A DNA stretch of 64,000 bases. Source: Spirochaetia bacterium. Lineage in GTDB: Bacteria > Spirochaetota > Spirochaetia > SZUA-6 > Bin103. This document shows, piece after piece, positions 1 through 64,000 of this stretch. Where the stretch lies: the NCBI GenBank assembly GCA_965203055.1, contig OZ241863.1, positions 3,040,001 to 3,104,000 on the forward strand, written 5' to 3'. The position numbers were made by a program, and so were the translations under genes. Numbering within the stretch: position 1 is the stretch's first letter; every line of letters starts with the position of its first letter. The notes beneath the pieces were generated by a model. It did not search any database. It was not told the origin of the DNA and was given only the letters and a program-made list of their open reading frames with translations.

Positions 1-1611
1 GATCACGTCGTAGAGAAAGTGAGTCACCGGGGAGGGACTCGCGGTCCAGTCGATCCCGTCGCTGCTGCGCAGGATCGTGCCGCCCTCCCCGACCGCGACG
101 AACTGCGCGCCGCCCCAGGCGAGGCCGTCGAGAATGTTCTCCGTCGGCGAGGCCGCCGCCGTCCAGTCGCTGCCGTCGCCGCTGTAGATGACCGCTCCGT
201 CGAACCCTACCGCTACGAAGCGGGAACCGTTCCACTCCACGTCGGTAAGGTGGCTCGACACCGGGCTGGCGGTCTCGCTCCAGTGCACGCCGTCGTCGCT
301 GCGCAGGATGATGCCGTCGCCGTCGCCCCAGTTCCCGCCCACGGCGACGAAGCGCGCGCCGTCGGTGGCGACCGCCTGCAGCGGTACGGCCTTGTCCGGC
401 GTCGCCGCGGCCGTCCAGACGATCCCGTCGCTGCCGTACAGGATGGTGCTGCCGCGCCGCCAGTAGCCGCCGACCGCGACCAGGCGGGCGCCGTCGCCGG
501 CCACGTCGAACAGCCGCTCCGAGGTGGGGCTGACGGCCGCGGTCCAGGCGCTGCCGTCGCTGCTGTAGGCGATCGTGCCGTCGAACCCCACGGCGATGAA
601 CCGGGAGCCGGTCCAGACCACGGCCTCCGGCAGGTTCACCACCGGCTTGGCCGCGGCCGTCCAGACGATCCCGTCGCCGCTATGCAGGATCGTGCTGCCC
701 ATCCCCACCGCCGCGAAGCGGGCGCCGCTCCAGGCCACGCCCCACAGCGGCTCCGGCGTCGGGACAGCGGCTGCGGTCCAGGTCGTGCCGTCGTCGCTGT
801 AGAGCGCGGCGCCGTCGAACCCGACCGCGACGAAGCGCTCCCCGCCCCAGGCGGCGCCGTAGAGCCAGGAGGTAACCGGCGTGGCGGCGGGCACCCAGAC
901 GACCCCGTCGGCGCTGGACAGGATCACGCCGTTCGTCCCCGCGGCGAGGAAGCGGGAGCCGGCCCACGCCACGCTGTTGAGGCGCACCGCCGTGGGGCTG
1001 GGCACCGCGCGCCAGGCGCTGCCGTCGCCGCTGACCAGCACGGTGCCGTCCAGGCCTACCGCGACGAAGCGCCCGCCGCCCCAGGCCACCCCGCGCAGAT
1101 CGTGTTGCGTCGGATTTGTGGCGGCGGTCCAACTGCGGCCGTCGCCGTATACGATCACCCCGTCCGAACCGACCGCCGCGAAGCGCCCGCCGCCCCAGGC
1201 CACGGCGCGCAGATTGACGTCGGTCGGGCTCGGCGCCGCGGTCCACGCCAGCCCGTCGCCGCTGCGCAGCGTCACGCCGCGATTGCCTACCGCGACGAAG
1301 CGCCCGCCGCCCCAGGCCACCCCGCTCAGCGTGTCATGCACCGGCGCGGCGGCCTTCGCCCACTCGATCCCGTCGCTGCTGTGCGCGATGCCGCCGAACG
1401 ACCCGACCGCGACGAAGCGCGCGCCGTTCCAGACCACCTCCCGGAAATGGGACGAGGCGCCTTCCCGCATGATCCTCCAGTCGCCTTCCGCCTGCTGCCC
1501 GCTGGTCTCCGCATACCCCGCCGCGGCCGCCGCCAGCATGATGGCCAGCGGACCAATGATCTTCAGGAAAGAGAGCCGCGGCGCTGCGGAGCGCGCTCGC
1601 GCCAAGTCCAT
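1..1611 (-). CDS. Secreted beta-propeller repeat protein (BNR/Ycf48-like), runs off the window's left edge
   Basis: Manual translation from ATG at 1611 gives MDLARARSAAPRLSFLKIIGPLAIMLAAAAGYAE (signal-like), then many ~40-aa repeats of the form (L/F)xxVxWxGxRFVAVGxxGxxxxSxDGxxW. It is absent from the ORF track because there is no stop inside the window. Confidence 0.8.
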   Translation of the reverse strand, partial: MDLARARSAAPRLSFLKIIGPLAIMLAAAAAGYAETSGQQAEGDWRIMREGASSHFREVVWNGARFVAVGSFGGIAHSSDGIEWAKAAAPVHDTLSGVAWGGGRFVAVGNRGVTLRSGDGLAWTAAPSPTDVNLRAVAWGGGRFAAVGSDGVIVYGDGRSWTAATNPTQHDLRGVAWGGGRFVAVGLDGTVLVSGDGSAWRAVPSPTAVRLNSVAWAGSRFLAAGTNGVILSSADGVVWVPAATPVTSWLYGAAWGGERFVAVGFDGAALYSDDGTTWTAAAVPTPEPLWGVAWSGARFAAVGMGSTILHSGDGIVWTAAAKPVVNLPEAVVWTGSRFIAVGFDGTIAYSSDGSAWTAAVSPTSERLFDVAGDGARLVAVGGYWRRGSTILYGSDGIVWTAAATPDKAVPLQAVATDGARFVAVGGNWGDGDGIILRSDDGVHWSETASPVSSHLTDVEWNGSRFVAVGFDGAVIYSGDGSDWTAAASPTENILDGLAWGGAQFVAVGEGGTILRSSDGIDWTASPSPVTHFLYDVI

Positions 1612-1740
1612 CACTGCTGTGTGCAAGAAATCCTCCGTCGGGACCAGTAACGGCCAGCGCGGCCAGCGCCGGCAGCGGCAATTGCCGGCCGCGCACCTAT
1701 CTTGAAGAAAATGCACCAGCCATGCAACTATGGAGAAACC

Positions 1741-2928
1741 ATGAGCCACGTCAAAGAGCTCAAGCAACACAGCCGACAGGAAGCGCAGGCAGGGATGTCG
1801 GACAACGGCGCATCGGCAGGTCCGCGACCGCGGCTGAAGAGCGTCAAGGTCAAGGGGTTCCGGTCCATCAAGGAGATGGATTTGGAGATGCGGCCGCTCA
1901 ACGTCTGCATCGGCGCCAACGGCGCAGGAAAGAGCAACCTCATCGCGTTCTTCAAGCTGATAAACGAAATGATGGGCGGACGACTCCAACAATACTTCGG
2001 CACGACCGGACGGGCCACCGCCAATCTGTACTTCGGACCCCGCATAACTCCGCAAATGGAGGTGGAGCTGGACTTCGAGGTCGATAGAGGAACCAACGCG
2101 TACCGCATGAGGCTCGTTCACGCGGCCGATGACTCGGTGATCTTCGCCGATGAGTCGGTCTCCTTTCACCAGGAAGGCCATGATCTGCCTCAGCTAATGT
2201 CGTTGGGCGCCGGGCATCAGGAGACGCGTATCAGAGAGGACTCGATATACGATCCTCTCCCGAATACCCTGAGGCACCTATTGAGTCACTGCCGCGTGTA
2301 CCACTTCCACGATACGTCGCAGACTGCGCGCGTTCGCCAGTACTGTTACGTTGAGGACAGTAAGTGGCTCATGCCCGATGCAGCGAATCTTGCCGCCGTT
2401 CTCCATCGGCTGAAGACCGAGAACGAGCTGGTCTACCGGCAAATCGTGAGGAACGTGAAACAGGTAGCGCCGTTCTTCGTGGACTTCGATCTCCAGCCTT
2501 CCGGGCGCAACAAGACCGACATCATTCTCAACTGGAGACATAGAGATTCCGATCTGGTATTTGGGCCGCATCAGCTATCCGATGGCACCTTGCGCGCAAT
2601 CTGCCTGATCGCGCTGCTACGGCAGCCACACGAGGACTTGCCGTACCTGATCGTGGTTGACGAGCCGGAGCTCGGTTTGCACCCGCATGCGCTCGACATG
2701 ATCGCTTCGTTTTTTCAAGCCGCGAGCGAGCACGCCCAAGTGCTCATCAGCACGCAGTCCAGCGCGTTCGTCGACGCCTTCGATCCCGAGGACATCGTGG
2801 TGGTCGAACGAGACTGCGAAGCCACGACATTCACGCGACCCGACGCCGAGAAACTCGGCGCGTGGCTGGAAGACTACTCGCTCGGCGAAGTATGGGAAAA
2901 GAACGTCATAGGCGGCGGACCGCACTGA
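1741..2928 (+). CDS. AAA_21/SMC-like ABC-type ATPase (COG4637-like)
   Basis: Walker A GANGAGKSN, signature LSDGT, Walker B IVVDEPELGLHP, STQS, and C-terminal SLGEVWEKNVIGG. Start could be 1741 or 1795. Confidence 0.85.
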   Translation: MSHVKELKQHSRQEAQAGMSDNGASAGPRPRLKSVKVKGFRSIKEMDLEMRPLNVCIGANGAGKSNLIAFFKLINEMMGGRLQQYFGTTGRATANLYFGPRITPQMEVELDFEVDRGTNAYRMRLVHAADDSVIFADESVSFHQEGHDLPQLMSLGAGHQETRIREDSIYDPLPNTLRHLLSHCRVYHFHDTSQTARVRQYCYVEDSKWLMPDAANLAAVLHRLKTENELVYRQIVRNVKQVAPFFVDFDLQPSGRNKTDIILNWRHRDSDLVFGPHQLSDGTLRAICLIALLRQPHEDLPYLIVVDEPELGLHPHALDMIASFFQAASEHAQVLISTQSSAFVDAFDPEDIVVVERDCEATTFTRPDAEKLGAWLEDYSLGEVWEKNVIGGGPH

Positions 2929-3614
2929 TGCCCCGGCTCCACCTGTTCGCCGAGGGCCGTACGGAACAGGTCTTCGCTACCCAGGTGCTGCAACCGCACT
3001 TGGCGAATTTCGACGTGTGGCTGCATAATCCGATGTTGGTGGCTCACGCGCGTAAGAAGGGCCGCACCCATCGCGGGGGAGGCCGGCATTTCGAGCCAAT
3101 GCAGAACGACATCATGCGGCGCCTCAAGGAGGACGCCAACGCCGACGTGTACTTTACGACGATGGTCGATCTGTACGCATTGTATAACGACTTTCCTGGG
3201 CGCTCGGAGGCAGAGAAGGTGCGTGCCGATCCCTATAAACGTGTGGCGTCGCTCGAAGAATCATGGCGGAAGAAGACCGCGGACAATCGCTTCATCCCTT
3301 ACATTCAGTTGCACGAGTTCGAAGCGTACCTGTTTGCCGACGTGTCGAAGTTCGCCGAGTGGCAATGCCCGATCCCTGCAATCACCGCGTTGCAGAACGT
3401 GGTTAACGAGGCGAAGTCTCCGGAGAGGATCGACGACGGGCAACACACCGCGCCATCCAAGCGGATTATCGCCCGGTTCGGTAAGTACAAGAAATTGAAG
3501 ACCACCATAGGCCCGCAGATGGCAGAGATGATCGGCTTGTCGGCCATCAGGGCGAAGTGCCCTCACTTCCACGAATGGATCAGGCGGTTGGAGCGGCTCG
3601 GAACCGGCGTGTAA
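2928..3614 (+). CDS. DUF4276 family protein (TOPRIM-like)
   Basis: TGATG overlap with the ATPase. Motifs AEGRTE, TTMVDLY, PYIQLHEFEAYLF, PERIDDG-APSKRI and CPHFHEWI are typical of DUF4276. Confidence 0.8.
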   Translation: MPRLHLFAEGRTEQVFATQVLQPHLANFDVWLHNPMLVAHARKKGRTHRGGGRHFEPMQNDIMRRLKEDANADVYFTTMVDLYALYNDFPGRSEAEKVRADPYKRVASLEESWRKKTADNRFIPYIQLHEFEAYLFADVSKFAEWQCPIPAITALQNVVNEAKSPERIDDGQHTAPSKRIIARFGKYKKLKTTIGPQMAEMIGLSAIRAKCPHFHEWIRRLERLGTGV

Positions 3615-3617
3615 CGG

Positions 3618-6443
3618 TCATGAACGCGCCGCGGCGGCGAGGAGGTCGTGGACGTCTTCGGGGGTTCTCGACACGGCGCATGACCAGCGGCCGAAGCCGC
3701 CGTGGTCGGTTACGGCGGCGCACCACTCCTTGAGATACGTGCGTTTGGCGCGGTCGCCGTCGCGGTCCAGGCCCTTCACTTCCATGACCAGCATGTCTCC
3801 GGTCGTGAGCCGGATCAGGAAGTCGGGGCGGTACTTGCGGACCACGCCGCGGTGCACGTAGAGCACCTCGAAGCCGAGATGATCGTTCTTCACCCAGGCG
3901 TCGACCGCCGGGTGGTGGTCGAGGGCATAGGCTTCCGATGCCTCCCAGGCGCTGTCGTACACGCACAGGTTGACGTGGCTGCGATCCGTGTGTTCGCACG
4001 GCTTGCCGGTGTACCAGGTGAGCATGTCGCCGGTCGAGCGGATCGGGTGATCGCGGTCGAAGATCGGCGCCAGCCGTTCCGCGTTCTGGAAGCGGATCGC
4101 CTGCAGGAGATGCTGCACGACCTTGGTCATGTTGAGCATCAGCATGAGCCGCCGCTTCACCGCGTCGCAGGCGAACGCCGCCGGTTCGATCACCACCCGG
4201 TCCGACTGGAGCAACTGCTCAGTGAGGCGCACCAGTTGCGCGACGAGCGCGGCCCGGTTTCCGCGCCAATCCGGCCGCATCTCGTCGTAGACCTGCTGCG
4301 CGGTCTCGAACACGATGCTTTGCAGACGGCGCTTCCGCGCCAGACGTTGCAGGTCGATCGTCGCGATCCTGGTCAGGTCGGGCTTGCCCTCCACGACCGG
4401 CGCCAGCTCCGCGACCCCGGCGGTCTGCGCCGCGGAGAGCGCCAGCGGTTCCACGTCGTCCCAGTCCACGGTCAGATGCGGTCTGAGCACGCGGTCGACG
4501 CGCACCACGTTTGGCCACGAAAGCGCGAACCGCTCCTTCTCCCGGACCGGTTCGATGGCGGTCTTCGGCAGCGGCGGCGGCGGCACCCCGGCCCGCGACT
4601 CGTGCGGCAGGAACGTGAACGGCACGCCGAAGACGTTCACGTACTCCGGCTCCAGCAGGCCGGTTTCGTCGCTGACGTCGTAGGCGGTGCGGCGCAGCCC
4701 GCGGCCGATCACCTGTTCGCACAGCAACTGGCTGGCGAAGGCGCGCAGGCCCATGATGTGGGTCACGGTCTTGGCGTCCCACCCCTCGGACAGCATGCCG
4801 ACCGAGATCACGTTCTGTATCCGTTCGCCGGGACCGCCGGCGCGGCCCACCGTATCGACCTGCCGGCGCAGCAGTTCGGCCCGCTGCCGGGCGTTCAGCC
4901 GGCGCCTTTGGCCCGCTTGACCGCCTGCCTCGTCCTGCGCGCCGGGACCGCCGGCGTCCGCGCCATCTTCGCCGACGGCCGCCAACGGCTCCGCGGCGGC
5001 CTCGGCTTCGGCCAGCGTCTTCGAGTCGATATGCAGCGTGCGCTCGGGATCGCACAGCTCCGCGATGCGGATGCTGCCGCGCGCGAACGCGTGCCGGACG
5101 CGCGCCGCGGTCTCGGTGCGGTTGGCGACGGTGATCATCGCCGGCGGCGTCGGGAACCCCAGCGCCGCCCACTGCCGGGCGGTCTCGCGCCAGTCGTACC
5201 CCAGGAAGTAGTAGCCGTTCAGCACCAGGTCCGGCAGCGGGTCGGTAGGCGCGGCCCGGCGGTTCAGGTCGTCCCTTACCTCCGGGTCGTTGTAGATGTG
5301 GTAGAAGCGGGAGCGGTAGGTCCGCGCGTCGGGCGCCGCATCGTCGCGCACCACCACGCGCGGCGTCTTGACCAGACCCGCCTCGATGGCGTCGTTCAAT
5401 CCGAAGTCGCTCACGATCCAGTCGAACAACGCCTCCTCGGAGCTGCTCCTGCCGGACGGCACGAACGGCGTGGCGGAGAAGTCGTAGCAGCGCAGGATGC
5501 CGCGCGCGCGGTGGATGCGGTCGAGGCCGCCGATCCACTTGGTGGCGGTTTCCAGGTCGGCCTTGGCGATGCCCCTGGTCGCGGACTGTTCGGAGATGCG
5601 CCAGGCGTGGTGCGCTTCGTCGTTGATGACCAGCAGGTCGCGGGCCGCGGCGAGGTCGCCGAGTACCGCGCGGACGTAGGCTTCGTCGCTCACGGCGCCG
5701 CGCTTGTCGACGCTGCGCCGCCGCGCGACCTGCGCCTCGGTCTCCCAGTTGAGCGCGTGCCAGTTGCGGACCACGACCCGGCCCAGGCGCAGCTTGTCGA
5801 GCAGCGCGGACGGGACGATGCGGAACTGCCGGTAGTAGTTGTCGGGGTGCGGCGGATCGAGGACCGCCAGCCGGCTCTTGACGGTGAGGCCGGGCGCGAC
5901 CACCAGGACGTTGCGGGAGAACCGGCGGTCCTGCGGATAGGCGGCCTTGTTCAGCACCTGCCAGGCGATGACCATCGCCATGACCACGGTCTTGCCGGTG
6001 CCGGTCGCCATCTTGGCGCACAGCCGGGGGAATGCGCCGCCGTCGCCGGGAACGTCGATGCCCACCCGGTCGGCGGCCGGCGCCTCGCGCAGCCACATCA
6101 GGGTCTCCACCGCCTCGAGCTGGCAGAAGAAGAACCGGCGCGAATCGAACTCCTCCGGGTCGGTCCAGTGCGCGAGCAGCCGCCGGGTCACGGTGGAGGC
6201 GCCGGGGTAGCCGGCGGTCCGCCATGCCTTGACGCGCGGGCGGATGGCGTTGACCAGCGGAATCTCGACCGTGACGCCCGGATCGTCGAACGCCCGCGAG
6301 TCGGGCGAAGCGATGACGTATCCCGCCGGCCGGCGGCCCGGCGCCAGGTCGAACAGCCGCGTCGCCCGGTCGTACCGCCAGTGCCGCGCCGGCTCCTCAT
6401 ACGGCGAGTTGACCGTCAGCCGGTCGATGGTGGTTTGCGCCAC
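3618..6443 (-). CDS. res: Type III restriction endonuclease subunit (BPTD_3080-like SF2 helicase-nuclease)
   Basis: FFCQLEAVET, Walker A MATGTGKT, NDEAHH, SATP, MLSEGWD, EQVIGRGLRR and C-terminal YRPDFL...EVKG nuclease motif; lies downstream of mod. Confidence 0.9.
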   Translation of the reverse strand: MAQTTIDRLTVNSPYEEPARHWRYDRATRLFDLAPGRRPAGYVIASPDSRAFDDPGVTVEIPLVNAIRPRVKAWRTAGYPGASTVTRRLLAHWTDPEEFDSRRFFFCQLEAVETLMWLREAPAADRVGIDVPGDGGAFPRLCAKMATGTGKTVVMAMVIAWQVLNKAAYPQDRRFSRNVLVVAPGLTVKSRLAVLDPPHPDNYYRQFRIVPSALLDKLRLGRVVVRNWHALNWETEAQVARRRSVDKRGAVSDEAYVRAVLGDLAAARDLLVINDEAHHAWRISEQSATRGIAKADLETATKWIGGLDRIHRARGILRCYDFSATPFVPSGRSSSEEALFDWIVSDFGLNDAIEAGLVKTPRVVVRDDAAPDARTYRSRFYHIYNDPEVRDDLNRRAAPTDPLPDLVLNGYYFLGYDWRETARQWAALGFPTPPAMITVANRTETAARVRHAFARGSIRIAELCDPERTLHIDSKTLAEAEAAAEPLAAVGEDGADAGGPGAQDEAGGQAGQRRRLNARQRAELLRRQVDTVGRAGGPGERIQNVISVGMLSEGWDAKTVTHIMGLRAFASQLLCEQVIGRGLRRTAYDVSDETGLLEPEYVNVFGVPFTFLPHESRAGVPPPPLPKTAIEPVREKERFALSWPNVVRVDRVLRPHLTVDWDDVEPLALSAAQTAGVAELAPVVEGKPDLTRIATIDLQRLARKRRLQSIVFETAQQVYDEMRPDWRGNRAALVAQLVRLTEQLLQSDRVVIEPAAFACDAVKRRLMLMLNMTKVVQHLLQAIRFQNAERLAPIFDRDHPIRSTGDMLTWYTGKPCEHTDRSHVNLCVYDSAWEASEAYALDHHPAVDAWVKNDHLGFEVLYVHRGVVRKYRPDFLIRLTTGDMLVMEVKGLDRDGDRAKRTYLKEWCAAVTDHGGFGRWSCAVSRTPEDVHDLLAAAARS

Positions 6444-6455
6444 TACCCCGGTTCC

Positions 6456-6764
6456 CTACTCATAGATGGTCTCTGCCGACTCCAGTATCGCCCGGCGGCG
6501 CAGGTGATTGCGGCTGCGCTCGACGCCGCGGCGGCTGACGAGATCGACGTCCCGTCCGAATAGCGAGCGGAGTTCTTCCTCCATTTGGTGCAGGTCGAAC
6601 AGCGTGTGGCGTGCGCTTTCGTCCAGGCTGACCAGCACGTCGACGTCGCTTTCGGGTCCGAAGTCTTCGCGGAGCACCGAGCCGAACAGCGCGAGCTCGA
6701 CCACGTTCCAGCGCTTGCAGAACTCGGCGAGCGCGGCGCGGTCCAGCGGTATCGCCTCGATCAT
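6456..6764 (-). CDS. Minimal nucleotidyltransferase (MNT, MntA-like)
   Basis: LFGSVLREDFGPESDVDVLV (GS-x10-DxD) and LFGRDVDLV; 102 aa. Confidence 0.88.
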   Translation of the reverse strand: MIEAIPLDRAALAEFCKRWNVVELALFGSVLREDFGPESDVDVLVSLDESARHTLFDLHQMEEELRSLFGRDVDLVSRRGVERSRNHLRRRAILESAETIYE

Positions 6765-6774
6765 GTCGTCTCGG

Positions 6775-9354
6775 TCATGGCCGTGACGAACCGTTGAGCG
6801 GGATCACCTTCAGGCTTTCGATGCCGCGGTCGTCGACGATCTTGACCGCGGCCCGCTCGTGGGCGCCCGGCGCGAACGGCAGGGAGACGGTGCCGTGGTA
6901 GGCGGCGATCAACCGCTCGTCGATCTCGGTGCGGAGGCTGCGGGCGAGGCGCTTCCAGCCGTCGCGGGGGGAACCGGCCATGGGGAAGAAGACCTGGCGC
7001 GGAAACAGGCTGCGGCCGTCGTAGTCCGGGTCCAGCATCCACAAGGCGATGCGGTCGCCGCCGCCCGATTCGAGGCCGCCGGTGCGGGTGTTGTAGTAGT
7101 CGAACCCGTGCACGGCGACGCGCAGCTTGCCGGCGTGCTCGCCCGCCTCGATCCGCTCGACTTCGACTTCCGGCTGGCCGATCAGCCAGAAGCTCTCGTT
7201 GCCGGCGCGCTTGCGCTTGAGGTCGTCGGTCAGCAGGTCGGCGTTCATCTGCGCCTTGAGCAGGGTGACGCTCGGCCAGTTGGTCTCGTCGATGTCCTTG
7301 GCGGCTTCCGGGTCGAACTGGAAGGCGGCGAATACCAGGACGGTCGGCCGCGGCACCAGCGTCAGCGATTCCTCCAGGGCGCGGGTTACCTGGCGCTGCT
7401 CCAGCGGCGCGTGGTCGGGGCCGAACGAGACCACCGCCCGTTGCGCGTGATAGGCGGTGCCGGTTTCGCGGACGCGGTCCGCCCCGGAGGAGTCCGGGCG
7501 CGTGTCGCCCTCGGCGTGCAGCCAGCGGGTGCCGGGCAGCGGCTCGACCCGCGCGAAGGAGATGCGCTGGCCGGCCTTGCCGCGGATGCCGGTCTTCAGC
7601 AGCTCGTCGCGCCAATCGCCCTGCCGCAGCGTCTCGCCGGAGCGCGCGATCGACTCGTCAGCCGGCTGCTGCGGCGCTTCCAGCTCGTCGAGCGGCTGAA
7701 CGGTTGGCGCGGGGACCGCCTCGACGGTGAAGGGGCCGGTGACGCGCGCCTTGCGCCGGTCCGGTTCCGGCTGGTCGTAGAGGATGGTCTCGACGGGCGG
7801 CTCGTCGTAGCCCAGGATTCTTGGCGAAACGGTGGCGACGCTGCGGTAGCGGAGCCCTGAGCCGATCCCTTCGTCGGGATGGGCCAGCTCGTAGTAGTCG
7901 AAGTTCGCGGTCATCAGCCGCTGGCGGGCGATGGCGACGGCCACGCGCGAGGTGTCGCAGGTGATCCACCGGCGGCCCCACTGCTCCGCGACGTACGCGG
8001 TGGTGCCGGAACCGCAGGTCGGGTCGAACACCAGATCGCCGGGATCGGTCGTCATGAGGATGCAGCGCTGAATCGCCTTGGCGGCGGTCTGTACGACGTA
8101 CCGCTTGTCGGTGGGGGACATCGGCGCGGCCCAGATGTTGTTGATGCGGCGCCCGGGCACTTCGTCTTCGTACCGCTTCCACATGAGCGAAGATTGCCCT
8201 TCCAGCGCTTCCAGCCGTCCCAACTCGGCCAGTCGATCCATACCGGCCGCGGAAATCGCCCAGTGGCGATCTCGACCACAACGAAAGACTCGTCCGTTCC
8301 ATTCGTACGGTTCGGAACGCCCGGTCGTGGAGACACCCTGCGAATCGAGCGGCATGCGCCGGTAGATACGTGCCCTTTTCGGAAGATTCTCGTCCGGGTC
8401 GAAACACTCTTCGGGCGTCGGTTTACGACAATGGCCGTCCGGCAACTCGACCATGACGTGCCAACTGAAGGATTCGATCACCTCGGCGCGCGTGAGCAGC
8501 TCGTACAACTGGCGGTACTTGGTATGCTTCCGGTCCTTGGCGTACCACAACAGATAGTCGGCGACCTCCGACAACGTCGTCGTCGAACTGGCGCCGGTCG
8601 TGGCGTACGAAATCGTCGCCATCCGGTTTTCGGCGCCGAAGATCTCGTCCATGACGAGGCCGGCGCGGTGCACGTTCTCGGGACCGATCTGCACGAAGCA
8701 GCTTCCGCTCTCGTGCAGCAACTCGCGCGCCAGCAGCAGGCGGTCGCGGAGATAGGCGAGATAGGAGTGGATGCCGAGCTCCCAGGTATCGCGGAAGGCG
8801 CGGATCTGCTCCGGTTCGGACGTCAGGTCCGCGTCCCGGCCGTCGGTGACCTCGCGCCGGTTCACGAACGGCTGGAAGTTGGAGCCGTAGCGGATGCCGT
8901 AGGGCGGGTCGAGGTAGACCGTCTGCACCCGCCCGCCGAGCCCTTCCTTCTCCAACAGGCTGTTCATCACCAGCAGGCTGTCGCCGGCGATCAGGCGGTT
9001 GCTCCAGTTATGCCGGTGGCGGTAGAATTCGATCGCCTGTCGGATCGGCGGGTTCTCCTCGGGCGCGTCGAACAGCGAGCGCTGCCCCTCCGCGCCGTTG
9101 CGCCGGCGCACCGCCTCGACCACGGTGCGCGGGTCGATGCGCTCGTGCACGTGCAGCGAGACCGTCGGCACCGTGAACGAGGTGTGCTCGGCCTTCCCCG
9201 CCCAGTCGAGCCGCGGCTCCAGGTGCGGATCGTAGGCGTAGGCCGCCGCCCCCGCGTCCCGGTCGGTCTCCGGCGTCACCAGCCCCACCGGCGGATTGTT
9301 CGCCCGCTCCTCGGTATGGGCGTAGCTCTCGATCTCCCGCTTGCTCTTCGCCAT
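6775..9354 (-). CDS. mod: Type III DNA adenine methyltransferase (Mod)
   Basis: DPPY (motif IV) precedes DPTCGSGTT (motif I), the beta-class order; upstream of res. Confidence 0.9.
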   Translation of the reverse strand: MAKSKREIESYAHTEERANNPPVGLVTPETDRDAGAAAYAYDPHLEPRLDWAGKAEHTSFTVPTVSLHVHERIDPRTVVEAVRRRNGAEGQRSLFDAPEENPPIRQAIEFYRHRHNWSNRLIAGDSLLVMNSLLEKEGLGGRVQTVYLDPPYGIRYGSNFQPFVNRREVTDGRDADLTSEPEQIRAFRDTWELGIHSYLAYLRDRLLLARELLHESGSCFVQIGPENVHRAGLVMDEIFGAENRMATISYATTGASSTTTLSEVADYLLWYAKDRKHTKYRQLYELLTRAEVIESFSWHVMVELPDGHCRKPTPEECFDPDENLPKRARIYRRMPLDSQGVSTTGRSEPYEWNGRVFRCGRDRHWAISAAGMDRLAELGRLEALEGQSSLMWKRYEDEVPGRRINNIWAAPMSPTDKRYVVQTAAKAIQRCILMTTDPGDLVFDPTCGSGTTAYVAEQWGRRWITCDTSRVAVAIARQRLMTANFDYYELAHPDEGIGSGLRYRSVATVSPRILGYDEPPVETILYDQPEPDRRKARVTGPFTVEAVPAPTVQPLDELEAPQQPADESIARSGETLRQGDWRDELLKTGIRGKAGQRISFARVEPLPGTRWLHAEGDTRPDSSGADRVRETGTAYHAQRAVVSFGPDHAPLEQRQVTRALEESLTLVPRPTVLVFAAFQFDPEAAKDIDETNWPSVTLLKAQMNADLLTDDLKRKRAGNESFWLIGQPEVEVERIEAGEHAGKLRVAVHGFDYYNTRTGGLESGGGDRIALWMLDPDYDGRSLFPRQVFFPMAGSPRDGWKRLARSLRTEIDERLIAAYHGTVSLPFAPGAHERAAVKIVDDRGIESLKVIPLNGSSRP

Positions 9355-9475
9355 CCCCGTCCCGCATCCAGTCTACGCCAACCCACGAACCATCGGGTAG
9401 AGTCGCGCCGGCGTCCCGCTCAGCCATGCCGGCCGCTGGAGAACTGCGGGGGTGACCAAGCTCCTCGGCGTGTCG

Positions 9476-9733
9476 TCAGGTCCCGTCGCCGCCTGCCGCG
9501 GCCGCGCCGTTGGGTTGGCTCTTGAGCTTCTGATACTCCTGCTCGCCAATTCCGGTCGCCCGCTCGATCAACGACCAGTCGACGCCGGTCCGCAGGAAAC
9601 CGTCGATCGTCTCCAACCGCCCCTCGCGCTGGCCGTCGCGGTGCCGCTGTTCGGCAACCGCTCGCATCTCGTTACGCATCTGGTCGCGCATCTGGTCGCG
9701 CCCTTCCTGGCGCAGCCGCTCGCCGCTCGTCAT
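9476..9733 (-). CDS. Putative small Rpn C-terminal protein (internal start, 85 aa)
   Basis: AGGAGG lies 7 nt before the ATG (CAGGAGGGGAGTTGATG); the product begins MTSGERLRQEGR. Confidence 0.55.
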   Translation of the reverse strand: MTSGERLRQEGRDQMRDQMRNEMRAVAEQRHRDGQREGRLETIDGFLRTGVDWSLIERATGIGEQEYQKLKSQPNGAAAAGGDGT

Positions 9734-10137
9734 CAACTCCCCTCCTGCCGCTGTGCGGCTCAGTATATCGCCCATCGCCTCGGGCGTGTCTTCAGGCCCC
9801 GTCTCCGCGATATAGTGCATGAACATCTTCATGTCGTCCTGACCGCCGCTTCCTTCCCGCTCCAAGTCGTCCAGCAGCGGCCGCATCCGCGCCCGTGCCT
9901 CCCGCACCGCGCGGCTGAAGGCGTGCATCATCGTCAGTTGCAGCAACCGCGCCCGGACGCTGCCGGCCGCCTGCGCCGGCGACATTTGAGTCTGGTCGAA
10001 CAGCACGTGCTCGAACCGGGGCAGCCATGGCCAGTCCCGCGTTGCGGCCGGAAACAGGTCAGCGAACTGCGGGGAGTGCTGCCAGCCGGTGGGACCCTGG
10101 TAGAAGACCAGCGGCAGGATCGGGCGCAGGTAGCCGG
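9476..10137 (-). pseudogene. Rpn/YhgA-like recombination-promoting nuclease, 5'-truncated (copy 1)
   Basis: YLRPILPLVFYQG...W...FADLF and C-terminal EGR-type repeats. The N-terminal PD-(D/E)XK part is absent and similarity to copy 2 stops near 10137. Confidence 0.75.
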
Positions 10138-10287
10138 AATAACGGGCCGGCTGTCTGTGGCGCTTCAACGCGCGGCGGTCACGGCCGCCGAATCGATCAC
10201 GACGGGGCAGCCGCCGCCGCAAGCGGGCGCCGTGGCCGGTGGACAATCGACGCGCGTCATGCGCCGGCCAGGCCAGGCAGTCCGCTC

Positions 10288-11403
10288 TCAGGAGGAGTAG
10301 GGATCGGCGGCGTCGCGCAGGCCGTCGCCGAGGAAGTTGTAGAGCAGCACCGTAATCACCACGAAGATGCAGGGGATGAGCAGCCACGGCTGACTCGCCA
10401 CCGCCTGGAAGTTCTGCGCGTCCTGCAGCAACGTGCCCCAACTCACCGCCGGCGGCTGGATGCCGAGCCCCAGAAAGCTCAGCGCGGTTTCGCCCAGGAT
10501 CATCGCCGGAATCGCCAGCGTCAGCGACACGATGATGTAGCTCAGGAACGACGGCAGCAGGTGCCCGAAGATGATGGCGCGTTCGGGCGCCGCCGACACC
10601 ACCGCGGCCATCACGAAGTCCTCCTCCCGCAGGGACAGGAAGCGGCCGCGCACCACGCGCGCGAGCTGGGTCCAGCCGACCAGCGACAGGATCAGCGTGA
10701 TGGCGAAGTAGGTGGTGAGCACGCTCCACTGCCGGGGTACCGCCGCGGCCAGCCCCATCCACAGCGGAATGGTGGGAATGGAGGACAGCAGGTCGACCAG
10801 CCGCATCACCACCCGGTCCGCGATGCCGCCAAAGTAGCCGGCCAGCCCGCCTAGCAGCACTCCCAGAACGGTGCTTACCGCCACCCCCACCAGGCCGATC
10901 GACAGGGAGATGCGGGCGGCGTGGAGCACCCGCGAAAACAGATCGCGCCCCAGCCGGTCGGTACCGAACAGAAACAGGGGCGCCCCGTCTGCGGCTTCCG
11001 CGTCCGGCACGAACAGATGCGCGCGCGTCTTGAACAGGCCCCAGAAGCGGTACTCCTCGCCGGCGCCGAAGAACCGGATCGGGTAGCGCCGCTCGCGGTC
11101 GAGCTCGTAGATCTTGCGCATCGTGTAGGGGTGGCGCTCCTGCCGCAGGCCGTACACGTACGCCCCGCCGGCGCCGCCGGCCAGTCGGATGAGATTCGGC
11201 GGCGCGTTCAGGTAGTCGGGAAAGCGCGTGGTCACCCCGTACGGGGCGACGAAGTCCGCAAACAACGCCGCCGCGTACATGAGCGCCAGGGCGGGGCCCG
11301 CCACCAGCGCCAGCCGGTGGCGGCGAAACTTCCACCACATCATGCGCCACTGCGACGCGACGTAGTAGCGGTCGTCGGCGCCCGCCCGCGCGCGCGTGCT
11401 CAC
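10288..11403 (-). CDS. ABC transporter permease, OppC/DppC family
   Basis: GTDRLGRD, EAA-loop region LREEDFVMAA, and C-terminal FLGDGLRDAADP. Confidence 0.92.
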   Translation of the reverse strand: MSTRARAGADDRYYVASQWRMMWWKFRRHRLALVAGPALALMYAAALFADFVAPYGVTTRFPDYLNAPPNLIRLAGGAGGAYVYGLRQERHPYTMRKIYELDRERRYPIRFFGAGEEYRFWGLFKTRAHLFVPDAEAADGAPLFLFGTDRLGRDLFSRVLHAARISLSIGLVGVAVSTVLGVLLGGLAGYFGGIADRVVMRLVDLLSSIPTIPLWMGLAAAVPRQWSVLTTYFAITLILSLVGWTQLARVVRGRFLSLREEDFVMAAVVSAAPERAIIFGHLLPSFLSYIIVSLTLAIPAMILGETALSFLGLGIQPPAVSWGTLLQDAQNFQAVASQPWLLIPCIFVVITVLLYNFLGDGLRDAADPYSS

Positions 11404-12398
11404 GACTCGAGGCGATCGAACCGGATGCGGGGATCGACCCAGGCCAGCACGATGTCCGAGATGAGGTTGCCGACCAGCACCAGGACGCTGAGGATCAGCA
11501 CGAAGCTGCCCGCCAGGTACATGTCCTGCGCCTGCAGCGCGCCCAGCAGCACCGGCCCGGTCGTCGGCAGATTGAGCACGATCGAGGTGATGGTCGCGCC
11601 GGAGATGATCGCCGGCAGCAGCCAGCCGATGCCGCTGATGATCGGGTTGACGGCAAGCCGCACCGGATACTTGAACAGCAGCCGGCCTTCACCGACCCCC
11701 TTGGCGCGCGCGGTCACCACGTACTGCTTGCGCAGCTCGTCCAGCAAGGTGCCGCGCATGACGCGGATCAACCCCGCCATCCCCGCGGTCCCGACCACCA
11801 GGACCGGCGCCCAGAGCCGTTGCAACATGCTCCACACCCGCGCCAGACTCCACGGCGCGTCGACGTACTCGGGCGCGAACAACCCGGTAATGGCGACGCC
11901 GAAGTAGCGGAACGCAATCCACAGGAGCACCAGCGCGAGCAGGAAGTTCGGGATCGCCAGCCCCACGAATCCCCAGAAGGTCCAGAAGTAGTCGAAGAAG
12001 GAATACTGCCGCACCGCCGAATAGACGCCGATCGGCACCGCCGTCAGGTAGGTGAAGATCAGGGTCGAGATGGTCACCACCAGCGTCAGTCCGATGCGCT
12101 CGCCGATCACGGCGGACACCGGCCGGTCATGGGCGAAGGACCAGCCGAGGTTGCCGCGCAGCACGATGTTGCGCAGCCACAGCAGGTACCGGGTATGGAC
12201 CGGCTTGTCCAGGCCGTAGTAGGCGGCGAGATTGGCCACCTGTTCGTCGGTGACCCGGTTCCCCTGGATCTCCAACTGCAGCATGTACGAGCTGAGATAA
12301 TCTCCCGGCGGGAGCTCGATGATCGCAAAGCTCACCGCCGAGATCAGGAACAGGAGCGGCACGAAGGCCGCCACCCGGCGCGCGACGTATTCAAGCAT
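11400..12398 (-). CDS. ABC transporter permease, OppB/DppB family
   Basis: Starts MLEYVARR at 12398; contains LPPGDY, YVVTARAKG and DPRIR. Confidence 0.92.
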   Translation of the reverse strand: MLEYVARRVAAFVPLLFLISAVSFAIIELPPGDYLSSYMLQLEIQGNRVTDEQVANLAAYYGLDKPVHTRYLLWLRNIVLRGNLGWSFAHDRPVSAVIGERIGLTLVVTISTLIFTYLTAVPIGVYSAVRQYSFFDYFWTFWGFVGLAIPNFLLALVLLWIAFRYFGVAITGLFAPEYVDAPWSLARVWSMLQRLWAPVLVVGTAGMAGLIRVMRGTLLDELRKQYVVTARAKGVGEGRLLFKYPVRLAVNPIISGIGWLLPAIISGATITSIVLNLPTTGPVLLGALQAQDMYLAGSFVLILSVLVLVGNLISDIVLAWVDPRIRFDRLES

Positions 12399-12421
12399 GT
12401 CCCCGCCGGGGCGCGGCGCGG

Positions 12422-14344
12422 TCAGTTCCCGTAATAGAGCTGCTCCGCGCTGTAGATCACCCACTGCGCCACGCCCTCGGTAAACACGTTGCGCAGTTGC
12501 CGGTTGACGATCAGCACGGTAGCCGGATTGTAGGTCACGTTGATCTGCGGGATGGTCTCGAAGAACGTCTGCCGGTAGCGGTCGACGATCTCCTGGTCCC
12601 ACGGGATTCCGGGACCGATGCCCAGGCCCAGGTCGTACAGCTCCCGGAACCACGCCGGCGGCTCCTCGCCCTGTTCGCCGCCCGACCGGTACCACTGCCG
12701 CCACGGCGGAATGTGGTTGATCAGGTGGTCCTTGGCATGGCCGAAGGCATGCAGCGTGGTCGCCTCGTTCCACAGCGTGTCGATCTGGTACTGGTTGGCG
12801 TTGCGGCGCTCTATGAACAGGCCGATCTCCACCACCCCCAGGGTGGTATACAGCCCCACCGCGCGGTAATGCTCGACGACCAGCTCGTTGGCCGGCACCG
12901 TGTCCGGCAGGTGCGCGGTCACCTCCAGGGCGATCTCGAAGCGCGACCCGTCGGGCGCCAGACGCCAACCGTCGGCGTCGCGCTGGTCCAGGCCCACCGC
13001 ATCCAGCAGCCGATTCGCCTCCTCGGGATCGTAGGCGGCGGGAATCCACTCCGGCGGCGACGCGAAGCCGTAGTACACCGCGTCGATGATCTCGCCGCGG
13101 TCGATCGCCAGGTTCAGCGCTTGGCGGAAGCGCAGGTCGCCGGCGAGCCGGCGCCACGTCGGGTCCTCGTAGCCGAAGTTGAAGGCGTGCACCACCGGGT
13201 TGTAGGCGACCCCGGAGGTGAGCGCCCGGTACCCCTTGTCCTCGTTTTCGCGGTAGAGCGGCAGGGACGATATCTTCGCCAGCTCGTCGGCCAGGTCGAC
13301 CTCCCCGGCGATGATCTTGAGGCTGGCGCCCTCCGGACCCTCCACCTTGGTGCTGACGATGCGGTCGATGTAGGGAAGCTGATTGCCGGCGGCGTCGACC
13401 TTGAAGTAGTAGGGGTTGCGCTCGAACACGGTCTGCGTCGGCGAGGTGCCGGTCACCACCCACGGATGCAGCACGGGAATGTCGACCACGTCCGGGGTCT
13501 TCGCTTCCCAGGGCGTGAGCATCTTGATCTGGAACAGGCGCGGCCACTCGTCGGCCAGCAGATCGGCGGCCGCGACCTTGGCCGCCAACTCCTCGGCGTC
13601 GGCGAAGTTGGCGTGGAACTGGGACAGGTAGTGCCGGGGCTGCAAGAAGCCGGTGTAGTCCATCCACGGCTTGTCGATTTCGTCCAGGAACCCGGGCGTC
13701 GGCGCCGAGAAGGTGATGCGATACGAGTAGTCGTCGATCACTTCCAGGTCGTAGACGTCCCCGGTGGGGCGCAGCCCGGAGCGGTACTGCCAGCCGACGT
13801 TGGGGGTGAGCTGCTCGTTGAGCAGGATCTCCTCGTAATGGAACGCCACGTCCGCCGTGGTCAGCGGTTCGCCGTCCGACCAGCGCATGCCGCGGCGCAA
13901 CTGAAAGGTGAACGTGGTGCCGTCCGGACTGATCTCGTAGCTCTCGTAGATGTTGCCGGTAAGCGGATGCCCCATGCTGATCCAGCCCGGCCGCGCCAGC
14001 AGCGTCTCGATGGTCATGAAGTACATCTCCGGCGCGAAGTTGGGCGCCAGGTTGATCAGCCGCACGTCGCCGCCGTAGGCGCCGATCGCCAGCTCGTCGA
14101 GCATGCCGTCGGGAGCGGCGCTCCGTTCCAGCGTGAGCACCAGCGGGTTCTCCGGGAGCCGCTCGTTCACCGGGGGCAGTTCGCCGGCGGCCACGCGCGC
14201 CGCCAGCAGCGGCGCTTCCTGATAGCCTCCGGCGCCGGTCGCGGCGCTCATGGGGGCGGCGCCTGCGGACTCTTCCTGACCGGTCGCCGCGGCCAGGACG
14301 CTGCCCGCCAGGAGCAGCGCAACTGTCATCAACACTCGATTCAC
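12422..14344 (-). CDS. ABC transporter substrate-binding protein, family 5
   Basis: GGAGG before GTG 14344; signal peptide; EAP..GELPPVNERLP, WSDGEPLT, RNPYYFKVD..GNQLPYID. Confidence 0.92.
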   Translation of the reverse strand: MNRVLMTVALLLAGSVLAAATGQEESAGAAPMSAATGAGGYQEAPLLAARVAAGELPPVNERLPENPLVLTLERSAAPDGMLDELAIGAYGGDVRLINLAPNFAPEMYFMTIETLLARPGWISMGHPLTGNIYESYEISPDGTTFTFQLRRGMRWSDGEPLTTADVAFHYEEILLNEQLTPNVGWQYRSGLRPTGDVYDLEVIDDYSYRITFSAPTPGFLDEIDKPWMDYTGFLQPRHYLSQFHANFADAEELAAKVAAADLLADEWPRLFQIKMLTPWEAKTPDVVDIPVLHPWVVTGTSPTQTVFERNPYYFKVDAAGNQLPYIDRIVSTKVEGPEGASLKIIAGEVDLADELAKISSLPLYRENEDKGYRALTSGVAYNPVVHAFNFGYEDPTWRRLAGDLRFRQALNLAIDRGEIIDAVYYGFASPPEWIPAAYDPEEANRLLDAVGLDQRDADGWRLAPDGSRFEIALEVTAHLPDTVPANELVVEHYRAVGLYTTLGVVEIGLFIERRNANQYQIDTLWNEATTLHAFGHAKDHLINHIPPWRQWYRSGGEQGEEPPAWFRELYDLGLGIGPGIPWDQEIVDRYRQTFFETIPQINVTYNPATVLIVNRQLRNVFTEGVAQWVIYSAEQLYYGN

Positions 14345-14470
14345 CGTGTTCCTCCGTCTCTCGGTCGGTCGTCGGTCGATGCAGCCCAGTATATGCCGGT
14401 CCCGCTGCGCCCACAATCGGCGGGGCAGCGGTCAGCAGCGGCCAGCGGTTACCTGCCTCAAGCGTTACCG

Positions 14471-17400
14471 TTACCCGGTGAGCGGCACCCGGATGCGCCC
14501 GCCGGCGCCGGGACCGAAGTCGGCGGAGGCTTCCGCTACGGGACGGCCGCCGGCATCGAGCACCCGGGCCGTGTAGCGGGCGGCGGCCGGCACCATGTTC
14601 CGCGCCTCGATGACGACGGCGCCGCCTGAGCGCCACGCGCGCACCCGATCGACCGTCTCCAGGGCGCCGACCCAGTCCCGTTGCGGCGCATCGCCCAGCC
14701 GGCAGGTCACGTCTCCGTAGCGGGCCAGGATTGGATCCACGTCCAAGCCCTCGGCCAGCATGTACATGCTCAGGATCGCCCCGTACTTGGTGGTCCAGTT
14801 GCCCCGGTAGGGCCAAGCCGGGAGCACGTCTTCCGTACCGCCGCCCAGGCAGGCGGCGTCGAACCGGGTATCGGGATTGAACGCATGCTGCGCCGGTACC
14901 CGCGCTTCCGACTGATAGTGCGCGTTGAGCCAGCGCCGCTTCTCTTCCGTCAGCGAGCTCTGCACCCCTTGATGCAGCAGCGCCCGGGCGCGCTCGAACC
15001 ACTCCGGGTCGGCGGTGTGACGCCACAGCCGCATCAGCTCCGCGGCGCCCTGGGCGTATACCAGATTGTTGGTGGAGTACTTGACGTCGACGGTGGTGCC
15101 GCCGACCGTCCGGTAGTCCCAACGGCCCAGCGGCAGGTGCTCCAGGCCGTCGGTGCGGACGTTGTAGTGGTACTGCCAGCTCCCGAACCAGCTCGCCGCC
15201 ACTTCCGCGGCGGCCAGCCAGCGCCGGTCGCCGGTGGCGGCGTACAGGTCGTTGTGGGCGGCCAGCAGCGCGTGGCCCTGGCGCTTGTCGATGTTGTAGA
15301 AATCCATCTCGGAGCCGGCGAAGACCGCGAAGCGCTCCATCACCTGCAGCGCCAGCTCGCCCAGCCGCACGGCGTAGTCCAGATAGCGCTGCTCGTTGCA
15401 GTGGCGGGCGGCCCGCACGTACGCCCAGATCAGATAGATGAAGTTGGTGGCGCCGCGCTCGCTCGGCTTGAGGAAGCGGATGTCCGCCGCGCGGGTCTGA
15501 CGGTCGGTCCAGCGCGAGCGCTCCCAGTAGAGGAGCCGGATGCGCCGCGCGGCCGGCTTGCCGGTGGCGCCGTCGATGCGCCCCGGTACGTCGGCGTCGG
15601 GAAACAGCTCCATGATCCGGTCGAGGGAGCCGCGCACCGCCGGCAGCCAGCTCCGCGGCGGCTCGCTCCCGTGCCGCCGGAACCGCTCGGCGCAGCGCAG
15701 ATACCAGTACAGCCCCTCGCCCAGCGGCCCCACGTCGATGCGGCCGGGGTCGTAGTAGGTGCCGAAGGCGTCGACGATCCCGGCGTGGTCCTCATGGTAA
15801 GTGGGATAGAGGATGCCGAGCGGCGAAATGCCGTGCTCGGCGAAGAAGTCGAGTGTGTCGACGGCGACCCGCACCGCGCCGCCGTCGTCGTGGCGCAGGC
15901 CGTGATCGAGGGCCGCATGGGCCGCCAGACCGGCCATGCCGGACCATGAGAAGCCGACGAAGCGATGGAAGTATTCCTTGGGCAGGAACCGCCCGTCGCC
16001 GGCCGGCGCATCGCCGTACACCCAGCGACCGACGTAGAAGACGCGGTAGGTCCGCCCGCCGCGCGTGATCTCCTGCATCAGCCCGCGGTCGTCGAGCATG
16101 GTCCGCAGGCGCAGATCGCAGTCGGCGCGCAGGGTGTGCGGCGGGTTGGTGGGGGAGTCGGGGTAGAGCTGGCGCCACGCCGCCGAGAGCGCGCCGCAGT
16201 AGCCGGGCCGGTAGACGGCGCCGCGGCGGCGGGCGGCGGCGTACAGATAGAGCGTCTTGGCGTACCGGGCGCCATCCTCCAGGGTGAGCCGTTCGTCGCT
16301 GTCCAGCAGCAGCCGGCGTCCGAACACGGCCGACTCCGGTACCTGATGCACCGCCTCGTACCGGCCCGACTCGGGGTCGACCTGCAACCGCACGCTAGCG
16401 GCCGCGTCGGCAGCGCGGCGCTGCGGCGCCGCCCAGCCGGCGCACACCCGCTCCGCGTCCTCGACGCTGAACCCGGCGGGGAGCGTGGAGGCCGCCTCGG
16501 GAAAGTCCTCGCCCAGGTAGTGGCACGCCTCGGCGGTGGGGTTGCCGTCGTACAGGAGCCCGGGGTGCAGGGTATGGCGCGCATGCGCGGCGGCAATCGG
16601 CAGGCGGCTGGTGAGCAGCAGCTTGACCCCGCTCAGCGCCGTCCCCCGGTAGCGCCAAGTGACCGACACGCGCCACAGGTCGGCGGCGCATGGCGCGACC
16701 GCGGCGTCGCAATAGAGCGAGCCGACCACCCCGCCCCGGCTGCGGTCGCGTATCTCGAAGAGACCGCCCGCGCCGCCGGCGCCGTCGACGCCCTGCGCGG
16801 CGGTCACGGTGAACCGTTCCGGCAACAGCGTCTCGAAGTCGAAGTTGCGCGCGCGGTCTCCCGCTTCGTCGACGCGCCGCGGGCTCGGGGCGCCGTCGGT
16901 CTGGCGGATGTCGTCGACCAGGATGAAGCCCCAGTCATCCTCCGGATAGCGGGGCGCGGCGTGCCAACCCCACGGTTCCACGGGAGCGTAGTCGAGTATC
17001 TGCAGGTACGCCTGCCGGCCGCGGAACTCCGCCACGTCCCAGCCGCGCCGCACCAGCTCCAGGTTGCGTTCGCCGGTAGCGGACCGCACCCGTTCCCAGC
17101 CGGCGGCGCCGTTCACGTACAGGTTCAGGCAGGTGACGTCCGCGAAGTCGCCGCCGCCGATCAGGAAGTCGATGCCGGCGCCGGCGATGGTGAATACCTC
17201 CGACTGCAGCTCGCCGATCAGGGTGCCCAGATTGCGGTTCTTGCTGTTCACCAGGCGCCGGCCCTGAAAGCCGGTCACCGCTCCCTGGCCGGGGAAGGCG
17301 CCGAGCGCCGGCTGCATGCCGAACGCCGTTCCGTTGGGCCGCACCTGGCCGGTGTCGTGGACGTTGAACGGAACCGAGCGAGAATCCCAGGCGCCGGCCA

Positions 17401-17509
17401 CGGGATGCCATCCCCGGTAGCGGTTCTGGCGGATATCGATGCCGGCGGTCAGTTCGACGGCGGCGGCCGCCGGCCCGACCGGCCAGCGCAGCGCGGTGCC
17501 CGCGGTCAC
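14471..17509 (-). CDS. Large carbohydrate-active-like protein (N-terminal beta-sandwich module plus probable (alpha/alpha)6 barrel)
   Basis: The N-terminal pattern FTI..IDFLIGGG..VRSATG..WDV..F.G..A.L.I.D..WGFILVDDI resembles modules attached to GH32-like enzymes. The C-terminal helical motifs LYAATGDRRWLAAA and LWRHTADPEW resemble six-hairpin glycosidases. It lies upstream of an ABC importer. Confidence 0.55.
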   Translation of the reverse strand: MTAGTALRWPVGPAAAAVELTAGIDIRQNRYRGWHPVAGAWDSRSVPFNVHDTGQVRPNGTAFGMQPALGAFPGQGAVTGFQGRRLVNSKNRNLGTLIGELQSEVFTIAGAGIDFLIGGGDFADVTCLNLYVNGAAGWERVRSATGERNLELVRRGWDVAEFRGRQAYLQILDYAPVEPWGWHAAPRYPEDDWGFILVDDIRQTDGAPSPRRVDEAGDRARNFDFETLLPERFTVTAAQGVDGAGGAGGLFEIRDRSRGGVVGSLYCDAAVAPCAADLWRVSVTWRYRGTALSGVKLLLTSRLPIAAAHARHTLHPGLLYDGNPTAEACHYLGEDFPEAASTLPAGFSVEDAERVCAGWAAPQRRAADAAASVRLQVDPESGRYEAVHQVPESAVFGRRLLLDSDERLTLEDGARYAKTLYLYAAARRRGAVYRPGYCGALSAAWRQLYPDSPTNPPHTLRADCDLRLRTMLDDRGLMQEITRGGRTYRVFYVGRWVYGDAPAGDGRFLPKEYFHRFVGFSWSGMAGLAAHAALDHGLRHDDGGAVRVAVDTLDFFAEHGISPLGILYPTYHEDHAGIVDAFGTYYDPGRIDVGPLGEGLYWYLRCAERFRRHGSEPPRSWLPAVRGSLDRIMELFPDADVPGRIDGATGKPAARRIRLLYWERSRWTDRQTRAADIRFLKPSERGATNFIYLIWAYVRAARHCNEQRYLDYAVRLGELALQVMERFAVFAGSEMDFYNIDKRQGHALLAAHNDLYAATGDRRWLAAAEVAASWFGSWQYHYNVRTDGLEHLPLGRWDYRTVGGTTVDVKYSTNNLVYAQGAAELMRLWRHTADPEWFERARALLHQGVQSSLTEEKRRWLNAHYQSEARVPAQHAFNPDTRFDAACLGGGTEDVLPAWPYRGNWTTKYGAILSMYMLAEGLDVDPILARYGDVTCRLGDAPQRDWVGALETVDRVRAWRSGGAVVIEARNMVPAAARYTARVLDAGGRPVAEASADFGPGAGGRIRVPLTG

Positions 17510-17753
17510 CGGCCCTCCGCGTGCGGCGCGCCCGCCGGGACGGCGGGCAACGAGATGGTGAGCGGCGCGCCGGGTCCAGCCTCCGCTATGGCGTGCGATG
17601 TCGCGACGACGGTCGGGCGCGTCATGCGACGGCTATGCGGTCCGCAACTCCGATACCGCCGGACGAGTCGGTCCTGCGCGCCGGCATCCCGCTCAGCCGT
17701 GCCGGCGGCTCCTGGTGAACGGCGGGGTGACTGATTTCCTCGGCGTGTCGTCG

Positions 17754-18752
17754 TCAGGTCCTGTCGCCGCCCGCCGCGGCCGCGCCGTTGGGTTGGCTCT
17801 TGAGCTTCTGATACTCCTGCTCGCCGATCCCGGTCGCCCGCTTGATCAACGACCAGTCGACGCCGGTCCGCAGGAAACCGTCGATCATCTCCAGCCGCCC
17901 CTCGCGCTGGCCTTCCAGGCGGCCTTCGCGGTGGCCTTCCTGTTGGCCTTCGCTCCGGCCCTCGCGGTGCCGCCGTTCGGCAACCGCTCGCATCTCGTCG
18001 CGCCCTTCCTGGCGCAGCCGCTCGCCGCTCGTCATCAGCTCCCCTCCTGCCGCCGTGTGGCTCAGTATATCGCCCATCGCCTCGGACGTGTCCTCAGGTC
18101 CCGTCTCCGCGATCGGCTCGCCGGTATCGGGATCGATCGGCCCCCGATCGTAGTCAGGCCATCCGTTCCTGCCTGGGTAGTAGTAGTGGTCGTCATGGCC
18201 TGCCACCAACCTGAACGACCCATCTGCGGAAGCGATGCCTTCCAGATCGGCCAGATCGTCGTGCCAATCTGTATCGTCGAGATCCTCCGGTGGGGGCCGG
18301 TCGAGCGGTCGACCGGAGTAGTCGCTGTCTACGGAAGCTTTCTTCTTGCCCATCCCTTCGCCATCAATAGCCTGTCGATATAGTGCATGAACATCTTCAT
18401 GTCGTCCTGACCGCCGCTTCCTTCCCGCTCCAAGTCGTCCAGCAGCGGCCGCATCCGCGCCCGCGCCTCCCGCATCGCGCGGTTGAAGGCGTGCATCATC
18501 GTCAGTTGCAGCAACCGCGCCCGGACGCTGCCGGCCGCCTGCGCCGGCGATATCTGAGTCTGGTCGAAGAGCACGTGCTCGAACCGGGGCAGCCATGGCC
18601 AGTCCCGCGTTGCGGCCGGGAACAGGTCAGCGAACTGCGGGGAGTGCTGCCAGCCGGTGGGCCCCTGGTAGAAGACCAGCGGCAGGATCGGGCGCAGGTA
18701 GCCGGCATCCTGGTGGTCCCGGCGGTCGTGCTCCCAGATGCGGCAGCAGTAG
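17754..18752 (-). pseudogene. Rpn/YhgA-like nuclease, 5'-truncated and interrupted (copy 2)
   Basis: Near-identical to 9476-10137 and extends further to YCCRIWEHDRR. It carries a 266-bp insertion at 18114-18379 and keeps the internal SD+ATG at 18035. Confidence 0.75.
18114..18379. other. 266-bp insertion flanked by a CGAT direct repeat
   Basis: Copy 1 reads gtctccgCGATatagtg; copy 2 reads gtctccgCGAT[insert]CGATatagtg, with CGAT at 18110-18113 and 18376-18379. Confidence 0.85.
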
Positions 18753-18831
18753 CCGGGCGGCGGTGGCGGTGCCTGACCCGCTCGGAGTATGGTGGCAGTG
18801 GATCGCGGCGTCCCGATCCAGGCGTTCAATC

Positions 18832-19704
18832 ATGGCATCCAGCGTTCTGAAAGAGATCGACCGGCTCAAGGGGGAGCTCGACGAATTGCGGCCGCTGCCG
18901 CCGGAGGTGGTCGCCCGCGTCGAACAGAAGCTGCGGATCGAGTCCAACTACCATTCCAACGCGGTCGAAGGCAATGCGCTCACCCTGGGCGAAACCCGGA
19001 GCCTGATCCTCCATGGCCTCACCGCGCGCGGCAAGCCGATGCGCGACCACCTGGACATCCAGGGACACGACCAGGCCGTCAAGACGATCGAACGGGCGGT
19101 CAAGGACGAAGAACCGCTCACCGAAGTCTTCATCCGCAACCTCCATCGCGTGCTGTTGAAGGAACCGTACGAAAACGCGGCGGTCACCCCGGACGGCCGC
19201 CGCTCCACGCGCCGCATTACGCCCGGCGACTACAAGACCACGCCGAACAACGTGGTGACCTCGACCGGCGAGATATATCACTTCACGCCGCCGGAGCAGG
19301 TGAAGCCGGCGATGAGCGATCTCATCGACTGGTACCGCGCTCGGGAGGCCGCCGGCGAACATCCGATCATCACCGCCGCAACCGTCCACTACCGATTCGT
19401 GCGCATCCACCCGTTCGACGACGGCAACGGACGCATGGCGCGCCTGCTGATGAACCTGATCCTGATCCGGCACGGCTACACCGTGGCCATCGTCCAGAGC
19501 GACCACCGAGAGCGCTACCTGCAAGAGCTCGAACGCGCCGATCGGACCGAAGACCTCGCGCAGTTCATCGACTACATCGCCTCCTGCAGTCGGTATGCGC
19601 TGACCCTGTACCTCAACGCCGCCCGCGGGGAACCGATCGAAGCTCCTGAAGACATCGACCGCGAAATAGCGCTCTTCAAGCGCACCATCCTGCGCGACGC
19701 CTGA
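18832..19704 (+). CDS. Fic family protein
   Basis: Canonical HPFDDGNGRMAR motif and N-terminal YHSNAVEGNALT. Confidence 0.92.
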   Translation: MASSVLKEIDRLKGELDELRPLPPEVVARVEQKLRIESNYHSNAVEGNALTLGETRSLILHGLTARGKPMRDHLDIQGHDQAVKTIERAVKDEEPLTEVFIRNLHRVLLKEPYENAAVTPDGRRSTRRITPGDYKTTPNNVVTSTGEIYHFTPPEQVKPAMSDLIDWYRAREAAGEHPIITAATVHYRFVRIHPFDDGNGRMARLLMNLILIRHGYTVAIVQSDHRERYLQELERADRTEDLAQFIDYIASCSRYALTLYLNAARGEPIEAPEDIDREIALFKRTILRDA

Positions 19705-19753
19705 GATATTCGATGGAGGTCATGCAGCGGTGGAGCACCGGCGTCGATTAGCA

Positions 19754-20011
19754 ATGGTCGAGAACGCAGACTCTACGGATCGAGATTTTGACCCGGATAC
19801 CGCGCCGGACCTTTCGCAGGATGGCTGGCCGGAACAATTCGCCAAGGCGGCCGTTCAACGCGGTCGGCCACCCTCCGTCCAACCGAAAGTGTCAACCACC
19901 ATCCGTCTCTCGCAGGAGGTCATAGATCACTTCAAGGCCGACGGCCGCGGGTGGCAGACGCGGATCGACTGCGCGCTGCGCGAATGGATCAAGGAGCACC
20001 AGGCCGGGTAA
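19754..20011 (+). CDS. BrnA family antitoxin (no BrnT adjacent)
   Basis: RGRPPSVQPKVSTTIRLSQEVIDHFKADGRGWQTRIDCALR. Confidence 0.88.
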   Translation: MVENADSTDRDFDPDTAPDLSQDGWPEQFAKAAVQRGRPPSVQPKVSTTIRLSQEVIDHFKADGRGWQTRIDCALREWIKEHQAG

Positions 20012-20073
20012 GGCGCGGGGCAGCTTGGTACGGATGATGCGGAAACAACGCGTTGTTTGTACTATGGGAGTCG

Positions 20074-21459
20074 ATGGAACGGGAGTTCTCGGCCTTCCTC
20101 GGCGACTGGCTCCATACCAGGCCGCGCCGCCCGCTGGTGGTCCGCGGCGCCCGGCAGGTAGGCAAGACCTGGCTGGTGCGGGATTGGGCGGCGCGGGCGC
20201 GGCGCGTCCTGGTGGAGGTGAACTTCGAGCGCGACCCGCGGCTGCGGCGCTACTTCGACCAGCCTGACCCGCGCCGCATCTTCGACGATCTCACGCTGGC
20301 GCTGGGGGTAGCGGCTGCCCCGGAGCAGGCGGTGCTGTTCCTCGACGAGGTGCAGGCGGCGCCCGAGGTGCTGGCGAATCTGCGCTGGTTCGCGGAGGAG
20401 CAGCCGGAGCTGCCGGTGGTCGCCGCCGGGTCGCTGTTGGAGTTCGGCCTTGCCGACTTCGCGTACAGCATGCCGGTGGGACGTATTCGCTACGGTTACG
20501 TGGAGCCGCTGAGCTTCGCCGAGTTCCTCGCGGCGCACGGGCAGACCGCGCTGCGCGACCGGCTGGCGCGGTGGCGCCCGGAGGAACCGCTGGCGGCCGC
20601 GGCGCACGATGCCGCCGGCCGCTGGTACGAGCGGTATGCCATGGTCGGCGGCATGCCCGGCGTGGTGGCGCAGGACGCCGCGGGCGCCCCGGCGGCGGAG
20701 TGCCGCTCCCTGCAGCGGGACCTGCTGCAGACCTATCGCGACGACTTCGCCAAGTACGCCGGCCGCACCGAGCACGGGCTGCTGGATTCGGTACTGCTCG
20801 CCGTGATCGCCGCGCTGGGCGGCAAGTTCGTCTACCGCCGGGTTGGTGACGGCGTCAAGCATCACCAGGCGAAGAAGGCCCTGGAGGCCCTGGTCATGGC
20901 CCGGTTGTGTCACCTGATTCCGCACAGCGGCGCCAACGGCGTTCCGCTTGCCGCCGAGGCCAGCGACCGCGTCCGCAAGGTGGGGTTGCTCGACGTGGGA
21001 CTGGCCCATGGGCTGTGGAACACCCCGGCGGGACGCGGCTTCCCGCGCTGGAGCGACCTCCCGCCGCAGCTCGCCGGCGGTCTGGCCGAGCAGATGGCGG
21101 CGCAGCAGTTGCGCATCGCCACCGGGAGCGCCGCGGTCACCGGGCAGTTGTTCCACTGGCGCCGGGAAGGCGGCCGCGCCGGCGAAATCGACTACTTGAT
21201 GGAAGCCGGCGCCCGCGTCGTCCCGATCGAGGTCAAGAGCGGCGCCGTCGGCGCGATGAAGAGCCTGCACCAGTTCATGTACGAGAAGCGGCTCCCGCTG
21301 GCCGTTCGGCTGGACCGCAATCCCCCGTCGCTGCAACAGGTCGACGTCCGCACCACCCTGGGGAATCCGGTTCGCTACCGGCTCCTGAACCTCCCGCACT
21401 ATCTGGCGTGGCGCGCGCCGGAGCTGGTCGAGCTGCTCGACTTCGGCGAACGCCCGTGA
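20074..21459 (+). CDS. AAA_14 ATPase with DUF4143 domain (COG1373)
   Basis: GARQVGKT, FLDEVQ, VGGMP, EIDYL..PIEVKSG. Confidence 0.88.
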   Translation: MEREFSAFLGDWLHTRPRRPLVVRGARQVGKTWLVRDWAARARRVLVEVNFERDPRLRRYFDQPDPRRIFDDLTLALGVAAAPEQAVLFLDEVQAAPEVLANLRWFAEEQPELPVVAAGSLLEFGLADFAYSMPVGRIRYGYVEPLSFAEFLAAHGQTALRDRLARWRPEEPLAAAAHDAAGRWYERYAMVGGMPGVVAQDAAGAPAAECRSLQRDLLQTYRDDFAKYAGRTEHGLLDSVLLAVIAALGGKFVYRRVGDGVKHHQAKKALEALVMARLCHLIPHSGANGVPLAAEASDRVRKVGLLDVGLAHGLWNTPAGRGFPRWSDLPPQLAGGLAEQMAAQQLRIATGSAAVTGQLFHWRREGGRAGEIDYLMEAGARVVPIEVKSGAVGAMKSLHQFMYEKRLPLAVRLDRNPPSLQQVDVRTTLGNPVRYRLLNLPHYLAWRAPELVELLDFGERP

Positions 21460-21486
21460 GACTGCGCCGGCCCCGGGCGGCTAGCG

Positions 21487-22941
21487 CTAGCGGGAAAGCA
21501 GCGCCGCGACCGCGCTCTGGTTGCGGCGGACGGCGCTTTCGTGCGGCGTTTCGCCGCGGGAATCGCGGGCCGCAAGGTCGGCCCCGGCCTTCAGCAATGC
21601 CTCGACGACGCGCTCGATGAACAGGTATTTGTCGCGCAGGTGATGGAGGGGGGAGCCGCCGTCCAGCATGGTGGCGGTAGCATACTCGGGATGCTCCGCC
21701 AAGTAGCGCTCCAACGCCTCGATCCTGCCGTCGTCGATCAGGTCGAGACCGTCGGCGCAGTGGTCGAGCAGGTAGTCGCGCATGCCGGCGTGGCCGGCGT
21801 GGTCGGCCCATCCGGCCGGCGTGGACCCGTGATTGGCCTCGCGCAACGGGCGCGCGCCGTGCGCCACCAGCACCTCCGCCGCCGCCCGCCGGTCGTGCCA
21901 CGCCGCCTGGTGCAGCGCGGTCGTACCGTCGTCCCCGGCGGCGTTCGGGTCCGCGCCGAGCCGCAGCAGACAACGCAGCGCGGCGAGGTTGCCCCGGCCC
22001 GCGGCCGCGTGCAGCGCGCCGGGGTCCTTCAGACTGTCGGGCGCCCGTTCGAGCGCGGCGCGGGCGGCGGCCTCGTCGCCGCTCATGCAGGCGGCCCGAA
22101 CCCGGTTCTCCGGGCTCAGCTCGACCGGCTCGGCGCCGGCGCGCTGCAGCATCGCGGCCACCTCCGGGAAGCCGTTCAACAACGCGTTTTCGTAGTGGGC
22201 GCGGCCGTCGTAGTAGCTGGTGCCGCGCGGGTCGGCGCCATGCCGCAGCAGCAGCGCAACCCGATCCCCGAATCCCTGGCCGGCGGCGTGGCCGAGGAGA
22301 AAGTCGAGCGTTCCGACCACGTTGTCGGTCCGCCAGTTGATCTTGGCCGCCGCGGTCAGCCCGCGCTCCAGCAGCAGTCGCAGCCAGCGGTCGTCGGGCC
22401 GGAACATCGTGTTGTAGAGCCCCTGGGCTTCGTTGGGATCTGCCCCGGCGTCGAGCAGCAGCGCGGCCAGCGCCCAGGCATGGGCATGCGGCGGCTGGCT
22501 GACGAGGCCGCCTTCCCCTTCGCCCATCGCTCCGGTCAGGGCGGTGAACCGGTAGGTGCCGTCCCACATGAAGTGCGCGTTGGGGTCGGCCCCGTGCGCC
22601 AGCAGCAGCCGCGCGGCCGCGACGGCGTCGGCGCGGGGAAGCTGCTCGGTCACCCGCGAGTAGCAGAGGTAGAGCAGCGGCGGCCAGTCGCGCGGTCCGC
22701 CCGCGGCCGACGCCCGCCCCGGCTCCTCGCTCAGGAGCTCCTGCAGCCGCTCCAGGTTGGCCGTCGCCGCGGCGCTATGCGCGCCGGCCCGCGCCAGGTC
22801 GGGCTGCGACGACAGCATCGCCCCGGCGCGGCTGATCCGCTCCGGCGAATCGTCGCCATAGGTCAGGCAGGCCAGGTCCAGAAACCGCTCCGCCTCGCTC
22901 CTGCGCGCTGCCGCGCCCAACTCGTCACTCTGTTCCGCCAA
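21487..22941 (-). CDS. Ankyrin repeat protein
   Basis: Repeated LLxxGADPN, ALHAAA, GTTALHQAA and GETP motifs. Confidence 0.88.
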   Translation of the reverse strand: MAEQSDELGAAARRSEAERFLDLACLTYGDDSPERISRAGAMLSSQPDLARAGAHSAAATANLERLQELLSEEPGRASAAGGPRDWPPLLYLCYSRVTEQLPRADAVAAARLLLAHGADPNAHFMWDGTYRFTALTGAMGEGEGGLVSQPPHAHAWALAALLLDAGADPNEAQGLYNTMFRPDDRWLRLLLERGLTAAAKINWRTDNVVGTLDFLLGHAAGQGFGDRVALLLRHGADPRGTSYYDGRAHYENALLNGFPEVAAMLQRAGAEPVELSPENRVRAACMSGDEAAARAALERAPDSLKDPGALHAAAGRGNLAALRCLLRLGADPNAAGDDGTTALHQAAWHDRRAAAEVLVAHGARPLREANHGSTPAGWADHAGHAGMRDYLLDHCADGLDLIDDGRIEALERYLAEHPEYATATMLDGGSPLHHLRDKYLFIERVVEALLKAGADLAARDSRGETPHESAVRRNQSAVAALLSR

Positions 22942-23093
22942 CTCCGCGCGCCCTCGCCGTACGCTCGCCTCAGCAAACCACTGCTACCCGGATCGGGTCA
23001 ACCGTCCGCGCCGGCCCGCCAGCCCGCCGCGCCGGAAGGCCACGCTTTGACAGGGGCGCGCGCGCCGTCGTAGCGTCCCCCAAGGAGGCCACA

Positions 23094-23786
23094 TTGGCTA
23101 CGAATTCGTCCGCCGGCTACCCGGTAAAGTTTCAAGTCGACTCCCCGGAGGGACCGAGGAACCGGCTGTCGGTGCTGCTTCGCCCGATCCTCGCGCTACC
23201 GATCCTGATCATCATCACCCTGCTGACCGGACAGAGCGACCCCAGTCAGTATGACTACGAGTCCTACCGGGGCTGGGAAGTCGCCCACCCGTGGCGCGGC
23301 GGCATGAACGACATGGGCCCCGGCATGGCGGGCGTCGGCGCGGGTCTCGGCATCGCTACGGCGCTCATGATTCTGTTCCGCCGGAAGTACCCGCGCTGGT
23401 GGTTCGACTGGAATCTGGAGCTGGCCCGCTTCAGCGCCCGGGTAGGCGCCTACCTGCTCCTGCTGCGCGACGAGTACCCCTCCACTGATGAACGGCAGGC
23501 GGTGACGCTGGACATCGCGTATCCCGACGTGCCGAATGAGCTCAACCGGGTCCTGCCGCTGTTCAAGTGGCTGCTGGTGATTCCTCATTACGTCGTTCTG
23601 GCGGTGCTGGGCGCGCTGCTGGCGCCGGTCACCTTCATCGGCTGGATCGTGATTCTGGTCACGGGCCGCACCCCGCCGTGGGCCTTTCGGTACGTGGAAG
23701 GCGTCATGCGCTGGGGACTCAGGGTGGCCGCCTACGCGTTCCTGCTGACCACCGACCAGTACCCGCCGTTCCAGTTCCGGCAGTAG
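23094..23786 (+). CDS. DUF4389 family membrane protein
   Basis: AAGGAGG before TTG. Duplicated motif NR..L.....IP / ILF..(K/R)YP.W.F....R...RV.AY..L..D.YP. TTGACA promoter-like hexamer near 23047. Confidence 0.8.
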   Translation: MATNSSAGYPVKFQVDSPEGPRNRLSVLLRPILALPILIIITLLTGQSDPSQYDYESYRGWEVAHPWRGGMNDMGPGMAGVGAGLGIATALMILFRRKYPRWWFDWNLELARFSARVGAYLLLLRDEYPSTDERQAVTLDIAYPDVPNELNRVLPLFKWLLVIPHYVVLAVLGALLAPVTFIGWIVILVTGRTPPWAFRYVEGVMRWGLRVAAYAFLLTTDQYPPFQFRQ

Positions 23787-23847
23787 CGGCGCCCCGCACG
23801 CCTGCCCCGCCCGCGCCCGCCGGCGGGGCGCGGCGCGTTGCTCCTCC

Positions 23848-24933
23848 TCAGCCTGCCCCGCCGGCAGCGAAGATGCCGACCAGCTCCGGCCGCAAGGGGT
23901 AGCGCAGCGGTTCGCCGGCGAAGTGCCGGCGCGCATCCTCGCACTGGCCCAGAAAGACGCCCCGGTGCGCGCCGTAGGTGGTGCCGGCGCGGTGCGGCGT
24001 GTGGATCACGTTGGGCAACGTTCGCCAGGGGCTGTCCGGCGGCGGCGGCTCCGGGCGGTACACGTCGAGGGCGGCGCGCAGCTCGCCGGCCGTCAGCCGT
24101 TCGAGCAGCGGCTCCTGCGCCACCACCGCCATGCGCGATACCAGCACGAAGACCGCCTCGCGCGGCAGGGCGAAGATCACCTCGCGGCTGATGATCTCGA
24201 TCGTCTCCGGGGTCGGCGGTATGGCGATGAAGAACACCTCGCTGCGCGCCGCCATGGCCGCCAGATCGGTCACCTTGCGGCCGCCCGCGGCGGCCATCCG
24301 TTCCGCCGGAACGTAGGGATCGAACGCTTCCCAGTCGGTGTCGAACGGCGCCAGCATGCGCGCCAGGTGGCGATGGATCTCGCCGAACCCGGCCAGCCCC
24401 ACGCGCCGGCCTTGCAGCCGGTCGGGGGTTTCGGGCCGCTCGGGCAGGTTCTTCGAGTTGACCCAGCCGTTGGCGCCCACCGTCTGATGCTCCTGGGGGA
24501 TGTTGCGCAGCGCGGCCAAGCCTAGCGCCAGTTCATACTCCGCCACCCACGGCGACATCACCGGCGCCGTTTCGGTGACGGCGATGCCCTGCGCCAACGC
24601 CGCGTTCACGTCGCAGAACTGCGCCTGCTGATAGTGACAGGTGGACCCGAGGTAGCGCAGCCGGGTCGCCCGGGCGAGGCGTTCGGCGGACAGGTAGCCG
24701 ATGCCCTGGCCGCCCCAGCCGCACAGCACCATGCCGTCCGCTTCGGCGAGCGCGGCATCCACCGCCGCGGCGCGTTCGGCCTCGGTCTGGTCGGGCGTCA
24801 GGTGAACGTCGACGCGCTCGGCGAAGGAATCGAGCACCTCCCCGGCGGCGCTGCTCCAGTGCCAGTGCCGGTCCAATTCCCGGCCTGAGGACCAGGGACC
24901 GAATACCACGACGATCCTGGGACGAGCCATCAT
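23848..24933 (-). CDS. D-2-hydroxyacid dehydrogenase family protein
   Basis: VGLAGFGEI (Rossmann fold), SR, AALDVY..EP, TPHRAG. Confidence 0.88.
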   Translation of the reverse strand: MMARPRIVVVFGPWSSGRELDRHWHWSSAAGEVLDSFAERVDVHLTPDQTEAERAAAVDAALAEADGMVLCGWGGQGIGYLSAERLARATRLRYLGSTCHYQQAQFCDVNAALAQGIAVTETAPVMSPWVAEYELALGLAALRNIPQEHQTVGANGWVNSKNLPERPETPDRLQGRRVGLAGFGEIHRHLARMLAPFDTDWEAFDPYVPAERMAAAGGRKVTDLAAMAARSEVFFIAIPPTPETIEIISREVIFALPREAVFVLVSRMAVVAQEPLLERLTAGELRAALDVYRPEPPPPDSPWRTLPNVIHTPHRAGTTYGAHRGVFLGQCEDARRHFAGEPLRYPLRPELVGIFAAGGAG

Positions 24934-25073
24934 CTCCCTCCTCGACGCAACCGCCCGCGCGGGCAGCGCCGGGCCGCAGTGTAGCGCGGTCTCCGGCAGC
25001 CGCCAAAGCCCCGCCCCGCGGCGGGGGGAGCGCGGCGCGGGCGGTCGGGGTTCACGCCGGGTTCACACCCGGT

Positions 25074-25949
25074 TCACGCCCCCGGCGCCGCCACCGGGAT
25101 GCCATCCCGGCACACGACCGGGAAGTGCGGGCCGGCCTTGGCCATCGGTTCGCCCACCGCCAGGTCGATGAACCCCCGCATCGGGTGATCGCGGCCGGTG
25201 AACCGGGCCGCGCCGGTCATGTAGTGAATGGCCAGCGCCCGCCGCGCCCGCGCCGAGTCGTTCTCCGGCGATCCGTGCCAGGTCAGCGAATGGTGGAAGT
25301 GCACCTCCCCGCGCTTGACGGGCCGCGGGACCGCCGCCACTTCGCGGATCTCGGCGTCCTGCGGCGGGCTGAACCCGGCGCCGATGTTGGCGAAGTCGGC
25401 GACGGTGCGCAGGTGGTCGAGGGAGTTGAGGTACTCCTGCTGGCGGTTCCCCCAGCGGTGCGAGCCGGGCACCATCCACATGCAGCCGTTTTCGACATCG
25501 GCGTCGTCGAACGGCAGCCACGCCGACACCGGCGTCATGGGATCGATGCTCGGCCACAGCGGCGCGTCCTGGTGCCAGCGGGTGGCGCCGCCGGCCCGGG
25601 CCGGCTTGTACTGCACCTGGTCGTGCCACACCTGCAGGTCGGCGAAGCCGGTCAACTGGCTGATGCCCCGGACGATGGCGGGATGGTACATGAGCCGTTC
25701 GAAGGCCGGCGACGCCTCCCAGATGTTGAGAATCTGCCACACCGGCCGTTCCGGCTCGAAGGCGCGGTACAGCACCGGGCGCGGAGCGCCGGCGGCGAAG
25801 CCGTCCGGCCCGACGGCGATGATGCGGTTCACCTCGGCCGACAGCTCATCCAGCTCGGCGTCGTCCAGGAGCCGGCCGGCGTTGAGGAACCCGTCGCGCC
25901 GAAAGGAGCTGACCTGTTCGGGGCTGAGCCCGGCGAAGGTTGTCGGCAT
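25074..25949 (-). CDS. Phytanoyl-CoA dioxygenase (PhyH) family
   Basis: WHQD, ENGCMWMVPGSH, HGS..N.S...RRA. Confidence 0.9.
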   Translation of the reverse strand: MPTTFAGLSPEQVSSFRRDGFLNAGRLLDDAELDELSAEVNRIIAVGPDGFAAGAPRPVLYRAFEPERPVWQILNIWEASPAFERLMYHPAIVRGISQLTGFADLQVWHDQVQYKPARAGGATRWHQDAPLWPSIDPMTPVSAWLPFDDADVENGCMWMVPGSHRWGNRQQEYLNSLDHLRTVADFANIGAGFSPPQDAEIREVAAVPRPVKRGEVHFHHSLTWHGSPENDSARARRALAIHYMTGAARFTGRDHPMRGFIDLAVGEPMAKAGPHFPVVCRDGIPVAAPGA

Positions 25950-26010
25950 CTGTCACCTCCTCGATTGCCGGAGTCTGCGGCCTAGGCAACCACCGGCGCA
26001 AGTGCCCGCC

Positions 26011-26640
26011 GGCGCACTTCCGATTTGTTGGTAGACCCTCGGTTTCAGCGACGGCGCGGGAGCTGGTGGAGCAGGCGTCCGGCAAGAGCAGCCGGCAGGT
26101 GATGCAGTTGCTGGCCGAGGTGGACCCGGAGCTGGCGGCGTCGGCGGATCGGGCGCGGCCCCTGGGCGGCGGGCGCTGGGAACTCAAGGCGGTGATCGAC
26201 GATGAGTGCCGGCGTGGCTTGGAGCGGCTCAAGGAGCTCCTGTCCCACGTTGATCCGCACCTGCCGTTGGGGCAGCTCATGGGGCGGCTGGTGCGGGAAG
26301 GGCTCGACCGCCACGACCCGGCCCGGCCGCCGCGCGGGCGGCGCGCCGCGCCGGCCAAAGGAGCCGAGCAAACTTCGGCGGCGAAGACGCGGCGCCTCGG
26401 CCGGCAGGCTGCGACGACGGGCACGGCGCGGGCTGCGCCGCCGGCGCGGACCGAAACTTCGCCAGCGAAGACCGGCGGCGCGACCGGGGCCGCTGCCGCT
26501 ACGTGGACCGCACCAGCGGGCGCCGCTGCGGCTCCCAACACCTGCTGCAGATCGATCACGTCGTGCCGTCATCTTACACTGGGACTTGGGCTTGGCCGCC
26601 AAGCGGCCTGACGCTTACCTACATTTTGGAAATGCGCCCC
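26011..26640 (+). mobile_element. Internally deleted copy of the HNH unit (both ends retained)
   Basis: Blocks near-identical to 30200-31193 are joined by deletions; TIRs at 26011-26033 and 26616-26640. Confidence 0.75.
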
Positions 26641-26799
26641 ATGACAGACGTCCGCTTGCCGTCAAGGCATCAAGCGAGCACGCTGATTCGGTTTGACGCC
26701 CAGACGGGCGGTGAGTCGATGCCGCGCTTGGGCCTTGAACCTTGAACAGACCACTTGCCCATACGTACCAAACGTGAGATATTGATACGTAGCAGCGTC

Positions 26800-27063
26800 A
26801 TGAGCACGAAACTCACCCTGAGCGTCAACGCTACGATCGTCCAACGGGCGAAGGAGTTGGCGAGACGGCGACGAACGAGCCTCTCCGGACTGGTTGAGGA
26901 GTATCTCCGATTTGCCAGCGCCGGCCTTGATGAGCGGCCCGCCGTCAGCAGCCGAGTTCAGGCGGTTGCCGAATCACTGCCGATGCCGCCGGACGCTACC
27001 TACGATCGCTTGCAGGAGCAGTACCTGCGGGAAAAGCTACTCGGTGCGGAAGATTCTGCTTGA
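26800..27063 (+). CDS. DUF6364-like RHH antitoxin
   Basis: MSTKLTLSVN..IVQRAKELA....TSLSGLVEEYL; overlaps the PIN gene; ATACGTA occurs twice upstream. Confidence 0.8.
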   Translation: MSTKLTLSVNATIVQRAKELARRRRTSLSGLVEEYLRFASAGLDERPAVSSRVQAVAESLPMPPDATYDRLQEQYLREKLLGAEDSA

Positions 27064-27508
27064 TTCCGACGTCATTCTGGACCTGTTCGTCTCGCGCGAA
27101 CCGCATCACACGGTCGCCTTGCATTTCTTCTCGTGCATCGATCTCGAGCGAGACACCATCAGCGCAACGGCGTCGCCGGTGGCTATGGCCAACGTCGCCT
27201 ACGTGTTGGCCAAGTTGAAGAATCAGGCATTTGCGGTGGGTAAACTGCGCGAACTCAGAACCATGATCGGGGTGTCTCCCATCAACCAAACGGTCGTGGA
27301 CCGTGCCCTGGCACGTCCGCATCGTGATTTCGAAGATGCCCTGCAACGAGAATGCGCGCTGGAGAATGGGATCGAGATTCTCGTGACTCGCAACACCCGC
27401 CACTATTCCAAGACCGACGTCGCTATCCTCTCACCGGCTGACTTCTTGCAGCTTCACGGCGCCGCGCTGGCGCTCATAGGCGGCGGCGGACCGGACAGAC
27501 CGACCTAA
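27044..27508 (+). CDS. PIN domain toxin (VapC-like)
   Basis: ILLDSDVILD, DFEDALQ, LVTRNTRHY. Confidence 0.88.
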   Translation: MRKILLDSDVILDLFVSREPHHTVALHFFSCIDLERDTISATASPVAMANVAYVLAKLKNQAFAVGKLRELRTMIGVSPINQTVVDRALARPHRDFEDALQRECALENGIEILVTRNTRHYSKTDVAILSPADFLQLHGAALALIGGGGPDRPT

Positions 27509-29543
27509 TCCGCCAGCCGAACCAGAAGCTGCTTGCCCTCCAGCGTTTGGCGCGCCCAATACAGGTTCTGGTATTGATCGTAGCCGCCCTCGCTCTCTGC
27601 CAACCTTGCCGCGCCGGTCGCGGTGGTACCGCCGGACGGCGCTGCCCCGAAGGTCACGGTTGGAGCAGTCGTGTAACCGCTCCCACGGTCCGTGATCGTC
27701 ACCGACGCTACGCGCAGCGCCGCAGTGCCGGCGGCCGTGGCGCCGGCACCCGGCGCCGCGCCAAAGGTCACGGTTGGGGCAGTGGTGTAGCCGCTCCCAC
27801 GGTTCATGACATTCACCGACGTGACGCGCAGCGCCGCAGTGCCGGCGGCCGTGGTGCCGCCGCCCGGCGCCGCGCCAAAGGTCACGGTTGGGGCAGTCGC
27901 GTAGCCGCTCCCGCGGTTCGTGATCGTCACCGACGCTACGCGCAGCGCCGCAGTGCCGGCGGCCGTGGTGCCGCCGCCCGGCGCCGCGCCAAAGGTCACG
28001 GTTGGGGCAGTCGCGTAGCCGCTCCCACGGTTCGTGAGCGTCACCGACGTGACGCCGGTTTGCAGCACTGCGGTGCCGGTGGCCGTGGTGCCGCCGGACG
28101 GCGCCGCTCCGAAGGTCACGGTTGGGGCAGAGGTGTAGCCGGCCCCCGCGTTCGTGAGCGTCACTCCCTCTACTCTGGTCGTCCGTAACGTCGCGGTGGC
28201 GCTCGCGCCGGTGCCCCCTCCTCCCGAAAACGATACGGTTGGGGCAGAGGTGTAGCCGCTCCCCCGGTTCAATAGGATTATGTTCACCACACTACCGGAA
28301 CTTATCGTCGCCCATCCGATTGCCCGGGTGCCACCGGCGGCCTGCGGAGCGCTGAACGTTACGGTTGGACCAGACGTGTAGCCGTTCCCCCCGCTCGTGA
28401 GCGTCACCGTCCCTACTTCTGATCGCAGCGTTGCGGTGCCGGTCGCCGTGGTGCCGCCGGACGGCGCTGCTCCGAACGTCACGGTGGGAGCGGACGTGTA
28501 GCCGTTCCCCCGGTTCCCGATCGTCACTGACGCGACGCCGCCGGGCCCCACCGCGGTGCCGGTGGCCGCGGTGCCGCCGGACGGCGGTGCGCTGAACGTC
28601 ACGCTGGGAACCGACGCGTAGCCGCTTCCCGCAGTCCCGACCGTCACCGCGTCGACGGCGCCCGCCGCGGCGCCGGTCGCCGTGGTGCCGCCGGACGGCG
28701 GCGCGCTGAACGTCACGGTAGGGACGGAAGTGTAGCCGCTTCCTGCGGTCCCGACCGTCACGGCATCGACGGCGCCCGCCGCGGCGCCGGTCGCCGTGGT
28801 GCCGCCGGACGGCGGCGCACTGAACGTCACGGTGGGAGCGGATGCATATCCGCTTCCTGCGGTCCCGACCGTCACGGCATCGACCGAGGCCACCGCGGTG
28901 CCGGTTGCCGTGGTGCCGCCGGACGGCGCCGCCTCGAACGTCACGCCGGGAACGGACGCATAGCCGCTCCCCGGGTTCGCTATCGTGACCGCCTGAACCG
29001 TGCCGACGGCGCCCGGCTCGATCGTGTCGGAGCCCGACTGATCCGGGGCGGTGAGCGCCAGTACCACTGCGCCCGCCCGGACTTCCGGGGTGACCGTCCA
29101 CTCCGCGCCGGTGAGGTCGGACGCGAAGACCGGCTTGGCGCTCGTGGTCGTGAACGGCAGCGGGTGCCCGCCGATCGACACCTGCACCTTCTCGCCCTCG
29201 CCGCCGGTGATCCGCTCCCAGGCATACGGCGCGGAACGGTTGGTCGTTGCGCTCAGCAGGTCCGCGCCGTCACCAAAGTCAGCCGCGCTGATCGTCCAGC
29301 TCTTCTCGGCCGGCTGGGCCGGCTGCGGGGTTGGCGGCGGCTCGCTCGGCGGTTTACCCCCCCCCCTTGGGCCGGGTCGGCGGTCGCGGCGGGCGGGCCC
29401 GCCGCCTGCGCGCAGGCCATCAGCATGGCGATACCGGCGGCCAGCAACAGCGATACCAGCGACGCTCTGCCCAAGATTATCCTCCTGCCGGGCGGTTGGT
29501 CCCAGGCGGCGGCACGGTAGCACGCGCTCCCCAAGCTGTCCAT
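27505..29543 (-). CDS. Surface lipoprotein with 12 GSGYxxxPTVTF repeats, frameshifted at a G10 tract (29357-29366)
   Basis: The upstream frame from ATG 29543 gives a hydrophobic signal ending LMAC. The downstream frame gives a Pro-rich linker and the repeats. The two frames join only if the tract is G8 or G11. Confidence 0.7.
27600..29005 (-). repeat. Tandem coding repeats, about 114-126 bp x 12
   Basis: Units of VxxVTxxxxGSGYxxxPTVTFxAxPxGGTTAxGxA; units 2-4 and 9-11 are near-identical at DNA level. Confidence 0.92.
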
Positions 29544-29684
29544 CCCCACATCGCTCGCTCGCTGCGGGGCGCACTTCCAATTTGCTGGTACCGATCCCGG
29601 CAGCAGCATCTGACGGAACGTCCAGCCGCTTGGAAATGCGCCGCCGAGTCACGCCCGCAGGTGGCATCTTCCGGGCCGAATAAC

Positions 29685-29713
29685 TTGACTCAAGTAGTTT
29701 CCATGATTATACT
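29685..29713 (+). promoter_or_regulatory. Sigma70-like promoter, probably leaderless
   Basis: TTGACT-17 nt-TATACT-6 nt-ATG(29720), with no SD. Confidence 0.75.
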
Positions 29714-29719
29714 TATATC

Positions 29720-31104
29720 ATGTACAATCAGGCTTCCGACGAGGCCGTCACCACTACCGTATCAGCCCTCTCAGACGACCGCCTGCTGGAGCGGACCAAG
29801 GAACTTTCCGGCATCGAACACCATCTCGAAGTGGTCGTGATCGACCACCTGCGCGAGATTCAGAAGCGCCGCCTGTATCTGCGCCGCGGGTTCTCGAGCC
29901 TGTTCGATTACGCGGTGCGCGAGTTGGGTTACAGCGACGCTGCGGCGTGGCGGCGCATCAAGGCGATGCGGCTCTGCGCGGAGGTCGAGGGCGTGCGTGA
30001 GCGCCTGCAGAATGGCTCGATGACGCTGAACGCGGCGGCGCAGTTGCAGAACGCCTTCGACCGGCAGGAGCGCAAGAAGGAACGGGCGGCGCGTAGCGCG
30101 CCGGGCGGTGTCGGGTGCGGGGCTGCCGCTCAGTCGCAGAACGGCTCGGCGCCGCCGCGGTCGGCGGAGCGGAAGCCGGCGCCGGTGCTGGATCCGGAGG
30201 CGCGGCGGGAGCTGGTGGAGCAGGCGTCCGGCAAGAGCAGCCGGGAGGTGATGCAGTTGCTGGCCGAGGTGGACCCGGAGCTGGCGGCGCCGGCGGATCG
30301 GGTGCGGGCGCTGGGCGGCGGGCACTGGGAGCTCAAGGCGGTGATCGACGATGAGTGCCGGCGCGGCTTGGAGCGGCTGAAGGGCCTCCTGTCCCACGTC
30401 GATCCGCACCTGACGATGGGGCAGCTCACGGCGCGGCTGGTGCGGGAAGGGCTCGACCGTCACGACCCGGCCCGGCCGCCGCGCGGGCGGCGCGCCGCGC
30501 CGGCCAAAGGCGCCGAGCAAACTTCGGCGCCGAAGACGCAGGCGGCCTCGGCTCGCGGCGCTGCCTCGGCAACGAAGCAGGAGGCCGGCGCGGACAGCGC
30601 CGCTCCTTCGGCGGCGAGGTATCGGCTCAGGCGGCGGCGCAGCCGGGAGACGAAGCCGCTGACCGCTCGGACACTTCGGCAGCGAAGCCGGCGGGCGACG
30701 CAACTTCGGCGCCGAAGACGCGGCGCCTCGGCCGGCCGGCTGCGGTGGCGTGCGTGGCGCGGGCTGCGCCGCCGGCGCGGACCGAAACTTCGGAAGCTAA
30801 GGCCGGCGGCGCGACCGGCCGCGCCATCCCGGCGGCGGTCAAGCGCGAGGTCTGGCGGCGCGATCGGGGCCGCTGCCGCTACGTGGACCGCACCAGCGGG
30901 CGCCGCTGCGGCTCCCAACACCTGCTGCAGATCGATCACGTGGTGCCGTATGCCTGCGGCGGCGGCGCCGAGCCGAACAATCTCCGCCTGCTGTGCGCCG
31001 CCCATCACCGCTACCGCCACGCCGGCGCCGGGTTCGGCCGCCCCGGCGAGGATCGGCAGGCGACGGTTCCGTTCAGCCCTACTGCCGAAAGCGTAGACCG
31101 GTGA
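29720..31104 (+). CDS. HNH endonuclease with DUF222-like N-terminal region; single frameshift near 30617
   Basis: N-terminal GFSSLFDYAVRELGYSDAAAWRRI. The C-terminus is in another frame: RAIPAAVKREVWRRDRGRC..C....LQIDHVVP...GG....NLRLLCAAHH. The linker has repeated ACTTCGGCG (TSA) units. Confidence 0.8.
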
Positions 31105-31221
31105 TCAAGATCGCCGAGAAACGTCATCTTACACTGGGACTTGGGCTTGGCCGCCAAGCGGCCTGACGCTTACCTGCATTTGGAAATGCGCCCAGTGCCC
31201 GCCGGCGCGCAGCCCGACATA

Positions 31222-31340
31222 TTGACTAGTGATACCATAATGAATACCATATGGCAACGGATATTACTATAGATCGTGTCGGACTCGTTGTGGTGCCGAG
31301 AACAGTTCTGTGACCGGGGAACTTGGTTCCTGGTACCGTT
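31222..31340 (+). pseudogene. Degenerate AbrB/MazE-family gene with promoter (paralog of 51460-51764)
   Basis: TTGACT-17-TACCAT, then ITIDRVGLVVVP, which aligns with ITIDRDGRVVVP. The start codon is mutated (ACG), and the gene is frameshifted and truncated. Confidence 0.7.
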
Positions 31341-31377
31341 CCGGCACCAATAGAAGAATTCCCCTGAGGAGGCGGTT

Positions 31378-31587
31378 ATGATGGGCGGTAATAAAATCAG
31401 AGAGATGATCGAATTACTTTCTCACTTTTTTTACTCTGATGAAGATGGTTTTGATATTATTGTGGATAGAAATACTTTAACTTTCAGTGATCTTCGGCGG
31501 ACTGATACTTTTTGTATAAAGACCAAACAAAATTTTGAGATTACACTAGATGAAAGATATGGGCTGCACTATAGACCAAGAAAATAG
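31378..31587 (+). CDS. Small AT-rich hypothetical protein (69 aa)
   Basis: GAGGAGG RBS; GC is roughly one third by eye, against about 69% in the flanks. Confidence 0.45.
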   Translation: MMGGNKIREMIELLSHFFYSDEDGFDIIVDRNTLTFSDLRRTDTFCIKTKQNFEITLDERYGLHYRPRK

Positions 31588-31739
31588 AGAGCTAACTGCA
31601 AGAGCTATATCGCTTCGCTCGCTTCCGGATGACGGGCATTGCAGTGGTGACGCCGTGATCCACCCAACAGCGTGCTCACCACCCCGCTACCGGCCGTGTT
31701 TGCTACCGGTGACCCCAACGCAGGAGTAGAGGAGCTGGC

Positions 31740-33194
31740 GTGATCATCAAGAGCAACCCCGGCCACGTCGATACCGAGCGGATCGTGCTGTTTCCGTTCG
31801 ACGATCATGGCCTGCCGTTTCGTCACGGGGTGCGGCTCCATCTGGTGAGCCACCGGACGCCGGTGGACCGCACCCGCATCGTGGTTCCGCCCGGACCTCC
31901 CGGCGCGCCCGACAGCAAGCGCGTCATCTACTACGGCACGGTGCTCCGGGTCGGCGGCGAGCTGTGGATGTGGTATCTCGGACAGGGCGACGACGACCAC
32001 TGGCACCAGCGCGTGTGCCTGGCCCGGAGCCGCGACGGCTACACGTGGGAAAAGCCGCGCCTCGGGCTGGTGGAGTACCGCGGTTCCCGGCGCAACAACC
32101 TGGTGGACATGCTCGGCGGCGAGCACTCCATCGTCGCCTGCGTGGTGTACCACGACCCCGGCGATCCCGACCCCGAACGGCGCTTCAAGGCGGTGATCGA
32201 AGTCAAGGGCCGCGGCCAACAGTTCGGGGCGCTGTTCTCCGCCGACGGCCTGCGCTGGCGCGAGTACGAGCTCGGTTCCGCCGCGCCGCATTGCGAGCCC
32301 ACCGGCGGCATCAAGTTCAACGGCTGCTACTACCTCAGCGGCCACGGAGGCAGCCACTTCGGCGCGCCGCGCCAGTTGGTGACCTACGTCTCATACGACT
32401 TTGAGCACTGGATCGAAGCCTCGTGCCGGGGCCTGCAGCGGGACGACGTTCCCCCGCGGCCCTGCCGGGAGACGTTCGCGGGCGGCGAGCAGGTCCACGT
32501 CGGCGCGGGGTTGTGGAACCGGGGCAACGTGATCCTCGGGCTGTACGGGCAGTGGCACGGTCCCGCCAATGACGACCGCCGCCACGTGGAGATGGACCTG
32601 GGGCTGGTGGTGAGCATCGACGGGCTGCACTACAGCGAGCCGATCCCCGATTTTCCCATGGTGGCCGCGGCCGAGGACGGCATGCACCACCTGCCGCAGC
32701 CGTGGCAGTTCAAGCACCCCGCCCTGGTGCAGGGGCAGGGGTTCGAGAATCTAGGCGACGAGACCCTGTTCTGGTACGCGCCGTGGCCGGAGCAGTTGAG
32801 CGACGGCGTGCGCATCGCCTCCTGGCAGCGCGACCGCCTCGGCTACCTGCAGCCGTTCGACCGCCGGCAGTTGCAGATTCCGAACGGCTGCCACGTGATC
32901 TCCGCTCCCATCGACCTGGGCGGCCGCCCGGCGCAGGTCGCCTTGAACGTCGCCGGCCTCTCGCAGTACGCGCAGGTGACGGTCGAGGTGCTGGATGAAC
33001 GGTTCCGCCCGGTGGACGGCTACTCGCACCGCGACTGCCGGCCTCTCGAGTCGGGCCTCAAGCAACCGGTCACTTGGCGCGGCCACGCCGTCGTGGACGG
33101 GACCGGCGGGCCGATTCGGCTACGGGTGAACTACGCCGGAATCCGCCCCGAGGACCCGCAACTGTACGCCATCTACGTCGAACCGGCCGCGTAA
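31740..33194 (+). CDS. Probable five-bladed beta-propeller glycoside hydrolase-like protein
   Basis: YGTVL..MWY..CLARSRDGYTWEKP.LG; Asp-box-like SADGLRW and SIDGLHY; C-terminal beta-sandwich; upstream of a sugar ABC cluster. Confidence 0.65.
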   Translation: MIIKSNPGHVDTERIVLFPFDDHGLPFRHGVRLHLVSHRTPVDRTRIVVPPGPPGAPDSKRVIYYGTVLRVGGELWMWYLGQGDDDHWHQRVCLARSRDGYTWEKPRLGLVEYRGSRRNNLVDMLGGEHSIVACVVYHDPGDPDPERRFKAVIEVKGRGQQFGALFSADGLRWREYELGSAAPHCEPTGGIKFNGCYYLSGHGGSHFGAPRQLVTYVSYDFEHWIEASCRGLQRDDVPPRPCRETFAGGEQVHVGAGLWNRGNVILGLYGQWHGPANDDRRHVEMDLGLVVSIDGLHYSEPIPDFPMVAAAEDGMHHLPQPWQFKHPALVQGQGFENLGDETLFWYAPWPEQLSDGVRIASWQRDRLGYLQPFDRRQLQIPNGCHVISAPIDLGGRPAQVALNVAGLSQYAQVTVEVLDERFRPVDGYSHRDCRPLESGLKQPVTWRGHAVVDGTGGPIRLRVNYAGIRPEDPQLYAIYVEPAA

Positions 33195-33437
33195 CCGGCG
33201 GCGCGCTGCCGCGCCCGCCAGCCGCTTGTGCCGGTTGCGCGTCGGCCCGCCCTGTCGGGAGCCCGCCGGTTCAGCGGGGCGGCGGACTTCCGGCGGCAGT
33301 GACGAGCAGTGACGGGCGCTTCCTTGCGGGGGGCCGGGGGCGGTGGTAGGGTGGACCGATGGGGCCGTGCAGCGGCGCCGGCCCGCGAGTGGGATGGGCA
33401 GCCGCCGGCAGCAGGTCCGTAAGCAAGGAGTCAGAAA

Positions 33438-35120
33438 ATGTATCGCATCAAGACCACTATCGGGTTCGTACTGGCCGGGCTGCTGCTGGCGCCGGCGGCG
33501 GGGTTGCTGGCCAGCGGCCAGGAGGAGGCGGCGGGCGCGGCCGCGGGCGCCGTTCCGCCCGGTTACTTCGGCACCTACGAGCCGGCCATCGACATGGAGT
33601 GGATCAAGAGCACTTGGCAGGGCGCGCGCGAGGCGGTCAACAACAAGCTCAACCCGGCCACCGGGGAGACTTTCGAGGACAACCGCTGGACGCGGGCGAT
33701 GCGTGACGAGCTGGGCATCAACGTCACCTACAAGTGGGTGGCGGACGGCTCCCAGGCGCAGGAGAAGCTGAAGCTGGCCATGGCATCGGGCGACCTGCCC
33801 GACGTCATCACCCTGGAGGGCGCCCAGCGCCTGGTGGACTTCCAGCAGCTCGCCGAGGCGGACCTGCTCGCCGACGTGACCGACCTGTGGGAGCAGTACG
33901 CGGCGCCGCTCACCAAGGAGGTGGTGGGCGCCGACGGGCAGGTGATCTTCGACGCGGTGAGCTACGACGGGCGCATGATGGGCATTCCCGGCCCCTCGGC
34001 GGGACTGGACACCTTCAGTTACTTCTGGGTGCGCCAGGACTGGCTGGACAACCTGGGGCTGGCGCCGCCGCGCACCACCGCCGAGCTGCTGGAGATGGCG
34101 CGCGCATTCACCCACGACGACCCGGACGGCAACGGCGAGGACGACACCTTCGCCATGATGCTGGACAAGTCGCTGTGGTATCGGTCGGAGGGGTTCTTCT
34201 GGTCGTTCGGAGCCTATCCCGACACCTGGCTGGAAGCTCCCGGCGGCGGCCTGACGTACGGCGCGCTGCAGCCGGAGGTGAAGGACGCGCTGGCCGCGCT
34301 GCGCGCCATGCACGCCGACGGCCAGCTCGACCCCGAGTGGGCGGTGAAGGACGGCGCCAAGGCGAACGAGGCGTTCGCGCGCAACGCCGTGGGCATCGCC
34401 TACGGCGGCCACTGGATCTCCTACGACTTCCTGCCCGGCTGGGAGAACGACGACAGCATCGACTGGAGCGTGTACCCGCAGCCGGGCGTGGACGGCACCC
34501 CGCCGAAGGGCGAGCTGGAGCTGGGCATGCAGCGCATCTACGCGGTGCGCAAGGAATATGAGCACCCGGAGGCGCTGCTGAAGGCATACAACCTGTACTG
34601 GGAGAAGCTGTACGGCGACACCGGCGACTACGAGTACTGGGGCAACGACGAGCACATGGACGGCATCTGGTGGATCGGGCCGTTCGCCGCCTTCCATCCG
34701 TGGGTCAACATCCCGCCCTACTACGACATCCAGGCGGTCTACGCCGGCACCAAGGACCCGGCGGAGCTTACCGGCGTGTCGCTGGACTACTACAACAACA
34801 CCGAGAACAACCCCCATCCGGCCCAGCAGTGGGCGTGGCAGGAGATGTTCAGCGATCCGGCGACCTCGCCGTTCGGCCACATTACCCGCCGGGTCGACGA
34901 AGGCAGCCTGTTCATCGACAACTTCGTCGGCGCGCCCACCCCGACCATGACCGACCGCTGGGGCACCCTGGAGGAACTGAAGATCACCACCTTCACCCGC
35001 ATCATCGTCGGCGACCTGGACCTGGATAGCGGCTTCGCGGAGTTCGTCGAGGACTGGCAGAAGCTGGGCGGCGACCGGATCACCCAAGAGGTGAGCGACT
35101 GGTACCGCGCCGGCCGCTAG
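33438..35120 (+). CDS. Carbohydrate ABC substrate-binding protein, family 1 (LplA-like)
   Basis: AAGGAG RBS; signal peptide; ASGDLPD, VRQDWLDNLGL..P.T, DPDGNGEDDT. Confidence 0.9.
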   Translation: MYRIKTTIGFVLAGLLLAPAAGLLASGQEEAAGAAAGAVPPGYFGTYEPAIDMEWIKSTWQGAREAVNNKLNPATGETFEDNRWTRAMRDELGINVTYKWVADGSQAQEKLKLAMASGDLPDVITLEGAQRLVDFQQLAEADLLADVTDLWEQYAAPLTKEVVGADGQVIFDAVSYDGRMMGIPGPSAGLDTFSYFWVRQDWLDNLGLAPPRTTAELLEMARAFTHDDPDGNGEDDTFAMMLDKSLWYRSEGFFWSFGAYPDTWLEAPGGGLTYGALQPEVKDALAALRAMHADGQLDPEWAVKDGAKANEAFARNAVGIAYGGHWISYDFLPGWENDDSIDWSVYPQPGVDGTPPKGELELGMQRIYAVRKEYEHPEALLKAYNLYWEKLYGDTGDYEYWGNDEHMDGIWWIGPFAAFHPWVNIPPYYDIQAVYAGTKDPAELTGVSLDYYNNTENNPHPAQQWAWQEMFSDPATSPFGHITRRVDEGSLFIDNFVGAPTPTMTDRWGTLEELKITTFTRIIVGDLDLDSGFAEFVEDWQKLGGDRITQEVSDWYRAGR

Positions 35121-35147
35121 CGCCGCGCGGCGCCGAGCAACGCCGCT

Positions 35148-35176
35148 GAACCGGGGGCCGCCGCCGGCCCCGGTTC
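35148..35176 (+). terminator. GC-rich stem-loop after the SBP gene (mRNA stabiliser/attenuator)
   Basis: GAACCGGGGGCCG...CGGCCCCGGTTC inverted repeat between the SBP and permease genes; no U-tract. Confidence 0.45.
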
Positions 35177-35248
35177 GGCGGCGCGGCCGCAACCCCGCGG
35201 CCCGCCCGCCGCACCTCGCACCCAGCGCCCGGCACCCAAGAGAATCCC

Positions 35249-36148
35249 GTGGCTTCCCGACGCGCCAACACGCTGCCCTATCACCTGATGCTGCTGCCCG
35301 GCGTCGTGCTGGTGCTGGTCTTCTCCTACGTTCCGATCTACGGCGTCATCATTGCCTTTCAGCGCTTCATCCCGGCGCGCGGCATGTTCGGGGATCAGAC
35401 CTGGCTGGGGCTGGGCAACTTCGAGTACCTGCTCGCCCTGCCGACGGTGTGGCAGGTGTTCGCCAACACCCTGATCATCGCCATCCTCAAGATTGCCGGC
35501 GGCACCGTGCTGCCGATCGTGGTTTCGCTGCTCCTCAACGAGGTGCGCAGCCGGCTGTTCCGGCGCACCGTGCAGACCATCATCTACTTTCCCTACTTCA
35601 TCTCCTGGATCGTGTTCGGCGGCATCATGGTGGACCTGCTGTCGCCCGACGGCGGCATGGTGAATCAGGTGATCGCCGCGTTCGGCTTCGCGCCGGCCTA
35701 CTTTCTGGGGGACGTCGAGTTGTTCCGCGGCACGCTGGTGGTCACCGACGTGTGGAAGACCTTCGGCTTCGTCACGGTGATCTACCTGGCGGCCATCACC
35801 TCGATCGACCCGACCCTGTACGAGGCGGCGTCGATCGACGGCGCCGGGCGCTGGCAGAAGGCGTGGCGCATCACCCTGCCGGGCATGGGCATGGTGATCG
35901 TCCTGCTGATGGTGCTCAACCTGGGCAACATCCTCAACGCCGGCTTCGAGCAGGTGTTCGTGCTGTACAGCCCGCTGGTGTACCAGACCGGCGACATCAT
36001 CGATACCCTGGTCTACCGCCTCGGCCTGCTGCAGGCGCAGTTCGGCGTGGCCACCGCGGTGGGGCTGCTCAAGGGCGTGATCTCGTTCGCCCTGATTTCC
36101 GCCTCCTACTACGTCGCCTACCGGTTCTTCTCCTACCGGCTGTTCTGA
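35249..36148 (+). CDS. Carbohydrate ABC permease (LplB-like)
   Basis: LYEAASIDGAGRWQ EAA motif. Confidence 0.92.
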   Translation: MASRRANTLPYHLMLLPGVVLVLVFSYVPIYGVIIAFQRFIPARGMFGDQTWLGLGNFEYLLALPTVWQVFANTLIIAILKIAGGTVLPIVVSLLLNEVRSRLFRRTVQTIIYFPYFISWIVFGGIMVDLLSPDGGMVNQVIAAFGFAPAYFLGDVELFRGTLVVTDVWKTFGFVTVIYLAAITSIDPTLYEAASIDGAGRWQKAWRITLPGMGMVIVLLMVLNLGNILNAGFEQVFVLYSPLVYQTGDIIDTLVYRLGLLQAQFGVATAVGLLKGVISFALISASYYVAYRFFSYRLF

Positions 36149-37053
36149 TGGCTCGCAGCGCGCGTTCCCGGCGCCGGCAGCGCCCGCGGCTGCCGCTGTT
36201 CGCCCTGGTCAACGGCAGCGTGCTGGCGCTGTTCGCCGCGGCCTGCCTGTTTCCGATGGTGCACGTGGCGGCGGTGTCGTTCAGCACCCGCGCCAAGGCG
36301 CTGGCCGGCGAGGTGGTGTTCTGGCCGCGCGGCTTCAACACCGCCTCCTACGCCTGGGTGCTGCTGCAGAGCGGGTTCTGGACCTCGCTGTGGGTGTCGG
36401 CGCAGCGCATGGCGGCGGGAATCGCGATCAACGTGGTCCTCGTGCTGCTGCTGGCCTTCCCGCTGTCCAAGGAGAAGCACGAGTTCCCGGCGCGCGCCTG
36501 GTACGTGTGGTTCTTCTTCTTCACCATGCTGTTCGAGGGCGGGCTGATCCCGTTGTACATGACGGTGGCGGGGCTTGGCCTGCTGGATACCATCTGGGCG
36601 CTGGTGCTGCCGCGCGGGGTGCAGGTGTTCCTGGTGCTGCTGATGCTCAACTTCTTCCGCCAGGTGCCGCGCGAGCTGCAGGATGCCGCGGAGATCGACG
36701 GCGCCGGCAAGTGGCGCATCCTGTGGCAGGTGTACGTGCCGGTGTCGCTGCCGGCCATCGCCACCATCACCCTGTTCTCCGGGGTGTTCCACTGGAACTC
36801 CTGGTTCGACGGCCTGATCTACGCCAACCACCCGCGGCGCTACCCGCTGCAGACCTACCTGCAGATTCTGCTGCGCGGCGACATCCTGTCGCAGGCGGCG
36901 TCGCTGAGCGAGATCTCGGAGATCTACCACCTGTCCAACCGCACGGTGCGGTCGGCGTACATCGTCATCGGCATCGTGCCGATTCTGGCGCTGTACCCGT
37001 TCCTGCAGCGCTACTTCGTCAAGGGCATCGTGATCGGCAGCGTGAAGGGGTAG
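36148..37053 (+). CDS. Carbohydrate ABC permease (LplC-like)
   Basis: TGATG coupling; LQDAAEIDGAG, WNSWFD, YPFLQRYFVKG. Confidence 0.92.
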   Translation: MARSARSRRRQRPRLPLFALVNGSVLALFAAACLFPMVHVAAVSFSTRAKALAGEVVFWPRGFNTASYAWVLLQSGFWTSLWVSAQRMAAGIAINVVLVLLLAFPLSKEKHEFPARAWYVWFFFFTMLFEGGLIPLYMTVAGLGLLDTIWALVLPRGVQVFLVLLMLNFFRQVPRELQDAAEIDGAGKWRILWQVYVPVSLPAIATITLFSGVFHWNSWFDGLIYANHPRRYPLQTYLQILLRGDILSQAASLSEISEIYHLSNRTVRSAYIVIGIVPILALYPFLQRYFVKGIVIGSVKG

Positions 37054-37056
37054 AGA

Positions 37057-38184
37057 TTACTGGTAGGGATCGGCGGCGTCGCGCAGGCCGTCGCCGACGA
37101 AGCTGAACATCAGCACGGCAACGACCACGAAGATCCCCGGAATGAGCTGCCAGGAGCGCTGCGCCACCGCCGCCAGGTCCTGCGCTTCCTTCAGCAACAC
37201 CCCCCAACTGACCGCCGGCGGCTGCATGCCGAGGCCGAGAAAGCTGAGCGAGGTTTCGCCGAGGATGGTCTGCGGAATCGCCAGGGTGACGTGGACCACC
37301 AGGTAGCTGATGAAGTTGGGCAGCAGGTGGCGCACGATGGTCGCGGTTTCGGTGGAGCCGGCGATCTTGGCGGCGCGGATGAAGTCCTCCTCGCGCAGCG
37401 ACAGCAGCTTGCCGCGCACGATCCGCGCCAGGCCGGCCCAGCCCACCACCGCCAGCACGATGGTGATCGCGAAGTAGGTCTGGGTCACGCTCCAGTCGCG
37501 CGGTATGGCCGCGGCCAGGGCCATCCACAGCGGGATGGTGGGAATCGACAGCAGCACCTCGATGATGCGTTGAATCACCTCATCCACGGCGCCGCCGAAC
37601 ATGCCCGAGACGCCGCCGATCAGGCAGCCGAGCACGAAGCTCACGAACACCCCGCCGAAGCCGATCAGCAGCGAGATGCGCGCGCCGCTGATGGTGCGCG
37701 AGTAGACGTCCCGCCCCAGACGGTCGGTCCCGAACAGAAACACCGGCGCCCCCTCGGTGCCGAACAGACGCACCCGCGCCGGGATGAATCCCAGCAGCTC
37801 GTAGCGCTCGGTGCGCACGAAGAAGCGGATCGGGAAGCGCGCCGCGCGATCCTCGGTGAACTCCACCCGGAAGGTCTCGCGGTTCACGTTGCGTTCCAGG
37901 GCGTGCACGAAGGGACCCTGCAGGCCGGCGCCGGGAGCGAACCAGCGCACCGGCGTGGGGCGGGCGTTTTCGAATCCCTCGAAGCGGGCGAGGGTGTCGT
38001 AGGGCGAGAAGAACTCGGCGAACAGCGCCACGCCGTACATCACCGCCAGCACCGCGATGCCGGTCAGGGCCAGGCGGTGGCGGCGAAAGCGCCACCAGAT
38101 CAGTTGCCCCTGGGAGGCGTATTCCAGCCGCTCCAGGCGGCGCGCGCGGCGCAGGTCGGCGCGCGCCGCCGGCGCCTCAGCCAT
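37057..38184 (-). CDS. ABC permease, OppC/DppC family
   Basis: GTDRLGRD; GDGLRDAADP. Confidence 0.92.
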   Translation of the reverse strand: MAEAPAARADLRRARRLERLEYASQGQLIWWRFRRHRLALTGIAVLAVMYGVALFAEFFSPYDTLARFEGFENARPTPVRWFAPGAGLQGPFVHALERNVNRETFRVEFTEDRAARFPIRFFVRTERYELLGFIPARVRLFGTEGAPVFLFGTDRLGRDVYSRTISGARISLLIGFGGVFVSFVLGCLIGGVSGMFGGAVDEVIQRIIEVLLSIPTIPLWMALAAAIPRDWSVTQTYFAITIVLAVVGWAGLARIVRGKLLSLREEDFIRAAKIAGSTETATIVRHLLPNFISYLVVHVTLAIPQTILGETSLSFLGLGMQPPAVSWGVLLKEAQDLAAVAQRSWQLIPGIFVVVAVLMFSFVGDGLRDAADPYQ

Positions 38185-39175
38185 CGCCGGCCCCCAGGCG
38201 GATGCGCGGGTCGAGCCAGGCCAGGCAGATGTCGGAGATCAGGGTGCCGATCACGGTGAGCGTGCCGAGGATCAGCACGATCGCCCCGGCCAGGAACATG
38301 TCCTGCGCCAGGGTGGCGCGCAGCAGCACCGGCCCGATGGTCTGCAGGTTGAGCACGATGCCGACGATCACCTGCCCGGAGATGAGCGACGGCAGCAGCC
38401 AGCCGATGGTGCTGAACACCGGATTCATGGCGATCCGGATCGGGTACTTGAACAGCAGATTGCGCTCGCTCACCCCCTTGGCGCGCGCCGTGATCACGTA
38501 CTGCTTGCGCAGCTCATCCAGCAGGGTGCCGCGCAGCACCCGGATCAGCCCCGCGGTGCCGGCCAGCCCGATGATGATCACCGGCAGCCACACGTTCTTG
38601 AGCAGGTCCAGCAGCTTGGCCCACGACCACGGGGCATCCACGAACTCCAGCGAGAACAGGCCGGTAATGGCCCAGCCGGTGACGTCGTAGATCACCCAGC
38701 TCGTCACCAGCGCCACCAGGAACTGCGGCATCGACAGGCCGATGAAGCCGATCAGGGTGAACAGGTAGTCGAACCAAGTGTACTGGTTGGTGGCCGACAC
38801 CACCGCGATCGGAATCGCGAGCAGCCAGACGAAGAACAGACTGGAGATGGAGATCGCCAGGGTGGTGGGCAGGCGCTCGGCGATCACCTCGTTGACCCGC
38901 TTCTCCCACTGGAACGACCAGCCGAGGTCGCCCTGCAGCACGATCCCGGTCATCCAGCGGAAGTACTGCACGTGGATTGGCCGGTCCAGCCCGAACTGGG
39001 CCGTGAGGTTGGCCACTTCGGCGTCGTCGAGCTCCGCGCCCGACTCGCGCAGGGCGGCGATGTAGGTGGTCAGGTAGTCGCCCGGCGGAAGCTGGATCAC
39101 GGCGAAGGTCAGCACCGAGATCAGCAGCAGCAGCGGGACCATGATGGTCAGGCGGCGCGTGATGAAGCGAACCAC
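38177..39175 (-). CDS. ABC permease, OppB/DppB family
   Basis: LPPGDY; YVITARAKG; DPRIR. Confidence 0.92.
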   Translation of the reverse strand: MVRFITRRLTIMVPLLLLISVLTFAVIQLPPGDYLTTYIAALRESGAELDDAEVANLTAQFGLDRPIHVQYFRWMTGIVLQGDLGWSFQWEKRVNEVIAERLPTTLAISISSLFFVWLLAIPIAVVSATNQYTWFDYLFTLIGFIGLSMPQFLVALVTSWVIYDVTGWAITGLFSLEFVDAPWSWAKLLDLLKNVWLPVIIIGLAGTAGLIRVLRGTLLDELRKQYVITARAKGVSERNLLFKYPIRIAMNPVFSTIGWLLPSLISGQVIVGIVLNLQTIGPVLLRATLAQDMFLAGAIVLILGTLTVIGTLISDICLAWLDPRIRLGAGDG

Positions 39176-39300
39176 GTTGGTTTTGAGTTACCGGCCTCCG
39201 CCCGGCGGCAGCCGCGCGGAGGCAGCTTCACGCACGGGGCGGGCGCGCGGCGCGCGCCCGCCCCGCATCACGGTGCCGTCGAGATGCGGCAGGATGCCTC

Positions 39301-41250
39301 CTACTCGAAGAAGAACTGCTCGGCCGCGAACCAGGTGGCCGACGACTTGCCGGACACCGCCAGATTGCCCAGGTTCTCGGGAATGATCACCGGCCCCACC
39401 ACGTCGCGCGCCAGCGGGAACATCGGGACGTGGGTGTTCATCCAGGTGCTGAACGCGTCCACCGCCTGCATCGCCTGGTCGGAGGTGGGCAGCTCCGCGG
39501 TGAAGGTGCCGTACAGATCGTACAGTTCCTTGATCCAGACCGGCGGTTCCTCGCCCTGCGCGCCGCCGGTTCCCAGCCAGCTATGCCAGCCCTGGCCCCA
39601 GCGCGACCGCGTGTTGGGCAGGTAGTCCACCATCAGGATCGGCCAGTTCACGTCGTCCAGCCAGGACAGCGTGGCGTAGAGCTGGCCGGCGTCGCGGCGC
39701 TCGATCCAGAGTTGGCGCGCGATCAGCTTCATCGGCGTGCGGATGCCCACCGCTTCCAGGTCGGCGGTGATCAACTCGCCCATCTTCTCCCAGTCGGCGG
39801 CGCCTTCGATAATCTCGAACACGAGCTGGAACTGCTCGCCGTCGGGGCCGAGGCGGAATCCGTCGGCGTCCTTCCGGTCCAGGCCGATCTCGTCCAGGAT
39901 GCGGTTCGCCTCCGCCGGGTCGTAGTCCGGCTTGATCCACGGGTTGGGCTCGCCCAGGCCGAGGAACATCACGTCGATGATGTTCTGGTAGTTGATCGCC
40001 TTGTTGACGGCATGCCGGAAGCGCGGGTTCCACACCACCTCGCGCCACGTCTCGTCGGGATTCAGGTAGTTCAGAAACAGCGCCACCGGAGCGTTGTGGT
40101 ACACCAGGTTGGTGTACACCCGGTATCCGCCGCGCTCCTCGTTCTCCTTGAGCAGCGGCACCTTGTCGTGGGCGATCAGGTCGCGGTTCAGGTTGACGTC
40201 GCCGGCGATCACCTTGAGCGGGATGTTCTCCGCCTTGGCCACGATCACCGACTCGTAGCGGTCGACGTAGGGGAGCTGATTGCCGGCCGCGTCCACCTTG
40301 TAGTAGTAGGGGTTGCGCTCCATCACCATCAGGTCCTGCGGCGAGTCGACCCGCACCCACGGTCCCAGGGTGGGGAAGCCGGCGGCCTCGCTGCGCATGT
40401 TCTCGTGCCACAGAATGTCCTTCTGCAGGAACAGGCGGTGCCATTCATCGCTCTCCAGGCCCGCTTCCCGGAGGTTGGCGGCCAGGGTGGCGGCGTCGGC
40501 GTGGTTCTTGTGGTACTGCATCAGCACGTGGCGCGGCTTGAGCAGCTCGTTGTAACCGCCCCACAGCGCCCCTACGCCCATCGCGATCACGAACCGGCCG
40601 TACTGCCGGTCGAAGCTGATGCGGAAGGCGTGATCGTCGACGATCTCGAACGTCATCGGCGTGCCGTCGGGCTGGCCCGCGGCCTTGTAGCGCGCAGGCA
40701 GCGCCGGCGTCAGGGCGTCGACGAACAACACGTCCTCTACCGCGAAGCGCATGTCCTCGGTGGTGATCGGCGTGCCGTCCGACCACTTCAACCCGCGCCG
40801 CAGGGTGAAGGTGAACACCCGATTGTCGGCGTCCACCTCGAAGCTCTCCGCCACGTTGCCCATGATCGGCGCCACGGTATGCGCCGGGCTCATCAGGAAG
40901 TGCTCCATGGCCGCGTCGCGCAGGTTCCAGTCCAGCTCGGGATTGGCGGTCACCGAACGCAGCGTGCCGCCGTACTTGCCAATCTCGACCGTGAGATCCT
41001 CCGCCCGCACCATGGTGCCGGTGGTGACCACCAGCGGATTTTCGGGCAGCCGCTCCTCTACCGGCGGCAGTTCGCCCGCCGCCACCATCGCGGCCAGGGC
41101 CGGCGCCTCGCCGAACGCGCCGCGTTCCATGGTCGCCGCGCCGGTGGCCGCGGCCGCGCCCTCCTCGCCCTCGCCGCCGGCCCAGGCGACCAGCGCCGGC
41201 GCCGCGCCGAGCAGCGCTGCGCATACGATCCGAATGAACGATCGTGACAT
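39301..41250 (-). CDS. ABC substrate-binding protein, family 5
   Basis: AAGGAGG RBS; GELPPVEERLP, WSDG, RNPYYYKVD..GNQLPY. Confidence 0.92.
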   Translation of the reverse strand: MSRSFIRIVCAALLGAAPALVAWAGGEGEEGAAAATGAATMERGAFGEAPALAAMVAAGELPPVEERLPENPLVVTTGTMVRAEDLTVEIGKYGGTLRSVTANPELDWNLRDAAMEHFLMSPAHTVAPIMGNVAESFEVDADNRVFTFTLRRGLKWSDGTPITTEDMRFAVEDVLFVDALTPALPARYKAAGQPDGTPMTFEIVDDHAFRISFDRQYGRFVIAMGVGALWGGYNELLKPRHVLMQYHKNHADAATLAANLREAGLESDEWHRLFLQKDILWHENMRSEAAGFPTLGPWVRVDSPQDLMVMERNPYYYKVDAAGNQLPYVDRYESVIVAKAENIPLKVIAGDVNLNRDLIAHDKVPLLKENEERGGYRVYTNLVYHNAPVALFLNYLNPDETWREVVWNPRFRHAVNKAINYQNIIDVMFLGLGEPNPWIKPDYDPAEANRILDEIGLDRKDADGFRLGPDGEQFQLVFEIIEGAADWEKMGELITADLEAVGIRTPMKLIARQLWIERRDAGQLYATLSWLDDVNWPILMVDYLPNTRSRWGQGWHSWLGTGGAQGEEPPVWIKELYDLYGTFTAELPTSDQAMQAVDAFSTWMNTHVPMFPLARDVVGPVIIPENLGNLAVSGKSSATWFAAEQFFFE

Positions 41251-41441
41251 AGGTCAGGGTTCCTCCTTGAGGTAGTAATTGAGTGAGTGACAGTTAAAGC
41301 CTGCCGCTCCGCATCTGGTCAAGCTGCCGCCCCTCCACTATCATCCGGGGACCGTGCCGGGACTAGCCAGGTGAACTCAATGCGCAACAAGCCTATGACC
41401 GCAGCCCCGGGAGTGCGGCCCCTGCGCCGGGCGGCCCGGGC

Positions 41442-42410
41442 GTGAGCGCCGGCCACGCGGCGGCGCATCCCCGGGTGGCCGCGGCGGCGCGGCCGCGGTT
41501 GCTGCTGCGCCTGTATCAGCACCGCGTCAGCTATCTGCTGCTGCTGCCGGCGCTGGCGGCGGTCACCATCTTCGCCTACCGCACCTACCCCTGGGTGTTG
41601 ATGTCGTTCCAGGACTTCACCTTCAAGCGCGGCCTGCTCGGCAGCGACTGGGTCGGCCTGCTCCACTTCCGGGAGATGTTCGCCAACCCGGTGTTCTACC
41701 GCGCGGTGCGCAACACTCTGGTAATAAACTTCCTCACCTTCCTGGTGGGCATTCCCGCGCCGATCATCTTCGCGCTGCTGCTCAACGAACTGCGCCAGCG
41801 GCTGTTCAAGCGGGTTACCCAGACCATCACCTATCTGCCCCACTTCCTTTCCTGGGTGATTACCGCCGGTCTGTTCTATCAACTGCTCAACGTCGATACC
41901 GGCCTGATCAACCTCGCCATCCGCGGCCTGGGGCTGCAGCCGGTGGCGTTCTTCCGCGAGCCCGAGCTGTTCTGGCCGATCATGGTGGGCGTCTCGATAT
42001 GGAAGGAGGTGGGCTGGACTTCGATCATCTATCTCGGCGCGCTGTCGGCGATCAACGCCGAGCTGTACGAGGCCGCCACCATCGACGGCGCCAACCGCTG
42101 GCAGCAGGTGTGGCACGTCACGGTGCCGGGCTTGCTGGGCACCATGGCGGTGGTGCTGATCCTCACTGCCGGTCAGATCATCCGCGGCGGCGGCATCATT
42201 CCGGACTTCGAGGCCATCTTCAACATGCGCAATCCGCTGGTGGCGATGCGCTCCGATACCGTCGCGGTGCATACCTACCTGGAGGGAGTGCTGCACTCGC
42301 GCTACGCCTACGGCACCGCGGTGGGGCTGGCCGAGTCGGTGTTCGCACTGGTGGCGGTGGTGTCCGCCAACTGGTTGGCCAAGCGGTTCCGCGGTTCGGG
42401 GGTGTTCTAA
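41442..42410 (+). CDS. Carbohydrate ABC permease (LplB-like)
   Basis: LYEAATIDGANRWQ. Confidence 0.92.
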   Translation: MSAGHAAAHPRVAAAARPRLLLRLYQHRVSYLLLLPALAAVTIFAYRTYPWVLMSFQDFTFKRGLLGSDWVGLLHFREMFANPVFYRAVRNTLVINFLTFLVGIPAPIIFALLLNELRQRLFKRVTQTITYLPHFLSWVITAGLFYQLLNVDTGLINLAIRGLGLQPVAFFREPELFWPIMVGVSIWKEVGWTSIIYLGALSAINAELYEAATIDGANRWQQVWHVTVPGLLGTMAVVLILTAGQIIRGGGIIPDFEAIFNMRNPLVAMRSDTVAVHTYLEGVLHSRYAYGTAVGLAESVFALVAVVSANWLAKRFRGSGVF

Positions 42411-42414
42411 GACG

Positions 42415-43302
42415 GTGCAGGGCCGCTCTTCCGCAGAACGCATATTCGCCGGCGCCAACGTCATCTTCTTCCTGTTCTTCTGCGCCATCACCATCTACCC
42501 GTTCATCAATGCAATCGCCTATTCGCTGTCCTCGGCCGACGGCGTGCGGCGCAACATCATCACCTTCCTGCCGTATGGCCTGACGCTGGAGAACTACGGC
42601 ATCATCTTCCGCCGCGCGGACATTCTCCGGGCCAGCGGCATCTCGCTCGCGCGCACGGTGCTGGGCACCCTCTACGCGATCGTCATCACCACGCTCGCCG
42701 CCTATGCCCTGCTCGACCGGCGGCTGCCGCTGCGGCGTCCGATCACCATCTATCTGATCATCCCGATGTACGTGTACGCCGGGCTGATCCCCTACTTCGT
42801 GCTGATCTACGATCTCAAGTTGATGAACAACTTCCTGGTGTACGTGCTGCCGCATGGCTTCTGGGCCTTCAACATGATTCTGATTCGCACCTACATGGAA
42901 TCGATCCCCGACAGCCTCGTGGAGTCGGCCAAGATCGACGGCGCCCGGGAGTTGACTATCATGACGCGCATCGTGGTCCCGCTGTCGTTGCCGATCATCG
43001 CCGTGATCTGCCTGTTCCTCGCGGTGTGGCAGTGGAACTCCTGGTTCGACGCCATGCTCTTCGTCACCCGGCCGGAGCTGCAGCCGTTGGCCATCATGTT
43101 GCGCAAGATCCTGCTCCAGGAAGTGGTCGCCGACGCCTCCTCGATGATGTCGCTCACGCGGGTGGACGCGGTGCGCAAGGTGAGCAGCGAAGGCGTCAAG
43201 ATGGCAACCCTGATCGTCGCCACGCTGCCGATCATATTCGCGTATCCGTTCTTCCAACGCTACTTCATCAAGGGCATCATGATCGGGGCAGTAAAAGAAT
43301 GA
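42415..43302 (+). CDS. Carbohydrate ABC permease (LplC-like)
   Basis: LVESAKIDGA, WNSWFD, YPFFQRYFIKG. Confidence 0.92.
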   Translation: MQGRSSAERIFAGANVIFFLFFCAITIYPFINAIAYSLSSADGVRRNIITFLPYGLTLENYGIIFRRADILRASGISLARTVLGTLYAIVITTLAAYALLDRRLPLRRPITIYLIIPMYVYAGLIPYFVLIYDLKLMNNFLVYVLPHGFWAFNMILIRTYMESIPDSLVESAKIDGARELTIMTRIVVPLSLPIIAVICLFLAVWQWNSWFDAMLFVTRPELQPLAIMLRKILLQEVVADASSMMSLTRVDAVRKVSSEGVKMATLIVATLPIIFAYPFFQRYFIKGIMIGAVKE

Positions 43303-43370
43303 GCAACAGGAGCCCGCAGCCGCGGGCGTTCGCCTCGGAACAAGCGCGCAATCACGCAACAGGAGGATTG

Positions 43371-45131
43371 ATGATGAAACGCCTTGGTATTCTGATAATG
43401 ACGCTGGCGCTGGCCGCGCCGTTCGCGCTCCTGGCCGGCGGAACTGAAGAACAGACCGCGGTCGGCGAAGATGAGTGGGCGGAATATGAAGTATTCATGT
43501 TCACCCGCTTCGAGAACCTGTGGATGAACAATCCGGGGGACGTCGTCACCCCGTACATAGAGGAGAAGTTCAAGCTGCGCATCAGCGACCTGCAATGGCA
43601 GGGCGAGATGACGGCGCAGCAACGCATCGCCCAATACGCCGCCACCGGATCGTGGCCGGACGTGTTCATCGGCGACCCCAACTTCCTGCAGCTCATGCTC
43701 AAGCAGGATGAGCACATGGACCTGACCGAGCTGGTGCCGCAGTACATGCCCACCTACTGGAACGAGGTGATGACCGACGTCGATAAGCAGCTCAACTACG
43801 GCATGAGCGGCGGCGACGGCAAGATCGCGTTCATCTACAAGCACAGCCTGCATCCGTTCGACCCGGCGAAGGACGACGATCCCTACACCGTGTTCAACCG
43901 CAGCTCGCACGCCCTGCAGACGCGCGAGGATCTGTTGACCGCGGCGGGGTATACCTTCAAGCCGATGGCCGAAATCGTGGCCGAGGCGCAGCGCACCGGC
44001 AAACCGCCGAGCCGGGAAGACTTCGCCCTCGATCCACCCATCGACACGCCGGAGCAACTCACCGAGTACCTGCGCAAGATCAAGGCGATGAACCTGACCA
44101 TGAACAACGCGCCGGTCTACCCGATCACCTGGGACTGGTCGATGTTTCACATTGGCACGATGTACGACTGGGGGCACTGGAAGTACAACTTCGAGACCCG
44201 GACCGCGGACGGCTACCTGGGCAGTCCGGGGGCCAAGGAATGGTTCTGGCTGGTCAATCGCTGGTACCAGGAAGGGCTCGTGGATCCTGACTTCCTGGTC
44301 GACAAGAAGGCGCAGATTCGCCAGAAGTACGCCGGCGGCCGGATCGGCACGTTCTTCGACGTGTACGACCTGCCGGGGACCATCCGCGCGCTCAAGGCGC
44401 TCGATTCAAGCTACGTCATGCGCCCGATACCGATGGTCGAGGCCGATCCCTCCAACCACGGCTATTGGGACGCCTATGTGCCCGGTTGGTTCGACGTCGT
44501 GCTGAGCGCCGACCTGGATGAGTCGATTGCGATCCGGCTGCTGAAGATGTGGGACTGGATGTACACCCGCGAAGGGATGGAGATCCTGACCTGGGGGCCA
44601 CCCGACAGCGGCTTGTGGGAGCTCCGCGACGGGGTCAAGGTGTTCACCGATCCGGCGGTATGGGAAGCGGGGCGCACCATGAGCGAAGGCCAGGGCGGAC
44701 CGGAGGAGTATGGACTGCAGGCCCTGCGCGGCCATACCGAGGGCGACATGTGGTCGCGCATCGCCAATGCGAGCGCCGGCCCGCAAGCCGCCCGCTTCTT
44801 CCCTTCCAGCATCCAACGCAGCTATCCGCTGGATATCAACGATACGCTGGTCTACAACGCCGGCAAGGTACTGACCGGGTTCAGCCACCACCGTCCGCTG
44901 CGCGGCAACGTGAGTTACGGCGTGGGCGAGGTGGTCGGCAAGACTTCCGACTACTACTGGGGCGACTTCCGCACCGGGCTCAATCAGGACTTGACGTCGT
45001 TGATCAACGCCGAAACGCGGCAGGAGTACGATGCCGCATGGGAGGACGTGTTCTCCCGCTTCAAGCGCACCACCCGCTACGACGAGGCGCAACAGATCAT
45101 GACCGAGTATTTTCAGAGCTACCTGGAGTAG
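43371..45131 (+). CDS. Carbohydrate ABC substrate-binding protein (divergent family 1)
   Basis: AGGAGG before ATG 43371; signal peptide; ATGSWPD, WYQEGLVDPD. Confidence 0.8.
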   Translation: MMKRLGILIMTLALAAPFALLAGGTEEQTAVGEDEWAEYEVFMFTRFENLWMNNPGDVVTPYIEEKFKLRISDLQWQGEMTAQQRIAQYAATGSWPDVFIGDPNFLQLMLKQDEHMDLTELVPQYMPTYWNEVMTDVDKQLNYGMSGGDGKIAFIYKHSLHPFDPAKDDDPYTVFNRSSHALQTREDLLTAAGYTFKPMAEIVAEAQRTGKPPSREDFALDPPIDTPEQLTEYLRKIKAMNLTMNNAPVYPITWDWSMFHIGTMYDWGHWKYNFETRTADGYLGSPGAKEWFWLVNRWYQEGLVDPDFLVDKKAQIRQKYAGGRIGTFFDVYDLPGTIRALKALDSSYVMRPIPMVEADPSNHGYWDAYVPGWFDVVLSADLDESIAIRLLKMWDWMYTREGMEILTWGPPDSGLWELRDGVKVFTDPAVWEAGRTMSEGQGGPEEYGLQALRGHTEGDMWSRIANASAGPQAARFFPSSIQRSYPLDINDTLVYNAGKVLTGFSHHRPLRGNVSYGVGEVVGKTSDYYWGDFRTGLNQDLTSLINAETRQEYDAAWEDVFSRFKRTTRYDEAQQIMTEYFQSYLE

Positions 45132-45222
45132 CGGAGTCACCGCATCCGGGGGCGGGGCGGCGGCGTGGTTACCGCGCCGCTCCCCGCCGTTTCGCAAGGA
45201 TTTCGCAGCAAGGATACTGCAG

Positions 45223-46107
45223 ATGGCCAACGAGCAAACGGTGCGGCCGGCGCTGGCGGCCGCCGACTGGGAGCGGCTGAACGCCGCGCCGCTGCCTGAC
45301 CTGGACGGCGAATACCCGCTCAGCGAGGCGCAGGTGGAGCGCTTCCGGGAGCAGGGATTCATCGTCCTGGAAGGGGTGCTGGACCGCGCCGAGATCACCG
45401 CCTACGGGGAGGCGATCCGCGCCGTCGCCATGGCCCACTTCCGCGCCCGCGGGCTGGCCGCGTCGTTCGGCGGCGCCTTCCTGCAGCAGCTCAACCTGCG
45501 CTACTGCTCCGACGCGGTGCGCAGCTTCGTGCTCAGCCCGCGCTTCGGGCGCATTGCCAGCCGCCTGCTGGGCGCGCCCGCGGTGCGCCTGTATCACGAG
45601 CAGGCGCTGTTCAAGCCGCCGGGCGGGATCGACTCGCACTGGCACCAGGACCAGTTCTACTTCCCGTTCGACGATACCTTCACCCTGGGAATGTGGATGC
45701 CGCTGGTGGACTGCTCGCCGGACATGGGGCCGCTGCGCTTCATCGCCGGCTCGCACAAGTACGGCAACCTGGAGGGCATGTCGATCAGCGAGGAGTCGAA
45801 GCACTTCTTCGACGACTTCGCCGCGCGCGAGGGGCTGCAGGTGGTGCAGGTGCCTGGGCTTCGGGCCGGCGACTGCTCGCTGCACCTGGGCTGGACCGTG
45901 CACGGCGCGCCGGCCAACCGCTCGGACAAGATGCGCGAGGCGATGACCGCCAACTACTTCCCCGACGGCGCGCGCATCACCGACCTGGCGCGCTCGCCGG
46001 ACGGGCTGCGCTTCGTGGGCGGCCTGCTGCCCGGCCAGCTCGCCACCAGCGCGATGAACCCGATCGTCTTTTCCGCCGCCGACGCGGCGGCGGCGGAGGG
46101 CGGCTGA
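45223..46107 (+). CDS. Phytanoyl-CoA dioxygenase (PhyH) family
   Basis: WHQD, GSH, HGAPAN.S...R. Confidence 0.9.
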   Translation: MANEQTVRPALAAADWERLNAAPLPDLDGEYPLSEAQVERFREQGFIVLEGVLDRAEITAYGEAIRAVAMAHFRARGLAASFGGAFLQQLNLRYCSDAVRSFVLSPRFGRIASRLLGAPAVRLYHEQALFKPPGGIDSHWHQDQFYFPFDDTFTLGMWMPLVDCSPDMGPLRFIAGSHKYGNLEGMSISEESKHFFDDFAAREGLQVVQVPGLRAGDCSLHLGWTVHGAPANRSDKMREAMTANYFPDGARITDLARSPDGLRFVGGLLPGQLATSAMNPIVFSAADAAAAEGG

Positions 46108-47645
46108 TGGAGCAGTGGAGCGCCGCGCGCGCGAACGAGTGGTTCGCTTCGATCCCGCTGCCGTTCGGCTGCAACTTCCTGCCGAGCAGCGCGGTGAATA
46201 GCACCGAGATGTGGCAGGCGGAGAGCTTCGACCCGGCCACCATCGAGCGCGAGCTGAGCTGGGCGGCCGGGCTCGGCTACAACACGGTGCGCGTGTTCCT
46301 GCAGTTCATGGTCTGGGAGGCGGACCCGGAGGGCCAGAAGGAGCGCCTGGAGACGTTCCTCAGGCTGGCTGACGCGGCCGGCATTTCGATGATGCCGATC
46401 CTGTTCGACGATTGCCGCTTCGACGACCGCGACCCCTACCCGGGGCGCCAGGATGAGCCCAAGCCGGGGGTGCACAACAGCCGCTGGACGCCGAGCCCCG
46501 GCTACGCCGCGGCCGACGACCCGGCGCGCTGGCCGCAGCTCGAAGCGTACGTGACCGACCTGGTGGGGGCGTTCGGCGGCGACCGCCGGGTGCTGGTGTG
46601 GGACCTGTACAACGAGCCGGGCGGGGCGCGCCCCCAGGCCAGCCTGCCGCTGCTGGAGGCGGCGTTCCGCTGGGCGCGCGCCGCGCGGCCGCGCCAGCCG
46701 CTGACCGTGGGGTCATTCTTCTGGGACGACTACATGACCGAGATTCGGCTTCGCGGCGAACGCAACTCCGACGTGGTGTCGTTCCACAGCTACGGCAACC
46801 TCAACGAAATCGGGGAGCGGCTCGACGAGCTGGCGCGGTACGGGCGGCCGCTGCTGTGCACCGAATGGCTGGCGCGCCACCACGGCTCCAAGTTCGCCAG
46901 CCACCTGCCGCTGTTCCGCGACCGCAACGTCGGCAGCTATCAGTGGGGGCTGGTGGCCGGGCGCACTCAGACCTTCCTGCACTGGTACACGCGCTACAGC
47001 CCGGAGCCGGCGCCGCCGGAGCCGCGCCTGTGGCTGCACGACGTGCTGCGGCGCGACGGCTCGCTGTACGATCCCGCGGAAGCCGCGCCGCTGCGCGCGC
47101 ACGCCGGCGAGGAGCTGGCGCTGGAACCGGCGCCAATGACGCCGGAGCTGATGGCCGACCTGGAGCGGCGCGGGCTGATCATCCGCCTGCGGCCCGGCGC
47201 CCATGACCTGGCGGCGCGGCCGGGCGAGACCCTCGGCGAGTCGATCTACGAGAGCGCTGGCCGGTACGGCCCGCACAAGCTGATCGCGGTCACCGTGAAC
47301 CGCGCCGAGTTCGCGGCCTTCGGCACCCATCCCGACAACGAGGAGTTCCTGTTGCTCGGCAACCCCGACAGCCAGCCGCTGTACCTTGCGGTGGCGCTGT
47401 GCCTGCGGGAGGAGTTCGAGGACAAGGTGAAGAGCGGCCGGCTGACCGCCGCGGACCTGGTGATGATCGAGTGCCGTTACAACGACCCGGAGGTGAGTTT
47501 CTTCGTGATGCGCGCCGGCGTGCCGCACGGCGAGGCGGTGATGCCGGCGGCGGGCAAGCCGGCGCCCAGCTTCTACGTCACCGAATCGCGCGACCTGCCG
47601 CTGGACCTGCTCGACCTGCGCAAGTACCGCCTGTCCGCGACCTGA
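46107..47645 (+). CDS. Clan GH-A (GH5-like) glycoside hydrolase fused to a C-terminal cupin-like domain
   Basis: WDLYNEP (acid/base) and LCTEW (nucleophile). The last ~175 aa carry HPDNEEF...PHGE. Confidence 0.75.
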   Translation: MEQWSAARANEWFASIPLPFGCNFLPSSAVNSTEMWQAESFDPATIERELSWAAGLGYNTVRVFLQFMVWEADPEGQKERLETFLRLADAAGISMMPILFDDCRFDDRDPYPGRQDEPKPGVHNSRWTPSPGYAAADDPARWPQLEAYVTDLVGAFGGDRRVLVWDLYNEPGGARPQASLPLLEAAFRWARAARPRQPLTVGSFFWDDYMTEIRLRGERNSDVVSFHSYGNLNEIGERLDELARYGRPLLCTEWLARHHGSKFASHLPLFRDRNVGSYQWGLVAGRTQTFLHWYTRYSPEPAPPEPRLWLHDVLRRDGSLYDPAEAAPLRAHAGEELALEPAPMTPELMADLERRGLIIRLRPGAHDLAARPGETLGESIYESAGRYGPHKLIAVTVNRAEFAAFGTHPDNEEFLLLGNPDSQPLYLAVALCLREEFEDKVKSGRLTAADLVMIECRYNDPEVSFFVMRAGVPHGEAVMPAAGKPAPSFYVTESRDLPLDLLDLRKYRLSAT

Positions 47646-47661
47646 AAAAGGGCCGGTTCGG

Positions 47662-48348
47662 GTGGAACGGCCGCACTATCACCAACACCGCCGGCGGCTG
47701 CGCGAACGCTTCCTCAAGAGCGGCGTGGCCGGGTTCGCCGAGCATGAGGTCATCGAGCTGATCCTGACGCTGGCCATTCCCCGCCGCGACGTAAAGGAAC
47801 CCGCCAAGGCGCTGCTCGCGCGCTTCGGCAACCTGCGCGGCGTCATGGATGCGCCGCGTTCCGAATTGCAGGCCGTAGCGGGCGTGGGCGAAGTCGCCGC
47901 AACCGCGCTGCAAGTCATACGCGCGGTCGCCACGCTCTACCTGCAGCAGGCGTCCGAGGACGAAGCGGAAGCGCTGAGCGATCCCCGGCGGCTGAGCGAC
48001 TTCTGGCGCATGCGGATCGGCGCCCTGAAGCACGAAGTGTTCGCCGTGGCATATCTGGATTCGGCGGGCCGGCTGCTCCGCGACGGCGTGGAGACCCTGC
48101 AGGAGGGCACCATCGACCGCGCCGCGGTGTATCCCCGCCGGGTGGCGGCGGCCGCGCTCCGGCGGGAGGCGGCGGCCATCGTGCTGGCGCACAATCATCC
48201 GAACGGCCTGCTGCAGCCGAGCGAGCACGACAAGCTGATCACGCGCGCGATCGTGCTGGCCGCCGAGACCGTCGGGCTGCGCGTCGTCGATCACCTGATC
48301 GTGGCCGCGCAGGACACCTTCAGCTTCCGGCAGGCCGGCCTGCTGTGA
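47662..48348 (+). CDS. radC: RadC family JAB/MPN domain protein
   Basis: HRRRLRERF, HhH region, AHNHPNG...PSEHD, VVDHLIV. Confidence 0.92.
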   Translation: MERPHYHQHRRRLRERFLKSGVAGFAEHEVIELILTLAIPRRDVKEPAKALLARFGNLRGVMDAPRSELQAVAGVGEVAATALQVIRAVATLYLQQASEDEAEALSDPRRLSDFWRMRIGALKHEVFAVAYLDSAGRLLRDGVETLQEGTIDRAAVYPRRVAAAALRREAAAIVLAHNHPNGLLQPSEHDKLITRAIVLAAETVGLRVVDHLIVAAQDTFSFRQAGLL

Positions 48349-48431
48349 GCGCCGCCTGCCGTCCTGACGTTCGTTCGCTCGTCTCGACGGCGCCGGCCCG
48401 AAAAGGGTAGATTCCGGTCAGGAGAGTTGGA

Positions 48432-49172
48432 ATGCCGTTTACCGTCGAAGACTTCCAAGACTTGGTGCAACTGCTCGATGAGCGTCCGGAGTGGCGGTCG
48501 GAACTGCGTCGTCTGGTATTGAGCGACGAGTACCTGGCGCTGCCGGAGCAGCTTGCCGAGTTCCGGCGCGACATGGAACAGCGCTTTATCGAGGTCGAGA
48601 AGCAGATCGCCGACCTGCGGCGCGACATGGAGCAGCGTTTTTGCGAAGTCGAGAAGCAGATCGCTGAACTGCGGGGCGACACCGACGTCCACTTCCATCG
48701 TGTCAACGTGCAGATCGGGCAACTCAAGGGCGAGAACCTGGAGCGGCGCTACCGGGAACGCGCGCACGCCTACTTCGGCCGGCTGCTCCGCAAGGGCCGG
48801 GTGGTAGGGTCGCAAGAACTGTCCGATCTCCTGGAGGAAGCGGCCGACCGCGGCGTCCTGTCGCAGAGCGACCGGGAGGAGGTGGCGTGGGCCGATCTGA
48901 TCATGCGCGGCCGGTGGCGCGCTGACGGCCGGCAGGTCATGGTGCTCGCGGAGGTCTCGTGGGTCGTCGACCGCAACGACGTGCGGCGGGCCGTGGACCG
49001 GGCGGCGCTGCTGAGCCGGCTGGGCACGCCGGTGGTGCCGGTGGTCGCCGGAGACTCCGTCACCGAGCGCGCGGCGGACATGGCGCGCAGCCGCAACGTG
49101 TGGCAAATGCTCGATGGCCGATTGGTTGAACCGGATGGCATGAGCCAGACTGAGTTGGCAGCGCGTCCGTAA
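48432..49172 (+). CDS. Coiled-coil protein with probable PD-(D/E)XK-like C-terminal domain
   Basis: 18-aa (54-bp) tandem repeat RRDMEQRFxEVEKQIAxL; C-terminal ADLIMRG..VLAEVS..D..DV.RA..RA. Confidence 0.6.
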   Translation: MPFTVEDFQDLVQLLDERPEWRSELRRLVLSDEYLALPEQLAEFRRDMEQRFIEVEKQIADLRRDMEQRFCEVEKQIAELRGDTDVHFHRVNVQIGQLKGENLERRYRERAHAYFGRLLRKGRVVGSQELSDLLEEAADRGVLSQSDREEVAWADLIMRGRWRADGRQVMVLAEVSWVVDRNDVRRAVDRAALLSRLGTPVVPVVAGDSVTERAADMARSRNVWQMLDGRLVEPDGMSQTELAARP

Positions 49173-49181
49173 GCGGCCGCG

Positions 49182-50690
49182 ATGACACCCGCTGATCTGG
49201 AAGTCCTCATCCAGCAGGGCGAAGGCACGACGCTCGAATTCAAGGAAGCGGTGTCGTCGTCGTTCGCGCGGGAGCTCGTGGCGCTGGCCAACACCGTCGG
49301 CGGGAAGATTTTGCTAGGTGTACGGGACGATCATTCCATCGTCGGGATCCGGGACGCCAACGAGCTGCGCGCCCGACTCCAGGGCCTTGCCCGCAACTGC
49401 GATCCTCCGGTGAAGGTGCGCGTGGAGCCGGTCGGCAACGTGCTGGTGGTCCACGTACGGGAGAGCGACGCCAAACCGGTGCAGTGCAGCGACGGGTTCT
49501 TCAGTCGCCAAGGCGCGGTAACGCAGAAGCTGAACCGAAACGAGATCCGCGACTTCTTCCGGGTCGAAGGGGCGATCCGGTTCGACTTGGCGGTTTGCCC
49601 CCGGTTCCGCTATCCGGAGGACTTCGACCGCGAGAAGTACGACCGGTGGGTAGGTTACTCCGGCATCACCGGACGGCCGCCGGTGGAGGACACTCTGGTC
49701 AACATCGAGGCGGCCGAGCGGGCTGGCGACCGGCTGCTGTTCCGCAACGCCGGCGTGCTGTTCTTCGCCCGGAACGTGCGGCACTTCTTCCCGGAGGCAT
49801 ATATCACCTGTCTGTTGGGCCGGGGGACCGACAAGGTTCACATTCTGGATCGCAAGGACTTCGCCGGGGGGACCGTGGCCGACATCGAGGAAGCCATGCG
49901 CTTCATCGAGCGCAATACCCGCACCGCCTACCGGATCGAGGGCCTGCGCCGGGAAAACGTCCCGGAGTACCCGATGAACGCGCTGCGCGAGGCGATCACC
50001 AACGCGGTCATGCATCGCGACTGGTTCTACAACGGCACCAACGTGTTCGTGGAGCTCTACGCCGACCGCATCGAGGTGATCAGTCCCGGCAGCCTGCCCC
50101 CCGGCCTGACCGTTGCCGAGCTGGGGCGCCGGAGCGTGCGGCGCAACCCGCTCATCTCCGACCTGCTCCACCGCATCGAGTTCATCGAGATGGCCGGCAC
50201 CGGCATCCGGCGCATCCGGGAGGAAGCGCGGGCGCGCCGCTGCCCGGAGCCGACGTTCGAGGCCAACAGCTTCGTGACCGTCACCTTCCGGCCCAACCCC
50301 GAGGTGCGGGCGGCGACCGGCGATGATGGGACTACCGGGGAAGTCACCGGGGATGTTACCGGGGTAGTTACGCCGCAGGAGACGCATCAAACCCCTTCCC
50401 GGGCAACCACCGGGGAAGTCACCGGGGATGTTACCGGGGAAGTCACCGGGGAAGTCGCGGCGGTTGTCCGGCTGCTGCGAGCGATGGCCGGCGACATGAC
50501 CAGGCAGCATCTCCAGGAGGCGCTTGGCCTGAAGCACGAGGACCACTTCCGCAGTGCGTACCTGCAGCCCGCTCTGCGCGCCGGCCTGGTAGAAATGACC
50601 ATCCCCGACAAGCCGCGCAGCCGCAGCCAGCGCTACCGGCTGACGCCCGCCGGCAGCCGCTACCTGAGACGAACGGAGGAGACCCCGTAG
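49182..50690 (+). CDS. AlbA_2 (Schlafen-like) + HATPase_c_4 + HTH protein
   Basis: GEGTTLEFKE, ALANTVGG.ILLGV.D, ALREAITNAVMHRD, SPG, RNP..GTGI; TG(E/D)V 12-bp repeats at about 50330-50455; PDKPRSRSQRY. Confidence 0.88.
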   Translation: MTPADLEVLIQQGEGTTLEFKEAVSSSFARELVALANTVGGKILLGVRDDHSIVGIRDANELRARLQGLARNCDPPVKVRVEPVGNVLVVHVRESDAKPVQCSDGFFSRQGAVTQKLNRNEIRDFFRVEGAIRFDLAVCPRFRYPEDFDREKYDRWVGYSGITGRPPVEDTLVNIEAAERAGDRLLFRNAGVLFFARNVRHFFPEAYITCLLGRGTDKVHILDRKDFAGGTVADIEEAMRFIERNTRTAYRIEGLRRENVPEYPMNALREAITNAVMHRDWFYNGTNVFVELYADRIEVISPGSLPPGLTVAELGRRSVRRNPLISDLLHRIEFIEMAGTGIRRIREEARARRCPEPTFEANSFVTVTFRPNPEVRAATGDDGTTGEVTGDVTGVVTPQETHQTPSRATTGEVTGDVTGEVTGEVAAVVRLLRAMAGDMTRQHLQEALGLKHEDHFRSAYLQPALRAGLVEMTIPDKPRSRSQRYRLTPAGSRYLRRTEETP

Positions 50691-50820
50691 ATGGCGAAGA
50701 TCGATGGCCCGCGTACTATAGGTGCCACGGCGTCGCGCAGGCTCTCAGCCCCTCGCGTGGGATCGACGTTGCCGGTCCGTATCCGCCAAGGCCAGTTCCT
50801 CGACGGCGGCCATAGCACGC

Positions 50821-51078
50821 TCAGGACCGCTGGCTCGACCAGGGCCTGCGCGGGCGCGCAGCGGTCGGCGACGGCTTGCGCGGCGGCAGCTTCTCGCCGG
50901 TGTACGCGTCCCACTCGTTGCCGTCAGCGTCGGCCATGATAAAGCGGTCCTCGCGGCGCACCCTGCCGCTCGCGAGCGACTCCCGGACCCCTTCCGGCGT
51001 CAGCTCCCCGAGCGGGCGCCCGGAGTAGTCGCTGTCTACGGCTTGGGTTTCGTCGGCTTCTTCTTTCTGCTTGCCCAT
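50821..51078 (-). CDS. Small hypothetical protein (VDSDYSGRPL motif)
   Basis: Shares MGK..VDSDYSGRPL and a D..TGE motif with the ORF starting at 18353. Confidence 0.5.
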   Translation of the reverse strand: MGKQKEEADETQAVDSDYSGRPLGELTPEGVRESLASGRVRREDRFIMADADGNEWDAYTGEKLPPRKPSPTAARPRRPWSSQRS

Positions 51079-51401
51079 CTGCGACTCATCAGGAGCTTGT
51101 CATTGGCTTGCGCGATCGGCACGAACTCGTCATACGGCCACTGCCTGACCCGCAACACCCTGTTCTTTGTGGGTGAGCATCTTGTCGAGCTGCGCCTTTA
51201 GGACCGATGACCCGCTCCGCCACGCAATATACTGCGCATACGCCCGCGCCCACAACTCGGCCTCGTGGGTCAGGTAGGTATCGCCCTGCAGGAGCGCATA
51301 CCTCTTGCTCTGCAGGATCGCCTTATGACCGCCTGCATCGTCCGAGTCGACTCCCGCTTAGACTCGAGGTCGTCTATTTCGGCGACGCCCTTCTTTGACA
51401 T
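51036..51401 (-). pseudogene. Frameshifted phage-like fragment (ELWARAYAQY motif)
   Basis: Stitched frames read KAILQSKRYALLQGDTYLTHEAELWARAYAQYIAWRSGSSVLKAQLD.. / RQWPYDEFVPIAQANDKLLMSRRWASRKK. Confidence 0.45.
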
Positions 51402-51459
51402 GCCCGACGTCAGTACGCGCCGGCGCGAGTGCCCGCCGGCGCGCAGCCTGGATGCCTGT

Positions 51460-51488
51460 TTGACTGATGATACCATGGCGAATACCAT
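51460..51488 (+). promoter_or_regulatory. Sigma70-like leaderless promoter with ATACCAT direct repeats
   Basis: TTGACT-17-TACCAT-6-GTG(51495). Confidence 0.7.
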
Positions 51489-51494
51489 ATAGCC

Positions 51495-51764
51495 GTGGTC
51501 ATTACCATAGATCGCGACGGGCGCGTCGTAGTGCCGAAGCAGTTCCGTGACCGCTTCAACTTGGTTGCTGGTACGCAGTTGGAGATCGAAGCCGCAGGTG
51601 ACGGGCTGAAGCTTCGTAAGGTCGTAAGCGAGCCGACGCTGGTTCGGAAGAAAGGGTTCCTGGTGCATCACGGCACTGCTCGTCCCGACATCGATATCGT
51701 CGAGTTCATCCGTGCCGAGCGCGACGCCCGCAGCCGTCATATTGCCACGGACACCACGGATTGA
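51495..51764 (+). CDS. AbrB/MazE/SpoVT family antitoxin (no toxin adjacent)
   Basis: ITIDRDGRVVVPKQFRDRFNLVAGTQLEIE. Confidence 0.88.
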   Translation: MVITIDRDGRVVVPKQFRDRFNLVAGTQLEIEAAGDGLKLRKVVSEPTLVRKKGFLVHHGTARPDIDIVEFIRAERDARSRHIATDTTD

Positions 51765-51832
51765 TGCGCAAGCCGCAGCCAGCGCTACCGGCCGGCCGCC
51801 GCTACCTGAGACGAATGGAGGAGACGCCGTAG

Positions 51833-53791
51833 ATGGCGAAGATCGACGTCACCCGGACCGAGCTGGTCTGGCCGGGCAAGTACAACGAAGACGGCACGCT
51901 CAATGAAGCGCCGCGCGTCAACCTGCCGTTCCAGGTCATCGAGACCGTCAACGAGAGCCGCGCCACCCGCGAGGCGCGCAAGACGAAGGGCATGTCATTA
52001 TTCGACGTGTACGAGGGCACCGAAGGCGATACCTTCGAGGAGGGTTGGCGGAACAAGCTGATCTGGGGCGACAATCTGCTGGTGATGGGCTCGCTCCTGG
52101 AGAAGTTCGCCGGAAAGATCGATCTGATCTACATCGACCCACCATTCGCGACCGGAGCAGACTTCTCATTTACGGCGCCAATAGGAGAGTCCGGGGAAGA
52201 AGTGTTCAAGGCGCAATCTGCCATTGAGGAGAAAGCATATCGTGATACATGGGGAAGTGGGCATTCATCTTATGTTTCCATGCTCCATGATCGCTTGATG
52301 CTTATACGAGAACTCCTTTCAAGTACCGGCAGCGTATATGTACACATTGATCCCCGGGTAGACTATCTTGTCAGAGGTATTCTCGATGACGTATTCGGTC
52401 AAGAGTCATTTCGTAACGTCATTGTCTGGAAGCGAGACGTTGCAGGTAAAGGAGCCAAGAGAACCAGCAGTCAATGGCCACGAAATGCAGACACAATAAT
52501 TTGGTATGGTAGGTCTCCGGCATCGTGGACGTTCGAACAACAGTATGCGCAGTTGAGCGATGATCAGAAGAAACCATATCGATACCACGATTCGAACGGC
52601 CGTCGGTATAAGGCAGTTCAACTCGGTGACTACTCCGAAAGATCAATTGCAATTATGGTTCAGAAAGGGATGATTCATACTTCCTCCACTGGTAAGATGT
52701 ATAAGAAATACTACTTGGATGAAGCTCGCTCGACAATCGACTGTATTTGGACCGATATTCTTGGTTTTGGAACAAAGACCGCCTCGCACGAGATTCAAGG
52801 ATTCCCTACTCAGAAGCCTGAGATGCTACTTGAACGTATTGTCGCTGCGTCATCCAAGAAGGGGGACCTCGTAGCCGACTTCTTCTGTGGTTCGGGAACT
52901 ACCCTTGCCGTGGCCGAGAAGCTCGGGCGCCGCTGGATCGGCTGCGACCTGGGCCGCTGGGGAATACACGTCACCCGCAAGCGGCTACTTGGTATCGAAG
53001 ACTGCAAGCCGTTCGAAATTCTGAATCTCGGCAAGTATGAACGGCAGTACTGGCAGGGCGCGACCTTCAGCGAACAAGGCTCCGAGCAGGCGCTCTACGA
53101 GTACCTCGCGTTCATCCTCAAGCTGTACGGCGCGCAACCGGTCGCCGGCATGGCGCACGTGCACGGCAAGAAGCATCGGGCCATGGTCCACGTCGGCGCG
53201 GTGGATGCGCCGGTGACTATCGACGAGATCGAACAGGCGGTCAACGAATGCCAGCGGCTCCGCCAGAACGAGCTGCACGTGCTAGGTTGGGAGTGGGAGA
53301 TGGGGCTGGCTGGCCCCAACAACGACCTGCGCAAGGGCGGATTGATGCACGAATCGGCCAAGGCGCGCGGCGTCAAGCTCATCCTGCTGCAGATACCGCG
53401 CGAGGTGATGGAGCAGCAGGTGCGCGACGAGAACGACGTGCGCTTCTTCGAGCTGGCGTACCTGGAAGCGGCGGTCGAGACTCCGGATACGCTGACCGCG
53501 CAGGTGCGGCTCGAGGACTTCGTCATTCCCAACGACGAGCTGATCCCGGACGAGGTGCGCGGCAAGGTCCGGCAGTGGTCCGATTACATCGACTACTGGG
53601 CGGTGGATTGGGACTTCCGCAACGACACCTTCATGCAGGGCTGGGTAACCTACCGCACGCGCAAGGAGCGCAGTCTGCCGCTCGCCTCCGATCCGCACCG
53701 CTACGAATCTCCCGGCACCTATCAGGTGCTGATCAAGGTAATCGACATCTTCGGCAACGACACGTCGCAATGCTACCCGGTGACGGTATGA
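51833..53791 (+). CDS. mod: Type III-like DNA methyltransferase (Mod)
   Basis: NKLIWGDNL, IYIDPPF, FPTQKPE, DFFCGSGTT. Confidence 0.92.
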   Translation: MAKIDVTRTELVWPGKYNEDGTLNEAPRVNLPFQVIETVNESRATREARKTKGMSLFDVYEGTEGDTFEEGWRNKLIWGDNLLVMGSLLEKFAGKIDLIYIDPPFATGADFSFTAPIGESGEEVFKAQSAIEEKAYRDTWGSGHSSYVSMLHDRLMLIRELLSSTGSVYVHIDPRVDYLVRGILDDVFGQESFRNVIVWKRDVAGKGAKRTSSQWPRNADTIIWYGRSPASWTFEQQYAQLSDDQKKPYRYHDSNGRRYKAVQLGDYSERSIAIMVQKGMIHTSSTGKMYKKYYLDEARSTIDCIWTDILGFGTKTASHEIQGFPTQKPEMLLERIVAASSKKGDLVADFFCGSGTTLAVAEKLGRRWIGCDLGRWGIHVTRKRLLGIEDCKPFEILNLGKYERQYWQGATFSEQGSEQALYEYLAFILKLYGAQPVAGMAHVHGKKHRAMVHVGAVDAPVTIDEIEQAVNECQRLRQNELHVLGWEWEMGLAGPNNDLRKGGLMHESAKARGVKLILLQIPREVMEQQVRDENDVRFFELAYLEAAVETPDTLTAQVRLEDFVIPNDELIPDEVRGKVRQWSDYIDYWAVDWDFRNDTFMQGWVTYRTRKERSLPLASDPHRYESPGTYQVLIKVIDIFGNDTSQCYPVTV

Positions 53792-54127
53792 ACGAGCTGC
53801 ACCTTACGCCCGAGGAGAGCGCATGGTTGCGCGCATATCGGAGTCTGATACGTCGGCGGTACCCGGAAACGGTGGCGCGAATGCTCGTCTATGGTTCCAA
53901 GGCGCGCGGCGACGCCCACGCCGACAGCGACCTGGACGTTCTCATCATCGTCCGGAACGACGCCGCCGACGAAGCGGGAGCTGCGCGGAATCGGCTACGA
54001 TCTGGCGGCAACCTCCCACGCGGTGCCGTCGATCCTGGCGTATTCGCTGAAGGAATGGCAGGAACGGAGCGCACGGGGGTACCCGTTCCAACGCGCGGTC
54101 GAGCGCGACGGCGTGTCCGTCCTGTGA
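53788..54127 (+). pseudogene. Minimal nucleotidyltransferase with a frameshift near 53970
   Basis: ATGA overlap with mod; VYGSKARGDAHADSDLDVLII; continues in another frame as KRELRGIGYDL...VERDGVSVL. Confidence 0.75.
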
Positions 54128-54136
54128 AATCGGACG

Positions 54137-56908
54137 ATGGCTGAGTCGGTCGTTTCTTACGACCGGGACCTGCCGCAGATTGCCGGCCGTCTGCCGTGGG
54201 AGGCGCCGTGCTCCTGCCTGGTGAAGGACGACGCGGCGCGCACCGGCTGGCGCGAGGATCGTTCCGGGCGGCGCCCGAGCCAACTGCTGCTGGTGCCGAA
54301 GATTCGCGACGCGGTGGACTCATGGCGCGCGGCCGGGTACGACGGCGCGTCCGGCGTGACCAAGCGGCTGTTCGCGTACTGGTTCGAGGAGGATCACGAA
54401 GTCTCAGGCTTCGACGCGCCGTTCCGGTACTATTTCTGCCAGCGCGAGGCGATCGAGACACTGGCGTGGCTGGTGGAAATCGCCGGCAGGCGCGACGCGC
54501 TCGCGTTGATCCGGGACTACGGGACGATCTCCGTCACCGATCGGTTTCAGACCGCGATGGACGGCCGGCGGCAGCTTCGCCGTTATGTCCCGGAACTGGA
54601 TAAGGACGTCGAGCAGGAGCTGCCGCCGGAGAACTTGCGCCGCTACGCCCTCAAGCTGGCGACCGGCGCCGGCAAGACCTGGGTGATGGCGATGGCGGTC
54701 GTGTGGTCGCGCTTCCACCGGCTGCGCGTGGCAGACTCCGAACTCTCCACCAACTTCCTCATCGTCGCCCCCAACGTGATCGTCTATCAGCGGCTCGAAA
54801 GGGACTTCGCCAACAACAATATCTTCCACCGGTTGCCGCTGATCCCGCCGGAGTGGAAGGGCAGCTTCACCCAGAAAGTGATCCTGCGCGGCGAGGCCGC
54901 CGAACCCGCTCCGTCCGGGAATCTGTTTCTCACCAACATCCAGCAACTCTACGAGTCGCGCGACGATACCTGGACTCCCGCGAACCCCGTCGAGGCGCTA
55001 TTGGGAGAGAAACCGGCGCAGGATCTCGCGGGGTCCGCCGGGCGTTCCATGCTGGAACGGGTCAAGTCGCTCCCCGATCTGGTGGTGATGAACGATGAGG
55101 CGCACCACGTGCACGACGAGGACCTGGCGTGGAGCAGGTCGCTGCTCGGCGTTCACGGTGGGCTGCCGCAGGGGGTCGGCGCCTGGCTCGACTTCTCGGC
55201 CACGCCCAAGGACCGGAACGGCATGTACTTCCCGTGGACGGTGTGCGACTACCCGCTGGCGCAGGCGGTGGAGGACCGGATCGTCAAGGCGCCGATCATC
55301 GTCACCAACGAGGACGACGCCGGGCAGCCGGCGCAAGACCCGGAGGGGGTGACGAAGGACAATGTCGCCGCCAAGTACGGCTACTGGCTGCAAGCCGCGG
55401 TACGGCGCTGGCAGGAGCACCGCGCCGCGTACGGCCCGCTCGGCATCAAACCGGTGCTCTTCATCATGGCGGAGAAGAACGTCTACGCCGACGCGTTGGG
55501 CGAGTATCTCGTCACGACCGCAGGATTCAAGACGTCAGAGGTACTGGTGATCCACACCGACACCACCGGCGAGGTGCGGAAGGGAGACCTGGAAAAGGCG
55601 CGGCAGGCGGCGCGCGACATCGACCGCCGCGGCAGCCGGATCAAGGCGATCGTGAGCGTGATGATGCTGCGCGAGGGCTGGGACGTGCGCAACGTGACGG
55701 TCGTGCTGGGGCTGCGGCCGTTCACCGCCAAGGCGGAGATCCTGCCGGAGCAGGTGATCGGGCGCGGGCTGCGGCTCATGACGCAGGTGAGCCCGGACCG
55801 CACGCAGACGCTGGAGGTGCTCGGCACGCGCAATCTGCTCAACGTGCTGCGCGAGCAACTGGAAGCCGAGGGAGTCGGCGTGGCCAGCACGGCGCAGGGT
55901 CCGCCGCCGCCGGTGACCATCGCACCGGTGCGGGAGCGGCTGGCGCACGACATCGCGATCCCCCTCACCAAGCCGAGTCTGACGCATGACTCCCGCAAGC
56001 TGTCGGAGCTCGACGTGCAGTCGCTCATTCCGATCTACGAATCGAACGATCTGGCGGAACCGGTGCGAATCACGATGCGGATGGAGTTCGCGACCACGGA
56101 GACCGAAGTCCATCAGGCGGCCTTGGCGCCGGAGGGGAGTCCGGCGCGGGAGCTCCTGGCCGGCATCGCCGGCGAGGTGAGCAAGCGGACCGGGCTCACC
56201 AACCGGTTCGCCGAGCTCTACCCGATCGTGCGGCGGTACGTGGCGGAGCGCTGCTTCGGCGGGCCGGTCGACGTGGAGGATTCCGGGATTCGATCGCACC
56301 TGACGCGGCTGGAACTGCGCGAAGGAATCGCCCGCTATCTGGCCGGGGCGATCGGCGAGCTCACCGTCGAACGCCGCTCGCTGCAGTTCGAGCGCACCGA
56401 CTTCCGGCTGTCCGCTACCAGACCGTTCAGTTGGCGGCGCAATCTGCCGCCCCTCGAAGCCGACAAGACCGTGTTCAACTACGTGGCGACCTACAACGAG
56501 TTCGAGCGCAGCTTCGCCGAGTTCCTGGACCGCGCGGCCGACGTGCCGCGCTTCGCCGCGCTGGGCACCACCGATCAGGGCAGCTCCGGCACCGCGTTCC
56601 GCGTCGACTACCTGAAGGCGAGCGGCGCCATCGGCTTCTACTATCCCGACTGGGTAGCCGTCCAGCAAACCGAAGACGGCGCCGAAGACGGCGAGGTGCA
56701 CTGGATCATCGAAACCAAGGGCCGCGTCTGGGAAGGCACCGACCGGAAGGACGCCGCAATGCGCGAGTGGTGCCGGCGCGTGCACGACGCCGCCGGCATC
56801 GTCTGGCGCTACCTGCGCGTCAACCAAGCCGAGTTCCGCAAGCTCCCGCCCGACTCCCCGACCCTCAAGGCCCTGATCGCGCAACTCTCCGACGACGCCC
56901 TGTCTTGA
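54137..56908 (+). CDS. res: Type III restriction endonuclease subunit (SF2 helicase-nuclease)
   Basis: YFCQREAIET, LATGAGKT, NDEAHH, SATP, MLREGWD, EQVIGRGLR, YYPDWV..IIETKG. Confidence 0.9.
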   Translation: MAESVVSYDRDLPQIAGRLPWEAPCSCLVKDDAARTGWREDRSGRRPSQLLLVPKIRDAVDSWRAAGYDGASGVTKRLFAYWFEEDHEVSGFDAPFRYYFCQREAIETLAWLVEIAGRRDALALIRDYGTISVTDRFQTAMDGRRQLRRYVPELDKDVEQELPPENLRRYALKLATGAGKTWVMAMAVVWSRFHRLRVADSELSTNFLIVAPNVIVYQRLERDFANNNIFHRLPLIPPEWKGSFTQKVILRGEAAEPAPSGNLFLTNIQQLYESRDDTWTPANPVEALLGEKPAQDLAGSAGRSMLERVKSLPDLVVMNDEAHHVHDEDLAWSRSLLGVHGGLPQGVGAWLDFSATPKDRNGMYFPWTVCDYPLAQAVEDRIVKAPIIVTNEDDAGQPAQDPEGVTKDNVAAKYGYWLQAAVRRWQEHRAAYGPLGIKPVLFIMAEKNVYADALGEYLVTTAGFKTSEVLVIHTDTTGEVRKGDLEKARQAARDIDRRGSRIKAIVSVMMLREGWDVRNVTVVLGLRPFTAKAEILPEQVIGRGLRLMTQVSPDRTQTLEVLGTRNLLNVLREQLEAEGVGVASTAQGPPPPVTIAPVRERLAHDIAIPLTKPSLTHDSRKLSELDVQSLIPIYESNDLAEPVRITMRMEFATTETEVHQAALAPEGSPARELLAGIAGEVSKRTGLTNRFAELYPIVRRYVAERCFGGPVDVEDSGIRSHLTRLELREGIARYLAGAIGELTVERRSLQFERTDFRLSATRPFSWRRNLPPLEADKTVFNYVATYNEFERSFAEFLDRAADVPRFAALGTTDQGSSGTAFRVDYLKASGAIGFYYPDWVAVQQTEDGAEDGEVHWIIETKGRVWEGTDRKDAAMREWCRRVHDAAGIVWRYLRVNQAEFRKLPPDSPTLKALIAQLSDDALS

Positions 56909-56964
56909 CGCGGACCGCTACCCGCCGAGTGGAGAAGATGGAGTCCTTGCCTTGCTTGGCGCTG

Positions 56965-58125
56965 TCACGGGCCGGCCGGGGCGGTTGCGAGGAAGTTGAT
57001 GAAGCCGTCGAGGTCGCATACTACTTGGTGGTCGCGGGCCAGCCACGGGCTGCGCCGGCAGATCAGGAACCGCCGGCTGGCGGCGATCAGGTCGGCGGCG
57101 GCGTTGAGGCGCTTCAGGTCGTCGAGTCCGGGGCGGGTGGTCAGCTTGACTTCGAGCGCCCACAGTTCCGTGCCGACGCGCAGCACCAAGTCGATTTCGC
57201 GCTGGTCGCTGGTGCGGAACGAGAATGCCTCGAACGGTCGTCCGGCGTGCCGCAAGGCCGTGAACACCTGGTCGATGACGAACCCCTCCCAACTGGCCCC
57301 GACCCACGGCTGATTCAGCAGCTCGCCGGCGCTGGCGCCAAGCAGCGCGTGCAGCAGCCCGCTGTCGCGCCAGTAGACGCGCGGGCGCTTGACGATGCGC
57401 TTGCGGATGTTGGCGTGGAACGGGAGCAGGCGGCGGATCAGGAACGCGCCTTCGAGGTAGTCCAGGTAGCTGTTGACCGTGTGGTAGGAGAGGGCCAAGC
57501 TCTTGCCGATCTGGGTGGCGTTCCACTCCTGGCCGTTGGTCGCCGCCAGCATCTGCAGCAGGCGCCGCGTGGTCGGCGCGCGGGCGGGCAGCCCCCAGTT
57601 CGGCAGGTCGCGCTGCATCAGCAGGTCCAGGTAATCGTGCTGCCACTGGGGAAAGCCGCGCCCGGTCAGCACGCCGCCGTCCGCATACCCGCCGCAGAGC
57701 CACAGCCGTTCCCGCTGCCCGGGAGCGGCCAGTTCCGACCATGACAACGGCGCCAGTTCCACCACCGAGAGTCGGCCGGCCAGCGACTCCGAGACCTGGG
57801 TCATGAGCGCCGGCGAGACCGATCCCAGCAGCAGGAACCGCCCCATGCGCCGGCGGTCGTCGTCGATGGCGCCGCGCAGGCGCGGAAACACCTCCGGCCA
57901 CGCCTGCGCCTCGTCCAGCACGATCAGTTCGCGTCCGCTGACCACCGTGTCCCACGTCAGGTCCAGGCGCAGCCGGTCGCTCTCCTGCTCCAGGTCGAAG
58001 TAGACGCCGCCGAGCGACCGGGCCAACGTAGTCTTGCCGCACTGGCGCGGCCCCACCAGCGCCGCCGCCGGATAGTTGCGGAGCCGCGCGAGCAGCACCG
58101 GCGTCAGGCCCCGTTCCACCATCAC
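56965..58125 (-). CDS. AAA_14 ATPase with DUF4143 domain (COG1373)
   Basis: GPRQCGKTT, LDEAQ, GASWEG, EIDLV..EVK. Confidence 0.88.
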   Translation of the reverse strand: MMVERGLTPVLLARLRNYPAAALVGPRQCGKTTLARSLGGVYFDLEQESDRLRLDLTWDTVVSGRELIVLDEAQAWPEVFPRLRGAIDDDRRRMGRFLLLGSVSPALMTQVSESLAGRLSVVELAPLSWSELAAPGQRERLWLCGGYADGGVLTGRGFPQWQHDYLDLLMQRDLPNWGLPARAPTTRRLLQMLAATNGQEWNATQIGKSLALSYHTVNSYLDYLEGAFLIRRLLPFHANIRKRIVKRPRVYWRDSGLLHALLGASAGELLNQPWVGASWEGFVIDQVFTALRHAGRPFEAFSFRTSDQREIDLVLRVGTELWALEVKLTTRPGLDDLKRLNAAADLIAASRRFLICRRSPWLARDHQVVCDLDGFINFLATAPAGP

Positions 58126-58131
58126 TACGAC

Positions 58132-58159
58132 ATTTTAGAAATCGATTTCTATTTTGCAA
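58132..58159 (-). promoter_or_regulatory. Promoter with a perfect 16-bp palindrome in the spacer
   Basis: Minus strand TTGCAA-16-TAAAAT-6-GTG; TAGAAATCGATTTCTA at 58136-58151. Confidence 0.65.
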
Positions 58160-58433
58160 GATTGGGGGCGCGGAGCTGGTGCAGCCGGTAGTCCTTCTCG
58201 ATGCCGAGCCAGATTTTGGCATCGACGCCGAGCACCATCTCGAACTGGAGGGCGGTCTTTGGCTCGATCGGGGCCTTCCCGGCGATGATCTCGCTGATGA
58301 GCTTCGCGGACCGGCCGCACCGACGTGCGAACTCGGCTTGAGAGACGCCGTGCGCCTCCAGGCGTTCCTCCAGCACCAGCCCGGGCGGAACCGCATAGTC
58401 AGGCCGGTACTCATTGATCGCTGCCGTCGCCAT
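58149..58433 (-). CDS. HigA family XRE antitoxin (no HigB adjacent)
   Basis: GAGGAGG RBS; PPGLVLEERL..SQAEFARR..ISEIIAGKAPI..TALQFE..LG....WL. Confidence 0.85.
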   Translation of the reverse strand: MATAAINEYRPDYAVPPGLVLEERLEAHGVSQAEFARRCGRSAKLISEIIAGKAPIEPKTALQFEMVLGVDAKIWLGIEKDYRLHQLRAPNLAK

Positions 58434-59610
58434 GTCCTCCTCTATCCCGGACCGTGGCCAGGATAGCTGAGAATGGCTGTTCCGGGTCGAGGGCGCGCAG
58501 GAACGGGGCGCATGGCAGGCACAGCACGCCGTGTTCGCGGAGCCGGCGCGGCCCGCGGTAGAGCAGTACCGGGGTCGCTACCGGGTAGTCCTGGGTGAAC
58601 GCCCGCAGGCCGCGGAAGTCGCGCGGCTGGAGCACGGCGCCGCTCTTGACCTCGATGGCGAACAGGCCGCTTTCCCCGTAGAGTACGAAGTCGACCTCGC
58701 TGCCGGCGCGGGTGCGCCAGAAGCTGAGGCTGTCGTCGCGGTTGGAGTAGGCGATCCAGGCGCGCAGATGCTGCGCCACCAGCCCTTCCAGCGCCGCGCC
58801 GGCCAGCTCATCGGGGCGGTCGAGCGGCCCCGTCGGGCGCAGCGAGCGGAACAGACCGGCGTCCATCAGGTAGAGCTTGGGGTGTGTACTAAGGCGCCGT
58901 TGCGCGCGCCGGGTGAACACCGGCAGCGTGAACGCCAGCAGCAGATCCTGCAGCACCTCCAGGTAGGCGGCCGCCGCCTTGCGGTCCACCTGGCACTCGC
59001 GGGCCAGGTTGGACAGGTTCAGGACTCCGGCATGGCTGAAGCTTACCGCTTCCAGAAAGCGCGAGAAGGCGCCGACGTTCCGTACCAGACCCTCCTCCTG
59101 CACTTCCTCCCGCACGTAGAGCGCCGCGTAGGTGCGCAGCGTCGCCCGCGGGTCGGCGGCGTCCACCACCATCGGTATCAGCCCCAGCGCGAGGGCGCGC
59201 TCCAGGTTGAAGGCGCCGCCCAGCTCCGCCGCCATGAACGGATGCATGGTGGTCAGCAGCGCCCGCCCGGCCAGCAGGTCCACGCCGCGGCGGCGCAGCT
59301 TGCGGGCGCTGGAGCCGGTGAGCACGAAGCGCAGCCCCTTGTCCAGCTCGACGAGCTGATGGACCACCGGAAGCAGCTCCGGTACCCGCTGCACTTCGTC
59401 GATCACGACCGGCCGCCGGCCGGGACTCGCCGCCACCGTGCGGCGCAGCCGTTCGGGCGCCGCGGCGTAGAAGCGGGCGTTCTCCGGGTCGATCAGATCG
59501 ATGAACAGCGCCTCCGGGTAGCGGTCGCGCAGCCACGTCGACTTGCCGGTGCCGCGCGGCCCGAACAGAAAGTAGCTGGCCGCCGGCGGGCGGAAGAAGC
59601 GCGCGAACAT
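58411..59610 (-). CDS. AAA_14 ATPase with DUF4143 domain (COG1373)
   Basis: GPRGTGKST, IDEVQ, TGSSARKL, EVDFV..IEVKS. Confidence 0.88.
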   Translation of the reverse strand: MFARFFRPPAASYFLFGPRGTGKSTWLRDRYPEALFIDLIDPENARFYAAAPERLRRTVAASPGRRPVVIDEVQRVPELLPVVHQLVELDKGLRFVLTGSSARKLRRRGVDLLAGRALLTTMHPFMAAELGGAFNLERALALGLIPMVVDAADPRATLRTYAALYVREEVQEEGLVRNVGAFSRFLEAVSFSHAGVLNLSNLARECQVDRKAAAAYLEVLQDLLLAFTLPVFTRRAQRRLSTHPKLYLMDAGLFRSLRPTGPLDRPDELAGAALEGLVAQHLRAWIAYSNRDDSLSFWRTRAGSEVDFVLYGESGLFAIEVKSGAVLQPRDFRGLRAFTQDYPVATPVLLYRGPRRLREHGVLCLPCAPFLRALDPEQPFSAILATVRDRGGHGDGSDQ

Positions 59611-59842
59611 CGCGCCGACGTTAGCCGGACGGCGGCATTTTATCCAGTGAGTTTCCGTTTTGCGTCGAAGAATGGACTCTCGCCACCCGGAATGACCGCG
59701 TTTGACCGCCCCGACCGCCTCTGACCGCCCGGCGCGCGCTTGACGGCGGCCCGCGGGTGGCCCATAGTGGCCGGAAGCCCTTGCAGGCGGCTGCACGGGC
59801 AGGCAACGACCACACCTCGAAGAACCTCAAAGGAGGGATTAC

Positions 59843-61798
59843 ATGGTGGTGAAAAACAACATTACTCGGCTTCTGATACCGCTGCTCCTGTGCTCCGGCG
59901 CATTGCTCTGGGCCAGCGGCGCCGAGGAGGAATCGGGCGCGGCCGAAACCGCCGCCCCGATGGCAACCGGCAAGTACCGGGAGGCGCCGAGCCTGGCGCA
60001 GATGGTAGCTGACGGGAAGCTTCCTCCGGTGGAAGAACGGCTGCCCCCGGAACCGCTGGTGGTGCAGGTCAAGGATGAGATCGGCCAGTACGGGGGGAGC
60101 GTCACCGCCATCAAGCATGATCCCGCCAACTGGTACATGATCGCGCACGTCAACATCGAGCCGCTCATGGAGCTCGACCCGGAGGACTCGTTGAACGTCG
60201 TGCCCAACGTGGCGCGCGCCTGGGAGTGGAACGCCGACAGCTCGCAGCTCACGGTGCACCTCCGCCAAGGCATCCGCTGGTCGGACGGCGAGCCGTTCAC
60301 CGCGGAAGACCTGCGGTTCTATTACGAGGACGTCACCTTCAACGAGACCCTGACCCCGCTGGTGCCGGGCGCCTGGATGTCGCACGGCGCGCCGATGACC
60401 TTCACCCAGGTGGACGACAGCACGGTGCAATTCGGGTTCGCCGGTCCGGCCCCGGCCCAGTTGTTCATGTTCACGGCCGCGAACGGCTACATGAACCACT
60501 ACTTCCCGGCCCACTACTTCAAGCAGTTCCACATCGACTACAACGACGATGCGAACGCCAAGGCCAAGGAGGAAGGTCTCGAAGAGTGGTGGCAGTTGTT
60601 CAACCAGAACCGCGAGAAGACCCGCCCCTACATCCACTATCCCGGCGCCCCCTACCTGTACGCCTGGACGCCGACCTCGGTGACCATGGACCGTACCGTC
60701 TGGGACCGCAATCCCTACTACTGGAAGGTCGATGCGGAGGGCAATCAACTGCCGTACATCGACAACGTATACGGCGTGCTGGTGGTGGAGTCGGAGCTGG
60801 TCAAGGCGCGCGGCATCGCCGGCGAATTCGACTTCCTGGTCGAGGGCTTCGGCATGGACGAGGCCCCGCTGCTGGAGCAGAACGCCGAGCGCTACAACTA
60901 CAACGTCATCATCGGCCCCAACACCTGGGCCGGCGCCGGCTCCTACTACTTCAACCTCAATCACTCCGATCCGGTAAGGCGGGAGCTCTACCGGGACGCC
61001 CGCTTCCGGCGCGCGATGTCGCATGCGATCAACCGGGACGAGATCAACGAAATCGTGTTTCAGGGCATGGCGACCCCGCTGCTCGGCTTCGCCCTCGGCG
61101 ACGAGCCGTTCTATGACGCCGACGTGCAGCGCGCCGAGCAGGAGGCGATCCGCTACGACGTGGCCGAGGCCAATCGGCTGCTCGATGAAGTGGGCCTCAC
61201 GCAACGGGATTCCGACGGCTATCGCCTCACCTCCGACGGCAAGCGCCTCACTCTGGAAGTGATCACCGGCACCGGCCTGGCCGACCTGGTGACCATCTCC
61301 GAGCTGGTGACCAGCTATTGGGGAGAGGTCGGCGTGGAGCTGAAGTTCTCCATCATCGAGCGCAGTCTGTTCTCGCTGCGGACCAACAACGCCGACTACG
61401 ACTTGACCACCTGGATCATGGAGCCCAGCCAGTTGAAGTACCGCACCGACAGCCCGGCCACCGGGTTCTTCCTCTCCATCGGGCATTGGGCGCCGATGTG
61501 GCGGAAGTGGTATCAGTCGGGCGGCGCCGCGGGCGAGGAACCGGTCGGGGTTGCCAAGGAGATGCTGGAGCTGGGCCACGCCATGCGCAACGAGCTGGAC
61601 GACGCGAAGTGGCGGGAGATGGGCAAGGAGTTCATGCTGACCTTTGCCGAGAACGTGTTCGCCATCGGCACCGTCGGCCTGCCGCCGCGGCCGATGATCT
61701 TCCGCCGCAACATCGTCAATCTCTACGACGAGCTGGCGTGGACCAACGCCACCGCCGGCAACTTCCGCGGCCGCGCCTATCAGTGGTGGATACGGTAG
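59843..61798 (+). CDS. ABC substrate-binding protein, family 5
   Basis: GKLPPVEERLP, WSDGEPFTAED, RNPYYWKVD..GNQLPYID. Confidence 0.92.
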   Translation: MVVKNNITRLLIPLLLCSGALLWASGAEEESGAAETAAPMATGKYREAPSLAQMVADGKLPPVEERLPPEPLVVQVKDEIGQYGGSVTAIKHDPANWYMIAHVNIEPLMELDPEDSLNVVPNVARAWEWNADSSQLTVHLRQGIRWSDGEPFTAEDLRFYYEDVTFNETLTPLVPGAWMSHGAPMTFTQVDDSTVQFGFAGPAPAQLFMFTAANGYMNHYFPAHYFKQFHIDYNDDANAKAKEEGLEEWWQLFNQNREKTRPYIHYPGAPYLYAWTPTSVTMDRTVWDRNPYYWKVDAEGNQLPYIDNVYGVLVVESELVKARGIAGEFDFLVEGFGMDEAPLLEQNAERYNYNVIIGPNTWAGAGSYYFNLNHSDPVRRELYRDARFRRAMSHAINRDEINEIVFQGMATPLLGFALGDEPFYDADVQRAEQEAIRYDVAEANRLLDEVGLTQRDSDGYRLTSDGKRLTLEVITGTGLADLVTISELVTSYWGEVGVELKFSIIERSLFSLRTNNADYDLTTWIMEPSQLKYRTDSPATGFFLSIGHWAPMWRKWYQSGGAAGEEPVGVAKEMLELGHAMRNELDDAKWREMGKEFMLTFAENVFAIGTVGLPPRPMIFRRNIVNLYDELAWTNATAGNFRGRAYQWWIR

Positions 61799-61926
61799 CT
61801 ACCGGTACCTACGGCTAGGGTTCGGTCGACTGCGACGAGCGTCCGCGCCGCGGGCGCTCGTTCGCAGTTGCCCGCGCCGCCCGCGCCCGCCCGCCGCACT
61901 GACAACATCCGCCAGAGGGGGAGAGA

Positions 61927-62922
61927 GTGGTTTCCTACGTCATCCGGCGCGCCCTGTACATGGTCGTGGTCCTGGTGGTCGTCTCGGTAGTCGCCTTCCT
62001 GATCATCCAGTTGCCGCCGGGCGACTATTTGACCGTCTACGCCGCCAATCAGGAAGCCCTCGGGCGCGACGTCGACCAGGCCGAACTCGCCGCCATGGGC
62101 AAGCTGTACGGCCTGGACAAGCCGGTGCACGTGCAGTACTTCGTGTGGGTCTGGGGATTTCTGCGCGGCAACCTGGGCTGGTCCTTCAATCTCAAGGAGA
62201 AGGTGGGCACGCTGATCGCCGACCGCCTCCCGTTCACCGTGATGCTCTCCCTGGCGTCGCTCGTATTCGCCTACGTCATAGCCATTCCCATCGGCATCTA
62301 CTCGGCCACGCACCAGTACTCCGCCGGCGACTTCGCCGCCACCTTCATGGGCTTCGTCGGTCTGGCGACCCCGAACTTCCTCCTGGCACTCATCTTCATG
62401 CTGTTGTTCAACCGCTGGTTCGGGCTCAACGTCGGCGGCCTGTTTTCGCCGGAATATATCGACGCCGCCTGGAGCTGGGCCAAGTTCATCGATCTGCTCA
62501 AGCACCTGCCTATTCCGGTGCTGGTAATCGGCACCGCCGGCACCGGCTATCTGGTGCGCGTCATGCGGGGCTCCCTGCTCGACGAGTTGGCGCGCCAGTA
62601 CGTGATCACCGCCCGCGCCAAGGGGGTGGCGGAGCGCACCCTGCTCTACAAGTACCCGGTGCGGCTGTCGGTCAACCCGATCGTCAGCACCGTCGGCTGG
62701 GCGCTGGCCGGAATCGTTTCCGGCGAGACGATCACGGCGATCGTGCTCGGCCTGGAAACCACCGGGCCGCTGCTGTTCCGCGCGCTGCTGGCGCAGGACA
62801 TGTACCTGGCGGGCAGCATCACGATGCTGCTGACGTTCCTGGTGGTAATCGGAACGTTCATTTCGGACCTGCTGCTGGTGCTGATAGATCCGCGAATCAG
62901 ATACGAGGCTCAGGGCCGCTGA
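61927..62922 (+). CDS. ABC permease, OppB/DppB family
   Basis: LPPGDY; YVITARAKG; DPRIR. Confidence 0.92.
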   Translation: MVSYVIRRALYMVVVLVVVSVVAFLIIQLPPGDYLTVYAANQEALGRDVDQAELAAMGKLYGLDKPVHVQYFVWVWGFLRGNLGWSFNLKEKVGTLIADRLPFTVMLSLASLVFAYVIAIPIGIYSATHQYSAGDFAATFMGFVGLATPNFLLALIFMLLFNRWFGLNVGGLFSPEYIDAAWSWAKFIDLLKHLPIPVLVIGTAGTGYLVRVMRGSLLDELARQYVITARAKGVAERTLLYKYPVRLSVNPIVSTVGWALAGIVSGETITAIVLGLETTGPLLFRALLAQDMYLAGSITMLLTFLVVIGTFISDLLLVLIDPRIRYEAQGR

Positions 62923-64000
62923 ATGATCCGCCGGACGCGCCGCTCCGCTGCCGACGACCGCTATTACCTGGCTTCCCAGTGGCGGCTCATGTGGCGCAAG
63001 TTCACCCGCCACAAGCTGGCCATGGCGGCGGGCGCGGTGTTGGCCCTGTTCTACCTCGCGGCCGCGTTCTGCGAGTTCGTCGCGACCCATGACATCCTGA
63101 AGCACAGCGCGGAGTTCGTGTTCGTGCCGCCGCAGAAGATCCGCTTCGGCGACGAACGCGGCTACGGACTGCGCCCCTTCGTGTACGACATACGCAAGGA
63201 GATCGACCGCGAGAAGTTCCGCAGAGTCTACGTGGAGGATCCCGAGACGCGGCGCTACATTCGCTTCTTCGTGCGCGGCGATCCCTACCAGTTATGGGGC
63301 CTGTTCGAGTCCGATCTCCATCTGTTCGGCACCGCGGAGGGCGCATTCTTTCTGTTCGGGACCGACAAGCTGGGCCGGGATCTCTATTCGCGCACCGTCT
63401 ATGCGGCGCGAATCTCGTTGTCCATCGGGCTGATCGGCGTCTTCCTGAGCTTCGTGATCGGATGCTCCATGGGCGGCATCTCGGGCTACTACGGCGGCAC
63501 CCCCGACATGGTGATCCAGCGCGGCATCGAGATCCTGATCTCGCTGCCGACGATTCCCCTGTGGATGGCGTTGAGCGCGGCCCTGCCGAGGAGCTGGGGC
63601 ACGCTCAAGATCTACTTCGCCATTACCATCATCCTGTCGATGTTCGGCTGGGCGGGGCTGGCGCGCGTGGTGCGCGGCAAGTTGTTGGAGCTGCGGCAAC
63701 AGGACTTCGTGACCGCGGCTCGGGTGGCCGGGGCAGGCGAGGGGAAGATCGTTGCCCTGCACCTGCTCCCGTCGTTCCTGAGCTACCTGATCGTCAGCCT
63801 GACGCTGGCGGTGCCCTACATGATTCTGGGCGAGACCGCCCTCAGCTTCCTGGGCCTTGGCCTGCGCCCGCCGGTGGTGAGTTGGGGCGTCCTGCTGCAG
63901 GACGCGCAGAACGTGCACGCGGTACTGCTGCATCCCTGGCTGCTGATTCCGGGCCTGTTCGTGGTGGTCGCCGTGTTGGCGTTCAACTTCCTGGGCGACG
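62923..64000 (+). CDS. ABC permease, OppC/DppC family (runs off the right edge)
   Basis: Manual translation MIRRTRRSAADDRYYLASQWRLMWRKF..GTDKLGRD..AFNFLGD; paralog of 10288-11403. Confidence 0.9.
   Translation, partial: MIRRTRRSAADDRYYLASQWRLMWRKFTRHKLAMAAGAVLALFYLAAAFCEFVATHDILKHSAEFVFVPPQKIRFGDERGYGLRPFVYDIRKEIDREKFRRVYVEDPETRRYIRFFVRGDPYQLWGLFESDLHLFGTAEGAFFLFGTDKLGRDLYSRTVYAARISLSIGLIGVFLSFVIGCSMGGISGYYGGTPDMVIQRGIEILISLPTIPLWMALSAALPRSWGTLKIYFAITIILSMFGWAGLARVVRGKLLELRQQDFVTAARVAGAGEGKIVALHLLPSFLSYLIVSLTLAVPYMILGETALSFLGLGLRPPVVSWGVLLQDAQNVHAVLLHPWLLIPGLFVVVAVLAFNFLGD

Follow-up and report, generated by a model that had tools for sequence, protein, structure and literature searches.

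How could a 5.2-kb block with the anatomy of a transposon have moved when neither of its arms carries a transposase? This question is raised by positions 26001-31203 of the window, i.e. the whole 64-kb stretch of DNA that was analysed. Our preferred answer, to which we assign a probability of roughly 0.6, is that the span 26011-31193 is a composite transposon, the arms of which are non-autonomous IS-like cassettes moved by a DDE transposase acting in trans. The features of the element and of a second, uninterrupted target site in the window are as follows:

26001..26010: left copy of the target duplication, AGTGCCCGCC, read directly
26011..26640, + strand: unit 1, an HNH unit with internal deletions in which both terminal inverted repeats are retained (TIRs; 26011-26033 and 26616-26640)
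29566..31193, + strand: unit 2, a full-length HNH unit with its left TIR at 29566-29590 and its right TIR at 31169-31193
29720..31104, + strand: HNH nuclease pseudogene in unit 2
31194..31203: right copy of the target duplication, AGTGCCCGCC, read directly
31251..31313, + strand: decayed MazE/AbrB antitoxin paralog with a stop after 20 codons, identified by alignment to 51428-51574
51420..51442, + strand: uninterrupted paralogous target site, CCGGCGCGAGTGCCCGCCGGCGC
51495..51764, + strand: intact gene for a MazE/AbrB-type antitoxin, 3' of the empty site (PF04014, E=1.4e-10)

The HNH units are real mobile elements with defined ends. Searching the 64-kb window with the TIR pattern GGCGCAYTTCCRAWWTG (at most 2 mismatches) yielded four matches, at 26011 and 29568 on the forward strand and at 26638 and 31192 on the reverse strand, compared to 0.13 expected, and four matches were reached in 0 of 100 shuffles. 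The preliminary description of two directly oriented, TIR-bounded units was thereby confirmed for all four ends. The TIRs of each arm are imperfect, about 23-25 bp long and belong to the end type GG(GG)CGCAYTTCC, termed F1 below. In unit 2, the TIR core is repeated internally in inverted orientation at 29633-29643, and a long hairpin is predicted for its left end (z -2.95, equalled by 2 of 200 shuffles). Unit 1 is a multiply deleted version of unit 2 with 90-95% identity across four blocks, and contains only mid-domain fragments and part of the HNH motif, split over two frames. Since unit 1 is 94.5-96% identical to copies from a related genome over 26056-26401 and just 92% identical to unit 2, it is not a recent copy of the latter. 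Between the TIRs of the units, the HNH gene is the sole long ORF and no Pfam transposase domain was found. Both arms are without a transposase, and the whole block therefore relies on an enzyme encoded elsewhere.

Direct reading also bore out the claim that a 10-bp duplication surrounds only the whole span: both copies of AGTGCCCGCC form a perfect flanking repeat that abuts the outer TIRs to the base, and neither unit 1 nor unit 2 individually has a flanking repeat of its own. The uninterrupted site at 51420-51442, present as had been claimed, is a GC-rich palindrome 20 kb from the element and upstream of a MazE/AbrB antitoxin gene; it is a paralog within the same window and not an allele. This site can form a hairpin with a 10-bp stem (-16.4 kcal/mol), for which the z value of -1.89 is weak, and the duplicated bases span the last part of the loop and the beginning of the 3' arm. 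At the right junction, 31194-31336 is 76% identical to 51428-51574 and the alignment begins exactly at the first duplicated base, in agreement with the earlier observation of an AbrB gene after the empty site and a decayed paralog at the right junction. At the left junction, 22 of 23 positions (25993-26015) match the empty site; the similarity reaches 8 bases to the left of the repeat (1 mismatch, 7 identical) and includes the first five bases of the TIR. Seven bases (CCGGCGC) beyond the 10-bp repeat are common to the left flank and the empty site, and the target continues with GGCGC like the start of the TIR, as had been pointed out before; for these two reasons, the exact cut positions are ambiguous. 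With a duplication of 9-10 bp outside and a paralogous empty site, the composite anatomy proposed for the 5.2-kb span holds.

Between the two arms lie three cargo genes:

26755..27063, + strand: DUF6364 protein gene (PF19891, E=9.4e-16)
27044..27508, + strand: PIN-domain toxin gene (PF13470, E=1.6e-15), overlapping the upstream DUF6364 gene
27505..29474, - strand: lipoprotein gene with 12 repeats of approximately 114 nt

The DUF6364 protein is likely the antitoxin partner of the PIN gene. The lipoprotein gene, for which no Pfam family was matched, starts with TTG at 29474, and the protein begins with a signal peptide that contains the lipobox LMAC; a C10 tract (29357-29366) causes the signal peptide and the remainder of the protein to be in different frames. 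An alternative ORF of 720 codons that extends into unit 2 was dismissed as an artefact of this C10 frameshift.

Unit 2 had been described as full, which does not apply to its HNH gene, because the gene is frameshifted. Translation of the N-terminal helical domains starts at ATG 29720, with a promoter-like TTGACT-N17-TATACT ending 7 nt 5' of it, and the HNH motif is read in the frame 30355-31104; owing to a 1-nt deletion near 30617, the two parts are in different frames. Both HNH copies are defective, and neither unit in the window encodes a working nuclease. Among its relatives, PF01844 (HNH) was matched in 13 of 13 intact close relatives and in 25 of 30 distant ones. The N-terminus is at most weakly DUF222-like: the earlier assignment agrees with the nearest named protein-language-model cluster ("DUF222 domain-containing", score 0.94) and with matches in 3 of 30 distant relatives (18.5-22.4 bits, all under the cut-off of 24.4), whereas Pfam DUF222 (PF02720) was absent from the window ORF even at E<=10 and from all 13 close relatives at E<=1. 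A profile of the N-terminal part matched 11,529 cluster representatives. The AlphaFold2 model of the HNH protein is helical except for one hairpin and the beta-beta-alpha fold of the HNH domain, with pLDDT >90 in the N-terminal domain and no RNase H-like fold. Fold matches in the PDB were weak (all E>1) and comprised ParB/SopB/Noc DNA-binding domains and the Cap5 HNH domain, while the sequence of the HNH part matched the nuclease domain of a group II intron maturase (E=2.7e-5). A transposase hidden in the HNH protein was considered and rejected on the basis of the Pfam and NCBIfam searches, which gave no match, of the helical-plus-HNH model and of the PDB matches.

Homologs of the HNH protein were numerous (n=1633), and many of them were 85-95% identical and located on the same contigs. 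A genome scan yielded 190 relatives, and 80 loci were kept, all of them from Spirochaetia MAGs. The HNH gene is multi-copy, with tens of copies per genome, and is enclosed by at least three unrelated sets of TIRs (F1, F2 and F3), each with target duplications. F2 has the ends of ISL3 elements, and the others are of the CAGG type and of the GGCGCA type seen in the window (F1); the ends of F1 and F3 are of the types GG(GG)CGCAYTTCCRAWWTG and CAGGRCYATCCCAYGCT. A lone F1 unit in locus L001 (2784-4364) has a perfect 9-bp flanking repeat, CACGCGGAG. For F2 units, the 8-bp flanking repeat was perfect in 4/12 and matched in at least 7 of 8 positions in 6/12, compared to 0/132 mismatched pairs of left and right flanks at the latter threshold. 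Similarly, 3/10 F3 units had perfect 9-bp repeats and 4/10 had at least 8 of 9 matching positions, and no mismatched flank pair (0/90) reached even 7 of 9. The claim that the HNH genes are true mobile units is therefore substantiated by relatives with TIRs and perfect target duplications. The length of the duplication tracks the shell (F2 8 bp, F3 9 bp, F1 9-10 bp), while the protein is of one family, and perfect duplications also surround units with broken HNH genes (L028, L042 and L080). The HNH clades follow the type of TIR, with support values of 100 for F3, 100 for F2 and 96 for F1 in a quick tree. For the window units, F2 and F3, a free-standing HNH homing endonuclease gene, which would occupy one conserved site without TIRs or duplication, was ruled out by their TIRs and their duplications at unrelated targets. 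The closest genome contains at least 10 copies without recognisable TIRs, indicating that the HNH gene can spread or persist by other ways as well; in OZ241907.1, five such copies occur with an hsdS-like fragment and two abut Methylase_S domains.

Elements of the ISL3 family encode a DDE transposase, have TIRs that start with GG and generate 8-bp duplications. Locus L045 contains a complete ISL3 element of 1334 bp (88-1421), located 1.2 kb away from an HNH unit, with a transposase (PF01610, E=1.6e-67), ISL3 HTH and zinc-ribbon domains and its own 8-bp repeat, TCGAAGTG. Its TIRs show 0 mismatches to the F2 pattern at both ends, and it has about 70 bp of left-end and 27-58 bp of right-end sequence in common with F2 HNH units. 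Because their TIRs match this complete element with its DDE transposase, F2 units are non-autonomous ISL3 derivatives; the HNH core was found in both orientations inside the ISL3 shell. Close relatives of the ISL3 transposase are present on F2-bearing contigs, with 100% identity on a 6.44-Mb contig (17 member sequences) and 75% on a 6.16-Mb contig. Of the two mobilising enzymes considered in the preliminary description, a transposase in trans is favoured, whereas the idea that the HNH protein fulfils this role is not supported. An IS transposase with identical TIRs, which according to the same description would reduce the element to a non-autonomous derivative, was thus found for the sister subfamily F2 in the ISL3 element of L045, but not for F1.

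By analogy to F2, F1 and F3 units would be mobilised in trans, too. No transposase with F1 TIRs was detected in the 64-kb window, the 80 loci (approximately 570 kb) or plasmids, and none with F3 ends in the window or the same loci; when plasmids were searched with unit 2 or the F3 leader, only short chance matches were obtained. Likewise, searches for the F1 and F3 TIR patterns in the window and the 80 loci returned HNH units only. Pfam analysis of 40 window ORFs and of selected flank ORFs (58 of 74 for L001-L017 and 135 of 143 for L018-L080) identified IS66, IS110, IS3-like, DDE_Tnp_1, Mu-like and YhgA-like genes, none of them with F1 or F3 ends, and in the window the transposase-like matches were limited to a partial YhgA-like stretch, with no ISL3 transposase. 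The IS66 copies in L034 and L059 were rejected as cognate IS, as their ends are their own GTAA-type repeats. Assignments of F3 to ISAs1 and of F1 to IS903, IS256 or ISKra4, based on the starts of the TIRs and the lengths of the duplications, were considered but not adopted.

We propose that a DDE transposase encoded elsewhere in the genome acted on the outermost TIRs and thereby transposed the block in its entirety, and that its staggered cuts would have produced the 9-10-bp duplication. Each arm consists of a pair of TIRs around one gene for a protein with helical, DNA-binding-like N-terminal domains and a C-terminal HNH nuclease, and the two arms in direct orientation enclose the DUF6364-PIN toxin-antitoxin pair and the repeat-rich lipoprotein gene. 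The HNH protein itself may represent a selfish or accessory nuclease that travels in IS-derived shells and would not be the transposase.

Several observations could nevertheless be taken to mean that the HNH protein is itself the transposase, representing a new DDE-free class of cut-and-paste enzymes that recognise TIRs via their helical N-terminal domains. It is encoded by the only gene in every unit, the cognate IS of F1 and F3 was found neither in the window nor in the 80 loci, the HNH clades match the TIR types, the paralogs are under purifying selection and in 53/80 loci a single open frame still covers the N-terminal motif and both HNH motifs. However, the TIRs of F2 are those of a complete ISL3 element that encodes a DDE transposase in the same genome, the length of the duplication is set by the shell and not by the protein, and the HNH core sits in either orientation within the ISL3 shell. 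Moreover, many copies are devoid of TIRs, units with broken genes retain perfect duplications and both genes of the window composite are defective. The HNH protein is thus unlikely to be the mobilising enzyme, and we assign only a small probability to a transposase of this kind. Even less credence is given to the explanation that the flanking repeat is no target duplication and that two independent units lie beside copies of a local palindromic repeat common to paralogous antitoxin cassettes. The palindromic nature of the site and the similarity to the empty site that extends 8 bases past the repeat and into the first five TIR bases would fit this explanation, but the repeats meet the TIR ends to the base, and the same geometry occurs with unrelated sequences in L001, F2 and F3 units. 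Furthermore, the motif is present at only two or three places in the window. Exact copies of AGTGCCCGCC number four in total (26001, 31194 and 51428 on the forward strand and 30317, within the HNH gene, on the reverse strand), and the 10-mer with up to 1 mismatch is not enriched (17 versus 12.5 expected). CCGGCGCRAGTGCCCGCCGGCGC has two copies in the window (25993 and 51420; 0.01 expected) and none in the 80 related loci, indicating that it is not a common REP-like repeat, a possibility that had been raised in the preliminary description.

Somewhat more probable than these two, albeit still rather unlikely in our opinion, is an assembly of the block in place by homologous recombination. A single unit would have inserted first at the site upstream of the antitoxin gene, thereby making the duplication, and a circle or a distant locus with another unit and the cargo would have recombined with it later in a Campbell-type event. 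In line with this scenario, lone F1-type units do create 9-bp duplications (L001), HNH copies are points of rearrangement in the closest genome, and L003 is flanked by 58-bp direct repeats. In L011, the same cargo (97.5% identity over 27955-29580) abuts an inverted unit at the same flank position, and the other end of this unit is joined through a 7-bp microhomology; since L011 shares the junction between cargo and unit (29565/29566), this junction is older than the arrangement in the window. On the other hand, the units share no more than 92% identity, unit 1 has undergone extensive deletion and no recombinant structure is traceable, while composite transposition yields the same anatomy in one step.

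Mobilisation of the composite by a transposase in trans leaves the role of the HNH gene to be considered. The dN/dS values, determined for intact ORFs only, were 0.08-0.43 across three domains and four groups, indicating purifying selection, which is not expected for an inert passenger. Together with the recurrence of the gene in different shells, this selection is left unexplained by a simple passenger model. As a tentative and rather doubtful extension, the DUF222-like HNH gene might not be cargo but a protein-only counterpart of TnpB/IscB for DDE-type IS: a selfish cassette that repeatedly installs itself in unrelated IS shells in either orientation and promotes its own retention or spread by DNA cutting, for example at sites lacking a copy or at sister copies, followed by gene conversion, while transposition is left to host transposases.

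Given the analogy to F2, the element in the window most probably comprises two cassette-type arms, similar to mobile insertion cassettes (MICs), and was moved in trans. MICs are presented as non-autonomous elements moved by insertion sequences (PMC3281130). Like the F2 units, and presumably the other units described here, MICs and other non-autonomous IS derivatives consist of IS TIRs around a passenger without transposase, have duplications of the length typical for the parent IS and are mobilised in trans. In contrast to MICs, the passenger is always the same nuclease gene, which has at least three unrelated sets of ends, occurs in both orientations and at high copy number, and is under purifying selection. 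The short duplication on single units that is characteristic of MICs was observed in L001, F2 and F3 and is absent from both window units; TIRs shared with an autonomous IS were found for F2 (ISL3 of L045, 0 mismatches), and F1 had no match in the window, the 80 loci or plasmids. As in IS-bounded composite transposons, two copies can flank and move cargo, but the arms are themselves transposase-less. F2 units share ISL3 TIRs and 8-bp duplications with the complete element in L045, whereas the window units differ from ISL3 in the sequence of their TIRs (GG(GG)CGCAYTTCC), in the 9-10-bp duplication and in lacking an ISL3 transposase.

REP13E12 is not known to have TIRs or to generate target duplications. 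The mycobacterial REP13E12/DUF222-HNH family is likewise multi-copy, combines a helical N-terminal region with a C-terminal HNH domain and has no defined function, but in the proteins analysed here Pfam DUF222 is below the cut-off or absent, and the hosts are Spirochaetia MAGs and not actinobacteria. REP13E12, HNH endonuclease and DUF222 are grouped as one repeat category in one report (PMC10589994), and another describes REP13E12 loci as gene-conversion hotspots of M. tuberculosis that "lack defined biological function" (PMC13061034). For TnpB and IscB, a selfish role is discussed in a further article (PMC10055086), and transposase-less ISC elements are the subject of another (PMC4810608). 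TnpB/IscB of IS200/IS605/IS607 and ISC elements are also non-transposase nucleases present in more than one transposon family, with many transposase-less copies; however, the present proteins have no RuvC domain, only HNH, and no known Rfam RNA is located in or beside the units (0 matches for L001, L028, L057 and L058). In the window, the single Rfam match was a snoRNA at chance level (E=0.65) outside the element. Conservation of the 5' non-coding stretch does not extend from one subfamily to another, and only a promoter of about 45 bp is common in the closest genome; in the 420-bp leader of F3 units, no protein-like frame was found, and a second ORF there was rejected. Unlike the HUH-type "peel-and-paste" of IS200/IS605, the shells are DDE-type with TIRs and target duplications. 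KolobokP elements of animals combine a DDD/E transposase with a His-Me finger endonuclease (PMC9587614). They are similar in having an HNH/His-Me nuclease within a TIR transposon of composite-like structure, but are eukaryotic and carry their own transposase in the same element.

Transposase-less cassettes and composite transposons are textbook elements; what is unusual is one nuclease gene that recurs under selection, in tens of copies per genome, between the ends of various IS families. Should the nuclease aid the persistence or spread of the cassettes, this would extend the idea of an "accessory nuclease" from IS200/IS605 (TnpB, IscB) to DDE elements and suggest a role, open to testing, for DUF222-like HNH proteins, a very large family. 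If it is indeed a protein-only counterpart of TnpB/IscB, a function for large DUF222/REP13E12-like families would emerge. The window illustrates a way in which cassettes of this kind can mobilise genes for toxin-antitoxin pairs and surface proteins. Locus L002 was rejected as an ortholog of the left flank of the window, as its PhyH gene is a paralog and no DNA match was obtained at E<1e-10. The surroundings of the element constitute a defence and toxin-antitoxin island.

The TIR pattern matched the window at four places (26011+, 26638-, 29568+ and 31192-, against 0.13 expected), and the matches enclose two units of 630 and 1628 bp in direct orientation, located as the preliminary description had placed them. 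Unit 1 aligns with unit 2 in four blocks at 90-95% identity and represents a multiply deleted relative. The inner flanks of the two units are unrelated to each other, and only the outer TIRs adjoin the 10-bp repeat, as had been described. The features of the composite and of the second target site are as follows.

Proposed composite element and paralogous target site (window coordinates)
26001-26010 and 31194-31203: target duplication AGTGCCCGCC, directly against the outer TIR of each unit
26011-26640: unit 1
Between the units: DUF6364 gene and PIN gene, a toxin-antitoxin pair
27505-29474, minus strand: lipoprotein gene with twelve repeats of about 114 nt; start TTG 29474, signal peptide, lipobox LMAC
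29566-31193: unit 2
31251-31313: decayed paralog of the MazE/AbrB antitoxin gene, aligned to the gene at the second site
51495-51764: intact MazE/AbrB antitoxin gene (PF04014, E=1.4e-10)

The extended target site CCGGCGCRAGTGCCCGCCGGCGC occurs in the window only at 25993 and 51420 (0.01 expected) and in none of the 80 related loci, and the 10-mer AGTGCCCGCC with at most one mismatch is not enriched (17 found in the window, 12.5 expected); the target is therefore no REP-like repeat. The right junction and the second site at 51420 are 76% identical over 148 bp in an alignment whose first position is precisely the first base of the duplication and which extends into the MazE/AbrB gene, bearing out the claim of an uninterrupted paralogous site with an AbrB gene whose decayed copy follows the right junction. 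The target continues with GGCGC, identical to the start of the TIR; judged from the other copies, these bases are part of the TIR. The site is a palindrome with a 10-bp stem, folding weakly better than shuffled sequences (z -1.89). The element is real and mobile, and the initial observation is confirmed. Reading the 5.2-kb span as a composite transposon is well supported by the outer repeat, the unrelated inner flanks and the uninterrupted second site; its main rival is that the composite arose by a recombination route.

A word-indexed search returned 1633 homologs of the HNH protein, many of them 85-95% identical and sharing contigs. A genome scan found 190 relatives, from which 80 loci were kept, all from MAGs labelled Spirochaetia. 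Copies within one genome have sharp common boundaries, and three end types were distinguished.

End types around the HNH gene
F1 (window type), closest genome (OZ241907.1): TIR GG(GG)CGCAYTTCC..., both ends in 1 locus (L001)
F2, several genomes: TIR GGGTCTTCMGGRWTTCGTGTGG, both ends in 12 loci
F3, one 7.8-Mb contig: TIR CAGGRCYATCCCAYGCT, both ends in 10 loci

The F1 unit of L001 (2784-4364) has both ends and a perfect 9-bp repeat, CACGCGGAG; elsewhere, the left F1 end occurs alone in L002 and the right end alone in L003 and L011. Among the 12 F2 loci, four have perfect 8/8 duplications, two match at 7/8 and six have none, and mismatched flank pairs reached 7/8 in 0 of 132 cases. The F3 loci include three perfect 9/9 duplications, one at 8/9, five loci without any and L076, in which a 10-bp repeat is offset by one base (mismatched pairs reaching 7/9: 0/90). 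The F1, F2 and F3 patterns matched no end pair in the other loci, and a looser search detected at least one F2-like end in 31 of the 80 loci, two of these probably being spurious. The TIRs and perfect duplications in relatives of all three types substantiate the proposal that these HNH genes are true mobile units with defined ends.

The preliminary description left open whether the HNH protein or a transposase in trans mobilises the units, and considered that an insertion sequence with identical TIRs would reduce them to non-autonomous derivatives. Such an insertion sequence was found for F2. L045 carries a complete ISL3-family element (88-1421), which precedes the HNH unit by 1.2 kb and has a 409-aa transposase (PF01610, E=1.6e-67; ISL3 HTH, zinc ribbon), its own 8-bp duplication TCGAAGTG and TIRs that fit, without mismatch, the F2 pattern of HNH units in this and other genomes. 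Its similarity to F2 HNH units is confined to about 70 bp on the left and 27-58 bp on the right. The two large F2-bearing contigs encode ISL3 transposases that are 100% and 75% identical to that of L045. Judged from these shared ends, the F2 units are ISL3 shells, i.e. IS-like frames bounded by the TIRs, in which an HNH cassette has replaced the transposase gene, and are thereby reduced to non-autonomous derivatives. Duplications differ in length from shell to shell (8, 9 and 9-10 bp) while the protein belongs to one family, and two F2 subgroups carry the HNH core in opposite orientations inside the ISL3 shell; both observations speak against the HNH protein as the enzyme that makes the cuts. 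Of the two proposed mobilisers, the evidence favours the transposase in trans. Of the four F2 units that have perfect duplications, three carry a broken HNH gene. The window, the 80 loci and plasmids yielded no transposase with F1 or F3 ends, and the only transposase-like Pfam match in the window is a partial YhgA-like stretch. By extension from F2, the window element would also have been moved in trans, and "transposase-free" correctly describes the element but probably does not describe how it moves. In L034 (4469-5953), L059 (1146-2630) and L072 (468-2090), HNH units directly adjoin transposase genes of the IS66 family, which in L072 stands directly upstream of a unit with its left part missing.

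Unit 2 had been described as full. Its HNH motif is in a different frame from the long ORF, and intact relatives, when aligned with it, show that 1 nt has been lost near 30617; therefore, neither window unit encodes a complete protein, and the interruption explains why the long ORF had no match in Pfam or NCBIfam. Intact relatives have about 450 aa, with PF01844 in 13/13 and DUF222 in 0/13 at E up to 1. In an AlphaFold2 model (37 sequences, mean pLDDT 63.5), residues 19-126 form a helical N-terminal domain (pLDDT above 90) and residues 161-250 another helical domain that includes a hairpin; a long linker, predicted to be disordered, leads to the HNH fold. PDB fold matches were all weak (E>1; ParB/SopB/Noc DNA-binding domains, Cap5 HNH domain), and the sequence of the HNH part is similar to that of a group II intron maturase in its nuclease domain (E=2.7e-5). 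Consistent with the initial reading, Pfam, NCBIfam and fold comparisons gave no likeness to DDE, HUH, serine or tyrosine recombinases. A profile built from the first 266 positions matched 11,529 cluster representatives; 25 of 30 sampled matches have a C-terminal HNH domain and three a sub-threshold DUF222 hit. In a language-model search, the nearest named cluster to the N-terminus bears the name DUF222 (score 0.94), and 12% of its members carry PF02720. The "DUF222-like" label is therefore reasonable but unproven as a remote relationship. The full-length F3 copy in L069, whose 9-bp duplication is perfect, has HN (4500-4545) where the HNH motif normally shows a conserved HH.

Composite transposons bounded by insertion sequences are well known, as are non-autonomous elements that insertion sequences mobilise, among them mobile insertion cassettes (PMC3281130). 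Full-text searches on DUF222-HNH proteins, REP13E12, HNH genes in elements with TIRs and target duplications, and HNH genes as passengers of non-autonomous insertion sequences found no description of a bacterial IS-like element with a lone HNH gene; the nearest analogies are transposase-less ISC elements encoding IscB (PMC4810608), TnpB/IscB in a selfish role (PMC10055086) and the eukaryotic KolobokP (PMC9587614). The point of interest is that one nuclease recurs under selection inside different IS shells. A simple passenger role for the HNH gene would not account for several observations. HNH clades track shell type in a quick tree, the diagnostic motifs share one open frame in 53/80 loci, and dN/dS is 0.08-0.43 in all three domains among intact paralogs (ten within one genome; broken copies left out). 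In the closest genome, at least ten copies without recognisable TIRs share only promoter, gene and about 90 bp. In L011 (2627-6909), cargo 97.5% identical to window 27955-29580 meets the HNH unit at the window's flank base; the unit is inverted relative to the window, and a CTTGGAA microhomology links its other end to a duplicated 3' fragment of PIN. In L003, a unit without left TIR lies between direct repeats of about 58 bp (2829-2888 and 4378-4435, about 88% identical), which are local sequence and greatly exceed the usual length of a target duplication. Together, these observations suggest, as a speculative reading, that the nuclease may be selfish in its own right, perhaps via breaks and gene conversion, which would fit reports of REP13E12 loci as gene-conversion hotspots in M. 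tuberculosis (PMC13061034). In five TIR-less copies (L006, L008, L009, L013 and L016), the HNH start is preceded at about 100 bp by an hsdS-like fragment of 60-70 bp, which reads LRDQLLPR, like the region conserved among type I specificity subunits, and the copies in L004 (4300-5607) and L017 (1805-2893) adjoin ORFs with Methylase_S domains. This association may stem from a preference for such targets or from a fragment that was carried along.

A promoter-like TTGACT-N17-TATACT (window 29689-29722) ends 7 nt 5' of the HNH ATG, so that the mRNA would be almost leaderless; no other upstream sequence is common to every copy of the closest genome. At the left end of unit 2 (29566-29645), the TIR core GGCGCACTTCC has an inverted second copy at 29633-29643, forming a long hairpin (z -2.95), and this inner copy is retained in L001-L003 and L011. 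In the cargo, the signal peptide and repeat body of the lipoprotein are one frame apart at a C10 tract (29357-29366), which either is phase-variable or reflects an assembly error in the homopolymer. A 720-codon ORF seeming to enter unit 2 was dismissed as an artefact of this frame break, the true start being TTG 29474. The window as a whole (1-64000) is a defence and toxin-antitoxin island, with AAA_21 and DUF4276, two N6_N4 DNA methylases, a ResIII helicase, Fic, BrnA, two AAA_14/DUF4143, one Schlafen/AlbA_2 and one partial YhgA-like gene.
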